Of a stretch of DNA of 55,903 nucleotides, positions 1 through 55,903 are shown one piece after another. Location: the NCBI GenBank assembly GCA_027046625.1, contig JALTXX010000007.1, positions 1-55,903 on the forward strand, read 5' to 3'. Each line of letters begins with the position of its first letter. Within the stretch, counting starts at the first letter, position 1. The stretch is from Candidatus Micrarchaeota archaeon. GTDB lineage: Archaea; Iainarchaeota; Iainarchaeia; JAADDC01. Position numbers and translations under genes: made by a program. The notes beneath the pieces were generated by a model, which saw only the letters and a list, made by a program, of their open reading frames with translations, had not been told where the DNA came from and ran no database searches.

Positions 1-1
1 A

Positions 2-268
2 TTCTTTGGTGAGCATCTGCCAAAGGAGTTGGATCGAAGAGCTCGTAGGGATGTGAGGGTTGCAACAGCGGCAATGGCTGCGGGAGGTGCAGTCATAGGT
101 GCTGGTCTGAAAAAGGGATCGGCGGTAGCTTTCCTTGGGTTCCCTCTATCCTTCTATGCAGCCTATAGATTGAGTAAAACCGACAAATATATGGATCTAA
201 GGAGACGTATGCTCCTTCTATCCCAGCTTATAAGGTTGTATAGTGTGCCCAAGAAATGGAGGCGTTAG
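2..268 (+). CDS. Partial (5'-truncated) hypothetical protein with hydrophobic Gly/Ala-rich segments
   Basis: Frame is open from the window start to TAG at 266-268; two hydrophobic stretches; no family recognised. Confidence 0.45.
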   Translation, partial: FFGEHLPKELDRRARRDVRVATAAMAAGGAVIGAGLKKGSAVAFLGFPLSFYAAYRLSKTDKYMDLRRRMLLLSQLIRLYSVPKKWRR

Positions 269-386
269 AAAACCTTTTTGGGTGTAACTGCAGATACTGA
301 AACCTTATCGTAGGGTTTATCTTCCAACTTTATAAATGTATCCAAAAGGAGCTTAACCGCATTGATTAAAAGTTCTACACTAAGTT

Positions 387-1697
387 TTAAATGCCAATAA
401 GATTAATTTCGTACTTTTCACCTTCTTTGGAAACATAGACAGTATATTCACCCTCTTTTAGTACGCCTTTGCTCTTATATTCCTTCAAAACCTTCTCGTA
501 GGACGAGAGGGTAAATACCTCTACTCCGTAGATCCACTTTACCCTTCTAGAAATCCTTTTATCATGAGAAAAGGCCGAAATGGTGTATGGTGGATTAAAT
601 CTGGCTATCTTCTTCACTATTGAACCGTCGTAAACAGGGAGTAGAAGTACCTTTGTTCCTAAAGAGGTTGCCAATGTGTGTGCTGCGAGGGATACGTGAT
701 CCTCTATGCCTTCCATTATGGGGTCTTTGCAAGGGGAGATGTTTTCCTCTGCAGCGTCTGCAATCCTTCTCAATACCTCAACCGCTTCTACTGGATACTT
801 CCCTACTGCGGTTTCATTGGATAACATGAGAGATGAAGCACCGTCTATTACAGCATTAGCTATATCAGATATTTCTGCCCTCGTAGGGTAGGGATTTTCC
901 ACCATGGATGGAAGAAGCTGGGTAGCTACAATGGCAGGAACTCCTCTCTGACGCGCTTTTTTGATGAGATATTTCTGTATGTGGGGTAGTTTTTCATATG
1001 GAACCTCCACACCTAGGTCTCCCCTTGCCACCATAATACCATCAGACGCCCTTATGATGTTGTCTGCATTTTCTACCCCTATGCTATTTTCTATTTTGGA
1101 AACAAGCCACATATCACCTTCCTTATCTTCTACAAAGTCCCGAAAGCTTTTCACATCGGCAGAAGAGTTTACAAAGCTTAGAAACAGAAGATCCACACCG
1201 TGTTCGATAGCCCACAGTATGTCTTCTTTGTCCTTTTGGGTAGGTAGCTCAAAACGAATCTCCACTCCCGGAAGATTGACAGATTTCCCTCGTTCTATCC
1301 TCCCCCCGGTTATTACAACAGCCTCTGTGTCACTGCGAGAAGAAATAACCTCCAACACGACCTTTCCATCATCTATAAGAATGATATTTCCCTCCTCAAG
1401 GTAGGGTTCTATATCTGTGGAAGTTCTTATATCCTCCCCAATCCTTACCTTTTCACCAACCCTCCACACTTCCTTGGAGGTGTGAGTTATCCTGATTGAG
1501 GGACCTCTTAAGTCGAGAGCCACAGGGTTGGTATCATCTATGTCTCTCCACATCCTAAGAAAACGCTCCCACTGATCCTTATTTCCATGATTGGCATTAA
1601 TCCGTAATACTTCAGCGCCTCTTACTGTCATCCTTCTTAACACTTCTTTATCATCTACAGAGGGACCAGCCGTTACTATAATCTTTATCTTTCCCAT
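387..1697 (-). CDS. pyk: Pyruvate kinase
   Basis: Motifs TAGP, RINANHG, DLRGP, SKIEN, DGIMVARGDLGVE, ATQ, MLSNETAVGKYP. Confidence 0.97.
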   Translation of the reverse strand: MGKIKIIVTAGPSVDDKEVLRRMTVRGAEVLRINANHGNKDQWERFLRMWRDIDDTNPVALDLRGPSIRITHTSKEVWRVGEKVRIGEDIRTSTDIEPYLEEGNIILIDDGKVVLEVISSRSDTEAVVITGGRIERGKSVNLPGVEIRFELPTQKDKEDILWAIEHGVDLLFLSFVNSSADVKSFRDFVEDKEGDMWLVSKIENSIGVENADNIIRASDGIMVARGDLGVEVPYEKLPHIQKYLIKKARQRGVPAIVATQLLPSMVENPYPTRAEISDIANAVIDGASSLMLSNETAVGKYPVEAVEVLRRIADAAEENISPCKDPIMEGIEDHVSLAAHTLATSLGTKVLLLPVYDGSIVKKIARFNPPYTISAFSHDKRISRRVKWIYGVEVFTLSSYEKVLKEYKSKGVLKEGEYTVYVSKEGEKYEINLIGI

Positions 1698-1718
1698 CTC
1701 GGTCCCCCAAAAGTAGGG

Positions 1719-2027
1719 TTATGCAGACTGCATTTTTATCTCTATTTTTACCTTCTCAGGAATGGGAATTCTTAGCAACGCTTTCATTACCCTATCATCC
1801 GCTGGGATGTCAATGATCCTTTTGTGTATTCTCATTTCCCAGTGCTGATAAGTCTCACTCCCTTGACCATCAGGGGAATATCTTACTGCTACCCTTAGCT
1901 TCTTTGTGGGAAGTGGAATAGGACCCTTTACCTTTACACCCATACGTTTGGCAGTGTCTACAATGGTTCTTGCCGTTTCATCCAGCATCTTATAGTCTGT
2001 GGACCATAGCTTTATACGGGCGATCAT
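1719..2027 (-). CDS. rps10: 30S ribosomal protein uS10
   Basis: GPIPLPTKKL and WEMRIHKRIIDI; follows EF-1alpha; SD GAGGTGAT upstream. Confidence 0.98.
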   Translation of the reverse strand: MIARIKLWSTDYKMLDETARTIVDTAKRMGVKVKGPIPLPTKKLRVAVRYSPDGQGSETYQHWEMRIHKRIIDIPADDRVMKALLRIPIPEKVKIEIKMQSA

Positions 2028-2061
2028 ACTATCACCTCAAATATAAAGGAAGGAAAGGAGG

Positions 2062-3339
2062 TTAACCACTCCTGGGCGTCACCTCCTTTACTACACCTAC
2101 TGCTACTGTCTTGCTCATGTCTCTGATGGCGAACCTTCCCAGTGGTGGGAAGTCCTGGAACTTCTCTACTACCACTGGTTTTGTGGGTACTATTTCAACT
2201 AGTGCGCTCTCACCTGTTTTGATGTACTGTGGATTCTCCTCTACCACCTGTCCAGTCTTTGTGTCTATCTTCTTTAGTAGCTTGTCAAAGGTACAAGCTA
2301 CTTGGGCAGTGTGTATGTGGAATACGGGTGTGTATCCAGCTGTTATGGCTGTGGGGTGGTAGAGTACTACTACGTGTGCTACAAACCTCTCTGCCACGGT
2401 TGGAGGATTGTCCACATGACCGACCACGTCTCCCCTCTTTACATCATCCTTTCCTATACCTTTTACGTTGAAACCGATGTTGTCTCCCGGTCTTGCTTCA
2501 TCAAGGGGCTGGTGGTGCATCTCAATGGACTTTACTTCACCCTGTACTCCTAGGGGCTGAAGTATTACCTTGTCTCCAGGTCTCAGTACACCGGATTCTA
2601 CCCTCCCTGTGAGTACTGTTCCTACACCTTTGATAGAGAGGGCCTTTTCGATGGGTATCCTGAGAGGCTTGTCCACCAGCCTTGGAGGTTCCTCTAGCAG
2701 GTCAAATGCTTCTACAAGTGTGGGACCATTGTACCAGGGCATGTTCTCGGATTTCTTTACCACATTGTCACCTTTTAGGCCGGACCCTGGTATTATGGCC
2801 TTTATCTTGTCTGCCTTGTATCCTACGGTTGCAAGGAACTTCTGAATCTCATTCTTTAGTGTCTCGAACTTGTTCTGGTCATAGTTTACCATGTCCATCT
2901 TGTTTACGAATACAATGATCTGGTCTATACCGAGGGTCTTTGCAAGGATGGCGTGCTCCCTTGTCTGTGGCATGATACCCTCTGTAGCTGCCACCACTAG
3001 TACTGCTGCGTCTGCCTGGGATGCACCCGTGATCATGTTCTTCACGAAGTCCTGGTGTCCTGGTGCATCAATGATGGTAAAGTAGTACTTCTTTGTTTCA
3101 AAGTCCCTGTATGCTATGTCTATGGTAATACCTCTCTCTCTTTCCTCCTTTAGCTTGTCCATCACGTATGCAAACTCAAATCCTACCTTTCCCTTTTCCT
3201 CTGCCTCTTTTCTGTATTCTTCTAACAGCCTTTCATCAATCAATCCCAGATCATAAAACAACCTACCTATGGTTGTGGACTTCCCATGGTCCACATGCCC
3301 TATAAATACCAAGTTAAGGTGGGGTTTTTCCCTTGGCAT
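2062..3339 (-). CDS. tuf: Translation elongation factor EF-1alpha
   Basis: [27 protein letters not shown]; start moved to ATG 3339, which follows SD GGAGGTGAT. Confidence 0.98.
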
Positions 3340-3353
3340 ACATATCACCTCCA

Positions 3354-5543
3354 CTACTCAAGGAAGTCTTCAGGTTTGGGTGGTTCAGGGCTCTCACCCT
3401 TTCGGGTTCTAACCTCCTTTACTATCTCATCCTGAAGTTCACGTGGAACCCTCTCAAATCCGGCAAATTCATATGTCCATATAGCTCTTCCCTGGGTTGC
3501 TGATCTAAGGGCGGCGGAGAACCCTATCATCTCTCTTACTGGTATCTTGGCCTTTATGATGACGGACTCGCCTTCACTGTTGATCTCCTCTATCTGGGCT
3601 CTTCTCATCTGTAGTTCCCTGTTTACATCACCCATATACTCTTGGGGGACGGTAATATATACATATTGTTTGGGTTCGTAGAGGAACGGATCAGCCATGA
3701 GCATAGCAGCGTATATGCCCCTCTTTACCGCTGGGATTACCTGGGCGGGACCCCTGTGTACAGCATCCTCATGGAGTACTGCATCGTCTAATACCACCTT
3801 TACTCCCATTAGTTTCTCCCTTGCAAGAGGCCCGTCGTTTGTAGCCTCTTGAAACGCTTGTATGATGAGTTCCTTTGTTTCGTGGAGGTACTGAACACCC
3901 CTTGTTCTATCCACAAAGACGTTTCCGTTGAAGACGGCCCATACATTCTTTGCATCCTCCGGATTCATACCGGCCTTTGTAAGCTCCTCGGCGTGTTGTT
4001 TTTCCTTGTATTTCCCTTCTGGTATCTCCCCCTCTCTGATGGCCTTTAGTACGCCATCTTCGAGGGGTTCCACGTGAATATAAAACTTGTTATGCCTATT
4101 GGGAGATTTAGATTCCACCGTCTGGGAAACTTTGCCCACGCCCTCCCTGTATACAACTGTGGGAGGACTCATGTTAACGGGAATACCATAATCATTCTCT
4201 ATCCTATACTTTATGATCTCAAGATGTAACTCTCCCATACCGGAAACTATGTATTCGCCAGTCTCTTGGTTTATCTCAACCCTTACACTGGGATCCTCCT
4301 TTTGTATCTTTCTTAGAACCTCTCCAAGCTTTGCAATATCCTTCATATTCTTTGCTTCCACAGCTGCGGATATAACAGGCTCCAGGTTGGTCTTAAATGA
4401 TTCGAAGGGCGGAATGGGTTCCTCGGAGAGCGTCTCTCCAGCCCATACATCCTTCAGTCCCACGATGGCTGCAATGTTTCCTGCGGGTATTTCATCTACT
4501 CTAAGCCTGTGGGGACCCATGTATATGGAGATTTGCTGTATGGTGGCCTCTGTTTTGTTGCCAATCATTCTTACCTTCATACCCTTCTTTAATGTGCCAG
4601 AAAACACTCTTCCTGTGGCTACCTCACCTGCATGGGGGTCTACAGACACGTCTGTAATGACCATTACAAGGGGACCGTTCGGATCACATGTTTGCATAGC
4701 CTTTCCAATGGAGGAGTCCTTGTCTCCGGGCCAGAGATAGGGTATTCTATACTTCTGGGCTGTTATAGGATCGGGTAGATGCTGGATCACCATCCTTATA
4801 ACTACATCATAAAGGGGTGATTTCTTTGCAAGTTCCCTTTGTTGATCGTTGCTCAAATACTCGTATACATCCTTGAAGGTAATGCCGGATACCTTTGAGT
4901 AGGGAACAGAAAGAGCCCAGTTATGATAGGCAGAGCCAAAGGCCACACTTCCATTCTGCACGGAAACCTGCCACTTATCCTTAAATTCTTCGGGTGCATA
5001 TTTGTAAATCAAATTATTTACGTCATTTATGATCTTTACAAAACGCTCCTGCATGGATTGGGCATCCAAACTTAATTCGTTTATGAGTCTGTCCACTTTA
5101 TTGATAAATAACACAGGTTTTACCCTCTCCTTTAGGGCCATTCGGAGTACAGTTTCCGTTTGAGGCATAACTCCCTCTACTGCGTCTACTACCAATATAA
5201 CGCCATCGACCGCTCTCATCGCCCTAACTACCTCTCCCGCAAAGTCTACGTGTCCGGGAGTGTCGATAATGTTTACAAGGTAGTCATTCCCCTGAAGTTC
5301 GTATACAATAGAGATGTTAGCAGCCATAATGGTGATTCCTCGCTCTCTTTCTGGTTCATAGAAATCTAGCATAAGCTGTTTGCCCGCAAGCTCTTCACTC
5401 ATTAGCCCTCCGGCTGCTACAAGGTTGTCAGTAAGGGTAGTCTTTCCATGATCTATGTGGGCTACGATACCTATGTTTCTGATTCTCTCCCTCTCGTTCA
5501 TAACCTTCTGAATCCTTTCAGCTACCTCCTCAAGCTTACCCAT
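3354..5543 (-). CDS. fusA: Translation elongation factor EF-2
   Basis: [28 protein letters not shown]; diphthamide loop HEDAVHRG intact. Confidence 0.98.
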
Positions 5544-5547
5544 ATGA

Positions 5548-6153
5548 TCACCTCGAAGCCTTTGCTATTCTCTCTATCTCTTCCCTTCTTGAGATTGCAA
5601 AGCTTTGTGGATCGTTCTTTGAGGCCAGAATTAGTTCTTCAGCTAGCGCCTCTTCCACAGGAGTTTTGTTGTTAAAGGATTTGTAGAAAGCGGCAAGGGC
5701 AATATGCTTTAGTGCCATATCTAGCCTCTTAAGGGGAGAAACATCCACTGCAACAGGAATGATCACTCCACCCATTTGAACCCTCACTACATCCTCCCTC
5801 GGGCCTGCATTTACTACAGCATCTACCAGCACCTGTATAGGATTCCTCTTTGTTTTTTGCTCTACAATTTCAAAGGCCCTCTCTACAATTTTCATTGCTA
5901 ATAGCTTCTTGCCTGTAGCTCCTCTTCCTCTTATGAACCTGCCTGCTACTTTTTTAGATCCTTGTCCACTTCTCATTAGCTTGTTTATGAGTCTTTCTAC
6001 AATGAATATGTGTCTTCTCTCGAATCGCCTCTTTGCATATCTTCCGTGTGTGTGAGGAACTATCATAGGCTTTAGGCTGATATATGGGGACAGGGAGGGA
6101 TCGTTAACCGTGACACCTTCCACGCTCCATCTTCCAAAAACTTTAATCTCCAT
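5548..6153 (-). CDS. rps7: 30S ribosomal protein uS7
   Basis: IVERLINKLMR, NPIQVLVDAV, VDVSPLKR, ERIAKASR. Confidence 0.97.
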   Translation of the reverse strand: MEIKVFGRWSVEGVTVNDPSLSPYISLKPMIVPHTHGRYAKRRFERRHIFIVERLINKLMRSGQGSKKVAGRFIRGRGATGKKLLAMKIVERAFEIVEQKTKRNPIQVLVDAVVNAGPREDVVRVQMGGVIIPVAVDVSPLKRLDMALKHIALAAFYKSFNNKTPVEEALAEELILASKNDPQSFAISRREEIERIAKASR

Positions 6154-6157
6154 GGTA

Positions 6158-6589
6158 TCATCTCCTTGGTTTTTCCTTTCTGCCTGTTCTCAACATCTCG
6201 AGAGAAATACCGTTCACCATGATAACCATAAACTTTATACCCCACATGGAACCAATAGGTCCTCTTTGGGAGCCACCAAGGGAGGTAATGATTACTTCAT
6301 CATGTTCCTCTACGAACTTTATGGCATTGTTTCTTGGCACATGCGCAGTGACTTCTCTACCGTTCTTTATAATCTGAACCCTTACTGCCTTTATGAGGCC
6401 TGAGTGTGGCTGTTTTTGCTCAACTTCTCTTTTCTCCAGTACTATGGCTCTTGCCATGGGAGCTCCTTCCAGTGGGTCGTGTTTTTTCAGCCAGTTGAGT
6501 AGTCTGTACTTCTTGTATTTTCTATCCTTCTTTCTCCATTTCTTCCTGTCCTTTACGAGCTTTGCAGCTGCAAACTCACCCTTTCCCAT
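6158..6589 (-). CDS. rps12: 30S ribosomal protein uS12
   Basis: PLEGAPMARAIVLEK, VRVQIIKNG, C-terminal KEKPRR; str-operon position. Confidence 0.97.
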   Translation of the reverse strand: MGKGEFAAAKLVKDRKKWRKKDRKYKKYRLLNWLKKHDPLEGAPMARAIVLEKREVEQKQPHSGLIKAVRVQIIKNGREVTAHVPRNNAIKFVEEHDEVIITSLGGSQRGPIGSMWGIKFMVIMVNGISLEMLRTGRKEKPRR

Positions 6590-7005
6590 TAGGTCACCAC
6601 CACACCATCTATATTTATGTATCGTTTTAGCAGCTCCTTTGCAATACGTATCTTCCTGTTTATACGATGTTTAAGGATCCTTTCGCTTTCCTTGTCTATT
6701 TGTACCCTTGCTATGCGCTTGCCATTCTTCTCCTCTATCTCTACGGATACGATATGTGCAGGGTGGAAAATGTTTTTAAGGAATCTCTGCACATCATCCG
6801 AGAACCCCACAATATCTACACGCTTTTGCAGGGCATCCTGAAGCTTCTTTACGTTGGATCCGTTCTTTCCTACAGCCTTGCCAACATACCTTTCGTCTAC
6901 AAGGAAGACAACATGGTCCTCTCCTATGATACAATCTCTTGCATAAACGCCCGTTAGAGATTGGAAGGCCGAAAGAAGCCTTATTTGATCGGTGGTGAGC
7001 CTCAC
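6589..7005 (-). CDS. nusA: Archaeal NusA (KH domains)
   Basis: GKAVGKNGSNVKKL KH loop; canonical position between L30e and S12. Confidence 0.95.
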   Translation of the reverse strand: MRLTTDQIRLLSAFQSLTGVYARDCIIGEDHVVFLVDERYVGKAVGKNGSNVKKLQDALQKRVDIVGFSDDVQRFLKNIFHPAHIVSVEIEEKNGKRIARVQIDKESERILKHRINRKIRIAKELLKRYINIDGVVVT

Positions 7006-7310
7006 GTTGCTACCTCCTTGGCAAGTTCTAGTATGCTGGAATCGCCGGGATCATCTATGGAGATAACTGCTACCATATGGGGCCTTCCGAGCAACTCGCC
7101 CAATTGGATAGACATACCCTTAAAATAATACACTGGAACCTTGGAGATTTTGGCCAAATAGGTTACACGGTTCTTTATATCCTCTGGGGCATTTTCTGCC
7201 AGAATTATAAGCTTAGATCTGCCATTTAGCAAAGACTTTTCGCTCTCTCTAAAACCCAGCTTTACGTCTCCGGTTTCCATAGCACGCTTCAACTGAAACC
7301 TTAGATCCAT
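7002..7310 (-). CDS. rpl30e: 50S ribosomal protein eL30
   Basis: TGDVKLG, KLIILAEN, LGELLGRPH, DPGDS. Confidence 0.95.
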   Translation of the reverse strand: MDLRFQLKRAMETGDVKLGFRESEKSLLNGRSKLIILAENAPEDIKNRVTYLAKISKVPVYYFKGMSIQLGELLGRPHMVAVISIDDPGDSSILELAKEVAT

Positions 7311-7314
7311 CCTA

Positions 7315-8412
7315 TCACCCGAGCTTCATCTTAAGCTTCACTTTACCTGTACCGGCCTTTATAGGTAGTCCCACAATGAGATTGTCAACAATACCATTTA
7401 AATGATCCACCTCGTTCCATATGCTTGCCTCCACCAAGTGCTTGTTAGTTTCTTCAAACGCTGCCCTTGCAAGCACAGACCCCTTCTTACCTGCAATACC
7501 AGTCCTTCCAATGGGCATGATAACCCCTCTTGCAGTCATCGCATCCGCCACCAGAGCGAGGTGCCTCTTGTCTACTAATAGATCTGAGCTCATGTATGCT
7601 TTGTATAACTCCTCTACAATAAGATATCTAGCCGCTTCTATGCCAAGAACCTCCCTTACCTCGTGTATATTGTTTGAGTATGTTCTTGTATGATCTACCT
7701 CGGGCCTCTTTAGTATAGCCTTAAGGTTTGTGCCAGAGGTAGTTATCATGTATTCATCCCCTTCCTTCTTCACAAGAGCCCTTTTAATGCCTTTTATTCC
7801 GGATATTTGGAGTTTCTCTATAGACTGAGACAATTTTCTTATCTCCATGAGAGGAGTGTCTTCCTTTAGCTTTATGGTAAACGTGTTTTTCTTTGAATCA
7901 AATGTACCTGATATTTTGGCCTCAAGCTTCTTTACAATTTCCCTAATATCTAAGCCTCTTCTAGATATTTCCTTGGTATTAAAGTGTATGGTTATGGTCT
8001 TCTTGACGAAGTCTTCTTTTACGTCTGCTATGTAGGATATTACAATTTCCTCCAGGCTTCTTGCAAGCTTTTGAGCCTTCTCTTCATCTTTGTTGTATGG
8101 GGGATTCAGGTATACATACATGACTGGTGTTTCTATCTTCTTAAGTCCGTCTACAATCTCCAATATGCGGTCCATACCGGAGGCTACGGACACCTCCGCA
8201 GCCCCGGCCATGTGGAATGTTCGAAGGGTTGCTTGGGTGGCTGGTTCTCCAAGGGATTGGGCTGTAACAACGCCTATAGCCTCCCATGGATCCACTAGAT
8301 GAGTCTTATAGTACTCCTCAGCCGCCTTTAGTAAGGCTTCCTTTTCCTTTTTGGAAAGTTTTTTCTCCTTTGCAAACGCCTCAATCTGTTCCTTCATCCT
8401 TTCTGTTAGCAT
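7315..8412 (-). CDS. rpoA2: RNA polymerase subunit A'' (Rpo1C)
   Basis: [32 protein letters not shown]; start set to ATG 8412 after SD GAGGTG. Confidence 0.97.
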
Positions 8413-11032
8413 GCTTACCACCTCTTATCCTGCTTAGTAGTGTATCAAGGGGTAGTTCTCCATCCAATGCGTGCATGGGGAAGAGCCCATCATCTCCAAA
8501 CATGAAGGAAATTACCGCATTGTTTGTAACTTCCCTTACGGTCATGTCGGGGAATGCTATAACGTCCATGAGAGCGTTGGATAACCTCCTATAGTAGTAC
8601 CCTGAAATCTGGGTAGATACACCCTTGTCCACTTCTCCTATTCTTCCTCCCATACCCCAGAAGAAGAGACCCAACATGCTGAGCCCTTCTCTAAGAGATT
8701 CCTTTACAAATCCTCTAGGTTCTGCAGATATATCGCCTGGCTTGAAGTGGGCAGTTACCCTCCCCATAAACCCTCTGTGAGGTCTCTTCTCTCTTACGTA
8801 TGCTTGTCCTATGAGGGCTGCCATGTTTATGATGTTACTCTCCTTACCTCTGGCCCCTGATATTACCATGGTAAATCCGTGGGCTAGGAAGGGATTCTTC
8901 AGGAACTCTTCAAACTTTTCCTTTATCACATCAAGAGTTACCTTCTTCTTTACCTCTTCTAGAGCGGTTACTATGTAGATTTCCAAGCTCTCCTCTTCGG
9001 AGAACCCAGGAATAGGCTCAAGCTTGCCCTTTCTGTAGAGCTCTATGTACTCGTTTACCTTCTTCTCCCCTTCCTCGATATACTTCTTAATCTTCTTTTC
9101 CAGCTCCTTGGATATCTTTAGCTCTTCGTAGGAAGTAGTAAACCCTAATATCTTGAATATCTTAGTTGCTATAATACCCATCCTGTTCACAAAGGTCTCT
9201 GCAGCATCGGGGCCATGCACTCTGTATATGTAATCCACGATTCTTCCCCCATCTCCCACTGCTCTTTTGTCTATTACACCGGAAACAAGTTCCCCGTTCT
9301 TTATAACAACATAAGCATCAACAGGACAGTCTTTACAGTCCTTGCAAAGTCCTATTTTTCTCATGGTATCACAAAGCTTTGATGGAAACTCCATATTCAT
9401 GTCCTTTGGCAGTAGCATAGAGAAGATCTTTCTGCCAGACACATATCCATCTTTGTCTGCCTCAGGAACTTCATATATACCTGCATCGTAGAGTAGGCGG
9501 GCTGCTTGCTCCTTTGTAAGTTTTGTATCCTTCCATGTTAGGAGGAACATTCCAGTTATTACATCCTCTGCGGCTGCCACCAGTGCTTCTCCATGACGAG
9601 GGGAGAGCATGTTATACTTTACCGCTATAATCTCTCTTGCTTCCGTCTGGGCCTCCTTGGTCTGAACGAAGTGAATGTTCATTTCGTCCCCGTCAAAGTC
9701 TGCGTTATAGGGTGTGTTTGCAAGAGGATTAATACGAAGTGTTTTACCCGGTAGTACTTTCACTCTATGGGCCATGAGGGAGATCCTGTGGAGGGAAGGC
9801 TGTCTGTTAAAGAGTGCTATGTCGCCGTCCATGAGCTGTCTTTCCACGATATATCCTGGCTGGATTTCGTTGAGTATATCCTCCTTGTTATCCTTAGTTA
9901 TTCTCTTTCTAGTTCCGTTAGGTCTTATAATGTACAAAGCTCTTGGGTATTCGTCTCTCTTGATGAGCTCCTTTACTTCATCTATGTTCCACTCCGTTAC
10001 ATGGAGAGGAATTGTAATATTCTCTGCCATCTCTCTCGGAACGCCCACCTCCCCTACAGAGATTTTTATATCCGGCGAAATTACGCTTCTTCCTGCAAAG
10101 TTTACCCTCTTTCCAGAAAGGTTGTACCTGAATCTACCTTCCTTTCCCTTCAGTCTCTGTACAAGTGTTTTCAGAGGTCTGCCAGATCTATGCCTTGCGG
10201 GAGCCACTCCAGAAGCTTCGTTGTTGAAGAATGTGGTAATATGATACTGAAGTAGATCCCAGAGATCCTCTATTATGAGTTGGGGAGCTCCGGCATCGAT
10301 GTTCTCCTTCAGTCTCGCATTGATGGTTACAATATCAGCCAGCTTGTGGGTGAGATCATCTTCAGCCCTTTCCCCCGTTTCTAATATAATAGAAGGTCTT
10401 ATCGTGACGGGTGGTACGGGAAATACTGTCAGGATAAGCCACTCTGGCCTGAACTTTGTAGGATCGAAACCCATGGCTTCTAGATCTTTGTCGGGAATGC
10501 GCTCAAATCTTTCCCTTATCTCTGTGGGCCAAATCCTTTTTTCTTCCTCCCCATCTATTTCAAAGAAGTTGTATGGCTTCTCAAACTTGATCTTCTTCCT
10601 TTCATAGCCACAGTGTGGACACTTTGTAATCTCAGCACCCTTCTTTACGAAGAATTTAAACCTGTTCTTGGGGGAAAGCCTCTTTTTAGCCTTCTCTATG
10701 ATCTCATCTGGCAGTATGATCCTTCCACATTTTGGACACGTTGCATGGAGGAATCCTTCCACGTACTTTATAAACTCTGTGTGTATTACGGGCCTGACCA
10801 GCTCTATTCTTCCAAAATGGCCTGGACATTTATTCATCTTCTGCCCACACGTTTTACATCTCAGTCCTGGGTCTACCACTCCCATGTGAGGATCCATTAG
10901 ACCTCCTTCTATGGGGAACCCATCAATATCATAGGTTTCTGGGATGGTAACCTCTACAGTGCTCATCTTTCTAATCATATCAGGGGACAGTACCCCAAAC
11001 TCTATGGATCCTATAGTCTTGTGGCCTGACAT
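8381..11032 (-). CDS. rpoA1: RNA polymerase subunit A' (Rpo1N)
   Basis: Catalytic NADFDGD, CPGHFG Zn site, [15 protein letters not shown]. Confidence 0.98.
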
Positions 11033-11036
11033 GGTA

Positions 11037-12851
11037 TCACACCTTGTCCTTCAATTTTAGTTTTGGATATATACCAAGAGATTTAAGCTCATCCAGGAGG
11101 AGCTTAAAGGCGTAGGATATCTCTACCTCCCTTACCTGGGTGGACCCACATACAGGGCAATATCTCTTCTTTCTTATGGCGTCGTCTACACCTATATTTC
11201 CACACTTTTCACATACAAGTACCTTTGTTTTATCAGATTCTTCGACTAGTCTTTCGTACAGCGTCATGGCTGCTCCGTGTCCCACAAGAGTATCTCTCTC
11301 CATTTCTCCAAACCTTATTCCTCCCTCTCTAGACCTACCCTCTGTGGGCTGCCTGGTGAGGATTTGGACGGGTCCTCTGGCCCTCACTTGGAACTTTTGG
11401 GATACGAGGTGCTTTAGTCTAAGGTAGTATATGGGGCCTATGAAAATGTCTGCCTCCATCTCCTCCCCACTCTCCCCATCATAAAGTATCTCCTTGCCTG
11501 TTTTTCTGAATCCGTGGGCCCTAAGAACCTTTTCAAACTCTTCTGCCTCCATGCCCTCTCCCATGGTTGCGTCTACCTCTTTCCATCCCTCTAATGCAGC
11601 CGCCTTCGCACCAAGTATTTCAAGTACATAGGATACTGTCATTCTTGAGATGAATGCGTGTGTGTTGAAGATGAGATCTGGCGTAATACCAGAGGGTGTG
11701 AATGGCATGTCTTCTTGGGGATAGAACATACCTACAACTCCTTTTTGTCCCATTCTAGCGGTAAATTTATCTCCTATCTCAGGAATCTTCTCCTCCCTAA
11801 CCTTTATTTTAACCATTTTATTGCCGTTTTCATCTGTGGTTAGAATTACGGTATCTACATATCCCTCCTCATCAGGTCTTAGTGTAACAGAGTTTTCCCT
11901 TCCTTTCTCTTCCATCACCCCAAAGTGGGCTACATCCTCTAGGAAGCGGGGCGGAGAAACCCTACCTACTAGTACATCCCCTCCCCTTACATAAGTCTCT
12001 GGCTCTGCTATGCCATCCTCTCCCAGCGCATGGTATGCCTCCTCTCCTAGGTACCCACTTACATCTTCTGATGGTATGCCAAACCTGTCCTTCTGTCCTC
12101 CGGGATACCTCCTCTCTATAGCTTCGTAGGTGCGGAAGAATACCGCTCTGAAGAGAGCCCTCTCAATGGAGTCTTTGTTCATAACAATGGCATCTGTCAT
12201 GGCATATCCTTCATAGGGGAGCACTGCAACTATGACATTTTGTCCATAGGGCCTCTTGTCAAGTTTTGCATACTCTAGCATTCGAGTTTTTACAATGGGT
12301 TTCTGGGGGTAGTACAGTACATAACTCATGGTATCCGGTCTAATTCTAAAGTTTGAGGCATATAGGCCCAATCCTTGGTCTCCCATCTTAGAGCCGTGGA
12401 GAAGTCTTGTTGTAAGGTTCTTTTCTGGCCAGGGGATGAGGTTTACTCCCATTCCTACCACTATAGAAGGATGTATCTCTAGGTGGGTGTGTTCTTCTGT
12501 AAGTTCCTCCTCTGAGGTAGCTATATAGGCATTTTCCTCCTCCTCAGCATCCAAATACTCTATGATACCTTGCTTTACTAGTTGATCCCATGTAATCTTC
12601 CCCTCCTTTAACATATTTATGTGGGTCTGTGTGAGGAGGGGCTTGCCATTCTTTACAACGATGAGAGGTCTTGCCAGTCTGCCGGCGTCTGAGTAAATAT
12701 AAACCTCATTTGTATTTTCGTAGTAGGTAATAGATACTGTGGGTGGAATTTGACCACTTCTTCTCCTCTTCCTAAGCTCTTCTACCAACTTCTTTGGTTC
12801 CGGATGGAACCCTATGAGGGAACCGTTTACATACACCTTTGCCTCTTTCAT
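11037..12851 (-). CDS. rpoB1: RNA polymerase subunit B' (Rpo2C)
   Basis: GDKF..R.GQKG, RQPTEGRSREGG.RFGEMERD, C-terminal C4 Zn ribbon. Confidence 0.97.
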   Translation of the reverse strand: MKEAKVYVNGSLIGFHPEPKKLVEELRKRRRSGQIPPTVSITYYENTNEVYIYSDAGRLARPLIVVKNGKPLLTQTHINMLKEGKITWDQLVKQGIIEYLDAEEEENAYIATSEEELTEEHTHLEIHPSIVVGMGVNLIPWPEKNLTTRLLHGSKMGDQGLGLYASNFRIRPDTMSYVLYYPQKPIVKTRMLEYAKLDKRPYGQNVIVAVLPYEGYAMTDAIVMNKDSIERALFRAVFFRTYEAIERRYPGGQKDRFGIPSEDVSGYLGEEAYHALGEDGIAEPETYVRGGDVLVGRVSPPRFLEDVAHFGVMEEKGRENSVTLRPDEEGYVDTVILTTDENGNKMVKIKVREEKIPEIGDKFTARMGQKGVVGMFYPQEDMPFTPSGITPDLIFNTHAFISRMTVSYVLEILGAKAAALEGWKEVDATMGEGMEAEEFEKVLRAHGFRKTGKEILYDGESGEEMEADIFIGPIYYLRLKHLVSQKFQVRARGPVQILTRQPTEGRSREGGIRFGEMERDTLVGHGAAMTLYERLVEESDKTKVLVCEKCGNIGVDDAIRKKRYCPVCGSTQVREVEISYAFKLLLDELKSLGIYPKLKLKDKV

Positions 12852-14317
12852 CCTACCACCGTGGATACACCAAGCTTTCTAAGGAGACGTTCTATCCTCT
12901 CGGGATCGGAATATGTGGTTGTTTTTGCCATGAGAGCGAAATGTTTTACCAAACCACAGGCCTGTCCTTCAGGTGTTTGTATAGGGCAGAATCGCCCAAA
13001 GTGGGTGCCGTGTACCTCTCTAGCTTCGAAGTTCTTTCTCTTCTTAGACAGAGGTGATTTCACCCTTGTAAGTTCATATTGAGGCGCAAGGAAGTTGGTT
13101 CTGTTTAGTATTTGGGAAACTCCCGTCCTTCTATTGGGCCAAGTGCCAGTGTTCATGGCAAAGTTTATGGCGTCAGTAAATGCACTTGGCCTTACTATGG
13201 TCTGGAGCTTTATTCTCTTCCTCCTCGCGAGGGCCCTCTCTACCTGGAACCTTATATCCCTTATTAGGGCCCTCAAGGCAAACACAAAAAGTGTTTCCAT
13301 CTGCCTTCCGGCCAATTCTATTCTCTTGTTGGCAAGATGATCTTTATCATCTACGGGACGTAGGTTGTAGTACACCTCTGATGTTCTCTCGGCCATACGA
13401 ATGAGGAAGTATCCCTTTGCCTTTCTATGCTCTGGTTTTGTGCCTATGTGGGGAAGGAGGAAATTATCTATCACCTCTTGGGCCCTTCTTAGTTGGTAAT
13501 CCTTTATCTGGCCGGGAGCGACAATTCTACCTATGATTTCCATGGCTTGGGATTCGGTTTTTACCTCAGATTGTTCAAGATTGAGGAGCACATCGTTCAG
13601 TATCTCCTTTTCTCCTGTAAGGGCGTCTATAATCTCCTGATCGTCTGTAAACCCGAGAGCTCTCATGAGAACGGTCCATCTGATCTGAAGAACTGAGGGA
13701 AAGGAAACGTTCCATATACCATCCTTTCTTCTTATTACCATAGTTTTACCTGTGTATGCTCCTCTGCGAGAGAAGACCTGGGCTATGATCTTTGTCTTCT
13801 GTTCATCGGCCCTTGACACAATTATTTTGTTGGAAACGGGTTCATCATGTGCTATAATCGCTTTTTCTACACCATTTATGATGAAGTATCCTCCCATATC
13901 CTCCGGATCCTCCCCCAGTCTAATAAGCTCCTTGGGTGTAAGCCCATGCAACCAACAGAGTTTAGACTTTACCATAACAGGTATTTCTCCCACCTTTATG
14001 GTTTGTCTCTGGATCTCCACGTTTCTCCTTATGGCTATCATGTTGAGCCAGAGCTCTGACATATAGCTCTTGTTTCTTATTCTTGCCTCCATGGGGTAGA
14101 GCCTTCTTCTTGATTGATCTTTCTCCCCTATCATAGGAAGCTCCAGTTTATGATCCTTTATCTCTATTACAAGGTCTCCAACCTCAGGATCTATGACAGA
14201 GTGCTCTTCTATGATTTCTGGTAGCCTTTCCTCCACAAACTGGTTGTAGGATTCGAGGTGTTGAGTTACCACATTGTCTGATCTAAAGTAGGCCTCTACC
14301 AGCTCCCAGTACCCCAT
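12848..14317 (-). CDS. rpoB2: RNA polymerase subunit B'' (Rpo2N)
   Basis: GGYFIING.EK, DDKDHLANKR, CP..TPEG..CGLVK. Confidence 0.97.
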   Translation of the reverse strand: MGYWELVEAYFRSDNVVTQHLESYNQFVEERLPEIIEEHSVIDPEVGDLVIEIKDHKLELPMIGEKDQSRRRLYPMEARIRNKSYMSELWLNMIAIRRNVEIQRQTIKVGEIPVMVKSKLCWLHGLTPKELIRLGEDPEDMGGYFIINGVEKAIIAHDEPVSNKIIVSRADEQKTKIIAQVFSRRGAYTGKTMVIRRKDGIWNVSFPSVLQIRWTVLMRALGFTDDQEIIDALTGEKEILNDVLLNLEQSEVKTESQAMEIIGRIVAPGQIKDYQLRRAQEVIDNFLLPHIGTKPEHRKAKGYFLIRMAERTSEVYYNLRPVDDKDHLANKRIELAGRQMETLFVFALRALIRDIRFQVERALARRKRIKLQTIVRPSAFTDAINFAMNTGTWPNRRTGVSQILNRTNFLAPQYELTRVKSPLSKKRKNFEAREVHGTHFGRFCPIQTPEGQACGLVKHFALMAKTTTYSDPERIERLLRKLGVSTVVG

Positions 14318-14557
14318 TTACACCACCACACGGTAATAGATGCTTTTTCCTGCTATGGGGGAGTTACGCTCAAACTCTATTACATCCCCCTTCTTTGCGC
14401 CGAGCTCCACCACCACAGGATCGTTTTCTAAAATCTTTGGAAGCATATCTACGGTAATTTTATATTTTTTCATGAGGGCATCCACTTCCTCCTTCTTTAG
14501 TATGCGGGCCTTGGGTACAAAAACGTGGTCCAGTATAGAACGCTTCTTGGAGGACAT
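14318..14557 (-). CDS. rpoH: RNA polymerase subunit H (Rpo5)
   Basis: HVFVPK, LPKI...DP, GDVI...R.S..AG...YYRVV. Confidence 0.96.
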   Translation of the reverse strand: MSSKKRSILDHVFVPKARILKKEEVDALMKKYKITVDMLPKILENDPVVVELGAKKGDVIEFERNSPIAGKSIYYRVVV

Positions 14558-14588
14558 GGGCTCCCCTCGCTCGGCGCTGGTTTAAGAA

Positions 14589-14608
14589 GTTTAAAAACTG
14601 TTTTAAAC
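14589..14608. promoter_or_regulatory. AT-rich inverted repeat overlapping the probable TATA box of the RNAP operon
   Basis: GTTTAAAA-actg-TTTTAAAC (8-4-8 palindrome) in the 60-nt gap upstream of rpoH. Confidence 0.4.
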
Positions 14609-14617
14609 CTATACCTC

Positions 14618-15391
14618 TCAGCTCAGCAGAAAGTCTATAATTCTTTTGATCCATGCCTGCCAGTCACTCCCCCCTTCCTTGGGTTTTACCTCCTTCCCCA
14701 GCAGGGTGGAAGCTATCTCATAGTAGGCCTTTGAAGCCTTTGAAGAGGGACTTTGCATTACAATAGGTACTCCTTCGTTTACGGCCTTTTTTATGGCTGG
14801 ATCAAAGGGAATGACTCCTATAATTTGAGTTTCAAGTATTTGCTGAGCCTCTTGAACGGATACTTCATCCTTGCCTGTAACCATATTTAAAACAGCGCCG
14901 ATTACAGATTTCCCAGCTGCTTGGGCAAAATAGTTCACCTTTAGAGCATTGTAAAGGGATGGATAGTTGGGATTTGCCACCAGCAGTACCCCATCTGAGT
15001 GATGTACCACATAATGGGTATCCTTTTCTACTCCTGCCGGTCCATCGAATATTACAAAATCATAATTAGGGAAGAGAGGCTCCATAATTGTGAATAGGTT
15101 CTGTAATGTTTCGTCATCCAAGGATACAAGGTTAAATGAGGGGGTTATGAAGTGTACGCCGGAGGGATGTATCCATATCATATTTTCCAATCCCTCTCCA
15201 CCCCTTTGTAGCACCTCATCCATGGTGTTGGAGTTTGGAATGGTTTTGAAGTAGGTTGCTATGGTGGGAGCGGAAAAGTTTGCATCCACAAGAAGCACCT
15301 TGTACCCTTCCTTTGCGAATATTACGGATAGGTTTATCGCAAGCAGAGTTTTTCCAACCCCACCTTTTCCTGATAGAACAGCTATCTTCAT
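14618..15391 (-). CDS. minD: MinD/ParA-family ATPase
   Basis: Deviant Walker A SGKGGVGKT, D.PAG, LNMV, IPFD; C-terminal amphipathic WQAWIKRIIDFLLS resembles a membrane-targeting helix. Confidence 0.9.
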   Translation of the reverse strand: MKIAVLSGKGGVGKTLLAINLSVIFAKEGYKVLLVDANFSAPTIATYFKTIPNSNTMDEVLQRGGEGLENMIWIHPSGVHFITPSFNLVSLDDETLQNLFTIMEPLFPNYDFVIFDGPAGVEKDTHYVVHHSDGVLLVANPNYPSLYNALKVNYFAQAAGKSVIGAVLNMVTGKDEVSVQEAQQILETQIIGVIPFDPAIKKAVNEGVPIVMQSPSSKASKAYYEIASTLLGKEVKPKEGGSDWQAWIKRIIDFLLS

Positions 15392-15798
15392 TTCATCACC
15401 TCCCTAATCTTGTTTATAAAGTCGAGAGACCTTATATGGTCTTCCGGTCTCATGCCCTCATCCTCTGTGGGTACATCCATGCCTTCTGCGTATCGTTTTA
15501 GCAGCTCCGCCACCTCCTTGCTTATCCACCCAATAGATATATAGTAATCAAGTACAGGCTCCAGATCCCTGTTCTTGGAGCGTAGGAACTCCGCCCAGCT
15601 AAAGAGGAGCTCCACAGCTCTGGGATTTGTGGTATCTATCCTCTCAAGGAGATATGATTGAGGAGTTCTTTCCATGCCAATGAGCTTCTCTATCTTGGAT
15701 ATTCTGTGTTTAAGAAGTAGGATTTCCCTCTCTATGTTAAGGAGTCTCTGGTGGAGAGAACTCCTATCAAGCTCTATTCTAGGCTTCTCCACATGCAA
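15388..15798 (-). CDS. Archaellum accessory ArlD/E (FlaD/E)-domain protein with N-terminal coiled coil
   Basis: W.EFL...LDYY..IGWIS.....L..Y..G...DH..SL.FI matches the FlaD/E C-terminal signature. Confidence 0.75.
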   Translation of the reverse strand: MHVEKPRIELDRSSLHQRLLNIEREILLLKHRISKIEKLIGMERTPQSYLLERIDTTNPRAVELLFSWAEFLRSKNRDLEPVLDYYISIGWISKEVAELLKRYAEGMDVPTEDEGMRPEDHIRSLDFINKIREVMK

Positions 15799-15852
15799 TT
15801 CTTTTAAAGGGGCGTTTATAACTCCTGCCGGGTATATTTAACCACTAAAAGG

Positions 15853-16554
15853 TTAGAAAAATATGAGCGTAAGCAGATAGAGCAGAAGAAGCAAAAATAC
15901 TAGATAAGCTATCCATCTAGGAACGTTCAACGTGTCTGCTAATTTGTCCATATACTTTATCCATCCAGATGGTTTTCTAAGTTCTGTCAAAACGTTCTGC
16001 GTAATCTCATACCAACCAAGCTCCCTTTCAGGTACCTTCTCAGCTCCAAATACCATACCTGTAACCCCATCAATATCAATTCTGTAGGAGCCCTCTCTAA
16101 CTTCTACCCATACCTTCCATACCGGCCATAGCAGGAGAGAACCCCCTACCACCTTCACCGCATTCTTTGGAACCTTGAGGGTGGAGGCCAGCTTTATCTG
16201 GGCTAGTTCCTTGGCCTCTTCTTTGGATAAGGAAACATCCTTGACCTCCATTTGATAGGAATGCTTTGGCTCCTTTGTAAACTCTATGGGCATCTCATCC
16301 ATTACGTAGGGTATGTGTTCTATCAAATGACCATCAACCGCTGATATGGCAACCTTACCACTCGTTTCTCCCACAACTGTGTTATTCTCCTCAAAGAAGA
16401 CGTCGTATGTAAAGAGGTATACAGGCTCGTAGACTAGCTTTACGGTACCTTCTTTAAAATGGTGCCAATGTTTGCTTCGCAAAGTGTCCGCTACTATTTT
16501 AGAAAGGTGATCCACACCTATTCCAAGCACCGGCGATGGGTAAGCCAGCTTCAT
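15853..16554 (-). CDS. Hypothetical protein with two 'PV(W/Y)...(D/S)xxxG' repeats and a C-terminal TM anchor
   Basis: 233-aa ORF overlapping the sepF stop (ATGA); C-terminal hydrophobic helix. Confidence 0.8.
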   Translation of the reverse strand: MKLAYPSPVLGIGVDHLSKIVADTLRSKHWHHFKEGTVKLVYEPVYLFTYDVFFEENNTVVGETSGKVAISAVDGHLIEHIPYVMDEMPIEFTKEPKHSYQMEVKDVSLSKEEAKELAQIKLASTLKVPKNAVKVVGGSLLLWPVWKVWVEVREGSYRIDIDGVTGMVFGAEKVPERELGWYEITQNVLTELRKPSGWIKYMDKLADTLNVPRWIAYLVFLLLLLYLLTLIFF

Positions 16555-16907
16555 TTCGATCTACGCTTTATGATTTTTACTCCGGGAGGTGTTACAAGTA
16601 CATAGTACTCTGTAATCCTTGCAATATCCCCTCCGTTGGAGGTGGCATATTCTTTTATCTGAGATACAACATCCTTTACCAGCACCATGTTCTTTGCGGC
16701 AAGCGGTTTTATGTTTAGCAGTACTATGTTACCTTTCTCCAGTTCCTGTATTACAGCGTCATAGTCTTTCTGGCTTACTAGTTGCATGGGTTTTACGTAC
16801 ATCTTCGCCTCTTCTAACATCTCCTCCCCTTCTTCCAGGGAAGCAAGAAACTCATCAAGCTCTATTTCCTCTTCTCTTTTGCCCAGTATGGCGTCCAGCA
16901 GACCCAT
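16551..16907 (-). CDS. sepF: Cell division protein SepF (archaeal type)
   Basis: N-terminal amphipathic MGLLDAILG; GNIVLLNI...GGDIARI...VLVTP.GVKI. Confidence 0.9.
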   Translation of the reverse strand: MGLLDAILGKREEEIELDEFLASLEEGEEMLEEAKMYVKPMQLVSQKDYDAVIQELEKGNIVLLNIKPLAAKNMVLVKDVVSQIKEYATSNGGDIARITEYYVLVTPPGVKIIKRRSK

Positions 16908-16966
16908 GAATCATCACCCCTATTAAACAATTCCTCCGCAGCATTTTAATAAGGAAGGGTGAAAGT

Positions 16967-18157
16967 ATGTCCAACCTCTTTGAAGAGGTGCATAGAGAGT
17001 ATACACTCTTCAGGAATAGAGATGCTCTCTCCCCCCACTATATTCCCTCCCATCTCCCCTATAGGGAAGACGAGATCAGGCTCCTTTCCCAGAAGATAGC
17101 CCCTATTTTATCCGGTAAGAAACCGGAAAATATTTTTATCTATGGGAAGACGGGAACAGGAAAGACGGCGGTTACCAAGAAGGTGTTAAACGATTTAAAC
17201 GAGTATGCAGAGAGGAAGGGACTTCCGGTAAAAGGGCTTTATATAAACGGACGCATGTATGATAGCGAACATAAGGTAATAATGCGCTTAGTTAAGATGT
17301 TGGTTCCGTCGGCGGAGCTAATGGGATATTCCACTTCCTCTATCTATGATATGCTCATGGAGGATGTTGACAGAAGGGAGAGAAGGCTGGTGGTCGCCCT
17401 TGATGAGATAGATATGGTGAAACGAGTAGGAGACCTCATCTATAGACTTAACAGGGCAAATGATGAGCTTGAGAGAGGGTCCATATCCATTATTGGGATT
17501 TCAAACAACCCCCTCTTTAAGGATAGGTTGGATGCTAGAACAAAAAGTACGTTGTGCGAGGTTGAGCTAGTGTTTCCTCCATATAATGCAGAGCAGCTAA
17601 GAACCATTCTGAAAGAAAGGGTGGAAGAGGCGTTTCATAAGGGTGTTGTAGAGGAGGATGCCATATCTTTGGCGGCAGCCTATGCTGCAAGGAATGCAGG
17701 GGACGCAAGGTATGCATTGCAGGTAATGTTGCGAGCTGGGGACATAGCAGAGGAGGAAGGAGCTAAAAAGGTAGGAAGGGAGCATGTAGAGCGTGCAAGA
17801 AGACTGGTGGAGGAGGATATAGTGTATGAGATGATCTCTACTCTTCCAGAGCAGCATAGACTTCTTATTGCAGCCCTTGCAAGCATGATAGTAAAAGGTG
17901 TGGGTGTGGAGACTTTCGGCAAAGGGAAGGTTATTACCTCTGGGATGTTGTATAGCAATTATAAGCGATTGGCCCAGGAAAGGGGCATCACACCGGTGAG
18001 TGATAGATGGTTCAGAGAGTATCTGAATGAGCTGGAAACCTATGGAATTATTGAGGTGCATGTTGCGGGAAAGGGATTCAGAGGTAACACGAGACTTATT
18101 GAGCTTATACCAGATGCAAAAAAGATTGTGTCATTGATGGAGAGGGGAGTCATTTAA
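16967..18157 (+). CDS. cdc6: Orc1/Cdc6 replication initiator
   Basis: LSPHYIP..LPYRE, Walker A GKTGTGKT, Walker B LDEID, FPPY.AEQL, GDAR, C-terminal wHTH ending G.RGNTR. Confidence 0.95.
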   Translation: MSNLFEEVHREYTLFRNRDALSPHYIPSHLPYREDEIRLLSQKIAPILSGKKPENIFIYGKTGTGKTAVTKKVLNDLNEYAERKGLPVKGLYINGRMYDSEHKVIMRLVKMLVPSAELMGYSTSSIYDMLMEDVDRRERRLVVALDEIDMVKRVGDLIYRLNRANDELERGSISIIGISNNPLFKDRLDARTKSTLCEVELVFPPYNAEQLRTILKERVEEAFHKGVVEEDAISLAAAYAARNAGDARYALQVMLRAGDIAEEEGAKKVGREHVERARRLVEEDIVYEMISTLPEQHRLLIAALASMIVKGVGVETFGKGKVITSGMLYSNYKRLAQERGITPVSDRWFREYLNELETYGIIEVHVAGKGFRGNTRLIELIPDAKKIVSLMERGVI

Positions 18158-18181
18158 ATGTTTCTATAAACCCTCATCTAC

Positions 18182-18475
18182 ATGAAGCTCCCCAAGGAGA
18201 TCAAGCTCTACTGCAAAAAGTGCGGAACCCATACACCCCACACTTTAAAGGAATTCAAGAGGAGGCAGACGAGAGGTCTAGCTTGGGGTGAGCGTGTAAA
18301 GAGAAGATATAAGCTAAAAGGATATGGAGCAAACAAGATAAAGGCCCACAGAACCACTGCTGTATACAAACAAAACAAGAAACCTACCTTTGTAGCAAGG
18401 TGCAGCGTCTGTGGGGCACAAACCTACTTTGTAATACCGAAAAGAATGAAGAAAGTGGAGCTTGTCACCGTATAA
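18182..18475 (+). CDS. rpl44e: 50S ribosomal protein eL42 (L44e)
   Basis: MK.PK....YCKKC..HT.H, WGER, KGYG, second CxxC. Confidence 0.95.
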   Translation: MKLPKEIKLYCKKCGTHTPHTLKEFKRRQTRGLAWGERVKRRYKLKGYGANKIKAHRTTAVYKQNKKPTFVARCSVCGAQTYFVIPKRMKKVELVTV

Positions 18476-19013
18476 CAATCTTTTTGTGTGGGATGGTGGG
18501 AAGTATCCCCACCTCCAATACACCTGGAACATCCTTTAACTTTGAGCGGGTAAATTCCATGTCATCCTCGTAGGGTACAATGTCTACCACTGTATTACCA
18601 TGGAAGTTCTCTCTTCTTGCCACTATTTCCCCCACAAGCGAAATGGCAGGTTCCACATCCTCCCTTAGGTGGGAGAGATACTCTACACTTACAGTATGAT
18701 ATTTTCTCCTAAGAAAAACAACCACCCTGTCAGAGAGAGTCTCATACAATCTTAGCGTAAGGGGAGATTCACAGTATCCAACCGTGAAGAAGCCAGTCTT
18801 CTCCCAGTCCATCTCTATGTAGAAGTAGTCGGGCATGCCCTTTACAGAGGGTATATTCAGGGATGTGATTAATCTCCATTGATCTGGTGTGAGAGGAATC
18901 ACCTTGAGATTCTTATAGGCGGCTGCTCTTAGTAAGGGATCCCAGATATTTCTTCCCATAACGGCTATTACTCCATCCTCCGGAAGGAGTTCCTCATAGT
19001 TTATTTCCTTCAT
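18465..19013 (-). CDS. Degenerate ribose-5-phosphate isomerase A-like protein
   Basis: C-terminal GN.VVD...L..VPGVLEVG resembles RpiA; GTGST, DGADE and KGGG are absent; start at ATG 19013 overlaps the upstream TGA. Confidence 0.55.
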   Translation of the reverse strand: MKEINYEELLPEDGVIAVMGRNIWDPLLRAAAYKNLKVIPLTPDQWRLITSLNIPSVKGMPDYFYIEMDWEKTGFFTVGYCESPLTLRLYETLSDRVVVFLRRKYHTVSVEYLSHLREDVEPAISLVGEIVARRENFHGNTVVDIVPYEDDMEFTRSKLKDVPGVLEVGILPTIPHKKIVIR

Positions 19014-21085
19014 GCTTCCACCACGGGTATTTCCTTCTCTACCACACCTGTGATTCCATCCACCAGTAACTTTATTTTTTTGTTGCCTGACTGTATTATA
19101 CCTACCCATACGGGTCTATAAATTACGTCTATGTGTTTTGGCACCACTCCTGGCCATATGGAACGGATAATATCTCCCGCTCTTTCCTCGTCAAAATTAT
19201 AGGGTAGTATCTCCTCTTTTCTTATGGTAGCCTCCGTAACCATTACCTCTTTCATAGATCCGATGAGAGGATGTTCGGGTGAGATGGGCAGGTCAATCTC
19301 CAAGGGAGTGTAGAACCTACCGTTTTCCTCCTTCACCATACCACCGTTTTTTAGTATTTCAAGGTCCTTCTCCGCAAGTTGGGGAGGGACTTTGGCTCTT
19401 GCTATAATCTCTGAAAGAGTAGAGCCAGGGTGGTGTTTTAGAAATATAAGGATCTTTCTCTGATTCCTGTTAAGCTTGTATAGATGCTTTAAACCCTTGG
19501 AAAATACAAGTTTCCCATCTTTTATATGTATGAACTCACCTTCATATCCATCTATGTATGCCACCCTTGTAGTGGAGGAAAGCGCATCATAGTAGGCAAA
19601 GGTTACTTCCCAGACGGGTACGAACCTAAGTTGAAGCTGCTCCACTTTCACCCCAATACCTAACATGCCAAGAATGCCTGCGGACGACCTCATAATCCTC
19701 CGTGCCTTATCTTCGTATATGTTTATTACAAACATGCGAGATTTTTCCTTCCTTTCCTCCTTTTTCACCTTTATCACCTCCGCCTTTTCGTCAACACCCA
19801 TCTCCCTTCCTTCATGTTGGCTCTTCCTAGGTCTAATGCGGGCAATGAATGCCCTTGATGTCGCATCCTCCCTATCTCCAATTACAGCCACTCCTACAGG
19901 GAGTTTTCTCATGAAGCTTCCGCCATACTCCTTTGGGAGTATATTAGGCATACGTTTTTCCACAGCCTTTACATCCTCTGAAAAGACAAGCTTATGTACA
20001 ATGAGGATATCCAGCTGGGAAAGTACCTTCGTATCTATGGCAGATGGTTGTTGGGTTGCCAGCACAAGCGAACAGCCAGGCCTTCTACCCTGCTTTACAT
20101 ACTCTATGAGAGGATCCGTAGCAGGTGTTTTCTTGGATCCTGAGGGTATGAGGGTATGAGCTTCGTCGATAATGAGCCATGTGGGTGGAATGTCTGTTTC
20201 CTTTTGCTCCCAGCTGCTAAGGTTTAGAATATCGGCTGCTACTCCTCTTGTAATGAGCTTTCTTGCCTGTAGAATCCTCCTTGCCATTACACCAATTATA
20301 AGGGCTCCCACATTCTCTTCAAGGAAGGATATATCTATTACGGCCACTCTGCCTGGCTTTATAATGTCTGATAGGGGAGTGCCCGGCTTTTTGAAGATTC
20401 CCCATCCCCTTGCTGCATAAAATCGGGAGAGTAGTGCCCTTACAGTTTCCTTCTTGAACCCTTTTTCCTTGTCTACAAACTCTCCGCTTTCCAACAGAGA
20501 GATTATATCCTCAATGCCATAATCCTCCCCATACTCCTCCTTTACCGTCTCAATTATCTTGTCCAGAAGGAGCCCAGCCGGAGAGAAGCGATCCAACCCA
20601 AATGTAAGTACCCAGTCATCAACGGTAAGCATGGAAGGTTTTAGGGAGAAGAGTTTGTCATAGGTTTCCGGCGGAACCACATCCTTCATCCCTTCAGGTA
20701 TGAACACATCAACATTTTCAAACCCTTTCGGTTCTAACCCCCACTTTGCAAGCCTCTCTATTTCATCTTCCTGTCTGTTTGGCAGTTTCATGGACCAGAA
20801 GATACCTATAGGATCTATTACCACAACACCCACATATGGATTATTCTCCGCCAGTTCTTCTACAATTACTCCAAGAGTATAGGACTTACCTGATCCTCTC
20901 GCCCCTGCCACGAACACCACATGAGGATATAGGGCGTCCATGTAGAGTTCATACCCTTTTAGATCCTCATCCTCCACCCTTCCTATGTGTAGGGCTGTTT
21001 TAAAGCCTTCTTTCTTGAAAACAGATGATTTTCTACCTATAATAACCCGTTTCTCCCCATCTCCCAACATTGTGAGGGGCTCCAT
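19010..21085 (-). CDS. HerA/DUF87-family ATPase with extra C-terminal domain (two PVW repeats plus wHTH)
   Basis: Walker A GARGSGKS, Walker B IIDEAH, QGR.PG.SLVLATQQP. Confidence 0.88.
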   Translation of the reverse strand: MEPLTMLGDGEKRVIIGRKSSVFKKEGFKTALHIGRVEDEDLKGYELYMDALYPHVVFVAGARGSGKSYTLGVIVEELAENNPYVGVVVIDPIGIFWSMKLPNRQEDEIERLAKWGLEPKGFENVDVFIPEGMKDVVPPETYDKLFSLKPSMLTVDDWVLTFGLDRFSPAGLLLDKIIETVKEEYGEDYGIEDIISLLESGEFVDKEKGFKKETVRALLSRFYAARGWGIFKKPGTPLSDIIKPGRVAVIDISFLEENVGALIIGVMARRILQARKLITRGVAADILNLSSWEQKETDIPPTWLIIDEAHTLIPSGSKKTPATDPLIEYVKQGRRPGCSLVLATQQPSAIDTKVLSQLDILIVHKLVFSEDVKAVEKRMPNILPKEYGGSFMRKLPVGVAVIGDREDATSRAFIARIRPRKSQHEGREMGVDEKAEVIKVKKEERKEKSRMFVINIYEDKARRIMRSSAGILGMLGIGVKVEQLQLRFVPVWEVTFAYYDALSSTTRVAYIDGYEGEFIHIKDGKLVFSKGLKHLYKLNRNQRKILIFLKHHPGSTLSEIIARAKVPPQLAEKDLEILKNGGMVKEENGRFYTPLEIDLPISPEHPLIGSMKEVMVTEATIRKEEILPYNFDEERAGDIIRSIWPGVVPKHIDVIYRPVWVGIIQSGNKKIKLLVDGITGVVEKEIPVVEA

Positions 21086-21106
21086 CGGGCATATTAGGTA
21101 AAGGGC

Positions 21107-23209
21107 CTATAAAAACTCATCGAGGGTGGACTGCTCCCCTTTCCTCATTTCTCTCTTATCTTCCTCTGAAAGGGAAATCTTCAGCTGTTTCAAAATATTT
21201 AGAGCTGTTTTGTAGCCTAAGATAGAGGATAAAAGGGCTGGGGGAGCTCTTTTTATGTCTTCCGGTGTTTTTATCCCCCTTGAATACAATTTTCTAGCTC
21301 GGATCCTCCCTATGCCTTTTATCTGTACGAGGGGGATGAGTTCTTCCTTGATTCCATGCTTTATCCTCTCTGTCATTCGAAGAGAGAAGTTGTAAAGGGA
21401 CGCATTACCTTCTAACCTTGCTATCTCTCCCAACGAGTAGGAGAGCCACTCTGCATTAGTAAGGATCCCCCTTAGGATACCGGGAAACACTCCAAACTCC
21501 TTTGATATAGAATCTTCATCTCTCTCCTCTATCCATGCTTCTAAGAGGAGTGCAAGTTTAAATTTGTTCAAAAAGTGGATATCCATAATTAGTTCATCGA
21601 AGGGAATGGTCAGTTCGTCCTTTCTTTCCTCCGCCATCACAAGGAGGTTTATCTCTTCCCTCTTTCCAACAGGAAGATAGGGGTACATCTCCCATGTAGA
21701 GGATACGGTGAAAAGATATGGGAAGGATCCGATCTTTCTGCCCTTAGCAAAAAGGGAGAACTGGTAGCCAGTCTCCGGATCTATGTAGAGGGATGCTACC
21801 CTCCTCCCCAAACGGGTTACACTAAATGCCTCTATCATTCCCCAATTTTCTAGATCCTTTAAACTATCTTTTATTAGCAGCTCCAATTCCTCAATGTCCC
21901 TCTTTTGTCTAAAGAATAGTGTGTTTGAGAAGAATGTGAGAGCACTCTCCTCATCTTTTATAATACCCTCCTTTATGAGACCGAGGAGGTGAAACCTTAT
22001 ACTTCTCCTAGAGGAGAGCCTGGAAAGTACCTCCTCAGGTTCTCCAAGCACGTATTTCTCCATTATATAGGAAGCTTCTGTCTCAGATTTTGCCATGGTA
22101 ATCGCAATACCCTCCTTATCATACTTCGGTCTGCCAGCCCTCCCTACCATTTGCTTATACTCCCTCACTGTTATCTCTGCGGTATAAAGATCTTCCATCC
22201 TTTTTACAGAGGATATGATTACCATGTAGGAGGGTAGATTAACCCCTGCGGCTAAGGTGGGTGTTGCTACCACAATTCTAACCTTCCCTGATCTGAAAGC
22301 GTCTTCTACAGCTTCCCTCTGTTGGGATACCAGACCTGCGTGATGGAATGCAACCCCGTATAGCATATCTTCCGCCAGCTCCTTGCACTGTTCTGTGGGA
22401 GACTCTAAAGCCTCAAGCACCTTCCTCACATAGGGTTCTACGTCTCTTCTGGCAAATTTTTTCCCTACCTCTCTTAGTTTTCTTGCAGTGGAGACGGCAC
22501 TTTTCCTTGTTGGTGAAAATATGAGTACACTTTTACCTTGTGAGAGAACCTTCTCTATAATCTCCTCTATTTCTCCCCACTCTTCCCTTTTTTCGGGAAA
22601 CACAACCTGCCCATCATAGTATACCCCTTCTTTTAGTGGAACAGGCCTCCAGTCGCTCTTTACAAGCTTAGCACCTAGCCAATCCGCTATCTCATAGTCA
22701 TTGGGTACTGTAGCGGAGAGACCTACTATCTGGACTCTCCCCTTCATTCTAGTAAGTAGTATTTCAAGGGTGGGGCCCCTGTCAGAGTCTAGCATGTGGA
22801 TTTCATCTACAACAAGCACTCCTACCCTATTTAGCCATTGGGGACCCTGTCTAAGAAGAGAATCGAGTTTCTCATAGGTGGTGAAGATGGCATTGTAGGA
22901 TCCTAAGTGTTCGTCCTTTGCGTCGTAATCTCCTGTTGAAAGAGCGGTGGAAAATTCTGGGTACTTCCTTTTGAAATCTTTGTAATGCTCGGAGGCTAAT
23001 GCCTTAAGAGGGGAGGTATATACAGCTATCTTCCCTTTTATGATGGAGGAAACCATAGCTAACTCTCCTATTAGTGTCTTACCTGAGGCTGTAGGGGAGG
23101 ATACAAGGATATTTGTACCCTCTGTAACACCTTCCTCTATGGCCATCTTCTGAACGGGGTTAAAAGCGTTGTACCCGTTCCTCTCCAGTACAAGTGAGGG
23201 AATATCCAC
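21107..23209 (-). CDS. hel308: Ski2-like DNA helicase Hel308/Hjm
   Basis: PTASGKT, DEIH, LSAT, HHAGL, TLAAGVNLP, QMVGRAGRP, HhH GIGRIRAR, C-terminal PIP-like QSTLDEFL. Confidence 0.95.
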   Translation of the reverse strand: MDIPSLVLERNGYNAFNPVQKMAIEEGVTEGTNILVSSPTASGKTLIGELAMVSSIIKGKIAVYTSPLKALASEHYKDFKRKYPEFSTALSTGDYDAKDEHLGSYNAIFTTYEKLDSLLRQGPQWLNRVGVLVVDEIHMLDSDRGPTLEILLTRMKGRVQIVGLSATVPNDYEIADWLGAKLVKSDWRPVPLKEGVYYDGQVVFPEKREEWGEIEEIIEKVLSQGKSVLIFSPTRKSAVSTARKLREVGKKFARRDVEPYVRKVLEALESPTEQCKELAEDMLYGVAFHHAGLVSQQREAVEDAFRSGKVRIVVATPTLAAGVNLPSYMVIISSVKRMEDLYTAEITVREYKQMVGRAGRPKYDKEGIAITMAKSETEASYIMEKYVLGEPEEVLSRLSSRRSIRFHLLGLIKEGIIKDEESALTFFSNTLFFRQKRDIEELELLIKDSLKDLENWGMIEAFSVTRLGRRVASLYIDPETGYQFSLFAKGRKIGSFPYLFTVSSTWEMYPYLPVGKREEINLLVMAEERKDELTIPFDELIMDIHFLNKFKLALLLEAWIEERDEDSISKEFGVFPGILRGILTNAEWLSYSLGEIARLEGNASLYNFSLRMTERIKHGIKEELIPLVQIKGIGRIRARKLYSRGIKTPEDIKRAPPALLSSILGYKTALNILKQLKISLSEEDKREMRKGEQSTLDEFL

Positions 23210-23231
23210 ATTAGTGTATGGAACGATGGGT

Positions 23232-24062
23232 TTATCTACTGATACCTAAGAAAAGAGAGAACCCCTCTCCTACGAGATACGCAACGAACGCAACTCCCAA
23301 ACTGAGGGTTACCATGGTGAAGAACTCCTCTCTGGAGGAGGTTTCCCTTACTACTGAAATGTACCACGAGAAGAACGCAACGAGAGAAATAGCTACTCCA
23401 AGAGATGTTAATAACGCTTGAATACTTTCTTTTAAGAGAAAGAACGGTGTAACCAATAGGATAACCACCGATATATACGCTATACCGGTGTATATGGCTC
23501 CCTTTAGAGGGTTTCTATCCCCTTCTGCTCTTCTTGATAGAAATTCGGATGCCGCCATACTAAGGGCTGCGGATACCCCCACCACAAGGGACGAAATCGC
23601 TATAAGTATGGAGTTTTGAAGGGCGAATGTAAGGCCCGTAAGACTGCCAGTCATCTCAACAAGGGCATCGTTAAGCCCCAGAACAGTAGAACCTATGTAT
23701 TTTGCTCTCTCATCTTTTAGTTGAAGATCTAATTGTTTTATGTGCATCTCTTCCTCCCTTAGAATTTCTCTAATAGGATTAAAACTACTTCCAACTTCTT
23801 TATACTGCTCTTTTAGTCTTTCTTTTCTCCTTTTTATGAGCTTTATAATGAAGTATACTCCGAATATGGAGGATAGAAGCATGTAAAACTTTACAATCCA
23901 TGGATTTGCCTCTTCTTCTCGGGCAAAAAGTTTTGAGAGGATATTATAATGCCTTCTTTCATCCTCCAAGAGAAGTTTTAAGGCATCTCTTTGTTGGGGA
24001 AATTTGTCCATGAGGGAGGTGTACAGCTCTATGAGCGTGCGTTCTTCCCTTAGGAGGTCCAC
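23232..24062 (-). CDS. Ferritin/rubrerythrin-like domain fused to VIT1/CCC1 transporter
   Basis: E..H motifs (DERRH, EEEMH); VLGLNDALVE and ALSMAASEFLS VIT1 motifs; several TM helices. Confidence 0.88.
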   Translation of the reverse strand: MDLLREERTLIELYTSLMDKFPQQRDALKLLLEDERRHYNILSKLFAREEEANPWIVKFYMLLSSIFGVYFIIKLIKRRKERLKEQYKEVGSSFNPIREILREEEMHIKQLDLQLKDERAKYIGSTVLGLNDALVEMTGSLTGLTFALQNSILIAISSLVVGVSAALSMAASEFLSRRAEGDRNPLKGAIYTGIAYISVVILLVTPFFLLKESIQALLTSLGVAISLVAFFSWYISVVRETSSREEFFTMVTLSLGVAFVAYLVGEGFSLFLGISR

Positions 24063-24126
24063 AAGAATGGAGAAAGTATGTAGGTTTTAAACGGTTTGGT
24101 AAATAGTTAACCCACAGGTGATATAG

Positions 24127-24246
24127 GTGGGTATACGCAAGAAAGATACCTCACGTTTCAAGAAGCCCCACGCTATGCAGCGCTGGAAGTGGAGAAAGAA
24201 GAAGATGAGAAGGCTGAAGAGGCGAAGAAGAAAGATGAGAAGATAA
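24127..24246 (+). CDS. rpl41e: Ribosomal protein eL41 (eS32); not in the ORF track
   Basis: GTG start after SD AGGTGAT; translates MGIRKKDTSRFKKPHAMQRWKWRKKKMRRLKRRRRKMRR, matching the KWRKK.MRRLKR.RRKMR consensus. Confidence 0.9.
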   Translation: MGIRKKDTSRFKKPHAMQRWKWRKKKMRRLKRRRRKMRR

Positions 24247-24269
24247 AAATTTAGGTTCCTATATCTATA

Positions 24270-24327
24270 GGCGGCCTGGCTGCGCGGTGCGATAGGTGAA
24301 ACACCGTCACGCGGGCCGCCTACACTA
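24270..24327 (+). ncRNA. Candidate single-hairpin H/ACA-type guide sRNA
   Basis: GC-rich intergenic hairpin: GGCGGCC/GGCCGCC lower stem, internal pocket, GCGGUG/CACCGU upper stem, GA..UGA K-loop-like apex, ACA at 24322-24324, 14 nt from the upper stem. Confidence 0.6.
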
Positions 24328-25999
24328 TCTCCAATCTTTTCAGGGTTTCCTCGGTTGGAGCACCATCCTTCCATCCCCTTATATTATAATACTCTTCAAG
24401 GAGATCTCTGTCCACCTCTATACCCAGCTTTTCTGGTAGTTTATCCTCCTCCCTTCCAACAGATTGTACATTAAACCATCTCTCTCCGGAGTAAATCCTT
24501 TCTCCTATCTCATAGCTGTTTATCTTTTCACCTGTTACCGCCTCTACCAACATGTCATAATCCTCAAAGGTGAGCTCATACATGGAGAAGGCGCATATTA
24601 CCAAGCTATCAACCACAGCAAATCCATTCTGCATTTCCACTACGTACTTTGCCTTCCCCTCCTTTGACTGAGGATCCATCCTTTGAAGGAGTATCTCATC
24701 CTTTAGCATAACTTGGTTATGATCTCCCCTGTTGGAGGTGGCCAGCGCAAGTGCAAAACCCTTTACCTTATCAGGACAACAAAGTCCTACGCTAATGTTT
24801 CTTACATCTGGAACAATATCGTCTCTTCCATACTTCTTTGCATACTCTATAGGCATGAGGGGGTACTTCCCCTCTCCCATATCCCTTATTACTTTTTCTA
24901 TTTTATCTGCGTTGCCCCATTCCACATCAACATCGATTAGCCCAGCCTCCTTAAGCTCTATGAGAGTTGCCACCATGCTGCCAGCGGATATTACGTCCAA
25001 TCCTAATCGTAAACATAGGTTATAGAGCTTTGTAATCTTTTTTATGTCAAAAATACCTAACATGGTCCCCAGGGATAGGTATCCTCCCCAGTATTCCGGT
25101 CCGCTGCCTTCCCCCTCTTCCCATTTGAGGTATTTGGCACATGCAATCTGACACCCCCAACAAGCCTTCTGTATGGACATTTTCCGGTCTATCATGCTGT
25201 CCCATCCTCTCAGAAGCTTCTCTCCATCCATTCTAACGCGTGTATTAAAGTTTACAGCAGGGATACCGCATGTTTTAGCAATTCTTGGCACCATCATCCC
25301 CACAGTTCCCCTTGTTCTCAAATCCTTCACTATATCATTTTGGGAAAGCCTGAATATCATTCTACTGGCTCTCTCCCTCAGAAGGTCTTCATCGTATACC
25401 TCCGGAGTATACTCCCCCTTTACTACCACAGCCTTTAGGTTCTTGGAACCCCAAACAGCTCCGTGTCCTGTTCTCCAAGCCGCTCTATGCCTATCACAGG
25501 ATAGGGCCGCGTATTTAACCCCCTTTTCTCCTGCAACACCTATAGTAACTACGCTGTAGCTTTCAAAATGGGAGGTTACCTCCCACGTATCCATTCCCCA
25601 AAGATGGGAGGCATCCCTTATGTCAAACCCTTCATCTGTTATTTCTATGTAAACGGGGTGTTCAGCTTTCCCCTTTATTACAACAGCATCTACACCTGCA
25701 AACCTCATGCGAGGCCCAAACTTCCCTCCGGCACTAGACCATGTAACCCTGTTATTTGCAGGTGATTTTGTGTAGGAGGTCCACCTACCAGGGGTGGGTA
25801 CCATCCTTATACCTGTTAGAGGACCTGCAGCCAGAATGATGGGATTATCTGGTGATAGGGGATCAACCTTTGGGTCTATGTGTGTTAGAAAGTACCATAT
25901 GCCAAATCCTCTCCCTCCGAGCCATTTTCTAAAATCAGATTTCGGCATTTTTCTTTCCTTTATACGTTCATCGGTGAGATCTATCTCGAGATACTTCAT
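24320..25999 (-). CDS. aor: Tungsten-dependent aldehyde:ferredoxin oxidoreductase family protein
   Basis: LGGRG, KSP, G.GAVWGSKNLKA, CWGCQIAC [4Fe-4S] motif, LGLD.IS.G, DSLVIC.F, YY.IRGW. Confidence 0.9.
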   Translation of the reverse strand: MKYLEIDLTDERIKERKMPKSDFRKWLGGRGFGIWYFLTHIDPKVDPLSPDNPIILAAGPLTGIRMVPTPGRWTSYTKSPANNRVTWSSAGGKFGPRMRFAGVDAVVIKGKAEHPVYIEITDEGFDIRDASHLWGMDTWEVTSHFESYSVVTIGVAGEKGVKYAALSCDRHRAAWRTGHGAVWGSKNLKAVVVKGEYTPEVYDEDLLRERASRMIFRLSQNDIVKDLRTRGTVGMMVPRIAKTCGIPAVNFNTRVRMDGEKLLRGWDSMIDRKMSIQKACWGCQIACAKYLKWEEGEGSGPEYWGGYLSLGTMLGIFDIKKITKLYNLCLRLGLDVISAGSMVATLIELKEAGLIDVDVEWGNADKIEKVIRDMGEGKYPLMPIEYAKKYGRDDIVPDVRNISVGLCCPDKVKGFALALATSNRGDHNQVMLKDEILLQRMDPQSKEGKAKYVVEMQNGFAVVDSLVICAFSMYELTFEDYDMLVEAVTGEKINSYEIGERIYSGERWFNVQSVGREEDKLPEKLGIEVDRDLLEEYYNIRGWKDGAPTEETLKRLEIV

Positions 26000-26030
26000 G
26001 GTATTAGAAGGTAAACCTCATTTAAATGTG

Positions 26031-27026
26031 CTATTTTTCCCTGTTAACCAGATACTCCGCCAGCTCCTTAAAAAATGTCTCCAGTCTTTCTCCCTCTATT
26101 TCCCTTATAGCCTCTGATACGAGCTTCTTCTTCAACCTGTTGGCATCGGGAAGTCCCCTCTTTTCTATTATGGCTCTCGCCTGCTCTATTAATTGCTCAT
26201 CGCTTGAACCAAGGGCCTCCTTCAGTATTTCCTTTTCTTCCTTCGTAGCATTCTTATAGGCCCTTACGATGAGATAGCTTCTCTTCCCCTCCCTTATATC
26301 GCTTCCTGAAGGTTTTCCTGTCACCTCAGGATCTCCAAACACACCTATTATATCGTCTTGTATCTGAAAGGCTACCCCAGCACCTATTCCAAATCTATAC
26401 AAATTGTCTCCGTCCATACCTGCCATGTTTGCACCTAGTTGTAAGGGAAACCCAAGGGTATAGATACCTGTCTTGAGCTCGTACATGAGGAGAATATCCT
26501 CCTCCTTTACCTGATCTAGGGGTTGTTTTGAGAGGTAGAGATCAATGTTTTGCCCGTAACCCGTTCTTATCATAACATCTGTGAGCTTATCAATGATGAA
26601 TTCCTTGTTAGGTGCATTACTTTCTATAATTTTCCTAAACACCAGGGAGTATAGGATATCACCTGCTACCACAGCAAGGGAGTATGCGAGGTGCCTATCC
26701 TTTACATCCTCCTCGAAGCGTTTCCACACTGTTGGTAACCCTCTTCTTATCTCATCCCTATCCATAAAATCATCGTGTATGAGAAGAAATGCGTGGAATA
26801 ATTCAAGGGCAGCCGCCACCTTTATCACATAGGGAGGGACTTTGTCCACGTAGTTGTTATAGCCTGCAATAAGAAGAATGGGTCTCACCCTTTTCCCTGG
26901 GGAGAGAACAAACTCCTGTATGTATCTCATGGTTTTCTCGTTTATAACCCCAAAGTCCTTTGTTTGTGGAACCCTTAGCTCTTCCTCCACGGGAGGAATC
27001 CATTGCTTAAAGTACTCCTTTAGCAC
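26031..27026 (-). CDS. idsA: Polyprenyl diphosphate (GGPP-type) synthase, paralog 1
   Basis: GKRVRP, FARM HDDFMD..RRG, GQ, KT, FQIQDD, GK...SD.REGK. Confidence 0.92.
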   Translation of the reverse strand: MLKEYFKQWIPPVEEELRVPQTKDFGVINEKTMRYIQEFVLSPGKRVRPILLIAGYNNYVDKVPPYVIKVAAALELFHAFLLIHDDFMDRDEIRRGLPTVWKRFEEDVKDRHLAYSLAVVAGDILYSLVFRKIIESNAPNKEFIIDKLTDVMIRTGYGQNIDLYLSKQPLDQVKEEDILLMYELKTGIYTLGFPLQLGANMAGMDGDNLYRFGIGAGVAFQIQDDIIGVFGDPEVTGKPSGSDIREGKRSYLIVRAYKNATKEEKEILKEALGSSDEQLIEQARAIIEKRGLPDANRLKKKLVSEAIREIEGERLETFFKELAEYLVNREK

Positions 27027-27062
27027 GGAGGGAGTGGATTGTATATGTTTTTAATGATATGC

Positions 27063-27290
27063 CTATTCTTCGTTTTCTGCCGGTGCAGTTTCTACCACTA
27101 TATAATCTTCTTCTTTCTCTTCCTTTAAAATAGAGTATCCCACAGTATCCAAAATCTCCTTTACAAGTGACAATTGATCTTCTCTTAACAAAATTCTAAG
27201 GGGTTTCCCCTTTGAAAGATAAGAGGAGAGGATACTTACAGGATTATCCACACAACCTACTCCCGCCCTTCTTAAATCTACCTCCATCAT
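27063..27290 (-). CDS. TusA/SirA-like small sulfur carrier protein
   Basis: EVDLR...GCVDNP (CPxP variant); 75 aa; overlaps the sufS stop. Confidence 0.6.
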   Translation of the reverse strand: MMEVDLRRAGVGCVDNPVSILSSYLSKGKPLRILLREDQLSLVKEILDTVGYSILKEEKEEDYIVVETAPAENEE

Positions 27291-28456
27291 ACCATCTCCT
27301 TTATCGCATCAAGGAGTTTTTCAATGTCACTCTCATCGTTGTAGAGATAGAAGGAGGCCCTCACACTACCCCTATATACCCCCAACCTCTCATGAAGGGG
27401 CTGGGCGCAGTGGAAACCACTCCTTACACATATTTTTCTCCTTCCTAGTTTGAGAGCTAGGAGATGTGGATCGATGTCCTCTCTCCAAAAGGCTACTACC
27501 CCACCCCTTCTTTCATTTCCTATTACATGGAACCCCATATCTTCAAGTTCCTCCTTTAACTTCAATGCAAGGCTCCTTTCGTGCTCAAATAACCAGTCTA
27601 TGTGTTTTTCAAGGTATTTAACTGCCTCCATAAAGCCTACTGCCCCTGCTACATTGGGAGTACCGGCTTCATACTTCCATGGGAGTTCATTCCACTCCAC
27701 CTCTATTCCATCCCTGTAATGTACCTCCCTTATCATATCTCCCCCTAATAGGAAGGGCTCCCCAGCCTCTAGTAGTTCCTCCCTCATCCATAAAGCCCCC
27801 ATGCCCATAGGACCTAGCATTTTATGGGCCGAAAATGCTATGGCATCAAACATGATCTTTGTTCTTATATGAGGTACGCTCTGAGCTCCATCCACCACAA
27901 GGATGCTTCCAGTCTCTTCACACTTTTCTCTTATGGGAGATATGTCTGTAATATACCCAGTAACGTTTGACGCTCCTTGGATAGAAACAACAGCAGTATT
28001 ATCGTTAATGTGTTTCACAACCTTGTCTTCTGGAATAGTTCCATCCTCTCTTACATCCACCACCCTTAGTTCTGCCTTCATATCCTTTGCGAGCCTCCAC
28101 CATGGAAGGAGGTTGCTGTGATGCTCTGATAGGGATACCACAATGTTAGAACCCTTCTTTACGAACGTTCTTAGAATGTGGGCTGCCAGGTTTAACCCCT
28201 CTGTGGCGTTCCTTACAAATACCACCTCTCTCCATTGTTTCACTCCTAAGAAGTCTGCCACCGCCTTATGAGCCTCCTCATAGAGTTCTGTGGACCTTTC
28301 TGCAAGCGGATACACGCCTCTGTGTACGTTGGCATTCCACCTCTCATAGTACTCCTTTATGGCATTTATAACACTGCTTGGTTTCTGGGTGGTAGCTGCA
28401 TTATCAAGATAAACCCATTCTCTTAATAGGGGGAAGTCCTCCTTTAACACCTCCAT
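27287..28456 (-). CDS. sufS: Cysteine desulfurase, SufS (group II)
   Basis: YLDNAATTQKP, EHHSN, DGAQS, SAHKMLGP (PLP Lys), RSGFHCAQP (catalytic Cys). Confidence 0.95.
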   Translation of the reverse strand: MEVLKEDFPLLREWVYLDNAATTQKPSSVINAIKEYYERWNANVHRGVYPLAERSTELYEEAHKAVADFLGVKQWREVVFVRNATEGLNLAAHILRTFVKKGSNIVVSLSEHHSNLLPWWRLAKDMKAELRVVDVREDGTIPEDKVVKHINDNTAVVSIQGASNVTGYITDISPIREKCEETGSILVVDGAQSVPHIRTKIMFDAIAFSAHKMLGPMGMGALWMREELLEAGEPFLLGGDMIREVHYRDGIEVEWNELPWKYEAGTPNVAGAVGFMEAVKYLEKHIDWLFEHERSLALKLKEELEDMGFHVIGNERRGGVVAFWREDIDPHLLALKLGRRKICVRSGFHCAQPLHERLGVYRGSVRASFYLYNDESDIEKLLDAIKEMV

Positions 28457-28758
28457 CCCCTCCTAAAGCTGGGGTGTTTCACGATGGCATAGATGATCTC
28501 CATAATATCTGCGCACCCCTCATCCAACTTTCTATCAATCACCTCCTTCATCCAATCTGCTAACTCTCCGCCTCTCTTCCCTCCTATATACTGTGAAACA
28601 GCCGATTTTGACACACCAAGTATTTTTCCTATCTCGCTAAGGGTGTAACCCTTCTCCTTCAGTCTTATGGCTATATACTTCCTTACTCCTGGGAGCAATT
28701 CCCAAAATATGCGCTCGCAGCTCCATGCATCCTTGAGGGGAGTTATCATTGTTAACAA
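28444..28758 (-). CDS. HTH transcriptional regulator (COG2522-like)
   Basis: CE....LLP.VR..IA..L...G.....I..ILGVS..AVSQY...KRG. Confidence 0.8.
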   Translation of the reverse strand: MLTMITPLKDAWSCERIFWELLPGVRKYIAIRLKEKGYTLSEIGKILGVSKSAVSQYIGGKRGGELADWMKEVIDRKLDEGCADIMEIIYAIVKHPSFRRGWRC

Positions 28759-28766
28759 TTGTTACC

Positions 28767-29111
28767 CTATAATAATTTAAGGTGAGATGTATACCTGTCT
28801 ACCATCTCATCTGGGGCTGGTCCTATACCTATGGCGGTTATGGTGCCTGGTTCTAACTGGGTGAGACCTGCATCTCTAATAATTTCGGCCGGCAACTCCT
28901 TAGACACCTCCTTATATATATTTAACAGCTCCTCCTCACTGCTAATCTTAAGAACTATCTTCTTCTGCCCCTCTTTCATCCATTTTTCTACCCAGTTTCT
29001 GTTTACCCTCATCGTCTTAAGAAGGGCAGCAACACTTGCATGGGCAATCTGGGTGCAAAGTTTCCCCTTCCCCATCTTTAAGTCTTTCCTTACGATGATG
29101 ACCTGCTTCAT
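28767..29111 (-). CDS. pth2: Peptidyl-tRNA hydrolase 2
   Basis: VRKDLKMGKGK..Q.AHA, GQKKIVLK, DAGLTQ..PGT.T..GIGP. Confidence 0.96.
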   Translation of the reverse strand: MKQVIIVRKDLKMGKGKLCTQIAHASVAALLKTMRVNRNWVEKWMKEGQKKIVLKISSEEELLNIYKEVSKELPAEIIRDAGLTQLEPGTITAIGIGPAPDEMVDRYTSHLKLL

Positions 29112-29138
29112 CCAATTAAGAAATGTTAACCTTATACA

Positions 29139-29789
29139 TTAAACCTTTCCTAGGTAGAATCCGTCCAGCGTAAATATATGGAAGTGTTCTTCCTTTGAAG
29201 CAATAGGGCCCAGCCAGTTTTCCCTTTTGGTTATATCGTTTCCCACTATAAAGGGGGAGAAGGCCGGAAGCACTATTACTCTCTCCGATACCATCCACAC
29301 CTTTACAAACTCCCTTTTAAAGTGCATATCTATGGGAAAGGATGGGTGGACGTGTCCGATGGCGGTAGGGTAGTGGGGGGTGCGGCGGTGGCCGTGCGTT
29401 ATGTATAAATCACCAACCCACACACCATCCACCACATTGCCCACAATCTCCTCTATGTTTCCGTCGTGGTTTCCCTTTACAATGATGACATCGCCATATT
29501 TTTCCCCCGTTCTTACAAACGTTTTTACATACTCTGCCTCCTTTTTTGTAAAAACAGGTATGTTGTGTCTTAAATCTCCATTTATAACTATTTTTGAGGG
29601 TTTAACTGTTTCCAGAAGCTTTCTAAAGTACTCTATTGTATATTCAGAAAGTTTCTGAACCCTTATACCCTCCTTCCACAGCTCCTTCTCCAGTCCCAGA
29701 TGAACATCGGAGATAATAAGTGTATCCCCTACGAGGAGGGCAGGCCACCCCTCCACAAAGCGGGTATTAGGGGAAGGCAACACTACCAT
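29139..29789 (-). CDS. Calcineurin-like metallophosphoesterase (ICC/DEXH-helicase-associated type)
   Basis: SDVHLG, NGDL.H, GNHD, THGH, GH.HP, LPAF. Confidence 0.9.
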   Translation of the reverse strand: MVVLPSPNTRFVEGWPALLVGDTLIISDVHLGLEKELWKEGIRVQKLSEYTIEYFRKLLETVKPSKIVINGDLRHNIPVFTKKEAEYVKTFVRTGEKYGDVIIVKGNHDGNIEEIVGNVVDGVWVGDLYITHGHRRTPHYPTAIGHVHPSFPIDMHFKREFVKVWMVSERVIVLPAFSPFIVGNDITKRENWLGPIASKEEHFHIFTLDGFYLGKV

Positions 29790-29838
29790 ACATTTATAGG
29801 TTATGTACCTTCATTTAAGGGTGCAGGAGCTCCTAAAG

Positions 29839-30822
29839 ATGATAGGGGAACGCATACTTCTCAGAGAGGAGAGAAAGGCGTCTATGGGAAGAAAAATAAG
29901 GGAGGAAATGAGTGATATGATAAGGAAGGCCACTTCAGATCCTCCTACCGCTACTATAGGAGCTGTGGATAGCGGGTTTATGTACGATGAGTATGCAGGT
30001 ATGGTGATTCTACTTATTAGGAGTGTAGGTGCCATCTTCCAATACAAGGATGGTATACTAGAGAGAGTAACATACCATCCTTCTCCACTTCCAGACATTG
30101 ACATTATAGACAGTGAGTACTCCCTTGAGAGGGAAGATGTACATCCCTTCGTTTCCCTCCATCGCCTCAAAGCGGAGTTGGAAAGAGCAATTCAGCTAAC
30201 AACCCAATCGCCTGACTATGTATTTCTTGACGGATCTGTTGTGCCCCAGATCGTGGACAAACCCCATGACTCATCACCCTCTCAACTTAAAGAGCTGTAT
30301 AGAAATGTTATATCCCTCTTTTTAGAGCTCTATCACAGAGAACCTCTTGTCGCAGGCATCGTAAAGGACTCAAGGGGGAGCAGACTGGGTAATTATCTAT
30401 CCTCCAACGGAATAAACGTTCCTCCTTGGTCCGATACTTCATGGCTGGTTCATGTGCTGGAACCAGGGGAGTACACACTTCCTATCCCTTACTCAGAGGA
30501 TCCAGAGAAGCATGCTACCCTGAAGGATGTGGAAGGGGAACATATATATCTCTTTTACATTCGTCCCTCCCCCTATGACATGCCCTATCGTGTGGAGTTT
30601 TACTCCCACCACCCAGAAAGGGATGGCGATAGGCTTGCAAATCTTCTCATTCCTCTTGCATCCATTAACCCCACTTACGCAGTCCCTCCCTTTATGGTGG
30701 AAATAGACATGCGGGCACGCCTAGGAAAAGAATCCTTAAAGTATGTTAGATCCTACATAGAGCGTATACTTATGGGGAAGTTTCCCCATGTAAAACTCTT
30801 TGAAAGGAGGCCATTCCTATGA
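29839..30822 (+). CDS. nurA: NurA 5'-3' nuclease
   Basis: AVDSG, E..A, LDGS, GIVKDS, YRVEF, Y..P...ID..AR; coupled to herA; start placed 25 nt after TTTAAG (alternative start 29803). Confidence 0.88.
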   Translation: MIGERILLREERKASMGRKIREEMSDMIRKATSDPPTATIGAVDSGFMYDEYAGMVILLIRSVGAIFQYKDGILERVTYHPSPLPDIDIIDSEYSLEREDVHPFVSLHRLKAELERAIQLTTQSPDYVFLDGSVVPQIVDKPHDSSPSQLKELYRNVISLFLELYHREPLVAGIVKDSRGSRLGNYLSSNGINVPPWSDTSWLVHVLEPGEYTLPIPYSEDPEKHATLKDVEGEHIYLFYIRPSPYDMPYRVEFYSHHPERDGDRLANLLIPLASINPTYAVPPFMVEIDMRARLGKESLKYVRSYIERILMGKFPHVKLFERRPFL

Positions 30823-32270
30823 TAGGTATTGTAATATCCACGGAAGAAAGTCCCTCTACATCTGTGGTGGAGTTTGTGCTCATTGAGGATACTCCCATAC
30901 ACCAGGGACAATACGTATCCATAAATCACCCAGATGGTCAGCTTATAGCCCTTGTGACAGATGTGAAAAGAAACAACAGGTATTTTGAACATACAGAGGC
31001 AGTAAAGGAGTATTCTACCAATCTGGAAACCTCTCTACCAGTGGATGAATGGTCCTACACGGTGGTGAAGACAAAGCCTCTCATAATATGGGACGGCTAT
31101 CAGAGGAAACGGCCCACGTTCCCTCCCCCGCCAGGATCTCATGTGGATATACCATCTCCTTCTCTCCTCTCCAAGGTGCTTGGCTTTTCTGAGGATGGAG
31201 TATTCCTTGGAAGAGTCCAACACCACAATGTAGAGGCGCGGTTCGACCTCTCAAAGTTATTACAGAAACACCTTGCCATATTAGCCATGAGTGGTGCGGG
31301 AAAGAGCTATCTAACCTCTGTTCTCATAGAAGAGCTCCTTGAGAGGAAACCAGAACATGGAAGAATAGGAATAGTGGTGTTTGACGTGCATGGAGAGTAT
31401 GTAGGTTTTGCCTATCCTAATTCTCCCTACAAGGATGTTACAGAGGTTTTCAACGGAGAAGAGGTAAAACTTTCGTTGAAACACTTAGGAACAGGAGGAC
31501 TGCGAGATCTAAATCCATCCATCTCAGATGCTCAACTAAGGGAGCTAAACAATCTAGATCTTTCAGGAGATATAGAAGATCTTATTAATCAGGTAAACAA
31601 GCGCGTAGAGAACAAGAAGGTCAGAGATACTCTTGTATCCAACCTAAGAAACGTCCAACCCCTTGGCATTTCCTCTATCGAGTCACCCTCTATGGAGGCG
31701 GCCGTGAAACCAGGAAAGCTCCTGATCTTTGATCTTTCTCCGGTGACAGACATGAGAAAGAAGAGAGCAATAGTGTATTACTATATAAGGAGGCTCTTCG
31801 AGCTAAGAAAACAAAAGAAAATACCACCCACCCTTATAATCCTGGAAGAAGCCCATCAGTTTGCACCAGAAAGGGAAGAAGGAGTGTTTTCCAAATACAT
31901 AATAGACACCGTTGCAAGGGAGGGGAGAAAGTTTGGCCTATCCCTTTGCCTTATTTCCCAACGCCCTATAAGGCTGTCCACCACTGCTTTATCTCAGTGT
32001 AACACCCATATCATCCTTCGTATCACCAACCCCAATGACCTCGATCATATAAAGGAATCCTCCGAAGCTCTTGACAGACAATCAGTCTCTCTTATTACTA
32101 CTCTAACCCCCGGGGAAGCTCTTGTAGTGGGAACAGCTGCCTACTTTCCAGTATTTATAAAGGTTAGGGAGAGAAAGAGCCCAGAAGTGTATGAGAAGAA
32201 CCTGAAGGATATGGCTCTCGAGTGGGAGGGCATTGAAACAGAAGAGAAGCATATTGCTAAACAACTATGA
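30819..32270 (+). CDS. herA: HerA DNA translocase
   Basis: HAS barrel, HLAILAMSGAGKS, DVHGEY, EEAHQFAP, REGRKFG, SQRP. Confidence 0.93.
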   Translation: MIGIVISTEESPSTSVVEFVLIEDTPIHQGQYVSINHPDGQLIALVTDVKRNNRYFEHTEAVKEYSTNLETSLPVDEWSYTVVKTKPLIIWDGYQRKRPTFPPPPGSHVDIPSPSLLSKVLGFSEDGVFLGRVQHHNVEARFDLSKLLQKHLAILAMSGAGKSYLTSVLIEELLERKPEHGRIGIVVFDVHGEYVGFAYPNSPYKDVTEVFNGEEVKLSLKHLGTGGLRDLNPSISDAQLRELNNLDLSGDIEDLINQVNKRVENKKVRDTLVSNLRNVQPLGISSIESPSMEAAVKPGKLLIFDLSPVTDMRKKRAIVYYYIRRLFELRKQKKIPPTLIILEEAHQFAPEREEGVFSKYIIDTVAREGRKFGLSLCLISQRPIRLSTTALSQCNTHIILRITNPNDLDHIKESSEALDRQSVSLITTLTPGEALVVGTAAYFPVFIKVRERKSPEVYEKNLKDMALEWEGIETEEKHIAKQL

Positions 32271-32475
32271 GCGTCATGGTCTCTTCCACCTTGAACCTGT
32301 TTCTTATTTCCTCCATTACAAATCTTCCGAGCCTCTCCAGTCCTTCGAACTCTACCACAATCACCGCATCGTAACCGCCGTATACTAGGTCTGCAAACCT
32401 TACATTTTCCATTCCTCTAACATGTTTTACTATGTTTTCGGCCTCCCTGGACTTTACAAGTATGTAGGCTCTCAC
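32257..32475 (-). CDS. Stand-alone Lrp/AsnC ligand-binding (RAM) domain protein
   Basis: MRAYILVK...VYGGYD.V..VE...L..FV...IR...V.ET.TLIV; start trimmed to GTG 32475. Confidence 0.8.
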   Translation of the reverse strand: MRAYILVKSREAENIVKHVRGMENVRFADLVYGGYDAVIVVEFEGLERLGRFVMEEIRNRFKVEETMTLIVV

Positions 32476-32561
32476 CCTCCAATAAAGGAGAAAAGGGTTT
32501 AAGGGGTTAGAGGAAAGGTGCACTTCCGCAACATTTAAAAGCCATCTTCCCTCATCCCACC

Positions 32562-33440
32562 ATGCCCAGGATGCTCCTTCCAACACCTCTCTCATCTTTC
32601 CTCCCCTCTCATCTTCCCATATACCCTGCCAATGAAGGTGTATATGTAGAAGCCCCCTATCCTACCCTCCTAAAACTCTACTCTCATCTCTCTAGGCTTT
32701 CCGATGCCATCGTCTTTCCGGAGCCAGAGAGACAGCTACTTTTAAAGAAAGAGCCCCCATACTTAGCCATACCCTCCCATTATGCTAGCCACCCCTTTAA
32801 AGCTGCCTACACCTTCTTGGAAAATGTGCTATTCATAAGCGGCTATGCCCGTTCTTTGAGAAAGATATCCAATATTCCTCCATCCCCATCTGTATTGCTC
32901 CCCTTTCTTCACTTTAACCTCGACGATTCCTCCCTCTCCGGCAGAGGCAACCTACTTCCCTCCTCCCTAGTAAAGGTAGAGGGCTATTTAGACCTTTATA
33001 CTCTCATGGGGGAGAGGATTGTAATAAGAAAAGAGGGTTTCCTAACCCTGGCAGACGCCCTCTTCCATGAGCTGCCCTTCCATATAGAGAACCCTATCTA
33101 TACTTCTAGTAAACCATCCTTCCTTCATCGCTCCATCTTGGAAATGATAGAAACGGCAAAATCTATCCTAAAAAAGGACTATTTGGACGATAGGCATCTA
33201 AACACCCTAAAAACTATCCAATCCATCCTTCAGGGCTTGCCAAACCTGCTACTTAATACCTATGTGCTTGGAACCCTATCTCACTATACCCTTCAGCTAT
33301 CCCACTCCCTTCTCCAGAGGAACCCCAAGATATATAATAATTTGGTAGAAGAATGGGTAACATGTTATCCCGCTTTGAGCGAGCAAGGATCATATCTGCT
33401 CGGGCTCTTCAAATTGCTTACGGAGCACCTCCCCTCATAG
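32562..33440 (+). CDS. Hypothetical Pro/Leu/Ser/His-rich protein
   Basis: Only long ORF over this interval; no recognisable motif; 3' end overlaps rpoK. Confidence 0.55.
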   Translation: MPRMLLPTPLSSFLPSHLPIYPANEGVYVEAPYPTLLKLYSHLSRLSDAIVFPEPERQLLLKKEPPYLAIPSHYASHPFKAAYTFLENVLFISGYARSLRKISNIPPSPSVLLPFLHFNLDDSSLSGRGNLLPSSLVKVEGYLDLYTLMGERIVIRKEGFLTLADALFHELPFHIENPIYTSSKPSFLHRSILEMIETAKSILKKDYLDDRHLNTLKTIQSILQGLPNLLLNTYVLGTLSHYTLQLSHSLLQRNPKIYNNLVEEWVTCYPALSEQGSYLLGLFKLLTEHLPS

Positions 33441-33565
33441 AGGTACCAAAAGGAGTAACGGACCCATATGACATAGCAAGGATAGAGTTTGAGAGGGGGA
33501 TTGTACCTTTCTCCGTGGTGAGGGAATACCCTGATGGAACAGTGGAAATAGTGGAGGTGAGCTAA
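33362..33565 (+). CDS. rpoK: RNA polymerase subunit K (Rpo6)
   Basis: SRFERARIISARALQI..GAP; alternative start 33353. Confidence 0.96.
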   Translation: MLSRFERARIISARALQIAYGAPPLIEVPKGVTDPYDIARIEFERGIVPFSVVREYPDGTVEIVEVS

Positions 33566-33771
33566 TGGGTACAGCATTGCCTGGCAAGTTCAAGAGGGTT
33601 GGAAACAAAATAATTTCCAAGTATGGAGACAGACTAGAACCGGACTTCAATAAGGTAAAGACCTTTATGAACGAAATAGGATTATATCCTAACGAACTAA
33701 CCAAACGCATGAGAAATATGATAGCTGGCTATATAGTACGTAAACTAAAGAAACGACAATCAACGAAGTGA
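33565..33771 (+). CDS. rps17e: 30S ribosomal protein eS17
   Basis: DF..VK...TKRMRN.IAGYI. Confidence 0.9.
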   Translation: MGTALPGKFKRVGNKIISKYGDRLEPDFNKVKTFMNEIGLYPNELTKRMRNMIAGYIVRKLKKRQSTK

Positions 33772-33901
33772 CACCTGTTTCCCATAAAAAGAACCTTCCC
33801 CTCAATAGCCATAACCTGAGGAGGAAGGGTAAGCCATTTAAAGAACCTCATACCCTCTTAACGAAGGGGGTAGATAACCTCCTGCTCTAAGGGGTGAAAA
33901 C

Positions 33902-36616
33902 ATGAAGACCATGAATGTGAAAAAGTTGGCTGCCCTTGCCGCTGGGGCTTTGTTTGTTGGGCAGACTGCCCATGCAGCACTGGCAGCTGACACCCTGCCT
34001 ACAGACAAGGCTTGGTACCTGAACAGCGCCATTGTGATAGGTGCAAATGCAAAGCCAGCAGACGTAGTGTGGGCAGGTAACATAGCAGCCGCCATCGGCC
34101 AGATGGCCATCGAAACAGAGGAGAAGACCGCATCCGTAGACCTAAACAACGCCACAGTAAAACTTAGTGTACCAGGAGAGGTAGTGGTAGGGGGTGAAGG
34201 TAGAACAGCTGACAACATAGCATTTTCTATAGGTGCAGCAGAGGGTGGTTTTCCAGTAGCAGCTACATCTGACGATGTGACATCCCTAAAGACAGCCGAG
34301 GAAGCTAAGTATGAGGTAAAAGTGGGAACTGATTGGCAGGAGAGAAGCTACTACGTAACCACAAGGGTAGTACTGGATGGTGTAAATGTAGAAAACTATG
34401 AGGGAGAGCTAAGAGCTACTGTGGTGGGCTACCCAATGTTTGTAACAGAGATATCTGGTGTAGAGTTTGATGAACCAGCAAACGGCTCTGGAACTACGGT
34501 AACCCTAGAAGATGGTACAGACTTCAAGAATGTAAAGTTTGATGTGGCAGGAACAGAGTTTAAGCTGACAAAGGTTACAATGGCAGAGGGAACAGACACT
34601 GTAACTGTTGAAATAGCAACATCCTCTCAGGAGGTAACGGTATACAAGGATCAGAATGTGGACCTTGGAAGTGGATACACCTTGAAACTTGTCGATGTAG
34701 ACAAGGATAACAACCAGGTGCTTGTAGAGATAACAGATGCCGATGGAAATAGCTTTACAGACATCTTGAAGCTAAATGAGCCCACAGACCTGGATGGAAA
34801 GCTACCATTTAAGGTGGTATTAAAGGACTACTTTGCAGGTACTACAACGGCCTACGCTAAGATAGGTCTCAAGGCAGATACAAAATCATTTACAACAAAT
34901 GCACTAATACTAGGAGACGGAACAGCACAGAACACAAGTGTAGAGGTAGACTTTATGGATGCTGATGCAGGATGGAAGCTAAAGCTGTACCTAAGCGATA
35001 CCACAACAAACAAGCTGAAGATAGATAAGTTGGAGCTGTACTACAATGGAGATGCAGATGGTACATACACATCCCTTGACAAGGGATGGAAGCCTGGTGA
35101 AAACATCTTCTTCCCAGGCAGCGACTATGGAGCCACCTTCGCAGGATTTACATCGGCAGTAATGAAGGCAGGTCAGCTAGGTGCAGATATAACAGCATAT
35201 GATCCATCTGGAAAGCAGTACACCACAAAGCTGCAGTTCACCAGACTATCTATGTCCACACCTGCATCTGGAAGCTCTAAGTATACAATAACTAACTTCA
35301 TAAATGACAAGGATCTGTTCGTATTTGTGGACAGCGGAGGAAATGTGATAATAGATACAGATTTCAGGGAGGACACCACAGGTGATAGGGTAACCGTAGG
35401 TGGCCCTGGATCTGAAGCCATAGTAGGACTTAACTTTGATGACGACGCAGAGGCAGATGTGTACTTCAAGGCTACAGTGACGGGTTCCGGAAGCATAAGG
35501 AACCTCTATCTCGACTACGCAGGAGATGGGTATGTAAAGCTTGGAACATACACAGAAACAGCAGCTCCAGGTACAACACTCCCCATATACTTTGCAGGAG
35601 CCACAGGAACTATAAATGCAGTAACGGGAACAGCTGATGTACTTACATTAACAGATGGTACAACAAGTGTAACATTTAACAGTGCAGGTGCGGCATCCTT
35701 CTACGTATATAACAACAGTGGTAATCTGGCAATATCTTCAACAGTACCTGCAACAGCTCCCTACATGAAGGTAGATATAACCGTAAGCTTAGGTAGCAAC
35801 ACAGTAGACGACGAAAGTGCCACAATAACAGGAGTCTCTGTATATAAGCCAGCAACCAACGACTATGTGTCCTCCGTATATGTAGATGCAGACAACGCAA
35901 GCACAGACTATGATAACTTTGTTGTGGGAGACATGGATGGAACCACATTAACAGTTCCAGTGAAGACAAAGGAGACATCTACAGGATCTGGAGTATACGT
36001 ATTGGACAAGGTAGACCTTCAGGATGCAGATGCTACATGGAGTGATGGTGCAAACAGCTATACAATAGATGCTGATACAACAAGTACAGAGCCAGACTTC
36101 ATGTACACCGAGTGGGGTACAGAGGTAAAGGCATACAGCGAAAAGGTTGAGCTAAGGGTGCCAACAGAGCAGAGATACCTAAAGTTCTTTGTGGGCAAGC
36201 CTAGTAGAACAGTGGAGACAACAGGTGCAATAGAAGCTAAGGTAGGAGAAACAGTAGAAGTAGCCGGAACACAAATAAAGGTAGAGGAAGTGACAGCAGA
36301 GGGTGCCTCTGTAACATACACAGAGGCCAAGCCCATGGCAGACTGGAACCCAAGGATCGTATACCTTGACACAGAGGGCGCACAGGATACATATGACAAG
36401 ATTATCGTGGTAGGTGGATGGGCAGTGAACACCGTAGCCGCTGCACTTAAGGAGAAGTTCGACGAGGTAGCACAGGTGGATACAGAGGGTGAGTGGATCG
36501 TCAAGAAGTTCGAGGACGGTGGCAAGGAATACATCGTGGTGTTCGGTTATACAGCAGACGACACCGGCTATGCAGCCAAGGAGTTCATCAAGTGGCTAAG
36601 ACAGAATGTGGCATAA
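33902..36616 (+). CDS. S-layer protein (Methanococcales/Thermococcales-type N- and C-terminal domains)
   Basis: Signal peptide KKLAALAAGA; IVIGANA...DVV.A..IAA; C-terminal IIVVGG.AVN; Thr/Asp/Gly-rich; several NxS/T sequons; own TATA (TTTAAA about 33836) and SD GGGGTGA. Confidence 0.9.
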   Translation: MKTMNVKKLAALAAGALFVGQTAHAALAADTLPTDKAWYLNSAIVIGANAKPADVVWAGNIAAAIGQMAIETEEKTASVDLNNATVKLSVPGEVVVGGEGRTADNIAFSIGAAEGGFPVAATSDDVTSLKTAEEAKYEVKVGTDWQERSYYVTTRVVLDGVNVENYEGELRATVVGYPMFVTEISGVEFDEPANGSGTTVTLEDGTDFKNVKFDVAGTEFKLTKVTMAEGTDTVTVEIATSSQEVTVYKDQNVDLGSGYTLKLVDVDKDNNQVLVEITDADGNSFTDILKLNEPTDLDGKLPFKVVLKDYFAGTTTAYAKIGLKADTKSFTTNALILGDGTAQNTSVEVDFMDADAGWKLKLYLSDTTTNKLKIDKLELYYNGDADGTYTSLDKGWKPGENIFFPGSDYGATFAGFTSAVMKAGQLGADITAYDPSGKQYTTKLQFTRLSMSTPASGSSKYTITNFINDKDLFVFVDSGGNVIIDTDFREDTTGDRVTVGGPGSEAIVGLNFDDDAEADVYFKATVTGSGSIRNLYLDYAGDGYVKLGTYTETAAPGTTLPIYFAGATGTINAVTGTADVLTLTDGTTSVTFNSAGAASFYVYNNSGNLAISSTVPATAPYMKVDITVSLGSNTVDDESATITGVSVYKPATNDYVSSVYVDADNASTDYDNFVVGDMDGTTLTVPVKTKETSTGSGVYVLDKVDLQDADATWSDGANSYTIDADTTSTEPDFMYTEWGTEVKAYSEKVELRVPTEQRYLKFFVGKPSRTVETTGAIEAKVGETVEVAGTQIKVEEVTAEGASVTYTEAKPMADWNPRIVYLDTEGAQDTYDKIIVVGGWAVNTVAAALKEKFDEVAQVDTEGEWIVKKFEDGGKEYIVVFGYTADDTGYAAKEFIKWLRQNVA

Positions 36617-36645
36617 AGCCACACCTTCCCCTTTTTCTTATATTT
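36608..36645 (+). terminator. Probable terminator of the S-layer transcript
   Basis: GTGGC-ataaa-GCCAC hairpin followed by the pyrimidine/T tract ccttcccctttttcttatattt. Confidence 0.5.
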
Positions 36646-36667
36646 GTTTTCTGGTAATAGTACATTG

Positions 36668-37177
36668 ATGGAGAAAAGATATATCGTGGGTGCTGCGATT
36701 GTATTGCTTTTGGTAATGGTAATAGCATTTTACTTTCTGAGGGAGGAACGCCCGTACCTTCTTATTGAGGGAGATCTGTCTTACCTTTCTGACATAAAGG
36801 ATGCAAACATGGTTCTCATACGCATAGTGTACCCATTTTCCGATGCACAGGGAGCAGTTTCCGCTGTAGCCTATCTCTCTACTGTTCTTTCTGCCAAGGG
36901 AAAGCAAGTAATAATACAGGCTGTAGAAGGAGATAGATGTTACACTAATGAGGGGAATGTGGAGAGTGTGGTAGAAGGGAAATGTAGAGATATTTACCCT
37001 ATGATACTCATTCTGGAAGGGGAGGGAAAGGTGGTATCAAAAAAGGGATACACAGAAATCAGTGCTCCACCGCATTTGCTGCAGCAGGCAGCGGCTTTTG
37101 TCATAAAGAAGGTTTATCCAGATGCAGATGAGGTATATAAAAAGGCCTTTAGCCTATTAAAACTCCGAGCATCTTGA
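36668..37177 (+). CDS. Hypothetical protein with N-terminal membrane anchor
   Basis: MEKRY plus a 20-aa hydrophobic helix; two Cys in the soluble part. Confidence 0.7.
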   Translation: MEKRYIVGAAIVLLLVMVIAFYFLREERPYLLIEGDLSYLSDIKDANMVLIRIVYPFSDAQGAVSAVAYLSTVLSAKGKQVIIQAVEGDRCYTNEGNVESVVEGKCRDIYPMILILEGEGKVVSKKGYTEISAPPHLLQQAAAFVIKKVYPDADEVYKKAFSLLKLRAS

Positions 37178-37685
37178 CAAGCTCATCCTTCTTCATCTCC
37201 TTCAGTGTGCTGTCTATCTCTTTCCTTAGCTGCTCCACTATCTTCTCTCTCTCGGCGGAGAGCCTGTTTACTTCTATGTTTAACAATCTTGAAGCCAGTA
37301 GAAGAAGTGAATCTGTATAAGAATTTTCTTTCTCAGCCAATTTAAGAGCAGAAAGGGCGGTATACAACCTTATAAACCTTCTTGCCCTTTCAGACAGGTC
37401 CTCCCTGAACAACTCACTTTCAAGCCTCCACAAACGATCATATTCGTACTCCCTCTCTATGTTTACCACATTGATAACCACATTAGTAAGGTTCACACTA
37501 TCCTTTACCTCCATAACCCCGTTGGGAAGGTGAAGGTAAATGTTTGTTCCCTCCCTTCTCATCAACACTCTCTCTGGAATGTCCACTCGTAAGTGTCCAT
37601 TTCTCCCTACCTCAATGGACCCCCTGTCAGGAAGGTACCCTACATCCAGTATTTTACCATCCCTATCTACTGCTAGTACAAGCAT
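37149..37685 (-). CDS. Hypothetical protein (beta-rich N-terminus, helical C-terminus)
   Basis: 178-aa ORF with genome-typical composition filling the gap. Confidence 0.6.
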   Translation of the reverse strand: MLVLAVDRDGKILDVGYLPDRGSIEVGRNGHLRVDIPERVLMRREGTNIYLHLPNGVMEVKDSVNLTNVVINVVNIEREYEYDRLWRLESELFREDLSERARRFIRLYTALSALKLAEKENSYTDSLLLLASRLLNIEVNRLSAEREKIVEQLRKEIDSTLKEMKKDELVKMLGVLIG

Positions 37686-37720
37686 CTATAATATATGGGT
37701 GTTCCCACCTAAAATACCCT

Positions 37721-39025
37721 ATGGAGTACCTCTTCAACCCAAGAACTATAGGAGTAATAGGGGTATCCCACAACCCAAGAAAGGTGGGGAGGGTAATATT
37801 TAGGAATCTTATACACTCCTTCCCAGGAAATGTTTACGGCATCAACAAAAAGGGCGGAGAAGTAGAGGGAAGAAAGCTCTATACATCCATAGAAGAGCTT
37901 CCGGAACTTCCAGACCTTGTAGTGGTTGCAATTCCCGCAGAGCCAGCGGTAGAAGAAATAGAAAGGTGTTATTCTGTGGGAATAAGGAACTTCATCCTTA
38001 TCTCGGGAGGGTTTGGAGAGAGTGGGAGGGAGGATCTAGATGAGAGATTAAAGAGGCTTGACATAAACCTTATTGGGCCCAACTGTATAGGAGTGTATAA
38101 ACCATCCATGAATGCCACGTTTTTATCCAAGAGTAGGATGGATCTGCCGCTGGAGGGAGACGTGGGAATCATATCCCAATCAGGAGCTATGTTGGCATCA
38201 ATGTTGGATATACTCTCAGGCAAGAGAGGGGTTAGCCTTGCAGTATCCTTGGGAAACAAGCTAATAATTGATGAGGTGGATGTGTTAGCCTATATGGAAA
38301 GAGACCCATCCATTAACGTTATCCTCCTCTACCTAGAGGATACTAGGAGGGGGAGGGAACTATTTAATGTGCTTAGGAGGATAACTCCCTCCAAACCAGT
38401 TCTAATACTAAAGGGAGGGAAGACAGAAACAGGTAGAAGAGCAGCATCCACCCACACAGAGGCTATGATGGGGTCCTATGATGTGTTTAAGGGGATGTTA
38501 AAGCAGGCGGGAGCTATAGAGGTATCATCCTTTGAGGAGATGATAAATGTGCTTTTAGCACTAGAACAACCACTTCCAAAGGGGAGAAGGTTACTTATCA
38601 TAACAAATGGGGGAGGATATGGAGTAATAGCCTCAGATATGGCAGAGAGGATGGGATTTGAGTTGCCACCCTATAGAAAGAGGCTAAACCTTCCAGAGCG
38701 CGTATCTCTAGGAAATCCTGTAGATTTAACGGGAGATGCACCCCCAGAATGGTTCGAGGAGGTAATAAATAACGCAGAAGGGTATCATCAAATACTTGTT
38801 ATACTTACACCCCAGTTAGAGGGAGTGGACCCAACATTAGTGGAGGTGCTTAGAGAGTCACCTCTCCCCTTGTATACCTTCATACCTGGAGGAAGGTATG
38901 CCTCATACTTAAGGGAAACCATGATAAAGAATGGCATACCATCCTTTTACAGTGTGGAAGATGCACTAAGGGCAATGCAAAAGATTACCCGCTACTCACT
39001 GAAACGTCTCATAAATGCGAAGTAG
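37721..39025 (+). CDS. acdA: ADP-forming acetate-CoA ligase, alpha subunit
   Basis: LFNPR.I.VIG.S, GGFGE, IGPNCIG, SQSGA, LGNK, phospho-His AASTHT, TNGGG.G, NPVDLTGDA; start trimmed to MEYLF. Confidence 0.92.
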   Translation: MEYLFNPRTIGVIGVSHNPRKVGRVIFRNLIHSFPGNVYGINKKGGEVEGRKLYTSIEELPELPDLVVVAIPAEPAVEEIERCYSVGIRNFILISGGFGESGREDLDERLKRLDINLIGPNCIGVYKPSMNATFLSKSRMDLPLEGDVGIISQSGAMLASMLDILSGKRGVSLAVSLGNKLIIDEVDVLAYMERDPSINVILLYLEDTRRGRELFNVLRRITPSKPVLILKGGKTETGRRAASTHTEAMMGSYDVFKGMLKQAGAIEVSSFEEMINVLLALEQPLPKGRRLLIITNGGGYGVIASDMAERMGFELPPYRKRLNLPERVSLGNPVDLTGDAPPEWFEEVINNAEGYHQILVILTPQLEGVDPTLVEVLRESPLPLYTFIPGGRYASYLRETMIKNGIPSFYSVEDALRAMQKITRYSLKRLINAK

Positions 39026-40066
39026 CTCGTTAATTCTTACAATTCTAATACCTGCGGCTCCAATCTTTGCAAAGTCCGCCCCCATAGCTACTGCAAAGTG
39101 TGAGAGGAACTCATCCTCCGTTTCTCCGCTTCTGTGGGAGACAATGATCTTCATACCAAGGGATTTGGCCTTTTTTACAGTTTCTACCGTCTCAAGGATG
39201 CTGCCTCTCTGGTTGTATTTTATAATGATTCCTCCGATTCCTCTTCTAAGCCTTTTCTCATGGGTGGAGAACAGATCGTCCCCTACTATTATGGCATCCA
39301 CTCTCCTCTGAAGTTTTAGAAATGTGTCAAAATCGTCCTCATGAAAGGGATCCTCCACATAGGATAGCCCATAATCCTTTATAATGGCCTCCATATAATC
39401 CAGCTGACTATCTGTATCCCTCACAACACCCTCCCTTTCCCAGTAGTATACACCGTCCCTAAACATCTCTCCGGCTGCCACGTCTATACCCTTCCCCACT
39501 TTATACCTATTTAACAGCCCTAGAATCTCCTCTGTGCGCATAGGAAGGCTTTTTGCCGACTCAAGGGTGAGGCAGGATCCCTCTATCTCTCTGTAAATGG
39601 ATGCAAGGTAAAAAAAGTCTCTATCATAGATGAGAAACTCCTGGATATCTGTGTACCCTCCGTGTTTACCTCCCCCTATTACGTTCTCTAGGGGGATAGG
39701 GAGGGAGGGCTTTGTTCCAAACCGGGAGGATAGATACTTCCAAAGAGGTTCACCTATATCTTTCGCATCTGCCTTGTAGAGTGCTATAGAGAGGGAAAGC
39801 AAGCCGTTACCTCCCAGTTTATCCCTCTTCTCGATGAGCTCCTCCTCCACCTCGAGAGGATCTATGTCACCCCTAAGGGAGGATAGAATACGCTTTAACT
39901 CCTTTATACTTTCTTCTATACCGCCTTTCGGATAGGGGGAAACCTCATACTTGCTCCTTGACGTTCCAGAAGGAGCACTTCCTCTTACACCATTTATCTC
40001 CACCTCTATTGCCTCTTCTCCTTTGGAGTTCAGGATCTTCCTCACCTTCCACTTTCTTACCCTCAT
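38996..40066 (-). CDS. eno: Enolase (short, divergent)
   Basis: APSG.S, GG.H, QEF, D.AA, EDPF, VGDDLF, K.NQ.G, SHRSGETED; start trimmed to ATG 40066. Confidence 0.9.
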   Translation of the reverse strand: MRVRKWKVRKILNSKGEEAIEVEINGVRGSAPSGTSRSKYEVSPYPKGGIEESIKELKRILSSLRGDIDPLEVEEELIEKRDKLGGNGLLSLSIALYKADAKDIGEPLWKYLSSRFGTKPSLPIPLENVIGGGKHGGYTDIQEFLIYDRDFFYLASIYREIEGSCLTLESAKSLPMRTEEILGLLNRYKVGKGIDVAAGEMFRDGVYYWEREGVVRDTDSQLDYMEAIIKDYGLSYVEDPFHEDDFDTFLKLQRRVDAIIVGDDLFSTHEKRLRRGIGGIIIKYNQRGSILETVETVKKAKSLGMKIIVSHRSGETEDEFLSHFAVAMGADFAKIGAAGIRIVRINELLRIYETFQ

Positions 40067-40097
40067 GAATAAAGTTACTTTATCACCCAATATAACC

Positions 40098-40442
40098 ATG
40101 CACCTTTGGATACCCCTAAGAATGGTGGAGGAGATGGAGGGAAGGGTTGTGGTGTGGGGAGTGGTGGTGAGGAAGTTTGTAGGAGAGAAAAGTATTATGC
40201 TTATTCTTGATGATTTTACAGATACTGCGGTGGTCATAACCTCTCCAGAAACAGAGGTGGAAGAGGGAGATGTGGTGAGAATTATAGGAAGGATAAGAAG
40301 TGGAGAAAAAGGGAAGCGTATCTTTGCAGATGTTATAAAAAAGATAGATACGGAGGAGGAGTTGATACATAGATTAAAGAACCTTCAAACCTTTAAGCGT
40401 CTGCTGGAGGGGGAAGAGGTACAGGTTGTGGATTTAAAATGA
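40098..40442 (+). CDS. OB-fold protein, RPA32-like
   Basis: V.VWGVVV, LDDFT, GDVVRIIG.I pattern. Confidence 0.75.
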   Translation: MHLWIPLRMVEEMEGRVVVWGVVVRKFVGEKSIMLILDDFTDTAVVITSPETEVEEGDVVRIIGRIRSGEKGKRIFADVIKKIDTEEELIHRLKNLQTFKRLLEGEEVQVVDLK

Positions 40443-40463
40443 GTTGGGTACATCACCCTTTCT

Positions 40464-40871
40464 GTGATGGGCTACGAGGAGCTCCTTGAACGCGCATATA
40501 AGCTACTTCCAAAGAAGGTGATGGAACCCAGTAGGTTTGAGATGCCAAAGGTGAAGGTAGAATACCACGGAAAGGCAACCCTTATTACGAACTTTAAGGC
40601 TATTGCCTCCCAGCTAAGGAGAGATGTGAAGCACCTTGCCCGCTTCTTCTCCAAAGAGTTTGCCACCTCCGTTTCCATAGAAGGAGAGCGGCTGAGGCTA
40701 AAGGGAAGGATAGGCATCTCTGCCCTTCAGAAGAAGCTAGAAGACTACGTAAATACATATGTACTGTGTCCCATGTGTAAAAAGCCAGATACACACTTTA
40801 CGGAGATGTACGGGGTTACAGTGTTAAAATGTGAAGCTTGTGGTGCCATTAATCCGGTTCCGGAGTTGTGA
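40464..40871 (+). CDS. eif2b: Translation initiation factor 2 beta
   Basis: YEELL.RAY, RFE.P, NF..I, YVLCP.C.KPDT, CEACGA. Confidence 0.96.
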   Translation: MMGYEELLERAYKLLPKKVMEPSRFEMPKVKVEYHGKATLITNFKAIASQLRRDVKHLARFFSKEFATSVSIEGERLRLKGRIGISALQKKLEDYVNTYVLCPMCKKPDTHFTEMYGVTVLKCEACGAINPVPEL

Positions 40872-41161
40872 GAATGTTTAGTTACAAGGTTATTCGCACT
40901 CCGGAGGTGACTCTAATAAATATATGTGATGAGGAACTGTTAGGAAGGGAGTTCAGAGAGGGAGACATAGTTCTGAGAATAACACAGTCCTTTTATGGGG
41001 GAGAGAAGACCAAAAATATAGAGGGACTTCTTAGAGAGGGAGACATCATCTCCCTTGTAGGGGAGCGTGCCATCTCCACCGCAGTAGCATTGGGATACGT
41101 AAAGTGGAATGCGGTAAAGAGAGTAGATGGCATCCCCTTTGTAAACATCTATAAGTTATAA
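40868..41161 (+). CDS. DUF424 family protein
   Basis: CDEELLG..F.EG, FYGG, LVGE..I..A...G, V..VDGIP. Confidence 0.85.
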   Translation: MRMFSYKVIRTPEVTLINICDEELLGREFREGDIVLRITQSFYGGEKTKNIEGLLREGDIISLVGERAISTAVALGYVKWNAVKRVDGIPFVNIYKL

Positions 41162-41186
41162 ACCCTTGGCCCCATTAGTTGAAGAG

Positions 41187-41504
41187 ATGGAACAGGAGAT
41201 TGATGTAAGGAAGATTAGGAAGCCAGACCCTTCACAGGAAGAGATGTTCGCTATAGTAGACCAAAAACTAGGAGGTAACCACGTACATGTAATATGTGAG
41301 GACGGAAAGGAAAGATTGGGGAGGATTCCTGGGAGATTTAGGAAAAGAGTGTGGATTAACGTGGGAGACGTTGTTATATGCAAACTGTGGGAGTACAGAA
41401 AGGACAGGTGCGATATTGTTCATAAGTACACCAAGACAGAGGCAGAAAAACTACGCCAGGAAGGCTATCTAAAAGGGCTTGAAGAGTGGTTGGATATGCT
41501 ATGA
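41187..41504 (+). CDS. eif1a: Translation initiation factor 1A
   Basis: LGG, C.DG..R..RIPG, WI..GD.V; ATG about 25 nt after TTATAAA. Confidence 0.95.
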   Translation: MEQEIDVRKIRKPDPSQEEMFAIVDQKLGGNHVHVICEDGKERLGRIPGRFRKRVWINVGDVVICKLWEYRKDRCDIVHKYTKTEAEKLRQEGYLKGLEEWLDML

Positions 41505-42256
41505 GGCTGGAAGAGTATGAAGAATTGGTTGGACGGTTATTGGAAGGTATAAGGGATGCAGATACAAGAAAGGCATATAATGAGGTGTTTGATGCAGACA
41601 CTGTCAGAACCCTTCTAAAACTCAGGGATGCGGGATACTTCAAGGAATTGGGGGGAGTTATTTCTACAGGGAAGGAAGCTAACGTATTTTATGCATATGA
41701 TAGGGGTGGAGAACCCCTAGCAGTAAAAATATACCGTATAAACACCACGGAATTTAGACATATGTGGAAATACCTGGAGGGAGATCCAAGAATAAGGATT
41801 GAAAGACGTAATAGAAGAAGTATTATCTTTACGTGGGCAAGGAGAGAGTTCAAAAACCTATCTCAAGCCCTAAATAACGGAGTAAACGTGCCTACTCCTC
41901 TTGTTCATAGAAAGAACATACTTATCATGGAATACATAGGAGATGAGGAGCCAGCGCCCCTCCTAAAAGATAAATATCCAGAGAGGGCGGAGCAGTTCAG
42001 AAACGAGCTACTACAATCCCTAAAGAACCTGTACTTCTCTGCTGAAATTGTACATGCAGACTTAAGTGAGTATAACATACTAAACTTTAGAGATATTCCA
42101 TATATTATCGATATGGGCCAATCAGTTGGATGGGATCACCCCTTTGCCTATGAATTCTTTAGAAGAGACATGGAACAGCTATCAAAAATACTTAGAAAGC
42201 TTGGGATGAGTGTTCACACATCATACGACGCAGAGAAGTTGCTGAGAGAAATGTGA
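41501..42256 (+). CDS. rio1: RIO1 serine protein kinase
   Basis: STGKEANVF, AVKIY, VHADLSEYNIL, IDMGQ. Confidence 0.95.
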   Translation: MRLEEYEELVGRLLEGIRDADTRKAYNEVFDADTVRTLLKLRDAGYFKELGGVISTGKEANVFYAYDRGGEPLAVKIYRINTTEFRHMWKYLEGDPRIRIERRNRRSIIFTWARREFKNLSQALNNGVNVPTPLVHRKNILIMEYIGDEEPAPLLKDKYPERAEQFRNELLQSLKNLYFSAEIVHADLSEYNILNFRDIPYIIDMGQSVGWDHPFAYEFFRRDMEQLSKILRKLGMSVHTSYDAEKLLREM

Positions 42257-42331
<75 letters not shown>

Positions 42332-42427
42332 TCCATATGGGATTCCGCCCCTATTACTTCGACTGGCAGCCTCCTATTAACAACGTCCCAATAGATTTAT
42401 ATTCTATGCTTGGCCCAATCATGGGTG

Positions 42428-43378
42428 ATGGAGGAACTTGTTGAACTTGCAAGAAAGATAGAGGGAAGGAAGATTCTGCTCCAGGTACCCGAAGGACTGA
42501 AGCACCATGTAGATGAAATGGTGGATGTTCTAACAAAGATGGGAAAAGAAGTATTTGTAGATATAGATCCTACCTATGGTTCCTGCGATATTAGGGTTAA
42601 TGAGGCAAAGCAGGTAGGTGCTGATGTTATTATACACGTTGGTCATGCTCCCATGCTAAAGCTGCCAAATGTATACTATGCGTACTGGAAGAAGGGAGCA
42701 AATGTAGATGCAATAAGGGAGACTGTAAAACAGCTTGTAAAGGATAGGATAGCATGTTTGGTGTCGTCTGTAAACTATGCGTGGATTTTAGATCACCTAA
42801 GGGATATTAGGGGTGTAAAAATAGGAAAGGGAGGGTGGAGGATTCCTGTGGAAGGTGCGGTGGTGGGATGTGATACCACAGCTTGCAATGTGGATGCTGA
42901 TATAAACATCTTTGTGGGGGACGGATACTTCCACCCTCTTGCTGTATGGGTGAACACAAGGAGGAGAACATTCCTCGTGTATCCTGACGGGAGGTTTGAG
43001 GAGGTAAGTTTTGAGGGTGTTATCAGGAAGAGACTTGCTATTATAGGATCCGTAGAGGGTAGAAGGGTGGGCATTATTGTTTCCTCAAAGTATGGGCAGA
43101 ATAGAAGGGAGTTGGCAGAGGAGCTTTACCATCTATCTAAGAAGCGTGGATACACTCCATCCCTCTATGTTTCAGACTATTTGGAGCCCTCCTACCTCAT
43201 GGGGCTAAGGGATGACTTCTTTGTGTATACTGGGTGCCCAAGGGTGCCTATAGATGATATGGAAAGGTACGATAAGCCCATTCTAACACCAGAGGAGTTT
43301 CTGTACAAACTGGGTGTATTGAAGGAGTATAGAATAGGATGGATTACACGGGTTCCGCCACAAGGTGACGAGGCGTAA
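42428..43378 (+). CDS. dph2: Diphthamide biosynthesis enzyme Dph2
   Basis: LQ.PEGL, YG.CD, H.GH, VGCD, G.FH, K.GQ, CPR...DD. Confidence 0.92.
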   Translation: MEELVELARKIEGRKILLQVPEGLKHHVDEMVDVLTKMGKEVFVDIDPTYGSCDIRVNEAKQVGADVIIHVGHAPMLKLPNVYYAYWKKGANVDAIRETVKQLVKDRIACLVSSVNYAWILDHLRDIRGVKIGKGGWRIPVEGAVVGCDTTACNVDADINIFVGDGYFHPLAVWVNTRRRTFLVYPDGRFEEVSFEGVIRKRLAIIGSVEGRRVGIIVSSKYGQNRRELAEELYHLSKKRGYTPSLYVSDYLEPSYLMGLRDDFFVYTGCPRVPIDDMERYDKPILTPEEFLYKLGVLKEYRIGWITRVPPQGDEA

Positions 43379-44570
43379 CCTCCCTAATCTTTACGTTGGC
43401 AAAGCTTCCAATCTCTCCCCCCTTAACCATTACAAGCCTATAGTTCTGCATCCTCGCCCTGTTCCATCTACTCTTCTCAGTTATGAGTACCTTCACCTCC
43501 TTTCCCAGAAGGGGTGAATAACGTTTCATAGAAACCCTCTCATGTACCTCTGTAATGATCTTGGACCTCCTCTTTTTCTCGTTCGATGAAACCTGGCCCC
43601 TGAAGGAGGCAGCAGGGGTGTTTATTCTTGGAGAAAAACGGGATATGTTCACCACATCTATTTCCAGCTCCTCGATGAGTCTTACAGTATCCAGAAAGGC
43701 CTCCCAGTCCTCTCCAGGGAATCCCACAATGACATCTGTTTCTATGAGCGCAGATGGATAATACTTTCTTATTTTCTTTACTAACTCTCTGAACTCCTCC
43801 GAGGTGTATTTTCTTCCCATGAGCGAAAGAATTCTATCATTTCCTGACTGTACAGGCAGATGGAAGAAGGTGAACAGTCGTTCATCCCTAAACAGTTCAA
43901 GGTACCCCTCATCTATGAGTGCAATAGCATGCTCGGGGCTCATCATCCCTACTCTTATCCTGTAATCACCTTCTACCCTATCAAGAATATTGTTTAACAA
44001 CTCTACAAGGGATGTTCCTATATCCCTCCCATAGGTGCCTGTATCTTGGCCTGTAAGTCTAATTTCCTTTGCTCCACCTATTACGGCCTGCTCTATTTCC
44101 TTTATGATGGACTCTGGAGGGAAGGATGTTGTCCTTCCTCTTGCAAAACGGGTGGCACAGAAAGTACAAGCACTAAGGCATCCCTCCTCTATGAATACAG
44201 AGTGATACACACTGCCTTTATACTCCCTGCCAGTCTTTATGGAAGGTATCTCTATACCCAGTACTTTACTTAGCTCCCTGTACTTTCTTGGCCCGAAAAT
44301 GTGTTTTACGCCTAGTTCTCTAATTCTATCAGGATTTACATCGGCTAAACATCCTACAACAACAAGTTTGTCCTTTGGGAGTTTCCTTATGCGGGATATC
44401 ATATGCTCTTCAGTTTTTGTTTTGACTGCACAAGTGTTTAGAAGCACCAGCTCCGCATCGTGGGGAGAGTATACTCTCCTATAGCCTGCCCTTTCCAGGG
44501 CGGAAGAAAGTATCTCCCCATCCACCTGATTGGCTGTACATCCATAGGATTCTATGTAGTAGGTCTTCAC
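43344..44570 (-). CDS. mtaB: tRNA methylthiotransferase (MiaB-like, archaeal e-MtaB type radical SAM)
   Basis: YGC..N, NTCAVK, GC; CLSACTFC; HLPVQSG; IVGFPGE; C-terminal TRAM; start trimmed to GTG 44570. Confidence 0.9.
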   Translation of the reverse strand: MKTYYIESYGCTANQVDGEILSSALERAGYRRVYSPHDAELVLLNTCAVKTKTEEHMISRIRKLPKDKLVVVGCLADVNPDRIRELGVKHIFGPRKYRELSKVLGIEIPSIKTGREYKGSVYHSVFIEEGCLSACTFCATRFARGRTTSFPPESIIKEIEQAVIGGAKEIRLTGQDTGTYGRDIGTSLVELLNNILDRVEGDYRIRVGMMSPEHAIALIDEGYLELFRDERLFTFFHLPVQSGNDRILSLMGRKYTSEEFRELVKKIRKYYPSALIETDVIVGFPGEDWEAFLDTVRLIEELEIDVVNISRFSPRINTPAASFRGQVSSNEKKRRSKIITEVHERVSMKRYSPLLGKEVKVLITEKSRWNRARMQNYRLVMVKGGEIGSFANVKIREVTPRHLVAEPV

Positions 44571-44592
44571 ACTGTTAAGAGAAACGATACCT

Positions 44593-45630
44593 TTATTTTT
44601 CTCTCGCCACAATGTAATGGGCTAGCTGCCTGAACAGCTCTCTATAGTCATCCTTTATATTTAGCCTTTCTAGCGCTTCAAGGGATTTGTTTAGGTAATC
44701 CTCAGCCATGATGTTTGCATACTCCAACGCTCCACTTCTTCTCATAATATTTCTTACTTCTTCAACTTCCTCCTCTGTAGAATCCTCCCTCCCTATTACA
44801 TTCTCAAGGAATGCTCTATCCTCTCTGCTTGAGTGGTTCCATGCATACCAGAGGAGAAGAGTTCGCTTCCCCTCCTTTATGTCAGAGTCTGCAGGCTTAC
44901 CTGTTACATTTGGATCCCCAAATACACCCAGAATATCGTCCTTTATCTGGAAGGCTATCCCCAAATTTAGAGCAAACTCCTTGAACGTATCTTCCTGTTC
45001 CCCGGCAAGTATAGCTCCTATTCCTAGGGGTCCATAGAAGGAATAGTATGCTGTTTTGTAGAGATATATGTTGAGTATATCCTTTTCAGAGACTGCGCTT
45101 ATGGGTGTGAAAGAGAGGGATACGTCAAGTACTTGACCTCTGTTGGTGTATTCATCTATCTTGGAAAGGAAAGAGACAATCTTCCACTTTGTCTTGTCTG
45201 GAATGTCAATGTCCTCCAGCAACCCCACCATACGGGCCCTTACTATATCTCCTGCCAATATGGCAAGGGAAAATGCCTGATGGGTCGAGACAACACCTGG
45301 AACTCTCTCCTCTAGGGCCCTCCAAACAGTAGGCTGACCCCTTCTTATCTCATCTCTATCTATTATGTCATCGTGTATAAGCAGATATGCATGTAGAAAT
45401 TCCAGCAATCCAGAGACCTCTATCACGCTGGTGTCTGCCTCCTTTCCTGTAATGGACTCATAGGCCATAATAGCTATGATGGGGCGCAGTCTCTTTCCTG
45501 GAGAAAGAATGAAGCGGGCACTTTCCTTGTATATTATGTTATTAAATCTGTCCAATTCCTCTTCATCCATTGTTCTGGATAGAAATGCCTCTACTTTGGG
45601 CCTGTACTTTTCTACAAATGACTTTAGCAT
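44593..45630 (-). CDS. idsA: Polyprenyl diphosphate (GGPP-type) synthase, paralog 2
   Basis: GKRLRP, HDDIID..RRG, GQ, KT, FQIKDD, SD.KEGK. Confidence 0.92.
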   Translation of the reverse strand: MLKSFVEKYRPKVEAFLSRTMDEEELDRFNNIIYKESARFILSPGKRLRPIIAIMAYESITGKEADTSVIEVSGLLEFLHAYLLIHDDIIDRDEIRRGQPTVWRALEERVPGVVSTHQAFSLAILAGDIVRARMVGLLEDIDIPDKTKWKIVSFLSKIDEYTNRGQVLDVSLSFTPISAVSEKDILNIYLYKTAYYSFYGPLGIGAILAGEQEDTFKEFALNLGIAFQIKDDILGVFGDPNVTGKPADSDIKEGKRTLLLWYAWNHSSREDRAFLENVIGREDSTEEEVEEVRNIMRRSGALEYANIMAEDYLNKSLEALERLNIKDDYRELFRQLAHYIVAREK

Positions 45631-45669
45631 GGGGAGATGGATGTGGAGAATACTTTTTAACACACTATG

Positions 45670-46572
45670 CTAATGTCGACGTATGACGTATCTTCCTTCC
45701 GAGAGAAGGGAGAGGATGCTTTCAAGTATCATTCTTGCAACCCTTCGTGTGTTTACATTTTTACATCCTATTGCATGGGGGTGCCCTCCGCATCCCTTGG
45801 GGGCGAGGGTGGTGAGATCCACCTTCCTATGGAGAGAGGGCCCCACTCTGGCACTAATAAGCTTAGAGGAATACACCACAGCAACATCTGCACCCATTTC
45901 AATGAGCGCAGATGCAGAGCTACCTTCATAACTTCCTACATGAGACAGAACAGCCACATAATCGTTTACAGACCATATTTCTCCCCTTTTTAAGGCCTTT
46001 AGCCGTGCAATCTTCTCGGATAGGGGCTCTTTCCCTATGATAGAAAGTATATAGGAGGGGGTCTTGTCCTCCAATAGTTTGGAGAGGATGGAAAGCGTCT
46101 CTCCCTTTGCATTTTTAAGGAAAAAGGTGTCGTAAATGATGCCAGCCGCGAGTGCTATCTTTTCTTTAGGAGAAAAACCACCCCTCTCAAAGAGGCGGTA
46201 TACAATCTCAGCGGATGAGCTGAAGTTTTCTCCCCCTATGAGGATACCGTTTATTTTGTTCTTGTGGTGATCGATAACGATTACCTTTCTCGCCTTTTCT
46301 ATATCAATGGAAGGTACCATCTCCCTTGAAGACACATCCACAAGAATAACATCCCTACCTTCTACGTGGGGAGAAAGTTCATATTCTGTATCTAAAAATC
46401 TAATAAGGGATCTTCCCTCCCTTGAGAGGCTCCCATCAAAGGATGGTATAGTATTTAGTCGTCTTGCAACGACGTAAGCAGAACCCACTGCATCTGGATC
46501 TGCGTGGGTGTGCCCCACAACAACAGGGTCCTTTAGCTTGAGCAGGATACTATTGTCCAGCAGGTGGACCAC
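45670..46572 (-). CDS. DHH/DHHA1 phosphoesterase
   Basis: H..ADPDA, LVD, IDHH, GI..DT, GGHP.A.G. Confidence 0.9.
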   Translation of the reverse strand: MVHLLDNSILLKLKDPVVVGHTHADPDAVGSAYVVARRLNTIPSFDGSLSREGRSLIRFLDTEYELSPHVEGRDVILVDVSSREMVPSIDIEKARKVIVIDHHKNKINGILIGGENFSSSAEIVYRLFERGGFSPKEKIALAAGIIYDTFFLKNAKGETLSILSKLLEDKTPSYILSIIGKEPLSEKIARLKALKRGEIWSVNDYVAVLSHVGSYEGSSASALIEMGADVAVVYSSKLISARVGPSLHRKVDLTTLAPKGCGGHPHAIGCKNVNTRRVARMILESILSLLSEGRYVIRRH

Positions 46573-46906
46573 CCTGTGCCTTCAGGGCTGCTTCTATCTT
46601 GTTCTTCAGCTGTAAAAGGGTATTCTGAAGAGCCTCTATTTTCTTCTCAAGGGACCTTATCTTTACGTTGAGCATCTCTTCCCTGTCTTCTAGCCACTTC
46701 TTTACCTCATCCCTATCCTTCTTAATAAGAATTGGTCCCACAAGTCTGTATACATCTCCTTCGCTGTTCTCCAGCTCCTTTTTTGCTTCTTCTATGAGAG
46801 ACAACTCTAACTTCATGGAACCAACCTGGTTTATAAGGGCGTTTAGTTGGTTTTGTAGGGCTTGATACTGCACAAGGTCCTTCTGAACCTCTTCAGGCAG
46901 CTCCAT
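46550..46906 (-). CDS. pfdB: Prefoldin beta subunit
   Basis: Coiled coils flanking VY.LVG.ILI; superoperon position. Confidence 0.92.
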   Translation of the reverse strand: MELPEEVQKDLVQYQALQNQLNALINQVGSMKLELSLIEEAKKELENSEGDVYRLVGPILIKKDRDEVKKWLEDREEMLNVKIRSLEKKIEALQNTLLQLKNKIEAALKAQGGPPAGQ

Positions 46907-46928
46907 GATAGAGTTTGAACCCATCTCA

Positions 46929-47162
46929 TTAAATACTTTCCTCAAGGTGTGAGAGAAGAATAAGCAGTCTGATATACGAGTTTACGGCGGCCCGTAAAGC
47001 GGTAGGATCCTTTGCCTTTATGATGATCTTTCTGTCAGATAGTTCTGCTATAAACCGCTTTGAGTGTCCTATCTCAGGCTCTAGAGCTTTAAATACACTC
47101 TCTGGTCTCTTTAGCTCTTCAAGGATGATTGTTGCCTTAAACGGGTGGGTATCTGATTCCAT
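46929..47162 (-). CDS. pcc1: KEOPS complex subunit Pcc1
   Basis: AL.PE, I.A.D..ALRAAVNSY.RL. Confidence 0.9.
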   Translation of the reverse strand: MESDTHPFKATIILEELKRPESVFKALEPEIGHSKRFIAELSDRKIIIKAKDPTALRAAVNSYIRLLILLSHLEESI

Positions 47163-47620
47163 CCTCTCACCCTAAATAGGGGCCCCACAATGTTTCCATT
47201 GTACATAAATTTTGCTAGTGTTTTTTCCTCCTTTAGGATTACTGGTTCTCCCTCCTTTATGGGCGTCTCGAAGAGCTGCTTGAGGGGAGAATGGTAAGTT
47301 TCTCCTTCCACCAAGAGGAAGTCTCCTTCATGTGAAGAGCAGTTAATTTCTCGGCAGAGGCGGACCCCTGTTATGTATAATTCTATGCTCCACGAAGGCT
47401 CTCTACTTACCTCTATGCCGCGTATAATGGAGGGATTCCCCTTTGTCTCACCCACTATGAGTACCCTAAAGAATCCCTGAGCAAAGGCCAGCTCTACAAT
47501 ATCCATAATGCTACCTTTCCCCCTTGTAACATATCTTGCTCCCGGTATAGCCCTTGCAAGATCTCTAGAGAAGCTCCTTGTTCTTCTGCCTGGTTTTCTG
47601 CTAGTGGTAATGAGTATCAT
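47111..47620 (-). CDS. Brix/Imp4-domain ribosome biogenesis protein
   Basis: ITTSRKP..RTRSF, RGK, E.KGNP. Confidence 0.9.
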   Translation of the reverse strand: MILITTSRKPGRRTRSFSRDLARAIPGARYVTRGKGSIMDIVELAFAQGFFRVLIVGETKGNPSIIRGIEVSREPSWSIELYITGVRLCREINCSSHEGDFLLVEGETYHSPLKQLFETPIKEGEPVILKEEKTLAKFMYNGNIVGPLFRVRGWNQIPTRLRQQSSLKS

Positions 47621-47760
47621 CTTGCCTTTACCACCTTCACCACGGGGGGCCTTGTCTTAAACAGTATCCTACTGCTGCAGTAGGGGCATCTTAGTACTAA
47701 CCCTCCGGCTACATCTACTTTATCAAAGGTTTTCCCACATTTGGGACAGTAGTAGCTCAT
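47617..47760 (-). CDS. rpoP: RNA polymerase subunit P (Rpo12); not in the ORF track
   Basis: Translates [47 protein letters not shown]; ATGA overlaps on both sides. Confidence 0.95.
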
Positions 47761-48023
47761 GCTCTCACCTTGGACTCGAGGATTCTATCCACCTCTCTCT
47801 TTACTGTGGTGTACGGGATATAAGCTCCTCCTGCAAAGGTGGCACCACATTTCATACACTTCCATATGCCTGCACTCACTCTTTTTACACTTCTGCTTCC
47901 ACACTTGGGGCACCTGTGCTTCTTCTTCTGCTCCTCCTCGATCTTCTTTACCAGATTTCTGATCTTCAACCCGTATCTGGGACCAAACCTACCTGCGATG
48001 CCCACCTTTTTTGTCCTCCCCAT
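47757..48023 (-). CDS. rpl37ae: 50S ribosomal protein eL43 (L37ae)
   Basis: [17 protein letters not shown]4 Zn, AGGAY.P. Confidence 0.97.
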
Positions 48024-48026
48024 AAC

Positions 48027-48812
48027 CTATCCCCTCACCTTCTTTCTTAGCTCCTTACCCTTTTTAATAGACTCCTCTACTAGCGTCTCTATCTCTCTTG
48101 CTGTAAAGGCTCCACTTCCTCCTTTCTGCATGGCTGTTATACTCTCATCATCTACGGTGGCAATGCTTATCCTTGCGTCTGCCGCCTTCTCCTCCGCAAG
48201 GTTCGGATCTACTGCGATGGCCTTCCCCACCTTTACAAAGGTGGTATACAGGGGAACCTCCCTTAATTCTAACACTTTTTCATACTCGTGGGGTTGTATA
48301 GTATCATCCTCCACTCTTGGAACCCTTGTGTTGAGCAATGCAGCCGCTGCTGCAAGGGAAGAGGCATCTATCATATTTCCATTGTAATCTAACACTCTAA
48401 TGTCCACAAACAATCGATATACGAGTTCCCCCTCCCTTATGCATAACCCCTTAAAGTCAACAGCCCTGCTTTCCCTTATACTTCTATCCACAATCCTAGC
48501 AAGCTCAATGGCCTCCTCATCCGGAGGACCGGGCTCCACAGAGGGAGACGAGAGGGGCAGTATCTCAGCATCTACCATGAGTGTCCCCTCGTCCGGCTTA
48601 TCGGGAAATGGTTCACCAAGCTCAAACTTTACACCTGCAATTACCTTTGTTCCTCCCAGATTTACAAATGCGGACCCGTCTGCATTGTATATGACTCCCT
48701 TTTCTATGTAGACATTCCTATAATCCATCATACCCCTCTTATCTAATCTTATTCCCTTCATAATGAGCCTTCTAACCTTATCCGTGGTAAATTCCCATAC
48801 AAACTCATTCAT
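48027..48812 (-). CDS. rrp42: Exosome subunit Rrp42
   Basis: ADGSA.V.LG.T, PFPD.P..G, ELARIVDR.IRES, QKGG. Confidence 0.96.
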   Translation of the reverse strand: MNEFVWEFTTDKVRRLIMKGIRLDKRGMMDYRNVYIEKGVIYNADGSAFVNLGGTKVIAGVKFELGEPFPDKPDEGTLMVDAEILPLSSPSVEPGPPDEEAIELARIVDRSIRESRAVDFKGLCIREGELVYRLFVDIRVLDYNGNMIDASSLAAAAALLNTRVPRVEDDTIQPHEYEKVLELREVPLYTTFVKVGKAIAVDPNLAEEKAADARISIATVDDESITAMQKGGSGAFTAREIETLVEESIKKGKELRKKVRG

Positions 48813-49695
48813 GGCTATCCACCCTCTCGTATTTTCTTATGAGAGCCTCCCTTTGAATCTTATTCAACTCCTTCCCCTTCTTTATCGCAAGCTCTAACAT
48901 TTCCTCCACATCCCCCTTCTTTAGCCTTCCATCCATCTGAAGGAGGGTTATCTCCTCCCTTCTAGGAACTATAACTAGGGGCATATCCACTGCAAAGGGC
49001 ATATCCTCCTCAAATTTGTTTAGATCCACCACTATGGTGGCATCTTCTTCTGTATTTCCTATCTTTCCTACCGCCAATGCCACTGGGATATCTTTCATTG
49101 GTATACCTGCATCTGCAAGGGCGACCCCAGCAGCTGTAAGAGCTGCCACTCTTGTGCCTGCATCTGCAGATATTACCTCTGCAAACACATCGATGGTGGT
49201 CATGGGAAACTCCTCGAGGAAAAGAATGCTCTCCAAGGCCATCCTAGAAACCATGGAGATTTCTATTTCTCTTCTACCGGGCTTTGGGCTCTTCCTTTCT
49301 GGGACAGAGAAGGGACTCATGGTATATCTGTACCTTAGGATTGCCTTGTATGGAGATGCTTCGTGCCTTGGTATGGGTTCTCTGGGCCCATATACGGCCA
49401 CGTATACCTTATTACCCTTTAAATACTCATCAATTACTTCGTATCCCTCTATCTCCTTCCATAGGGGTTTTGGAACCTCTACATATTTATAGTTACCCTC
49501 CTCTCTTATGGTTTTTACGGCCAGATATTCCTCCTCTAGGGAGGAAATATCCTTATCATCCTTTTCTGTCTTTACCAACCTTATGGTGGTACCCCATTCA
49601 AGGTAGGCGGATCCATCCGCCCTATCCAGCACACCAGCCTCTATACGTATGGTATCCCTTAAATCTTCCGGATTTCTTCCATCAGGCCTTTTCAT
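48805..49695 (-). CDS. rrp41: Exosome subunit Rrp41 with 58-aa insertion
   Basis: R.DGR, ADGSAY.EWG, VYGPRE, RR..EIS, AGTR.A, LLQMDG. Confidence 0.95.
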   Translation of the reverse strand: MKRPDGRNPEDLRDTIRIEAGVLDRADGSAYLEWGTTIRLVKTEKDDKDISSLEEEYLAVKTIREEGNYKYVEVPKPLWKEIEGYEVIDEYLKGNKVYVAVYGPREPIPRHEASPYKAILRYRYTMSPFSVPERKSPKPGRREIEISMVSRMALESILFLEEFPMTTIDVFAEVISADAGTRVAALTAAGVALADAGIPMKDIPVALAVGKIGNTEEDATIVVDLNKFEEDMPFAVDMPLVIVPRREEITLLQMDGRLKKGDVEEMLELAIKKGKELNKIQREALIRKYERVDSHE

Positions 49696-50305
49696 GTCCC
49701 AACTCCTCCTCTATAAACTTTGTTACCTTATCCGTCAATCCTGTGGTATGGGCTTCCTGTTCAATCATAAATATGGCCTCTTTGGCAACGTCTATATTCT
49801 TTCCATAGAGCCATATCCTGCCATTTGCTCCCACCATGATGGTAACACCTGTGAGGTTTTGAAGAAGATTTAGCATGCTCCTCTTCTTTCCTATCACTCT
49901 TGGAATCTTCTTTGGATTTATAGTTATAAGATCCCCTCCCCTTAGGATGGTGGCCTTCTCAAGGAGGGCGTTTCTTACCGCGTCTACTCTTTTTATCGTT
50001 GCAACAACTACATCTCCATAGGTTCCTTCCTCCTTCAGTTCCTCGTTGGGCAAAAACCCATAGTATGCTGAGTTCAGATCCACATCGTACCCGGGGATTT
50101 TAACGTCTACTATGATACCAATAACGGGATCCCCCTCCTTTGGTATATATCTTCCCTCAAGCGGTATTACCTTTGCAACGCCGTTCTCTACCTCTGCCAG
50201 TCCTACTACCTTTGCGATTACCTTGCCACCTTCCACATATACATTTGGCCCTAATTTTACCTTTTCCTCCGTTATTACATCTCCAGGAACTACCAACTTT
50301 CTCAT
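49682..50305 (-). CDS. rrp4: Exosome RNA-binding subunit Rrp4
   Basis: VVPGD, Y.P..GD.VIG, RVIGK, NG.IW, AHT.GLT. Confidence 0.95.
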   Translation of the reverse strand: MRKLVVPGDVITEEKVKLGPNVYVEGGKVIAKVVGLAEVENGVAKVIPLEGRYIPKEGDPVIGIIVDVKIPGYDVDLNSAYYGFLPNEELKEEGTYGDVVVATIKRVDAVRNALLEKATILRGGDLITINPKKIPRVIGKKRSMLNLLQNLTGVTIMVGANGRIWLYGKNIDVAKEAIFMIEQEAHTTGLTDKVTKFIEEELGHEKA

Positions 50306-50997
50306 TTTTCCACCATCCTGACGTCACCTTCTCCCTTTGTAATGTCTGCAACCTTCTTTATGAGGTCATCCATCACGCCAGCAGGTATCTCCATCACCAT
50401 CCTCAAAGAACCGTCACTTCCATACTCTTCCCTGATAACGTTAAAACCCTTGAGCTTCCCATATGCTTTTCCTACCCACTGGGGAGGTATGACAACCTCC
50501 ACCTTTCTTGTTTCTATCTTTATGGGAAGAACCTTCCTTATGGCCTTTATTACGTTATCAAGCTGCTCCTCTGCAGATTTTAATGGATCTATGGAAACTT
50601 TAGCCTCTTCCATGGCTCTTAGAATTCTCTCTGTGGGATGTGGAGTGTTTGTCTGAGGGTTTATGGCCCTTTGGGATATTATGGTGGCAATTTTTAGCCT
50701 CTTCTCTTCCACCATCCTCCTCCTCTGTTCCGTTGTGAGGTGGAGCTCCCCCCTTCTTAAAACCTCAACAGCAGCCTTTTCCATGTCATCTAGGCCAAGA
50801 ATCTCCTTTATATCTTTGAGGGAAGCCCTTTCCCCTTTCCTAGCATCTCTAAACACTTCTACTGTTACTAAAACTTCATCTATGCCTACGTTCTTCCCCT
50901 TCCTAAACTCCATTGCAAGATCGGGGTCCGCAAGTACCTCCAGCCGCTTTCCTCCTCTTTCGTATCTAATGATTACTGCCTTATCAAGGGTTGCCAA
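50302..50997 (-). CDS. sdo1: Ribosome maturation factor SBDS/Sdo1
   Basis: F.DA.KG..AS, GE..LT..QR, INP.T..PHP. Confidence 0.95.
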   Translation of the reverse strand: MATLDKAVIIRYERGGKRLEVLADPDLAMEFRKGKNVGIDEVLVTVEVFRDARKGERASLKDIKEILGLDDMEKAAVEVLRRGELHLTTEQRRRMVEEKRLKIATIISQRAINPQTNTPHPTERILRAMEEAKVSIDPLKSAEEQLDNVIKAIRKVLPIKIETRKVEVVIPPQWVGKAYGKLKGFNVIREEYGSDGSLRMVMEIPAGVMDDLIKKVADITKGEGDVRMVEK

Positions 50998-51001
50998 GCT
51001 A

Positions 51002-51715
51002 TCACCTCAGAAGCTTCTCTATCTCCTTTTCCTCCACAAACGTCATTTCCCTCCTTGTATCTATGTATGCCATTGCTATTCTGTCAACTGTTAGCTCTTC
51101 ATCCTCTGGTAGTGCTGCCTTGAAAGCCTCTATCGCTAGCTTCATAGCATCTTTTAGCTTCATATCTTCTTTGTACTTCTCCTCAAACACTTCTATGGCC
51201 TCTTTTTTCCCGTACCCTATAGCCTCTGCCTTAAATTCCATAAGAGCACCGCTTGGAACAGTTTCAAACAGTCTTGGCCTCTCATCAACCCCTCCGATGA
51301 GCATTACCACACCAAATGGCCTTGTACCTCCGTATTGGGTGTATACCTGCTTAAGTTTGGCTATCTCCCTTGCAAGAAGATGCACAGGTATGTTTTCACC
51401 GTACATGAATCTATACCTCTCTGCCACATCCCTTGCATACTCTCCTATGGCTCTGGAATCTCCTACTATCCCAGAGGAAACGATACCAATGTGTTTATCT
51501 ATCTGCATGAGTTTTTCTCCACTTCCACTCACTGCAAGTTTAGATGGCAGCCTCCGATCGGCTGCCAATAATACACCCTCCTTGTATACTATTCCCATTC
51601 CTAGTGTTCCCATATCTGCAGCTTTGGTTGCGTATTCTACTTGATACAGCTTCCCCTCGGGGGAGAAAAGTGTTATAGCCCTATCATATGCGGCAGCTCC
51701 TGACAGTGGGTACAT
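51002..51715 (-). CDS. psmA: Proteasome alpha subunit
   Basis: YDRAITLFSPEG.LYQVEYA, YTQYGG.RPFGV. Confidence 0.97.
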   Translation of the reverse strand: MYPLSGAAAYDRAITLFSPEGKLYQVEYATKAADMGTLGMGIVYKEGVLLAADRRLPSKLAVSGSGEKLMQIDKHIGIVSSGIVGDSRAIGEYARDVAERYRFMYGENIPVHLLAREIAKLKQVYTQYGGTRPFGVVMLIGGVDERPRLFETVPSGALMEFKAEAIGYGKKEAIEVFEEKYKEDMKLKDAMKLAIEAFKAALPEDEELTVDRIAMAYIDTRREMTFVEEKEIEKLLR

Positions 51716-51770
51716 GCTATGTATTCCCTCTCGAAGGTCTTAAAATGCAAACACCCTTTGGATCTTTGGG

Positions 51771-53216
51771 CTACCTTCTAAACCGTATCCTTGAACCCTC
51801 CCTACTATCCATGAGCTCTATCCCGAACTCCTTCAACCTTTCCCTTATCTCATCAGAGACTTCGTAGAGCTTTCTTTTACGAATTTCATCCCTTATGTCC
51901 CTTAACATCTTTATTATCTCATCCTGGTATCTCTCTAGTACCTTTCTCCTGTATGTTTTGGCGTCCAACCCCAACCCTAACACTCCTCCCATCCTGAGAA
52001 GGGTATCATATGTCTTTTTCGCCTCCTCCTCACTTACCCTTTCGAAGAGGTTCTCATTGTACCACTTATTTCTCAGCTCAAACATGGACTTTATAGCCGT
52101 TACAGTGTCGAGATCGTTGTCCATAGCTTCTTCAAACTTCCTTACAAACTCCTCTCTGTACATATCCTTCTCAGATCCTCCACCGGCCTCCTCTAGGTCC
52201 TGCATGAAAATGTACAGGGAGTCCAATGCATTTCTAGCACTCTCCATGGCCTCCTCCGTGTAGTCTATCTGTCTTCTATAGTGGGAGTTTACAGCCCAGA
52301 ACCTTACCACATCTCCTCCGTACCTTTCTGTTGCCTCATGAAGATACACAAAATTACCTGTACTTTTGCTCATTTTCTCTCCATTTATCCTTACAAACCC
52401 TGTATGTAGCCAATATCTTGCCAGTCCCTTTCCGAAGGCGGCAAAGGCCTGAGCCCTCTCGTCTGTGTGGTGGGGGAACTTGAGGTCCTCTCCACCTCCG
52501 TGTATGTCAAACTCCTCCCCAAGGTATTTGGCGGACATTACCGTACACTCAATGTGCCACCCAGGAAATCCATAACCCCAGGGTGATGGCCATTGGAGAA
52601 TGTGGGATGGCGGTGCCCTCTTCCACAGGGCAAAATCCCACTTGTTTCTCTTCTCAGGAACAGGCTCTATCCTATAATTCTTTTCCAGTTCCTCCAAATC
52701 CATTCCTATAAACTCAGGATATGTGTAGTCCTTCGCATACTTCTCCACATCAAAGTACACACTGCCATTTACCTCATACGCATACCCATTCTCCATAATT
52801 TTCTTGGTTATCTCTATAATCTCCGGAATGTGGCATGATGCCCTTGGTGTGAGATCGGGTTTTATAACATTGAGCAGCTCCATTTGCTCAAAAAAGGCAT
52901 CCGTCATCCTCTCTACCAAAACCATAGGCTCCATCTTCTTCTCTAGGGCCCTCTTGAGTATTTTGTCCTCCCCGTAGTCCGTATCCCCTGTGAGGTGACC
53001 CACATCTGTAATGTTCATCACGTGGTAGACATCGTATCCCTTGTATGCAAGCCATCGCTTGAGGGTGTCAAAGGCACTATACGTCCTCCCGTGCCCAATG
53101 TGTGGATAATCGTACACCGTTGGCCCACATACGTACATTCTAACCTCATTCTTCCTTAAGGGAGAAAACGTCTCTAACCTTCTGGTGAGGCTGTTATAGA
53201 GTACAAAGCCCCTCAC
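51771..53216 (-). CDS. cysS: Cysteinyl-tRNA synthetase
   Basis: [44 protein letters not shown]. Confidence 0.97.
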
Positions 53217-53245
53217 CCATGTGTTGAATATGTTACTCTACCTTT

Positions 53246-53806
53246 TTAAATGATAGGGGCGTACTCTTTCATCTCCCTCCCCTCCCTCCAAATCTTCTCA
53301 ATGGTATCTATCTCCACCTTACACTCAGCTACAAACTCTAGATTCCTCATACCTCCCTCTGTGAGGTTAGCACTTGATAATAACACATCTCCATCCACAA
53401 GATAGATCTTTGCATGGAGAGCCTCCCTTATCCTTATATAAGATGGAAGTTTCACCCTCCAAAATCTTATAAGCCCTACTAGTCCTATAAGTCCCACCCA
53501 CCAAGCTTCTACCCCGGAGATGAACAATACGAGGGAAAGAGGAACGGACACTAGTGATACAATACCATAGAAGGAGATACTCCTCTCCATAACACCCCCT
53601 AGGAATGTTCTATTCCTTTCGTCCCACCCCGTAACAACCCTTACATCCACTCCCTTCCTCCTTAGTTCATCCAGAATGCGGAGGAACCGTTTCCCTATCC
53701 AGGGAGATACAACTAGTACTTCTTTCTTTGCACCTCTAAGCCTTTCCTCTATAAGTTTTGCTACACCTTCCCCTATGTATACCTTCACACACCCAGAAGG
53801 GCTCAT
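53246..53806 (-). CDS. Single-HKD phospholipase D/nuclease-fold protein with internal TM hairpin
   Basis: SPWI, GV.VRVVT, HAKIYLVD...SSANLT..G..N.E; two hydrophobic segments mid-protein. Confidence 0.82.
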   Translation of the reverse strand: MSPSGCVKVYIGEGVAKLIEERLRGAKKEVLVVSPWIGKRFLRILDELRRKGVDVRVVTGWDERNRTFLGGVMERSISFYGIVSLVSVPLSLVLFISGVEAWWVGLIGLVGLIRFWRVKLPSYIRIREALHAKIYLVDGDVLLSSANLTEGGMRNLEFVAECKVEIDTIEKIWREGREMKEYAPII

Positions 53807-53840
53807 CTATCTTAAATGTTTACCTACCCCTTACATACAG

Positions 53841-53924
53841 GCGGGGGTGCCCGAGCGGCCAAAGGGGCGCGGTTGAGGGCCGCGTGGGTTAGTCCCTTCG
53901 TGGGTTCGAATCCCACCCCCCGCA
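53841..53924 (+). tRNA. tRNA-Leu(GAG), long variable arm, CCA not encoded
   Basis: GCGGGGG/CCCCCGC acceptor stem, CGCGG-TTGAGGG-CCGCG anticodon arm, GGTTCGAATCC. Confidence 0.97.
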
Positions 53925-54797
53925 CTATGTGACATCGCATATTTCCAATCCTCTCCCTGAGAGACATATTCTAACGTAGGAGGGTTCCTTTTCTACATTA
54001 AAGGGAATGGCCTGCAAGCTGCATCTGGCTGATTCCCCGGGAGGAATAACATATCTGTTACACTTTATGGGGTCAATGGAAAAGGTTGATGTCACTCCGG
54101 CCACGTTTGCCTCGAAGGAGAACCGTGTATTTAGAGGGATGATTGCCATTAGCCCCTCCTCTGGATGATAAATTCTCATATTAAGAGATTTCAGGTCAAT
54201 ACTACTCTGCGATCTATTTCTAATGTAGAAGCCTATGCCAATCTTTTCACAGATAACCTCTCTGCTTTGTTGTCCATTGATATCATGCAGTCCAGGAGTT
54301 CCTAGGTAATTACCCTCTACCATGGATACCGATTCTGATCCTCCATCGTCCGAAGGCTCATAAGCAGCCCAAAGATTCTTTTCAAGAGGATCATTGGTAA
54401 TGTAATACCACCCTTCCTCAGGAAGGGAGGCGCTGACATCCTGATATAACCCTGTATATACAGCTATCCACCCCTTCTCGTCGATTATTTCAATGAGTTT
54501 GTTTAGCTCTCCCCAGTTTCTTGGCATGGGCAAAAACATTCCCCTTTCTTTGCAGTAATTGAAGACATCTGCCCAATTTAGTGAAACAGTGGTGGGTAGA
54601 TAATAGTGAAGATAGTAGGTGTAGGCTCCATCCGGAGGCGTTTCTCTATAGGCATCAAGGATGATTATTTGGAAGGTAGTTTCTTCAAGGGAAGTTTTGG
54701 AGGTTAGTTCCACCACAGAAGAATAGAGAACAATGCTTGCAGCCACAGCTATGGCAGCCAGAAGTAGAGTAGCCACGATAGGAGATGCACTCCTCAC
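53925..54797 (-). CDS. Type IV pilin-like protein with inserted C-type lectin domain (paralog 1)
   Basis: Class III signal-like RSA-SPIVATLLL..IAVAA; W....NYC...G..L, YTGL, W..YEPS, VICEK; pilin-type IRN and PGES after the lectin domain. Confidence 0.82.
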   Translation of the reverse strand: MRSASPIVATLLLAAIAVAASIVLYSSVVELTSKTSLEETTFQIIILDAYRETPPDGAYTYYLHYYLPTTVSLNWADVFNYCKERGMFLPMPRNWGELNKLIEIIDEKGWIAVYTGLYQDVSASLPEEGWYYITNDPLEKNLWAAYEPSDDGGSESVSMVEGNYLGTPGLHDINGQQSREVICEKIGIGFYIRNRSQSSIDLKSLNMRIYHPEEGLMAIIPLNTRFSFEANVAGVTSTFSIDPIKCNRYVIPPGESARCSLQAIPFNVEKEPSYVRICLSGRGLEICDVT

Positions 54798-54803
54798 ACA
54801 ACG

Positions 54804-54850
54804 AAAAAACGATGAATAAATACCTTTCGGTTGGGAATTGTTATGTATAA
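54804..54850. repeat. 47-nt exact direct repeat, copy 1 (BRE/TATA promoter of pilin paralog 1 on the minus strand)
   Basis: aaaaaacgatgaataaatacctttcggttgggaattgttatgtataa, identical to 55732-55778; the minus strand reads CGAAAGG-TATTTATT. Confidence 0.95.
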
Positions 54851-54858
54851 ATGCGATA

Positions 54859-55722
54859 TCATACTCTTACGCCATCACACACGTTTATCCCCTCTCCTAC
54901 TAGACAGATTTTTAGCTCCCTGGGAGTGTTAGAAGTTTCTTTCAAGGGAACAGCCCAAAATCTACATGTCAGGCTTTCACCTGGCTTTACGGCAGCTTTA
55001 TCACACAGCAGTTTGTTAATAAAAAGCGTTTCAACGCTCCCTCCTATGTTTACATCTATATATTGTCCGTTATTCTTAAAGGAGGCCAGAAGTGTGTCTG
55101 TTCTATCGTAAACGTTTATGGTTAGATCCTCTAAGTATATCGTACCATTTGAGGACATGTTTCTAAGGGTGAACCCTACCCCAATTCTTTCACACACAAA
55201 TGGAAGTGTTACAGCTCCGTTTCTGTCGTTCCACCCTGTTGGTTGTGCCTCTACCACATGTTCTTCATTACTAGTGTTTGTTGGTTCACCAGGGTTCCAG
55301 AATCCAACCTCTACTTTATCTCCAGTAACGTACCGCCACCCTCCGTCGGGTTCCGGAGCTCCAGGCTGTTGGTACACCCCAATCCACGCAGCTGGCCATC
55401 CATGCTGACGAACTATATTTTTTATCTTTTCGTTCTCGTTTATGCTCTTTGGAGCTGCAAGAAACATCCCCCTCTCCTTACAATAGTTAAACGCTCCTAT
55501 CCAGTTCATTCCCGTAGAAACGGAGACGTAGTAGTGAAAAGCAGAGGTTACGGCCCCCCTTGGTGGCGGCTCTTTAAATACATCCAGAGAAATAATGTAT
55601 ACTCTATTTTCCCGGGGAGAACTTTCTAACATCTGAGAAACACCCATATAGAGCAACGCCCCAATAGCAACCACTATGGCAATCAACAGCACCGTTGCCA
55701 CAATGGGTGAGATACCTCTCAT
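54859..55722 (-). CDS. Type IV pilin-like protein with inserted C-type lectin domain (paralog 2)
   Basis: Class III signal RG/ISPIVATVLLIAIVVA; W..A..YC, WIGV, FW.PGEPT, WND, FVCER. Confidence 0.88.
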   Translation of the reverse strand: MRGISPIVATVLLIAIVVAIGALLYMGVSQMLESSPRENRVYIISLDVFKEPPPRGAVTSAFHYYVSVSTGMNWIGAFNYCKERGMFLAAPKSINENEKIKNIVRQHGWPAAWIGVYQQPGAPEPDGGWRYVTGDKVEVGFWNPGEPTNTSNEEHVVEAQPTGWNDRNGAVTLPFVCERIGVGFTLRNMSSNGTIYLEDLTINVYDRTDTLLASFKNNGQYIDVNIGGSVETLFINKLLCDKAAVKPGESLTCRFWAVPLKETSNTPRELKICLVGEGINVCDGVRV

Positions 55723-55731
55723 CCTAACGAA

Positions 55732-55778
55732 AAAAAACGATGAATAAATACCTTTCGGTTGGGAATTGTTATGTATAA
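55732..55778. repeat. 47-nt exact direct repeat, copy 2 (promoter of pilin paralog 2)
   Basis: Identical to 54804-54850; the adjoining A-run is 8 nt here versus 6 nt in copy 1. Confidence 0.95.
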
Positions 55779-55813
55779 TAACCCCTTATATATATCTCCT
55801 CCCATTTAATAGC

Positions 55814-55903
55814 ATGGAACCCCTTTCCACCATTAAGCGAATAATAGAGGAGGAAGCCTCCCGCCTCAACATAAAAATAGAGAGGATTATCCTCTTTGGA
55901 AGC
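55814..55903 (+). CDS. Partial minimal nucleotidyltransferase (MNT) domain protein
   Basis: Translates MEPLSTIKRIIEEEASRLNIKIERIILFGS; ILFGS is the pol-beta NTase N-terminal motif; truncated by the window end. Confidence 0.7.
   Translation, partial: MEPLSTIKRIIEEEASRLNIKIERIILFGS

Follow-up and report, generated by a model that had tools for sequence, protein, structure and literature searches.

Two neighboring genes on the minus strand of a 55,903-nucleotide stretch of DNA from a Candidatus Micrarchaeota archaeon (contig JALTXX010000007.1; this whole stretch is the window referred to below) combine a C-type lectin domain (CTLD) with an archaeal pilin-like carrier. On balance, both genes are best regarded as belonging to a lineage-specific family, with at least 13 members, of modular archaeal type IV pilin-like proteins that would serve as pilus-displayed lectin adhesins with diversified specificities. 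The domain content, fold, family size, shared promoter, and pattern of variability described here were established directly. Both of the open reading frames covered by an earlier note on this DNA are present on the minus strand, with 287 aa in paralog 2 and 290 aa in paralog 1, and are separated by 61 nt (Table 1).

Table 1. Features of the two genes and of the DNA adjoining them, in window coordinates
Feature	Position	Strand	Description
tRNA-Leu(GAG)	53841..53925	(+)	Convergent; last base overlaps paralog 1 stop codon; ARAGORN
Paralog 1 CDS	53925..54797	(-)	290 aa, GTG start; YTGL, EPS, E, LHD
Paralog 1 Lectin_C match, residues 72-185	54243-54584	(-)	Pfam Lectin_C
Upstream element of paralog 1	54798..54850	(-)	T6 run, CGTTGT before GTG
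Paralog 2 CDS	54859..55722	(-)	287 aa, ATG; class III signal and helix, strand A, CTLD, probable pilin-type beta-sandwich
Paralog 2 residues 183-287, beta-sandwich	54862..55176	(-)	Four invariant Cys (240, 253, 273, 282), N188 sequon
Paralog 2 residues 52-182, C-type lectin domain	55177..55569	(-)	EPT 146-148, E154, WND 164-166, C81-C177
Paralog 2 residues 44-50	55573..55593	(-)	Beta strand between helix and CTLD; proposed first strand of split pilin sandwich
Paralog 2 residues 1-33	55624..55722	(-)	MRG leader (R -2, G -1) and hydrophobic alpha-1 helix (H6-33 in model)
Upstream element of paralog 2	55723..55778	(-)	TTATACATAAC-N10-CGAAAGGTATTTATTCATCG-T8-CGTTAGG, immediately 5' of ATG
Minimal nucleotidyltransferase (MNT) gene, first 30 codons	55814..55903	(+)	Divergent from paralog 2; continues past window end

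The N termini read MRG followed by ISPIVATVLLIAIVVAIGALLY in paralog 2 and MRS followed by ASPIVATLLLAAIAVAASIVLY in paralog 1. Both leaders (MRG-ISPIVAT and MRS-ASPIVAT) have R at position −2, G or S at −1, and a hydrophobic stretch after, and conform to the class III signal rule as it concerns the −2 and −1 residues in the cited source (PMC4371748). The class III-type signal and hydrophobic helix proposed earlier for both genes were thereby recovered, with the NCBIfam archaellin/type IV pilin N-terminal domain (TIGR02537) scoring above its cut-off of 20 bits in paralog 2 only (30.2 bits, versus 12.9 bits in paralog 1). Pfam Pilin_N (PF07790) reached only 16.3 bits in paralog 2 against a cut-off of 25.2, over profile positions 1 to 35 of 78, and gave no match in paralog 1; a score under the cut-off is expected if a CTLD interrupts the region covered by the model. 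An ordinary pilin of 145 aa in the same genome (C4:12522-12959), also beginning MRGISPIV, scored 25.4 bits with this profile, and hhalign aligned it with the family over residues 1 to 50 at a probability of 97%. For the window genes, whose leader is pilin-type, the reading as a transmembrane type II receptor was set aside. One relative, G011, does have that receptor architecture.

Both genes carry a genuine CTLD, by sequence and by fold, the fold having been assessed on the paralog 2 model and paralog 1 by sequence. Pfam Lectin_C (PF00059; cut-off, 22.6 bits) matched residues 71 to 179 of paralog 2 with 44.3 bits (E value, 3.3e-11) and paralog 1 with 26.3 bits (E value, 1.4e-5), and was above the cut-off in 10 of 12 genomic copies. 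A 15-sequence family profile matched collectin-11 in the PDB with an E value of 3.6e-16, as well as DC-SIGNR, langerin, and MBP-A. The AF2 (AlphaFold) model of paralog 2 had a pLDDT of 89.6 and a pTM of 0.79; using VIA-align, its CTLD superimposed on codakine (2vuz_A) with a Z score of 18.9 and an rmsd of 1.4 Å over 125 of 129 residues, and on CL-K1 (4yli_A) with a Z score of 18.7. The model thus has the CTLD arrangement of two helices, two sheets, a long loop region, and paired termini. In total, 69 chains had Z scores of at least 8, and Foldseek returned matches at a probability of 1.00 with TM scores of up to 0.88 normalized by target. The C-type lectin domain claimed in the earlier note is thus present in both genes, with each quoted motif where it had been placed (WIGV, EPT, and WND in paralog 2; YTGL, EPS, and LHD in paralog 1).

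This fold is shared, at Z scores of 16 to 19 and rmsd values of 1.3 to 2 Å, with C-type lectins of animals and invertebrates (codakine, collectin-11/CL-K1, DC-SIGN, langerin, and Endo180 CTLD2), and the WIGx, EPx, E, and WND motifs can be aligned with their counterparts in canonical Ca2+-dependent members. However, the canonical domains are carried on a collagenous or coiled-coil neck, while the carrier here is a prokaryotic pilin, and the window copies lack the inner disulfide and have T or S as the third residue of EPx. The outer cysteine pair, C81 and C177, is invariant in 15 of 15 aligned sequences, and the inner disulfide is absent from all 12 copies in the genome, with V156 at the Cys position of E-x-C in an alignment to Endo180 CTLD2. 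Only the outer pair is kept, just as the earlier note had observed, so a definition of CTLDs by two disulfides, the outer alpha1-beta5 and the inner beta3-loop, applies to the outer pair and not to the inner. Because cysteine-free prokaryotic CTLDs exist, the missing inner disulfide is a subgroup trait and not grounds for exclusion. Such cysteine-free domains occur in metagenome CTLD repeat proteins (P0026, P0045, and P0147), where the motif GFQPxGSxEPxGGWxWVTGE resembles the G(V/I)YQxPGxxEPDGGWxYxTG of the family and both have EPN and WND. These proteins are tandem repeats with neither a class III signal nor a pilin domain; to judge by their motifs, they are plausible relatives of the lineage that donated the CTLD.

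The domain that follows the CTLD was modeled separately (residues 180 to 287 of paralog 2; pLDDT, 84.6), and its top VIA matches were FlaF/FlaG (5tug; Z score, 8.6) and FlaF (4p94; 8.2), followed by archaellins (9eq7, 7.8; 5tfy, 7.7) and a Pyrobaculum pilus (8fk7, 7.8). Archaeal FlaF/FlaG, archaellins, or type IV pilins made up 10 of the 50 VIA matches listed, including the top five, in a Z range that is the tool's middling class, with just 2 chains at 8 or above. The top four Foldseek matches were also FlaF/FlaG, with E values between 6.5e-3 and 2.7e-2 and none reaching 0.001. Pfam assigned no family to this domain, returning only single-member chance-level matches among 14 sequences, and its profile had no significant match to the 145-aa pilin (probability, 0.8%). 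The (I/L)RN and PGES motifs singled out earlier as pilin-type are both present. PGES sits around the nearly invariant P247, (I/L)RN is better described as an N-x-S/T sequon at N188, found in 13 of 14 sequences, and both are at most candidate pilin-specific motifs.

The single beta strand reported earlier between the helix and the CTLD was found at residues 44 to 50 by DSSP, in a block with a pLDDT of 92. This strand largely precedes the structural alignments of the CTLD, which begin at residues 47 to 56, and by hhalign it aligns with the first strand region of the 145-aa pilin. In solved pilins and archaellins, the part that matches the C-terminal domain begins only at about residue 62 to 77. 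Of the earlier domain insertion claim, the CTLD stands as proposed, the beta domain after it is probably of the archaeal pilin/archaellin type, and the insertion of the one into the other is likely.

With this architecture, prepilin peptidase would remove the three-residue leader M-R-G/S, and the conserved hydrophobic helix would anchor the protein in the membrane and most likely allow polymerization into, or capping of, a type IV pilus-like filament. The filament could be built by one of several pilus machineries in the genome, which has two Peptidase_A24 genes, seven T2SSE ATPase matches, and T2SSF at eight places, all above their cut-offs; the 145-aa pilin with the same N terminus may co-assemble. 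The globular part would be an archaellin/pilin-type beta-sandwich with the CTLD between its first strand and the remainder, and we propose that a lectin placed after the first sandwich strand would project outward.

It is unlikely, though a possibility to be weighed, that these proteins are instead lectins of the cell surface whose class III signal serves only to anchor them in the membrane or to build a short pseudopilus or a bindosome-like structure, as in Sulfolobus sugar-binding proteins, and are not subunits of extended pili. There are precedents for class III signals on sugar-binding proteins that are not pilins (PMC3047682 and PMC4371748), 130 inserted residues make a bulky subunit for a repeating filament, and comparison of coordinates in the genome placed no pilus ATPase or platform gene next to any of the 12 family genes. 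However, the C-terminal domain resembles filament subunits and FlaF/FlaG, not solute-binding proteins, the helix and first strand are common to a small ordinary pilin, and a Pfam search of both proteins found no ABC-transporter binding-protein domain. The Sulfolobus bindosome proteins are ABC-transporter solute-binding proteins that serve uptake, whereas here lectin domains probably lie in a pilin sandwich.

Pilus display is the arrangement described for PilC of Streptococcus sanguinis, in which a pilin moiety with a grafted lectin module binds glycans and was modeled at the pilus tip (PMC9934059). PilC, like PilB, is a bacterial modular type IV minor pilin, and, as in the proteins described here, its lectin module is joined to a pilin part that has a class III signal. 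The PilC module is concanavalin A-like and C-terminal, after an Ig-like module, whereas here it is a C-type lectin that is likely placed inside the pilin sandwich. PilC is also encoded once, by a gene in the pil locus of a bacterium, in contrast to at least 13 dispersed copies in an archaeon.

In canonical CTLDs, the EPN or QPD and WND positions set sugar specificity. The EPT, E, and WND of paralog 2 align by HMMER with the EPN, E-D-C, and WND of the sugar-binding Endo180 CTLD2. Four of the five Ca2+ site-2 ligands are canonical in paralog 2 (E146, T148, E154, N165, and D166) and three of five in paralog 1 (E, S, E, H, and D); both have T or S where N or D is expected, and in paralog 1 the Asn of WND is replaced by H as well. 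The two window copies thus differ at the residues of sugar specificity, EPT/WND versus EPS/LHD, as had been pointed out before. A fully canonical triad (QPD, E, and WND; five of five ligands) is found in one of the 12 copies, C9:9183-10055, and since the other 11, including both window copies, depart from it, Ca-dependent sugar binding is not assured.

Across the family, the first motif varies among EPT, EPS, EPN, QPD, QPS, QPE, and KPD and the second among WND, WDD, LHD, VHD, LDD, and WVD. The canonical binding face has high entropy, at residues 146, 148 to 153, 155, 157 to 162, 164 to 165, 167, and 170 to 173. Positions with an entropy of zero are W74, F78, Y80, C81, R84, G85, L88, P91, G108, W109, G115, W129, W142, P147, V156, D166, C177, and E178. 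The scaffold is therefore constant, and the specificity-setting positions vary from copy to copy.

The CTLD could instead provide a general scaffold that binds a noncarbohydrate ligand, such as a partner-cell protein, a virus, or a mineral surface, with the EPN/QPD-like residues as relics. We consider this distinctly unlikely, even with 11 of 12 copies off the canonical triad and with many non-sugar-binding CTLDs (NK receptors, ovocleidin, struthiocalcin, and tetranectin) among the structural neighbors. P147, D166, and a Glu or Gln at 154 are retained in 12 of 12 copies, the first motif position is always E, Q, or K, and changes are confined to residues that tune specificity. In addition, canonical EPN or QPD, paired with WND, WDD, or FND, persists in the more distant members (P0041 and the G004 copies). 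The lectin scaffold, the cis-proline position, and the Glu and Asp of the Ca2+/sugar site are retained, and we propose that the specificity-setting positions, which differ in each copy, would equip pilus-displayed adhesins to attach to glycosylated surfaces with a range of carbohydrate specificities.

As a target, the N-glycosylated envelope of a host or partner archaeon is the most plausible. Changes in host N-glycans were reported for a Nanobdellati-host coculture in a preprint (10.64898/2026.06.04.730037). Going only by its genome of 652 kb at 94% completeness, the organism described here may be an episymbiont.

A related function was proposed for UpsA of the Sulfolobales Ups pili, an archaeal type IV pilin put forward as a reader of species-specific S-layer N-glycans within a species (PMC7064770). 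Residues 1 to 32 of paralog 2 matched the UpsA model weakly (26 bits; cut-off, 130). UpsA itself lacks a lectin domain and owes its specificity to a short variable loop, and each genome carries a single copy, within the ups operon. Recognition among cells of the organism's own kind for aggregation or DNA exchange, as proposed for Ups pili, would find some encouragement in the conserved sequon of the family proteins and in the organism's own S-layer-like protein encoded in the window, but is very unlikely to explain the family in place of host attachment, as thirteen diversified copies exceed what self-recognition of one glycan needs, and separate clades per genome that evolve much faster than CysRS better fit changing external targets.

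The paralog count that the earlier note had called for returned at least 13 dispersed genes, 12 full length and one cut at a contig end, in a genome that is a metagenome bin. All 12 full-length copies are intact with exactly six Cys each, and together they occupy about 1.6% of the genome (12 genes of about 870 nt). The window DNA is present in a run labeled as a hydrothermal vent metagenome, and no RNA run is among those listed for it. Crude dN/dS values of 0.16 to 0.29 in the five pairs tested indicate that the genes are constrained; with most pairs saturated at synonymous sites, positive selection was not detectable by this crude (Nei-Gojobori) counting method. The two window genes had been called a tandem pair, and they are indeed neighbors. 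However, a simple recent tandem duplication does not fit, as they share only 37 to 38% identity (E value, 9e-70; 290 aligned positions) and belong to a dispersed family with a shared promoter element. Paralog 1 is 36 to 43% identical to all other family copies and, together with C11:10180, is the most divergent of the intact copies.

The shared upstream element is 53 to 57 bp long with a T-run of 6 to 9, and is near-identical at 13 of 13 family starts. Elsewhere in the assembly, a single additional match was found, with three mismatches and no family gene behind it. Paralog 1 combines a GTG start with the shortest T-run. From these features, this copy may be poorly expressed. In contigs of two runs (X1 and X3), unitigs break at the shared 5′ region and at the tRNA, and an extra A at 55729 is indistinguishable from other paralogs and therefore uninformative about T-run heterogeneity within the locus. 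A tRNA-Leu gene abuts 4 of 12 family genes according to ARAGORN, with the anticodon GAG at paralog 1 and TAG, CAG, and CAA at three others. The translation of the window MNT gene, MEPLSTIKRIIEEEASRLNIKIERIILFGS, is also the start of the MNT genes on C9 and C16; the C9 copy matches Pfam NTP_transf_2/Polbeta and precedes a HEPN gene (97.6 bits). These MNT-HEPN pairs are located between family copies. The window also encodes the S-layer-like protein mentioned above.

Of the other genomes searched, just one had the same architecture, which also occurred in one metagenome protein. Between the two congeneric genomes with this family, the copies group by genome into separate clades. The ESM Atlas gave no usable match, and among 874 candidates a word-index protein search recovered only the genome's own 11 paralogs. 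Scans of genome contigs confirmed 0 of 124 pattern matches with paralog 2 and, when a G004 copy was the query, recovered nothing beyond the three loci of G004 itself; 0 of 34 pattern matches were confirmed in viral contigs, and 2 of 94 in metagenome contigs scanned with an eight-sequence alignment, both covering only the N-terminal 27 to 40 residues. With this family, canonical PF00059 domains occur in an archaeal order in which they are rare, having been found in only 4 of the 215 genomes of the class searched.

Diversity-generating retroelements (DGRs) offer a comparison for the variability, since their variable proteins have a CLec-type fold in Nanoarchaeota and other DPANN archaea (PMC5006420, PMC4372165, and PMC7443923), and a C-type lectin-type fold likewise diversifies its binding surface in small-genome archaea. 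Unlike in DGR targets, the domain here is PF00059, and diversity is stored as many germline paralogs. DGR hypermutation as the source of diversity was rejected because no reverse transcriptase was found, with 0 RVT_1 (PF00078) matches in the 94%-complete genome.

A broader reading, tentative and improbable when all of its parts are taken jointly, is that the family acts as a contingency system by which the archaeon recognizes hosts, in the form of a germline library with at least 13 lectin-pilin cassettes behind the same promoter, and with the T-run (6 to 9) turning single copies on or off. Gene conversion would homogenize the 5′ ends, recombination at near-identical tRNA-Leu genes would seed new copies, and interleaved MNT-HEPN toxin-antitoxin pairs would keep them in place. 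If true, a symbiont with a tiny genome could change which host glycan it grips, in an archaeal counterpart of the phase- or antigen-variable adhesin and pilin families of bacterial pathogens.

To our knowledge, modular lectin pilins have so far been characterized in a Gram-positive bacterium. The family would extend the lectin-pilin concept to archaea and to the C-type lectin fold, with a topology that is likely an insertion as opposed to a C-terminal graft. We know of no receptor-ligand pair by which ultrasmall host-dependent archaea find or hold their hosts. This family supplies concrete candidates, in soluble domains of about 130 residues with a C-type lectin fold whose sugar-binding chemistry is well understood.

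A paralog count across the bin (18 contigs, 652,019 bp, 94.2% complete, 0.5% contamination) extended the tandem pair described in the earlier note to a family of 12 full-length copies on seven contigs, found by protein search, plus a thirteenth copy present only as its first 26 codons at the end of contig C1. The same search found a 25-residue relic on contig C16. The window itself is contig C7. Because several contigs start or stop at family genes, this count is a minimum. Family copies are 33 to 82% identical to each other, and every one of the 12 has exactly six cysteines. The two window genes, paralogs 1 and 2, are separated by 61 nt and share 37% identity over 290 aligned positions (E = 9e-70). 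Paralog 1 is 36 to 43% identical to all other copies, so the two window genes did not arise by recent tandem duplication. Crude whole-gene Nei-Gojobori dN/dS ratios for five pairs (0.29, 0.16, 0.20, 0.17, and 0.22) indicate that the genes are under constraint; most pairs are saturated at synonymous sites, so these ratios do not address positive selection.

Features of the window, of other contigs (C labels) or loci (L labels), and of the paralog 2 AlphaFold2 model (residue numbers); coordinates lacking a label are in the window
Feature	Location	Strand	Remarks
Paralog 1	53925-54797	minus	ORF, 290 aa, GTG
Paralog 2	54859-55722	minus	ORF, 287 aa, ATG
T-run, paralog 1	54809-54814	minus	between conserved A/T-rich box and start codon
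T-run, paralog 2	55730-55737	minus	between conserved A/T-rich box and start codon
Helix	residues 6-33		paralog 2 model
Linker	residues 34-38		paralog 2 model, low confidence
Strand	residues 44-50		paralog 2 model
Alpha/beta domain	to about residue 180		paralog 2 model
Nine more strands	up to residue 286		paralog 2 model
tRNA gene by family copy	53841-53925	plus	
tRNA gene by family copy	C4:32373-32457		
tRNA gene by family copy	C9:9094-9177		
tRNA gene by family copy	C12:2230-2313		
tRNA gene by family copy	C2:2447-2532		
tRNA gene by family relic	C16:56981-57065		
MNT-HEPN pair	C9:10098-10836		between family genes
MNT-HEPN pair	C16:58361-59064		between family genes
HEPN gene	C2:93-506		opens contig, then family gene
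MNT gene, first 30 codons	55814-55903	plus	window end
S-layer-like protein	33902-36616	plus	904 aa; S-layer like family outer domain PF05124, 61.1 bits
MinD/ParA-type ATPase gene, then FlaD/E-domain gene	14618-15798	minus	PF04659, 60.6 bits; adjoins SepF gene
Ordinary pilin	C4:12522-12959 (L021:1023-1457)		145 aa; starts MRGISPIV; Pilin_N 25.4 bits, cut-off 25.2
CTLD protein, genome G011	C60 (L027:1306-1860)		184 aa; one membrane helix, QPD-type CTLD
CTLD protein, genome G015	C49 (L024:226-3309)		1027 aa; N-terminal hydrophobic helix, Ig-like regions, three CTLDs

Every sequence motif on which the original reading was based was found in the window genes. The N terminus of paralog 2 is MRG-ISPIVATVLLIAIVVAIGALLY and that of paralog 1 is MRS-ASPIVATLLLAAIAVAASIVLY, with R at -2 in both leaders and G or S, respectively, at -1, residues that agree with what a review gives as the requirements for archaeal prepilin processing (PMC4371748). 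Profile searches for a pilin gave a mixed result: the NCBIfam archaellin/type IV pilin N-terminal model (cut-off of 20 bits) recognized paralog 2 (30.2 bits) and not paralog 1 (12.9 bits), and Pfam Pilin_N remained under its cut-off (16.3 versus 25.2 bits), covering the first 35 of 78 profile positions.

The C-type lectin domain (CTLD) claimed for both genes was confirmed, as Pfam Lectin_C exceeded its cut-off of 22.6 bits in paralog 2 (44.3 bits, residues 71 to 179) and paralog 1 (26.3 bits, residues 72 to 185). Across the bin, Lectin_C matched at 12 places, 10 of them over the cut-off. When an AlphaFold2 model of paralog 2 (input alignment of 15 family sequences; mean pLDDT, 89.6; pTM, 0.79) was compared with 48,161 representative chains using VIA-align, 69 chains had a Z of at least 8, and the best 50 of these 69 were all C-type lectin-like domains. 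Codakine was the best match (2vuz_A; Z of 18.9, rmsd of 1.4 Å over 125 residues, model residues 52 to 182), collectin CL-K1 was also among the top rows (Z of 18.7), and Foldseek gave the same answer. A family sequence profile retrieved collectin-11 (3.6e-16) as well as DC-SIGNR, langerin, and mannose-binding protein A. In a HMMER alignment with the sugar-binding CTLD2 of Endo180, the EPT, Glu, and WND of paralog 2 lie opposite EPN, E-D-C, and WND, and the last Cys residues of the two domains are aligned with each other. The outer disulfide pair (C81/C177, paralog 2 numbering) is invariant in the family; the inner pair is missing in the aligned copies, with V156 at a Cys position.

Variation within the lectin domain is concentrated on the canonical binding face. 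Column entropy was zero at W74, F78, Y80, C81, R84, G85, L88, P91, G108, W109, G115, W129, W142, P147, V156, D166, C177, and E178, and high at 146, 148 to 153, 155, 157 to 162, 164 to 165, 167, and 170 to 173. In canonical C-type lectins, these variable positions bind Ca2+ and sugar or frame the site. Across the 12 copies, the EPN/QPD position reads EPT (2), EPS, EPN, QPD (3), QPS (2), QPE, or KPD (2), the Glu position is E in 10 and Q in 2, and the WND position reads WND (3), WDD (2), LHD (4), VHD, LDD, or WVD. Only one copy (C9:9183-10055) combines a fully canonical QPD, E, and WND; paralog 2 has four and paralog 1 three of five canonical predicted ligands.

The remaining C-terminal domain has no Pfam family. 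Modeled alone (residues 180 to 287, 14 aligned sequences; pLDDT, 84.6), it matched S. acidocaldarius FlaF/FlaG (Z of 8.6) and FlaF (8.2) at VIA-align ranks 1 and 2, the only two chains to reach a Z of 8, in a range graded middling by the program. The next ranks went to the archaellin of H. salinarum (7.8), the type IV pilus of Pyrobaculum calidifontis (7.8), and the archaellin of M. hungatei (7.7), with more archaellins or pilins at ranks 10, 11, 20, 22, and 27. The top four Foldseek matches were also FlaF/FlaG, but no Foldseek match was as strong as an E of 0.001. With moderate confidence, the modeled domain is pilin/archaellin-like at the fold level.

As the earlier note proposed, the CTLD is probably inserted into the pilin sandwich. 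Four observations favor insertion: a confident strand precedes the CTLD and falls outside CTLD alignments, which start at residues 47 to 56; family residues 1 to 50 align with an ordinary 145-aa pilin encoded in this bin (hhalign, 97% probability); the N and C termini of CTLDs are adjacent, making them suited to loop insertion; and in solved pilins and archaellins the part matched by the C-terminal domain begins only at about residue 62 to 77, which leaves one early sandwich strand to come from elsewhere. The sole sequence hint of second-strand collinearity between family and 145-aa pilin (GFTLRNMSS versus NIYVTNQSN) was not significant. This ordinary pilin, a candidate major pilin whose gene lacks the family upstream element, could be a co-assembly partner of the lectin-pilins. 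An N-x-S/T sequon, common in archaeal pilins, occurs at N188 in 13 of 14 aligned sequences.

One element lies upstream of all 13 family starts, consisting of TTATACATAAC, about 10 variable bases, CGAAAGGTATTTATTCATCG, a T-run, and CGTTAGG; paralog 1 differs in its final block, where CGTTGT comes before GTG. Elsewhere in the assembly, its core has a single match with three mismatches and no family gene behind it. We read the element as containing two A/T-rich boxes, one of them after a putative BRE-like CGAAAG. Compared between copies from the contigs, the T-run is 6 nt in one copy (paralog 1), 7 in two, 8 in five (including paralog 2), and 9 in five. Likeness extends into the coding sequence: synonymous-codon identity across the family is 0.64 at codons 1 to 15 versus 0.32 to 0.56 elsewhere, and pS at the 5' coding end versus overall is 0.27 versus 0.61 in one pair and 0.30 versus 0.72 in another. 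This greater likeness at synonymous sites suggests homogenization of 5' coding ends between copies, except between paralogs 1 and 2, which have no 5' excess (0.71 versus 0.73). Upstream of the relatives in the congener G004 is a dinucleotide run, (AG)6-7 (L011:1099-1150, about 2340-2400 on the minus strand of L014, and L033:41-100). Two of them have TCA at the position of the ATG, leaving no canonical start before the R-G-V-S-P site; a third is read across the AG run, beginning at an ATG that lies 33 codons upstream.

Four of 12 family genes end 0 to 8 nt from a convergent tRNA-Leu gene, with anticodons GAG (window), TAG, CAG, and CAA. By a binomial estimate, the probability that four or more of the 12 genes end no farther than 10 nt from one of the 44 tRNA genes is about 1.6e-9. 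The only other tRNA-Leu gene of the genome, the fifth (TAA), lies 1.06 kb away from a further copy, and the C16 relic, from the C terminus, adjoins tRNA-Ser(CGA). This abutment suggests that copies spread via recombination at look-alike class II tRNA genes. MNT-HEPN (minimal nucleotidyltransferase plus HEPN) toxin-antitoxin-type pairs are interleaved with family genes at three or four loci. Because the window ends in an MNT gene and contig C2 begins with HEPN and then a family gene, the two contigs may be neighbors. The window also encodes RNA polymerase, EF-1alpha, EF-2, ribosomal proteins, Cdc6, exosome, proteasome, CysRS, and an S-layer-like protein, and with such housekeeping neighbors the family genes therefore sit in the core genome. 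The S-layer-like protein, probably the S-layer protein of the organism itself, is 39 to 40% identical to a match in the congener G001 and has none in G004 at an E of 1e-10 or better. For pilus machinery, the bin has two prepilin peptidases of the A24 type and seven T2SSE-type ATPases, and T2SSF platform domains occur at eight places; no family gene is adjacent to any of these. The MinD/ParA and FlaD/E genes may be left over from, or accessory to, a system resembling the archaellum.

A search of 41 related genomes turned up full-length relatives in G004 alone: four copies at or near full length and, in addition, a longer form with several domains. Of the other five genomes of the genus, four, which are 78 to 83% complete, gave no family match. 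In the class, 215 genomes were searched for Lectin_C and 4 have it, all from one order: the present genome, G004, G011, whose protein resembles animal type II lectin receptors, and G015. When 1.84 billion representatives were scanned exhaustively with phmmer, 3,839 proteins had an E of 0.001 or less. Among the best 150, only 8 matched over the whole length (five from this genome, three G004-type, and P0041, a protein that keeps EPN, E-D-Y-C, and WND). The others listed matched the CTLD only; among them were an animal mannose receptor as well as prokaryotic CTLD repeats that lack cysteine and have a PxEPxGGWxWxTG segment in common with the family. Contigs from viral, genome, and metagenome sets were also scanned and gave nothing past N-terminal matches. 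A maximum-likelihood tree built from 17 sequences placed the 12 copies of this genome together in one clade (support 100/99), separate from P0041 and the G004 copies. The CysRS proteins of this genome and G004 are 72% identical, and family members from the two genomes reach at most 39% identity. By these comparisons, the family appears either to have expanded independently and to evolve fast or to evolve in concert within each genome.

In the literature consulted, the C-type-lectin-fold proteins so far described from archaea with small genomes serve as targets for diversity-generating retroelements and are of another subclass; such an origin of family diversity was rejected, as the bin has no reverse transcriptase match. 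Our full-text literature search returned no archaeal pilin with a CTLD, and the word "lectin" is absent from the main text of a survey from 2026 on type IV filament systems in archaea. The closest characterized analogue is PilC of Streptococcus sanguinis, a minor pilin, modeled at the pilus tip, whose concanavalin A-like lectin module binds host glycans (PMC9934059). The closest archaeal precedent is UpsA of Sulfolobales, for which recognition of species-specific S-layer N-glycans has been proposed (PMC7064770).

Genome size and the small genomes across its class point to a host-dependent organism, and the label of the DNA run ("hydrothermal vent metagenome") together with protein composition suggests a thermophile. 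A lectin-pilin would be a modular pilin-like adhesin, in which a prepilin leader and polymerization helix are joined to a pilin-type sandwich that holds the lectin facing outward. We lean, with some reserve, toward this adhesin function. The architecture proposed by the earlier note is largely supported by sequence and modeling, and its view of these proteins as glycan-reading minor pilins is plausible. The larger finding is a dispersed, co-promoted, and diversified family of lectin-pilins, similar in kind to modular lectin pilins and glycan-reading pili.
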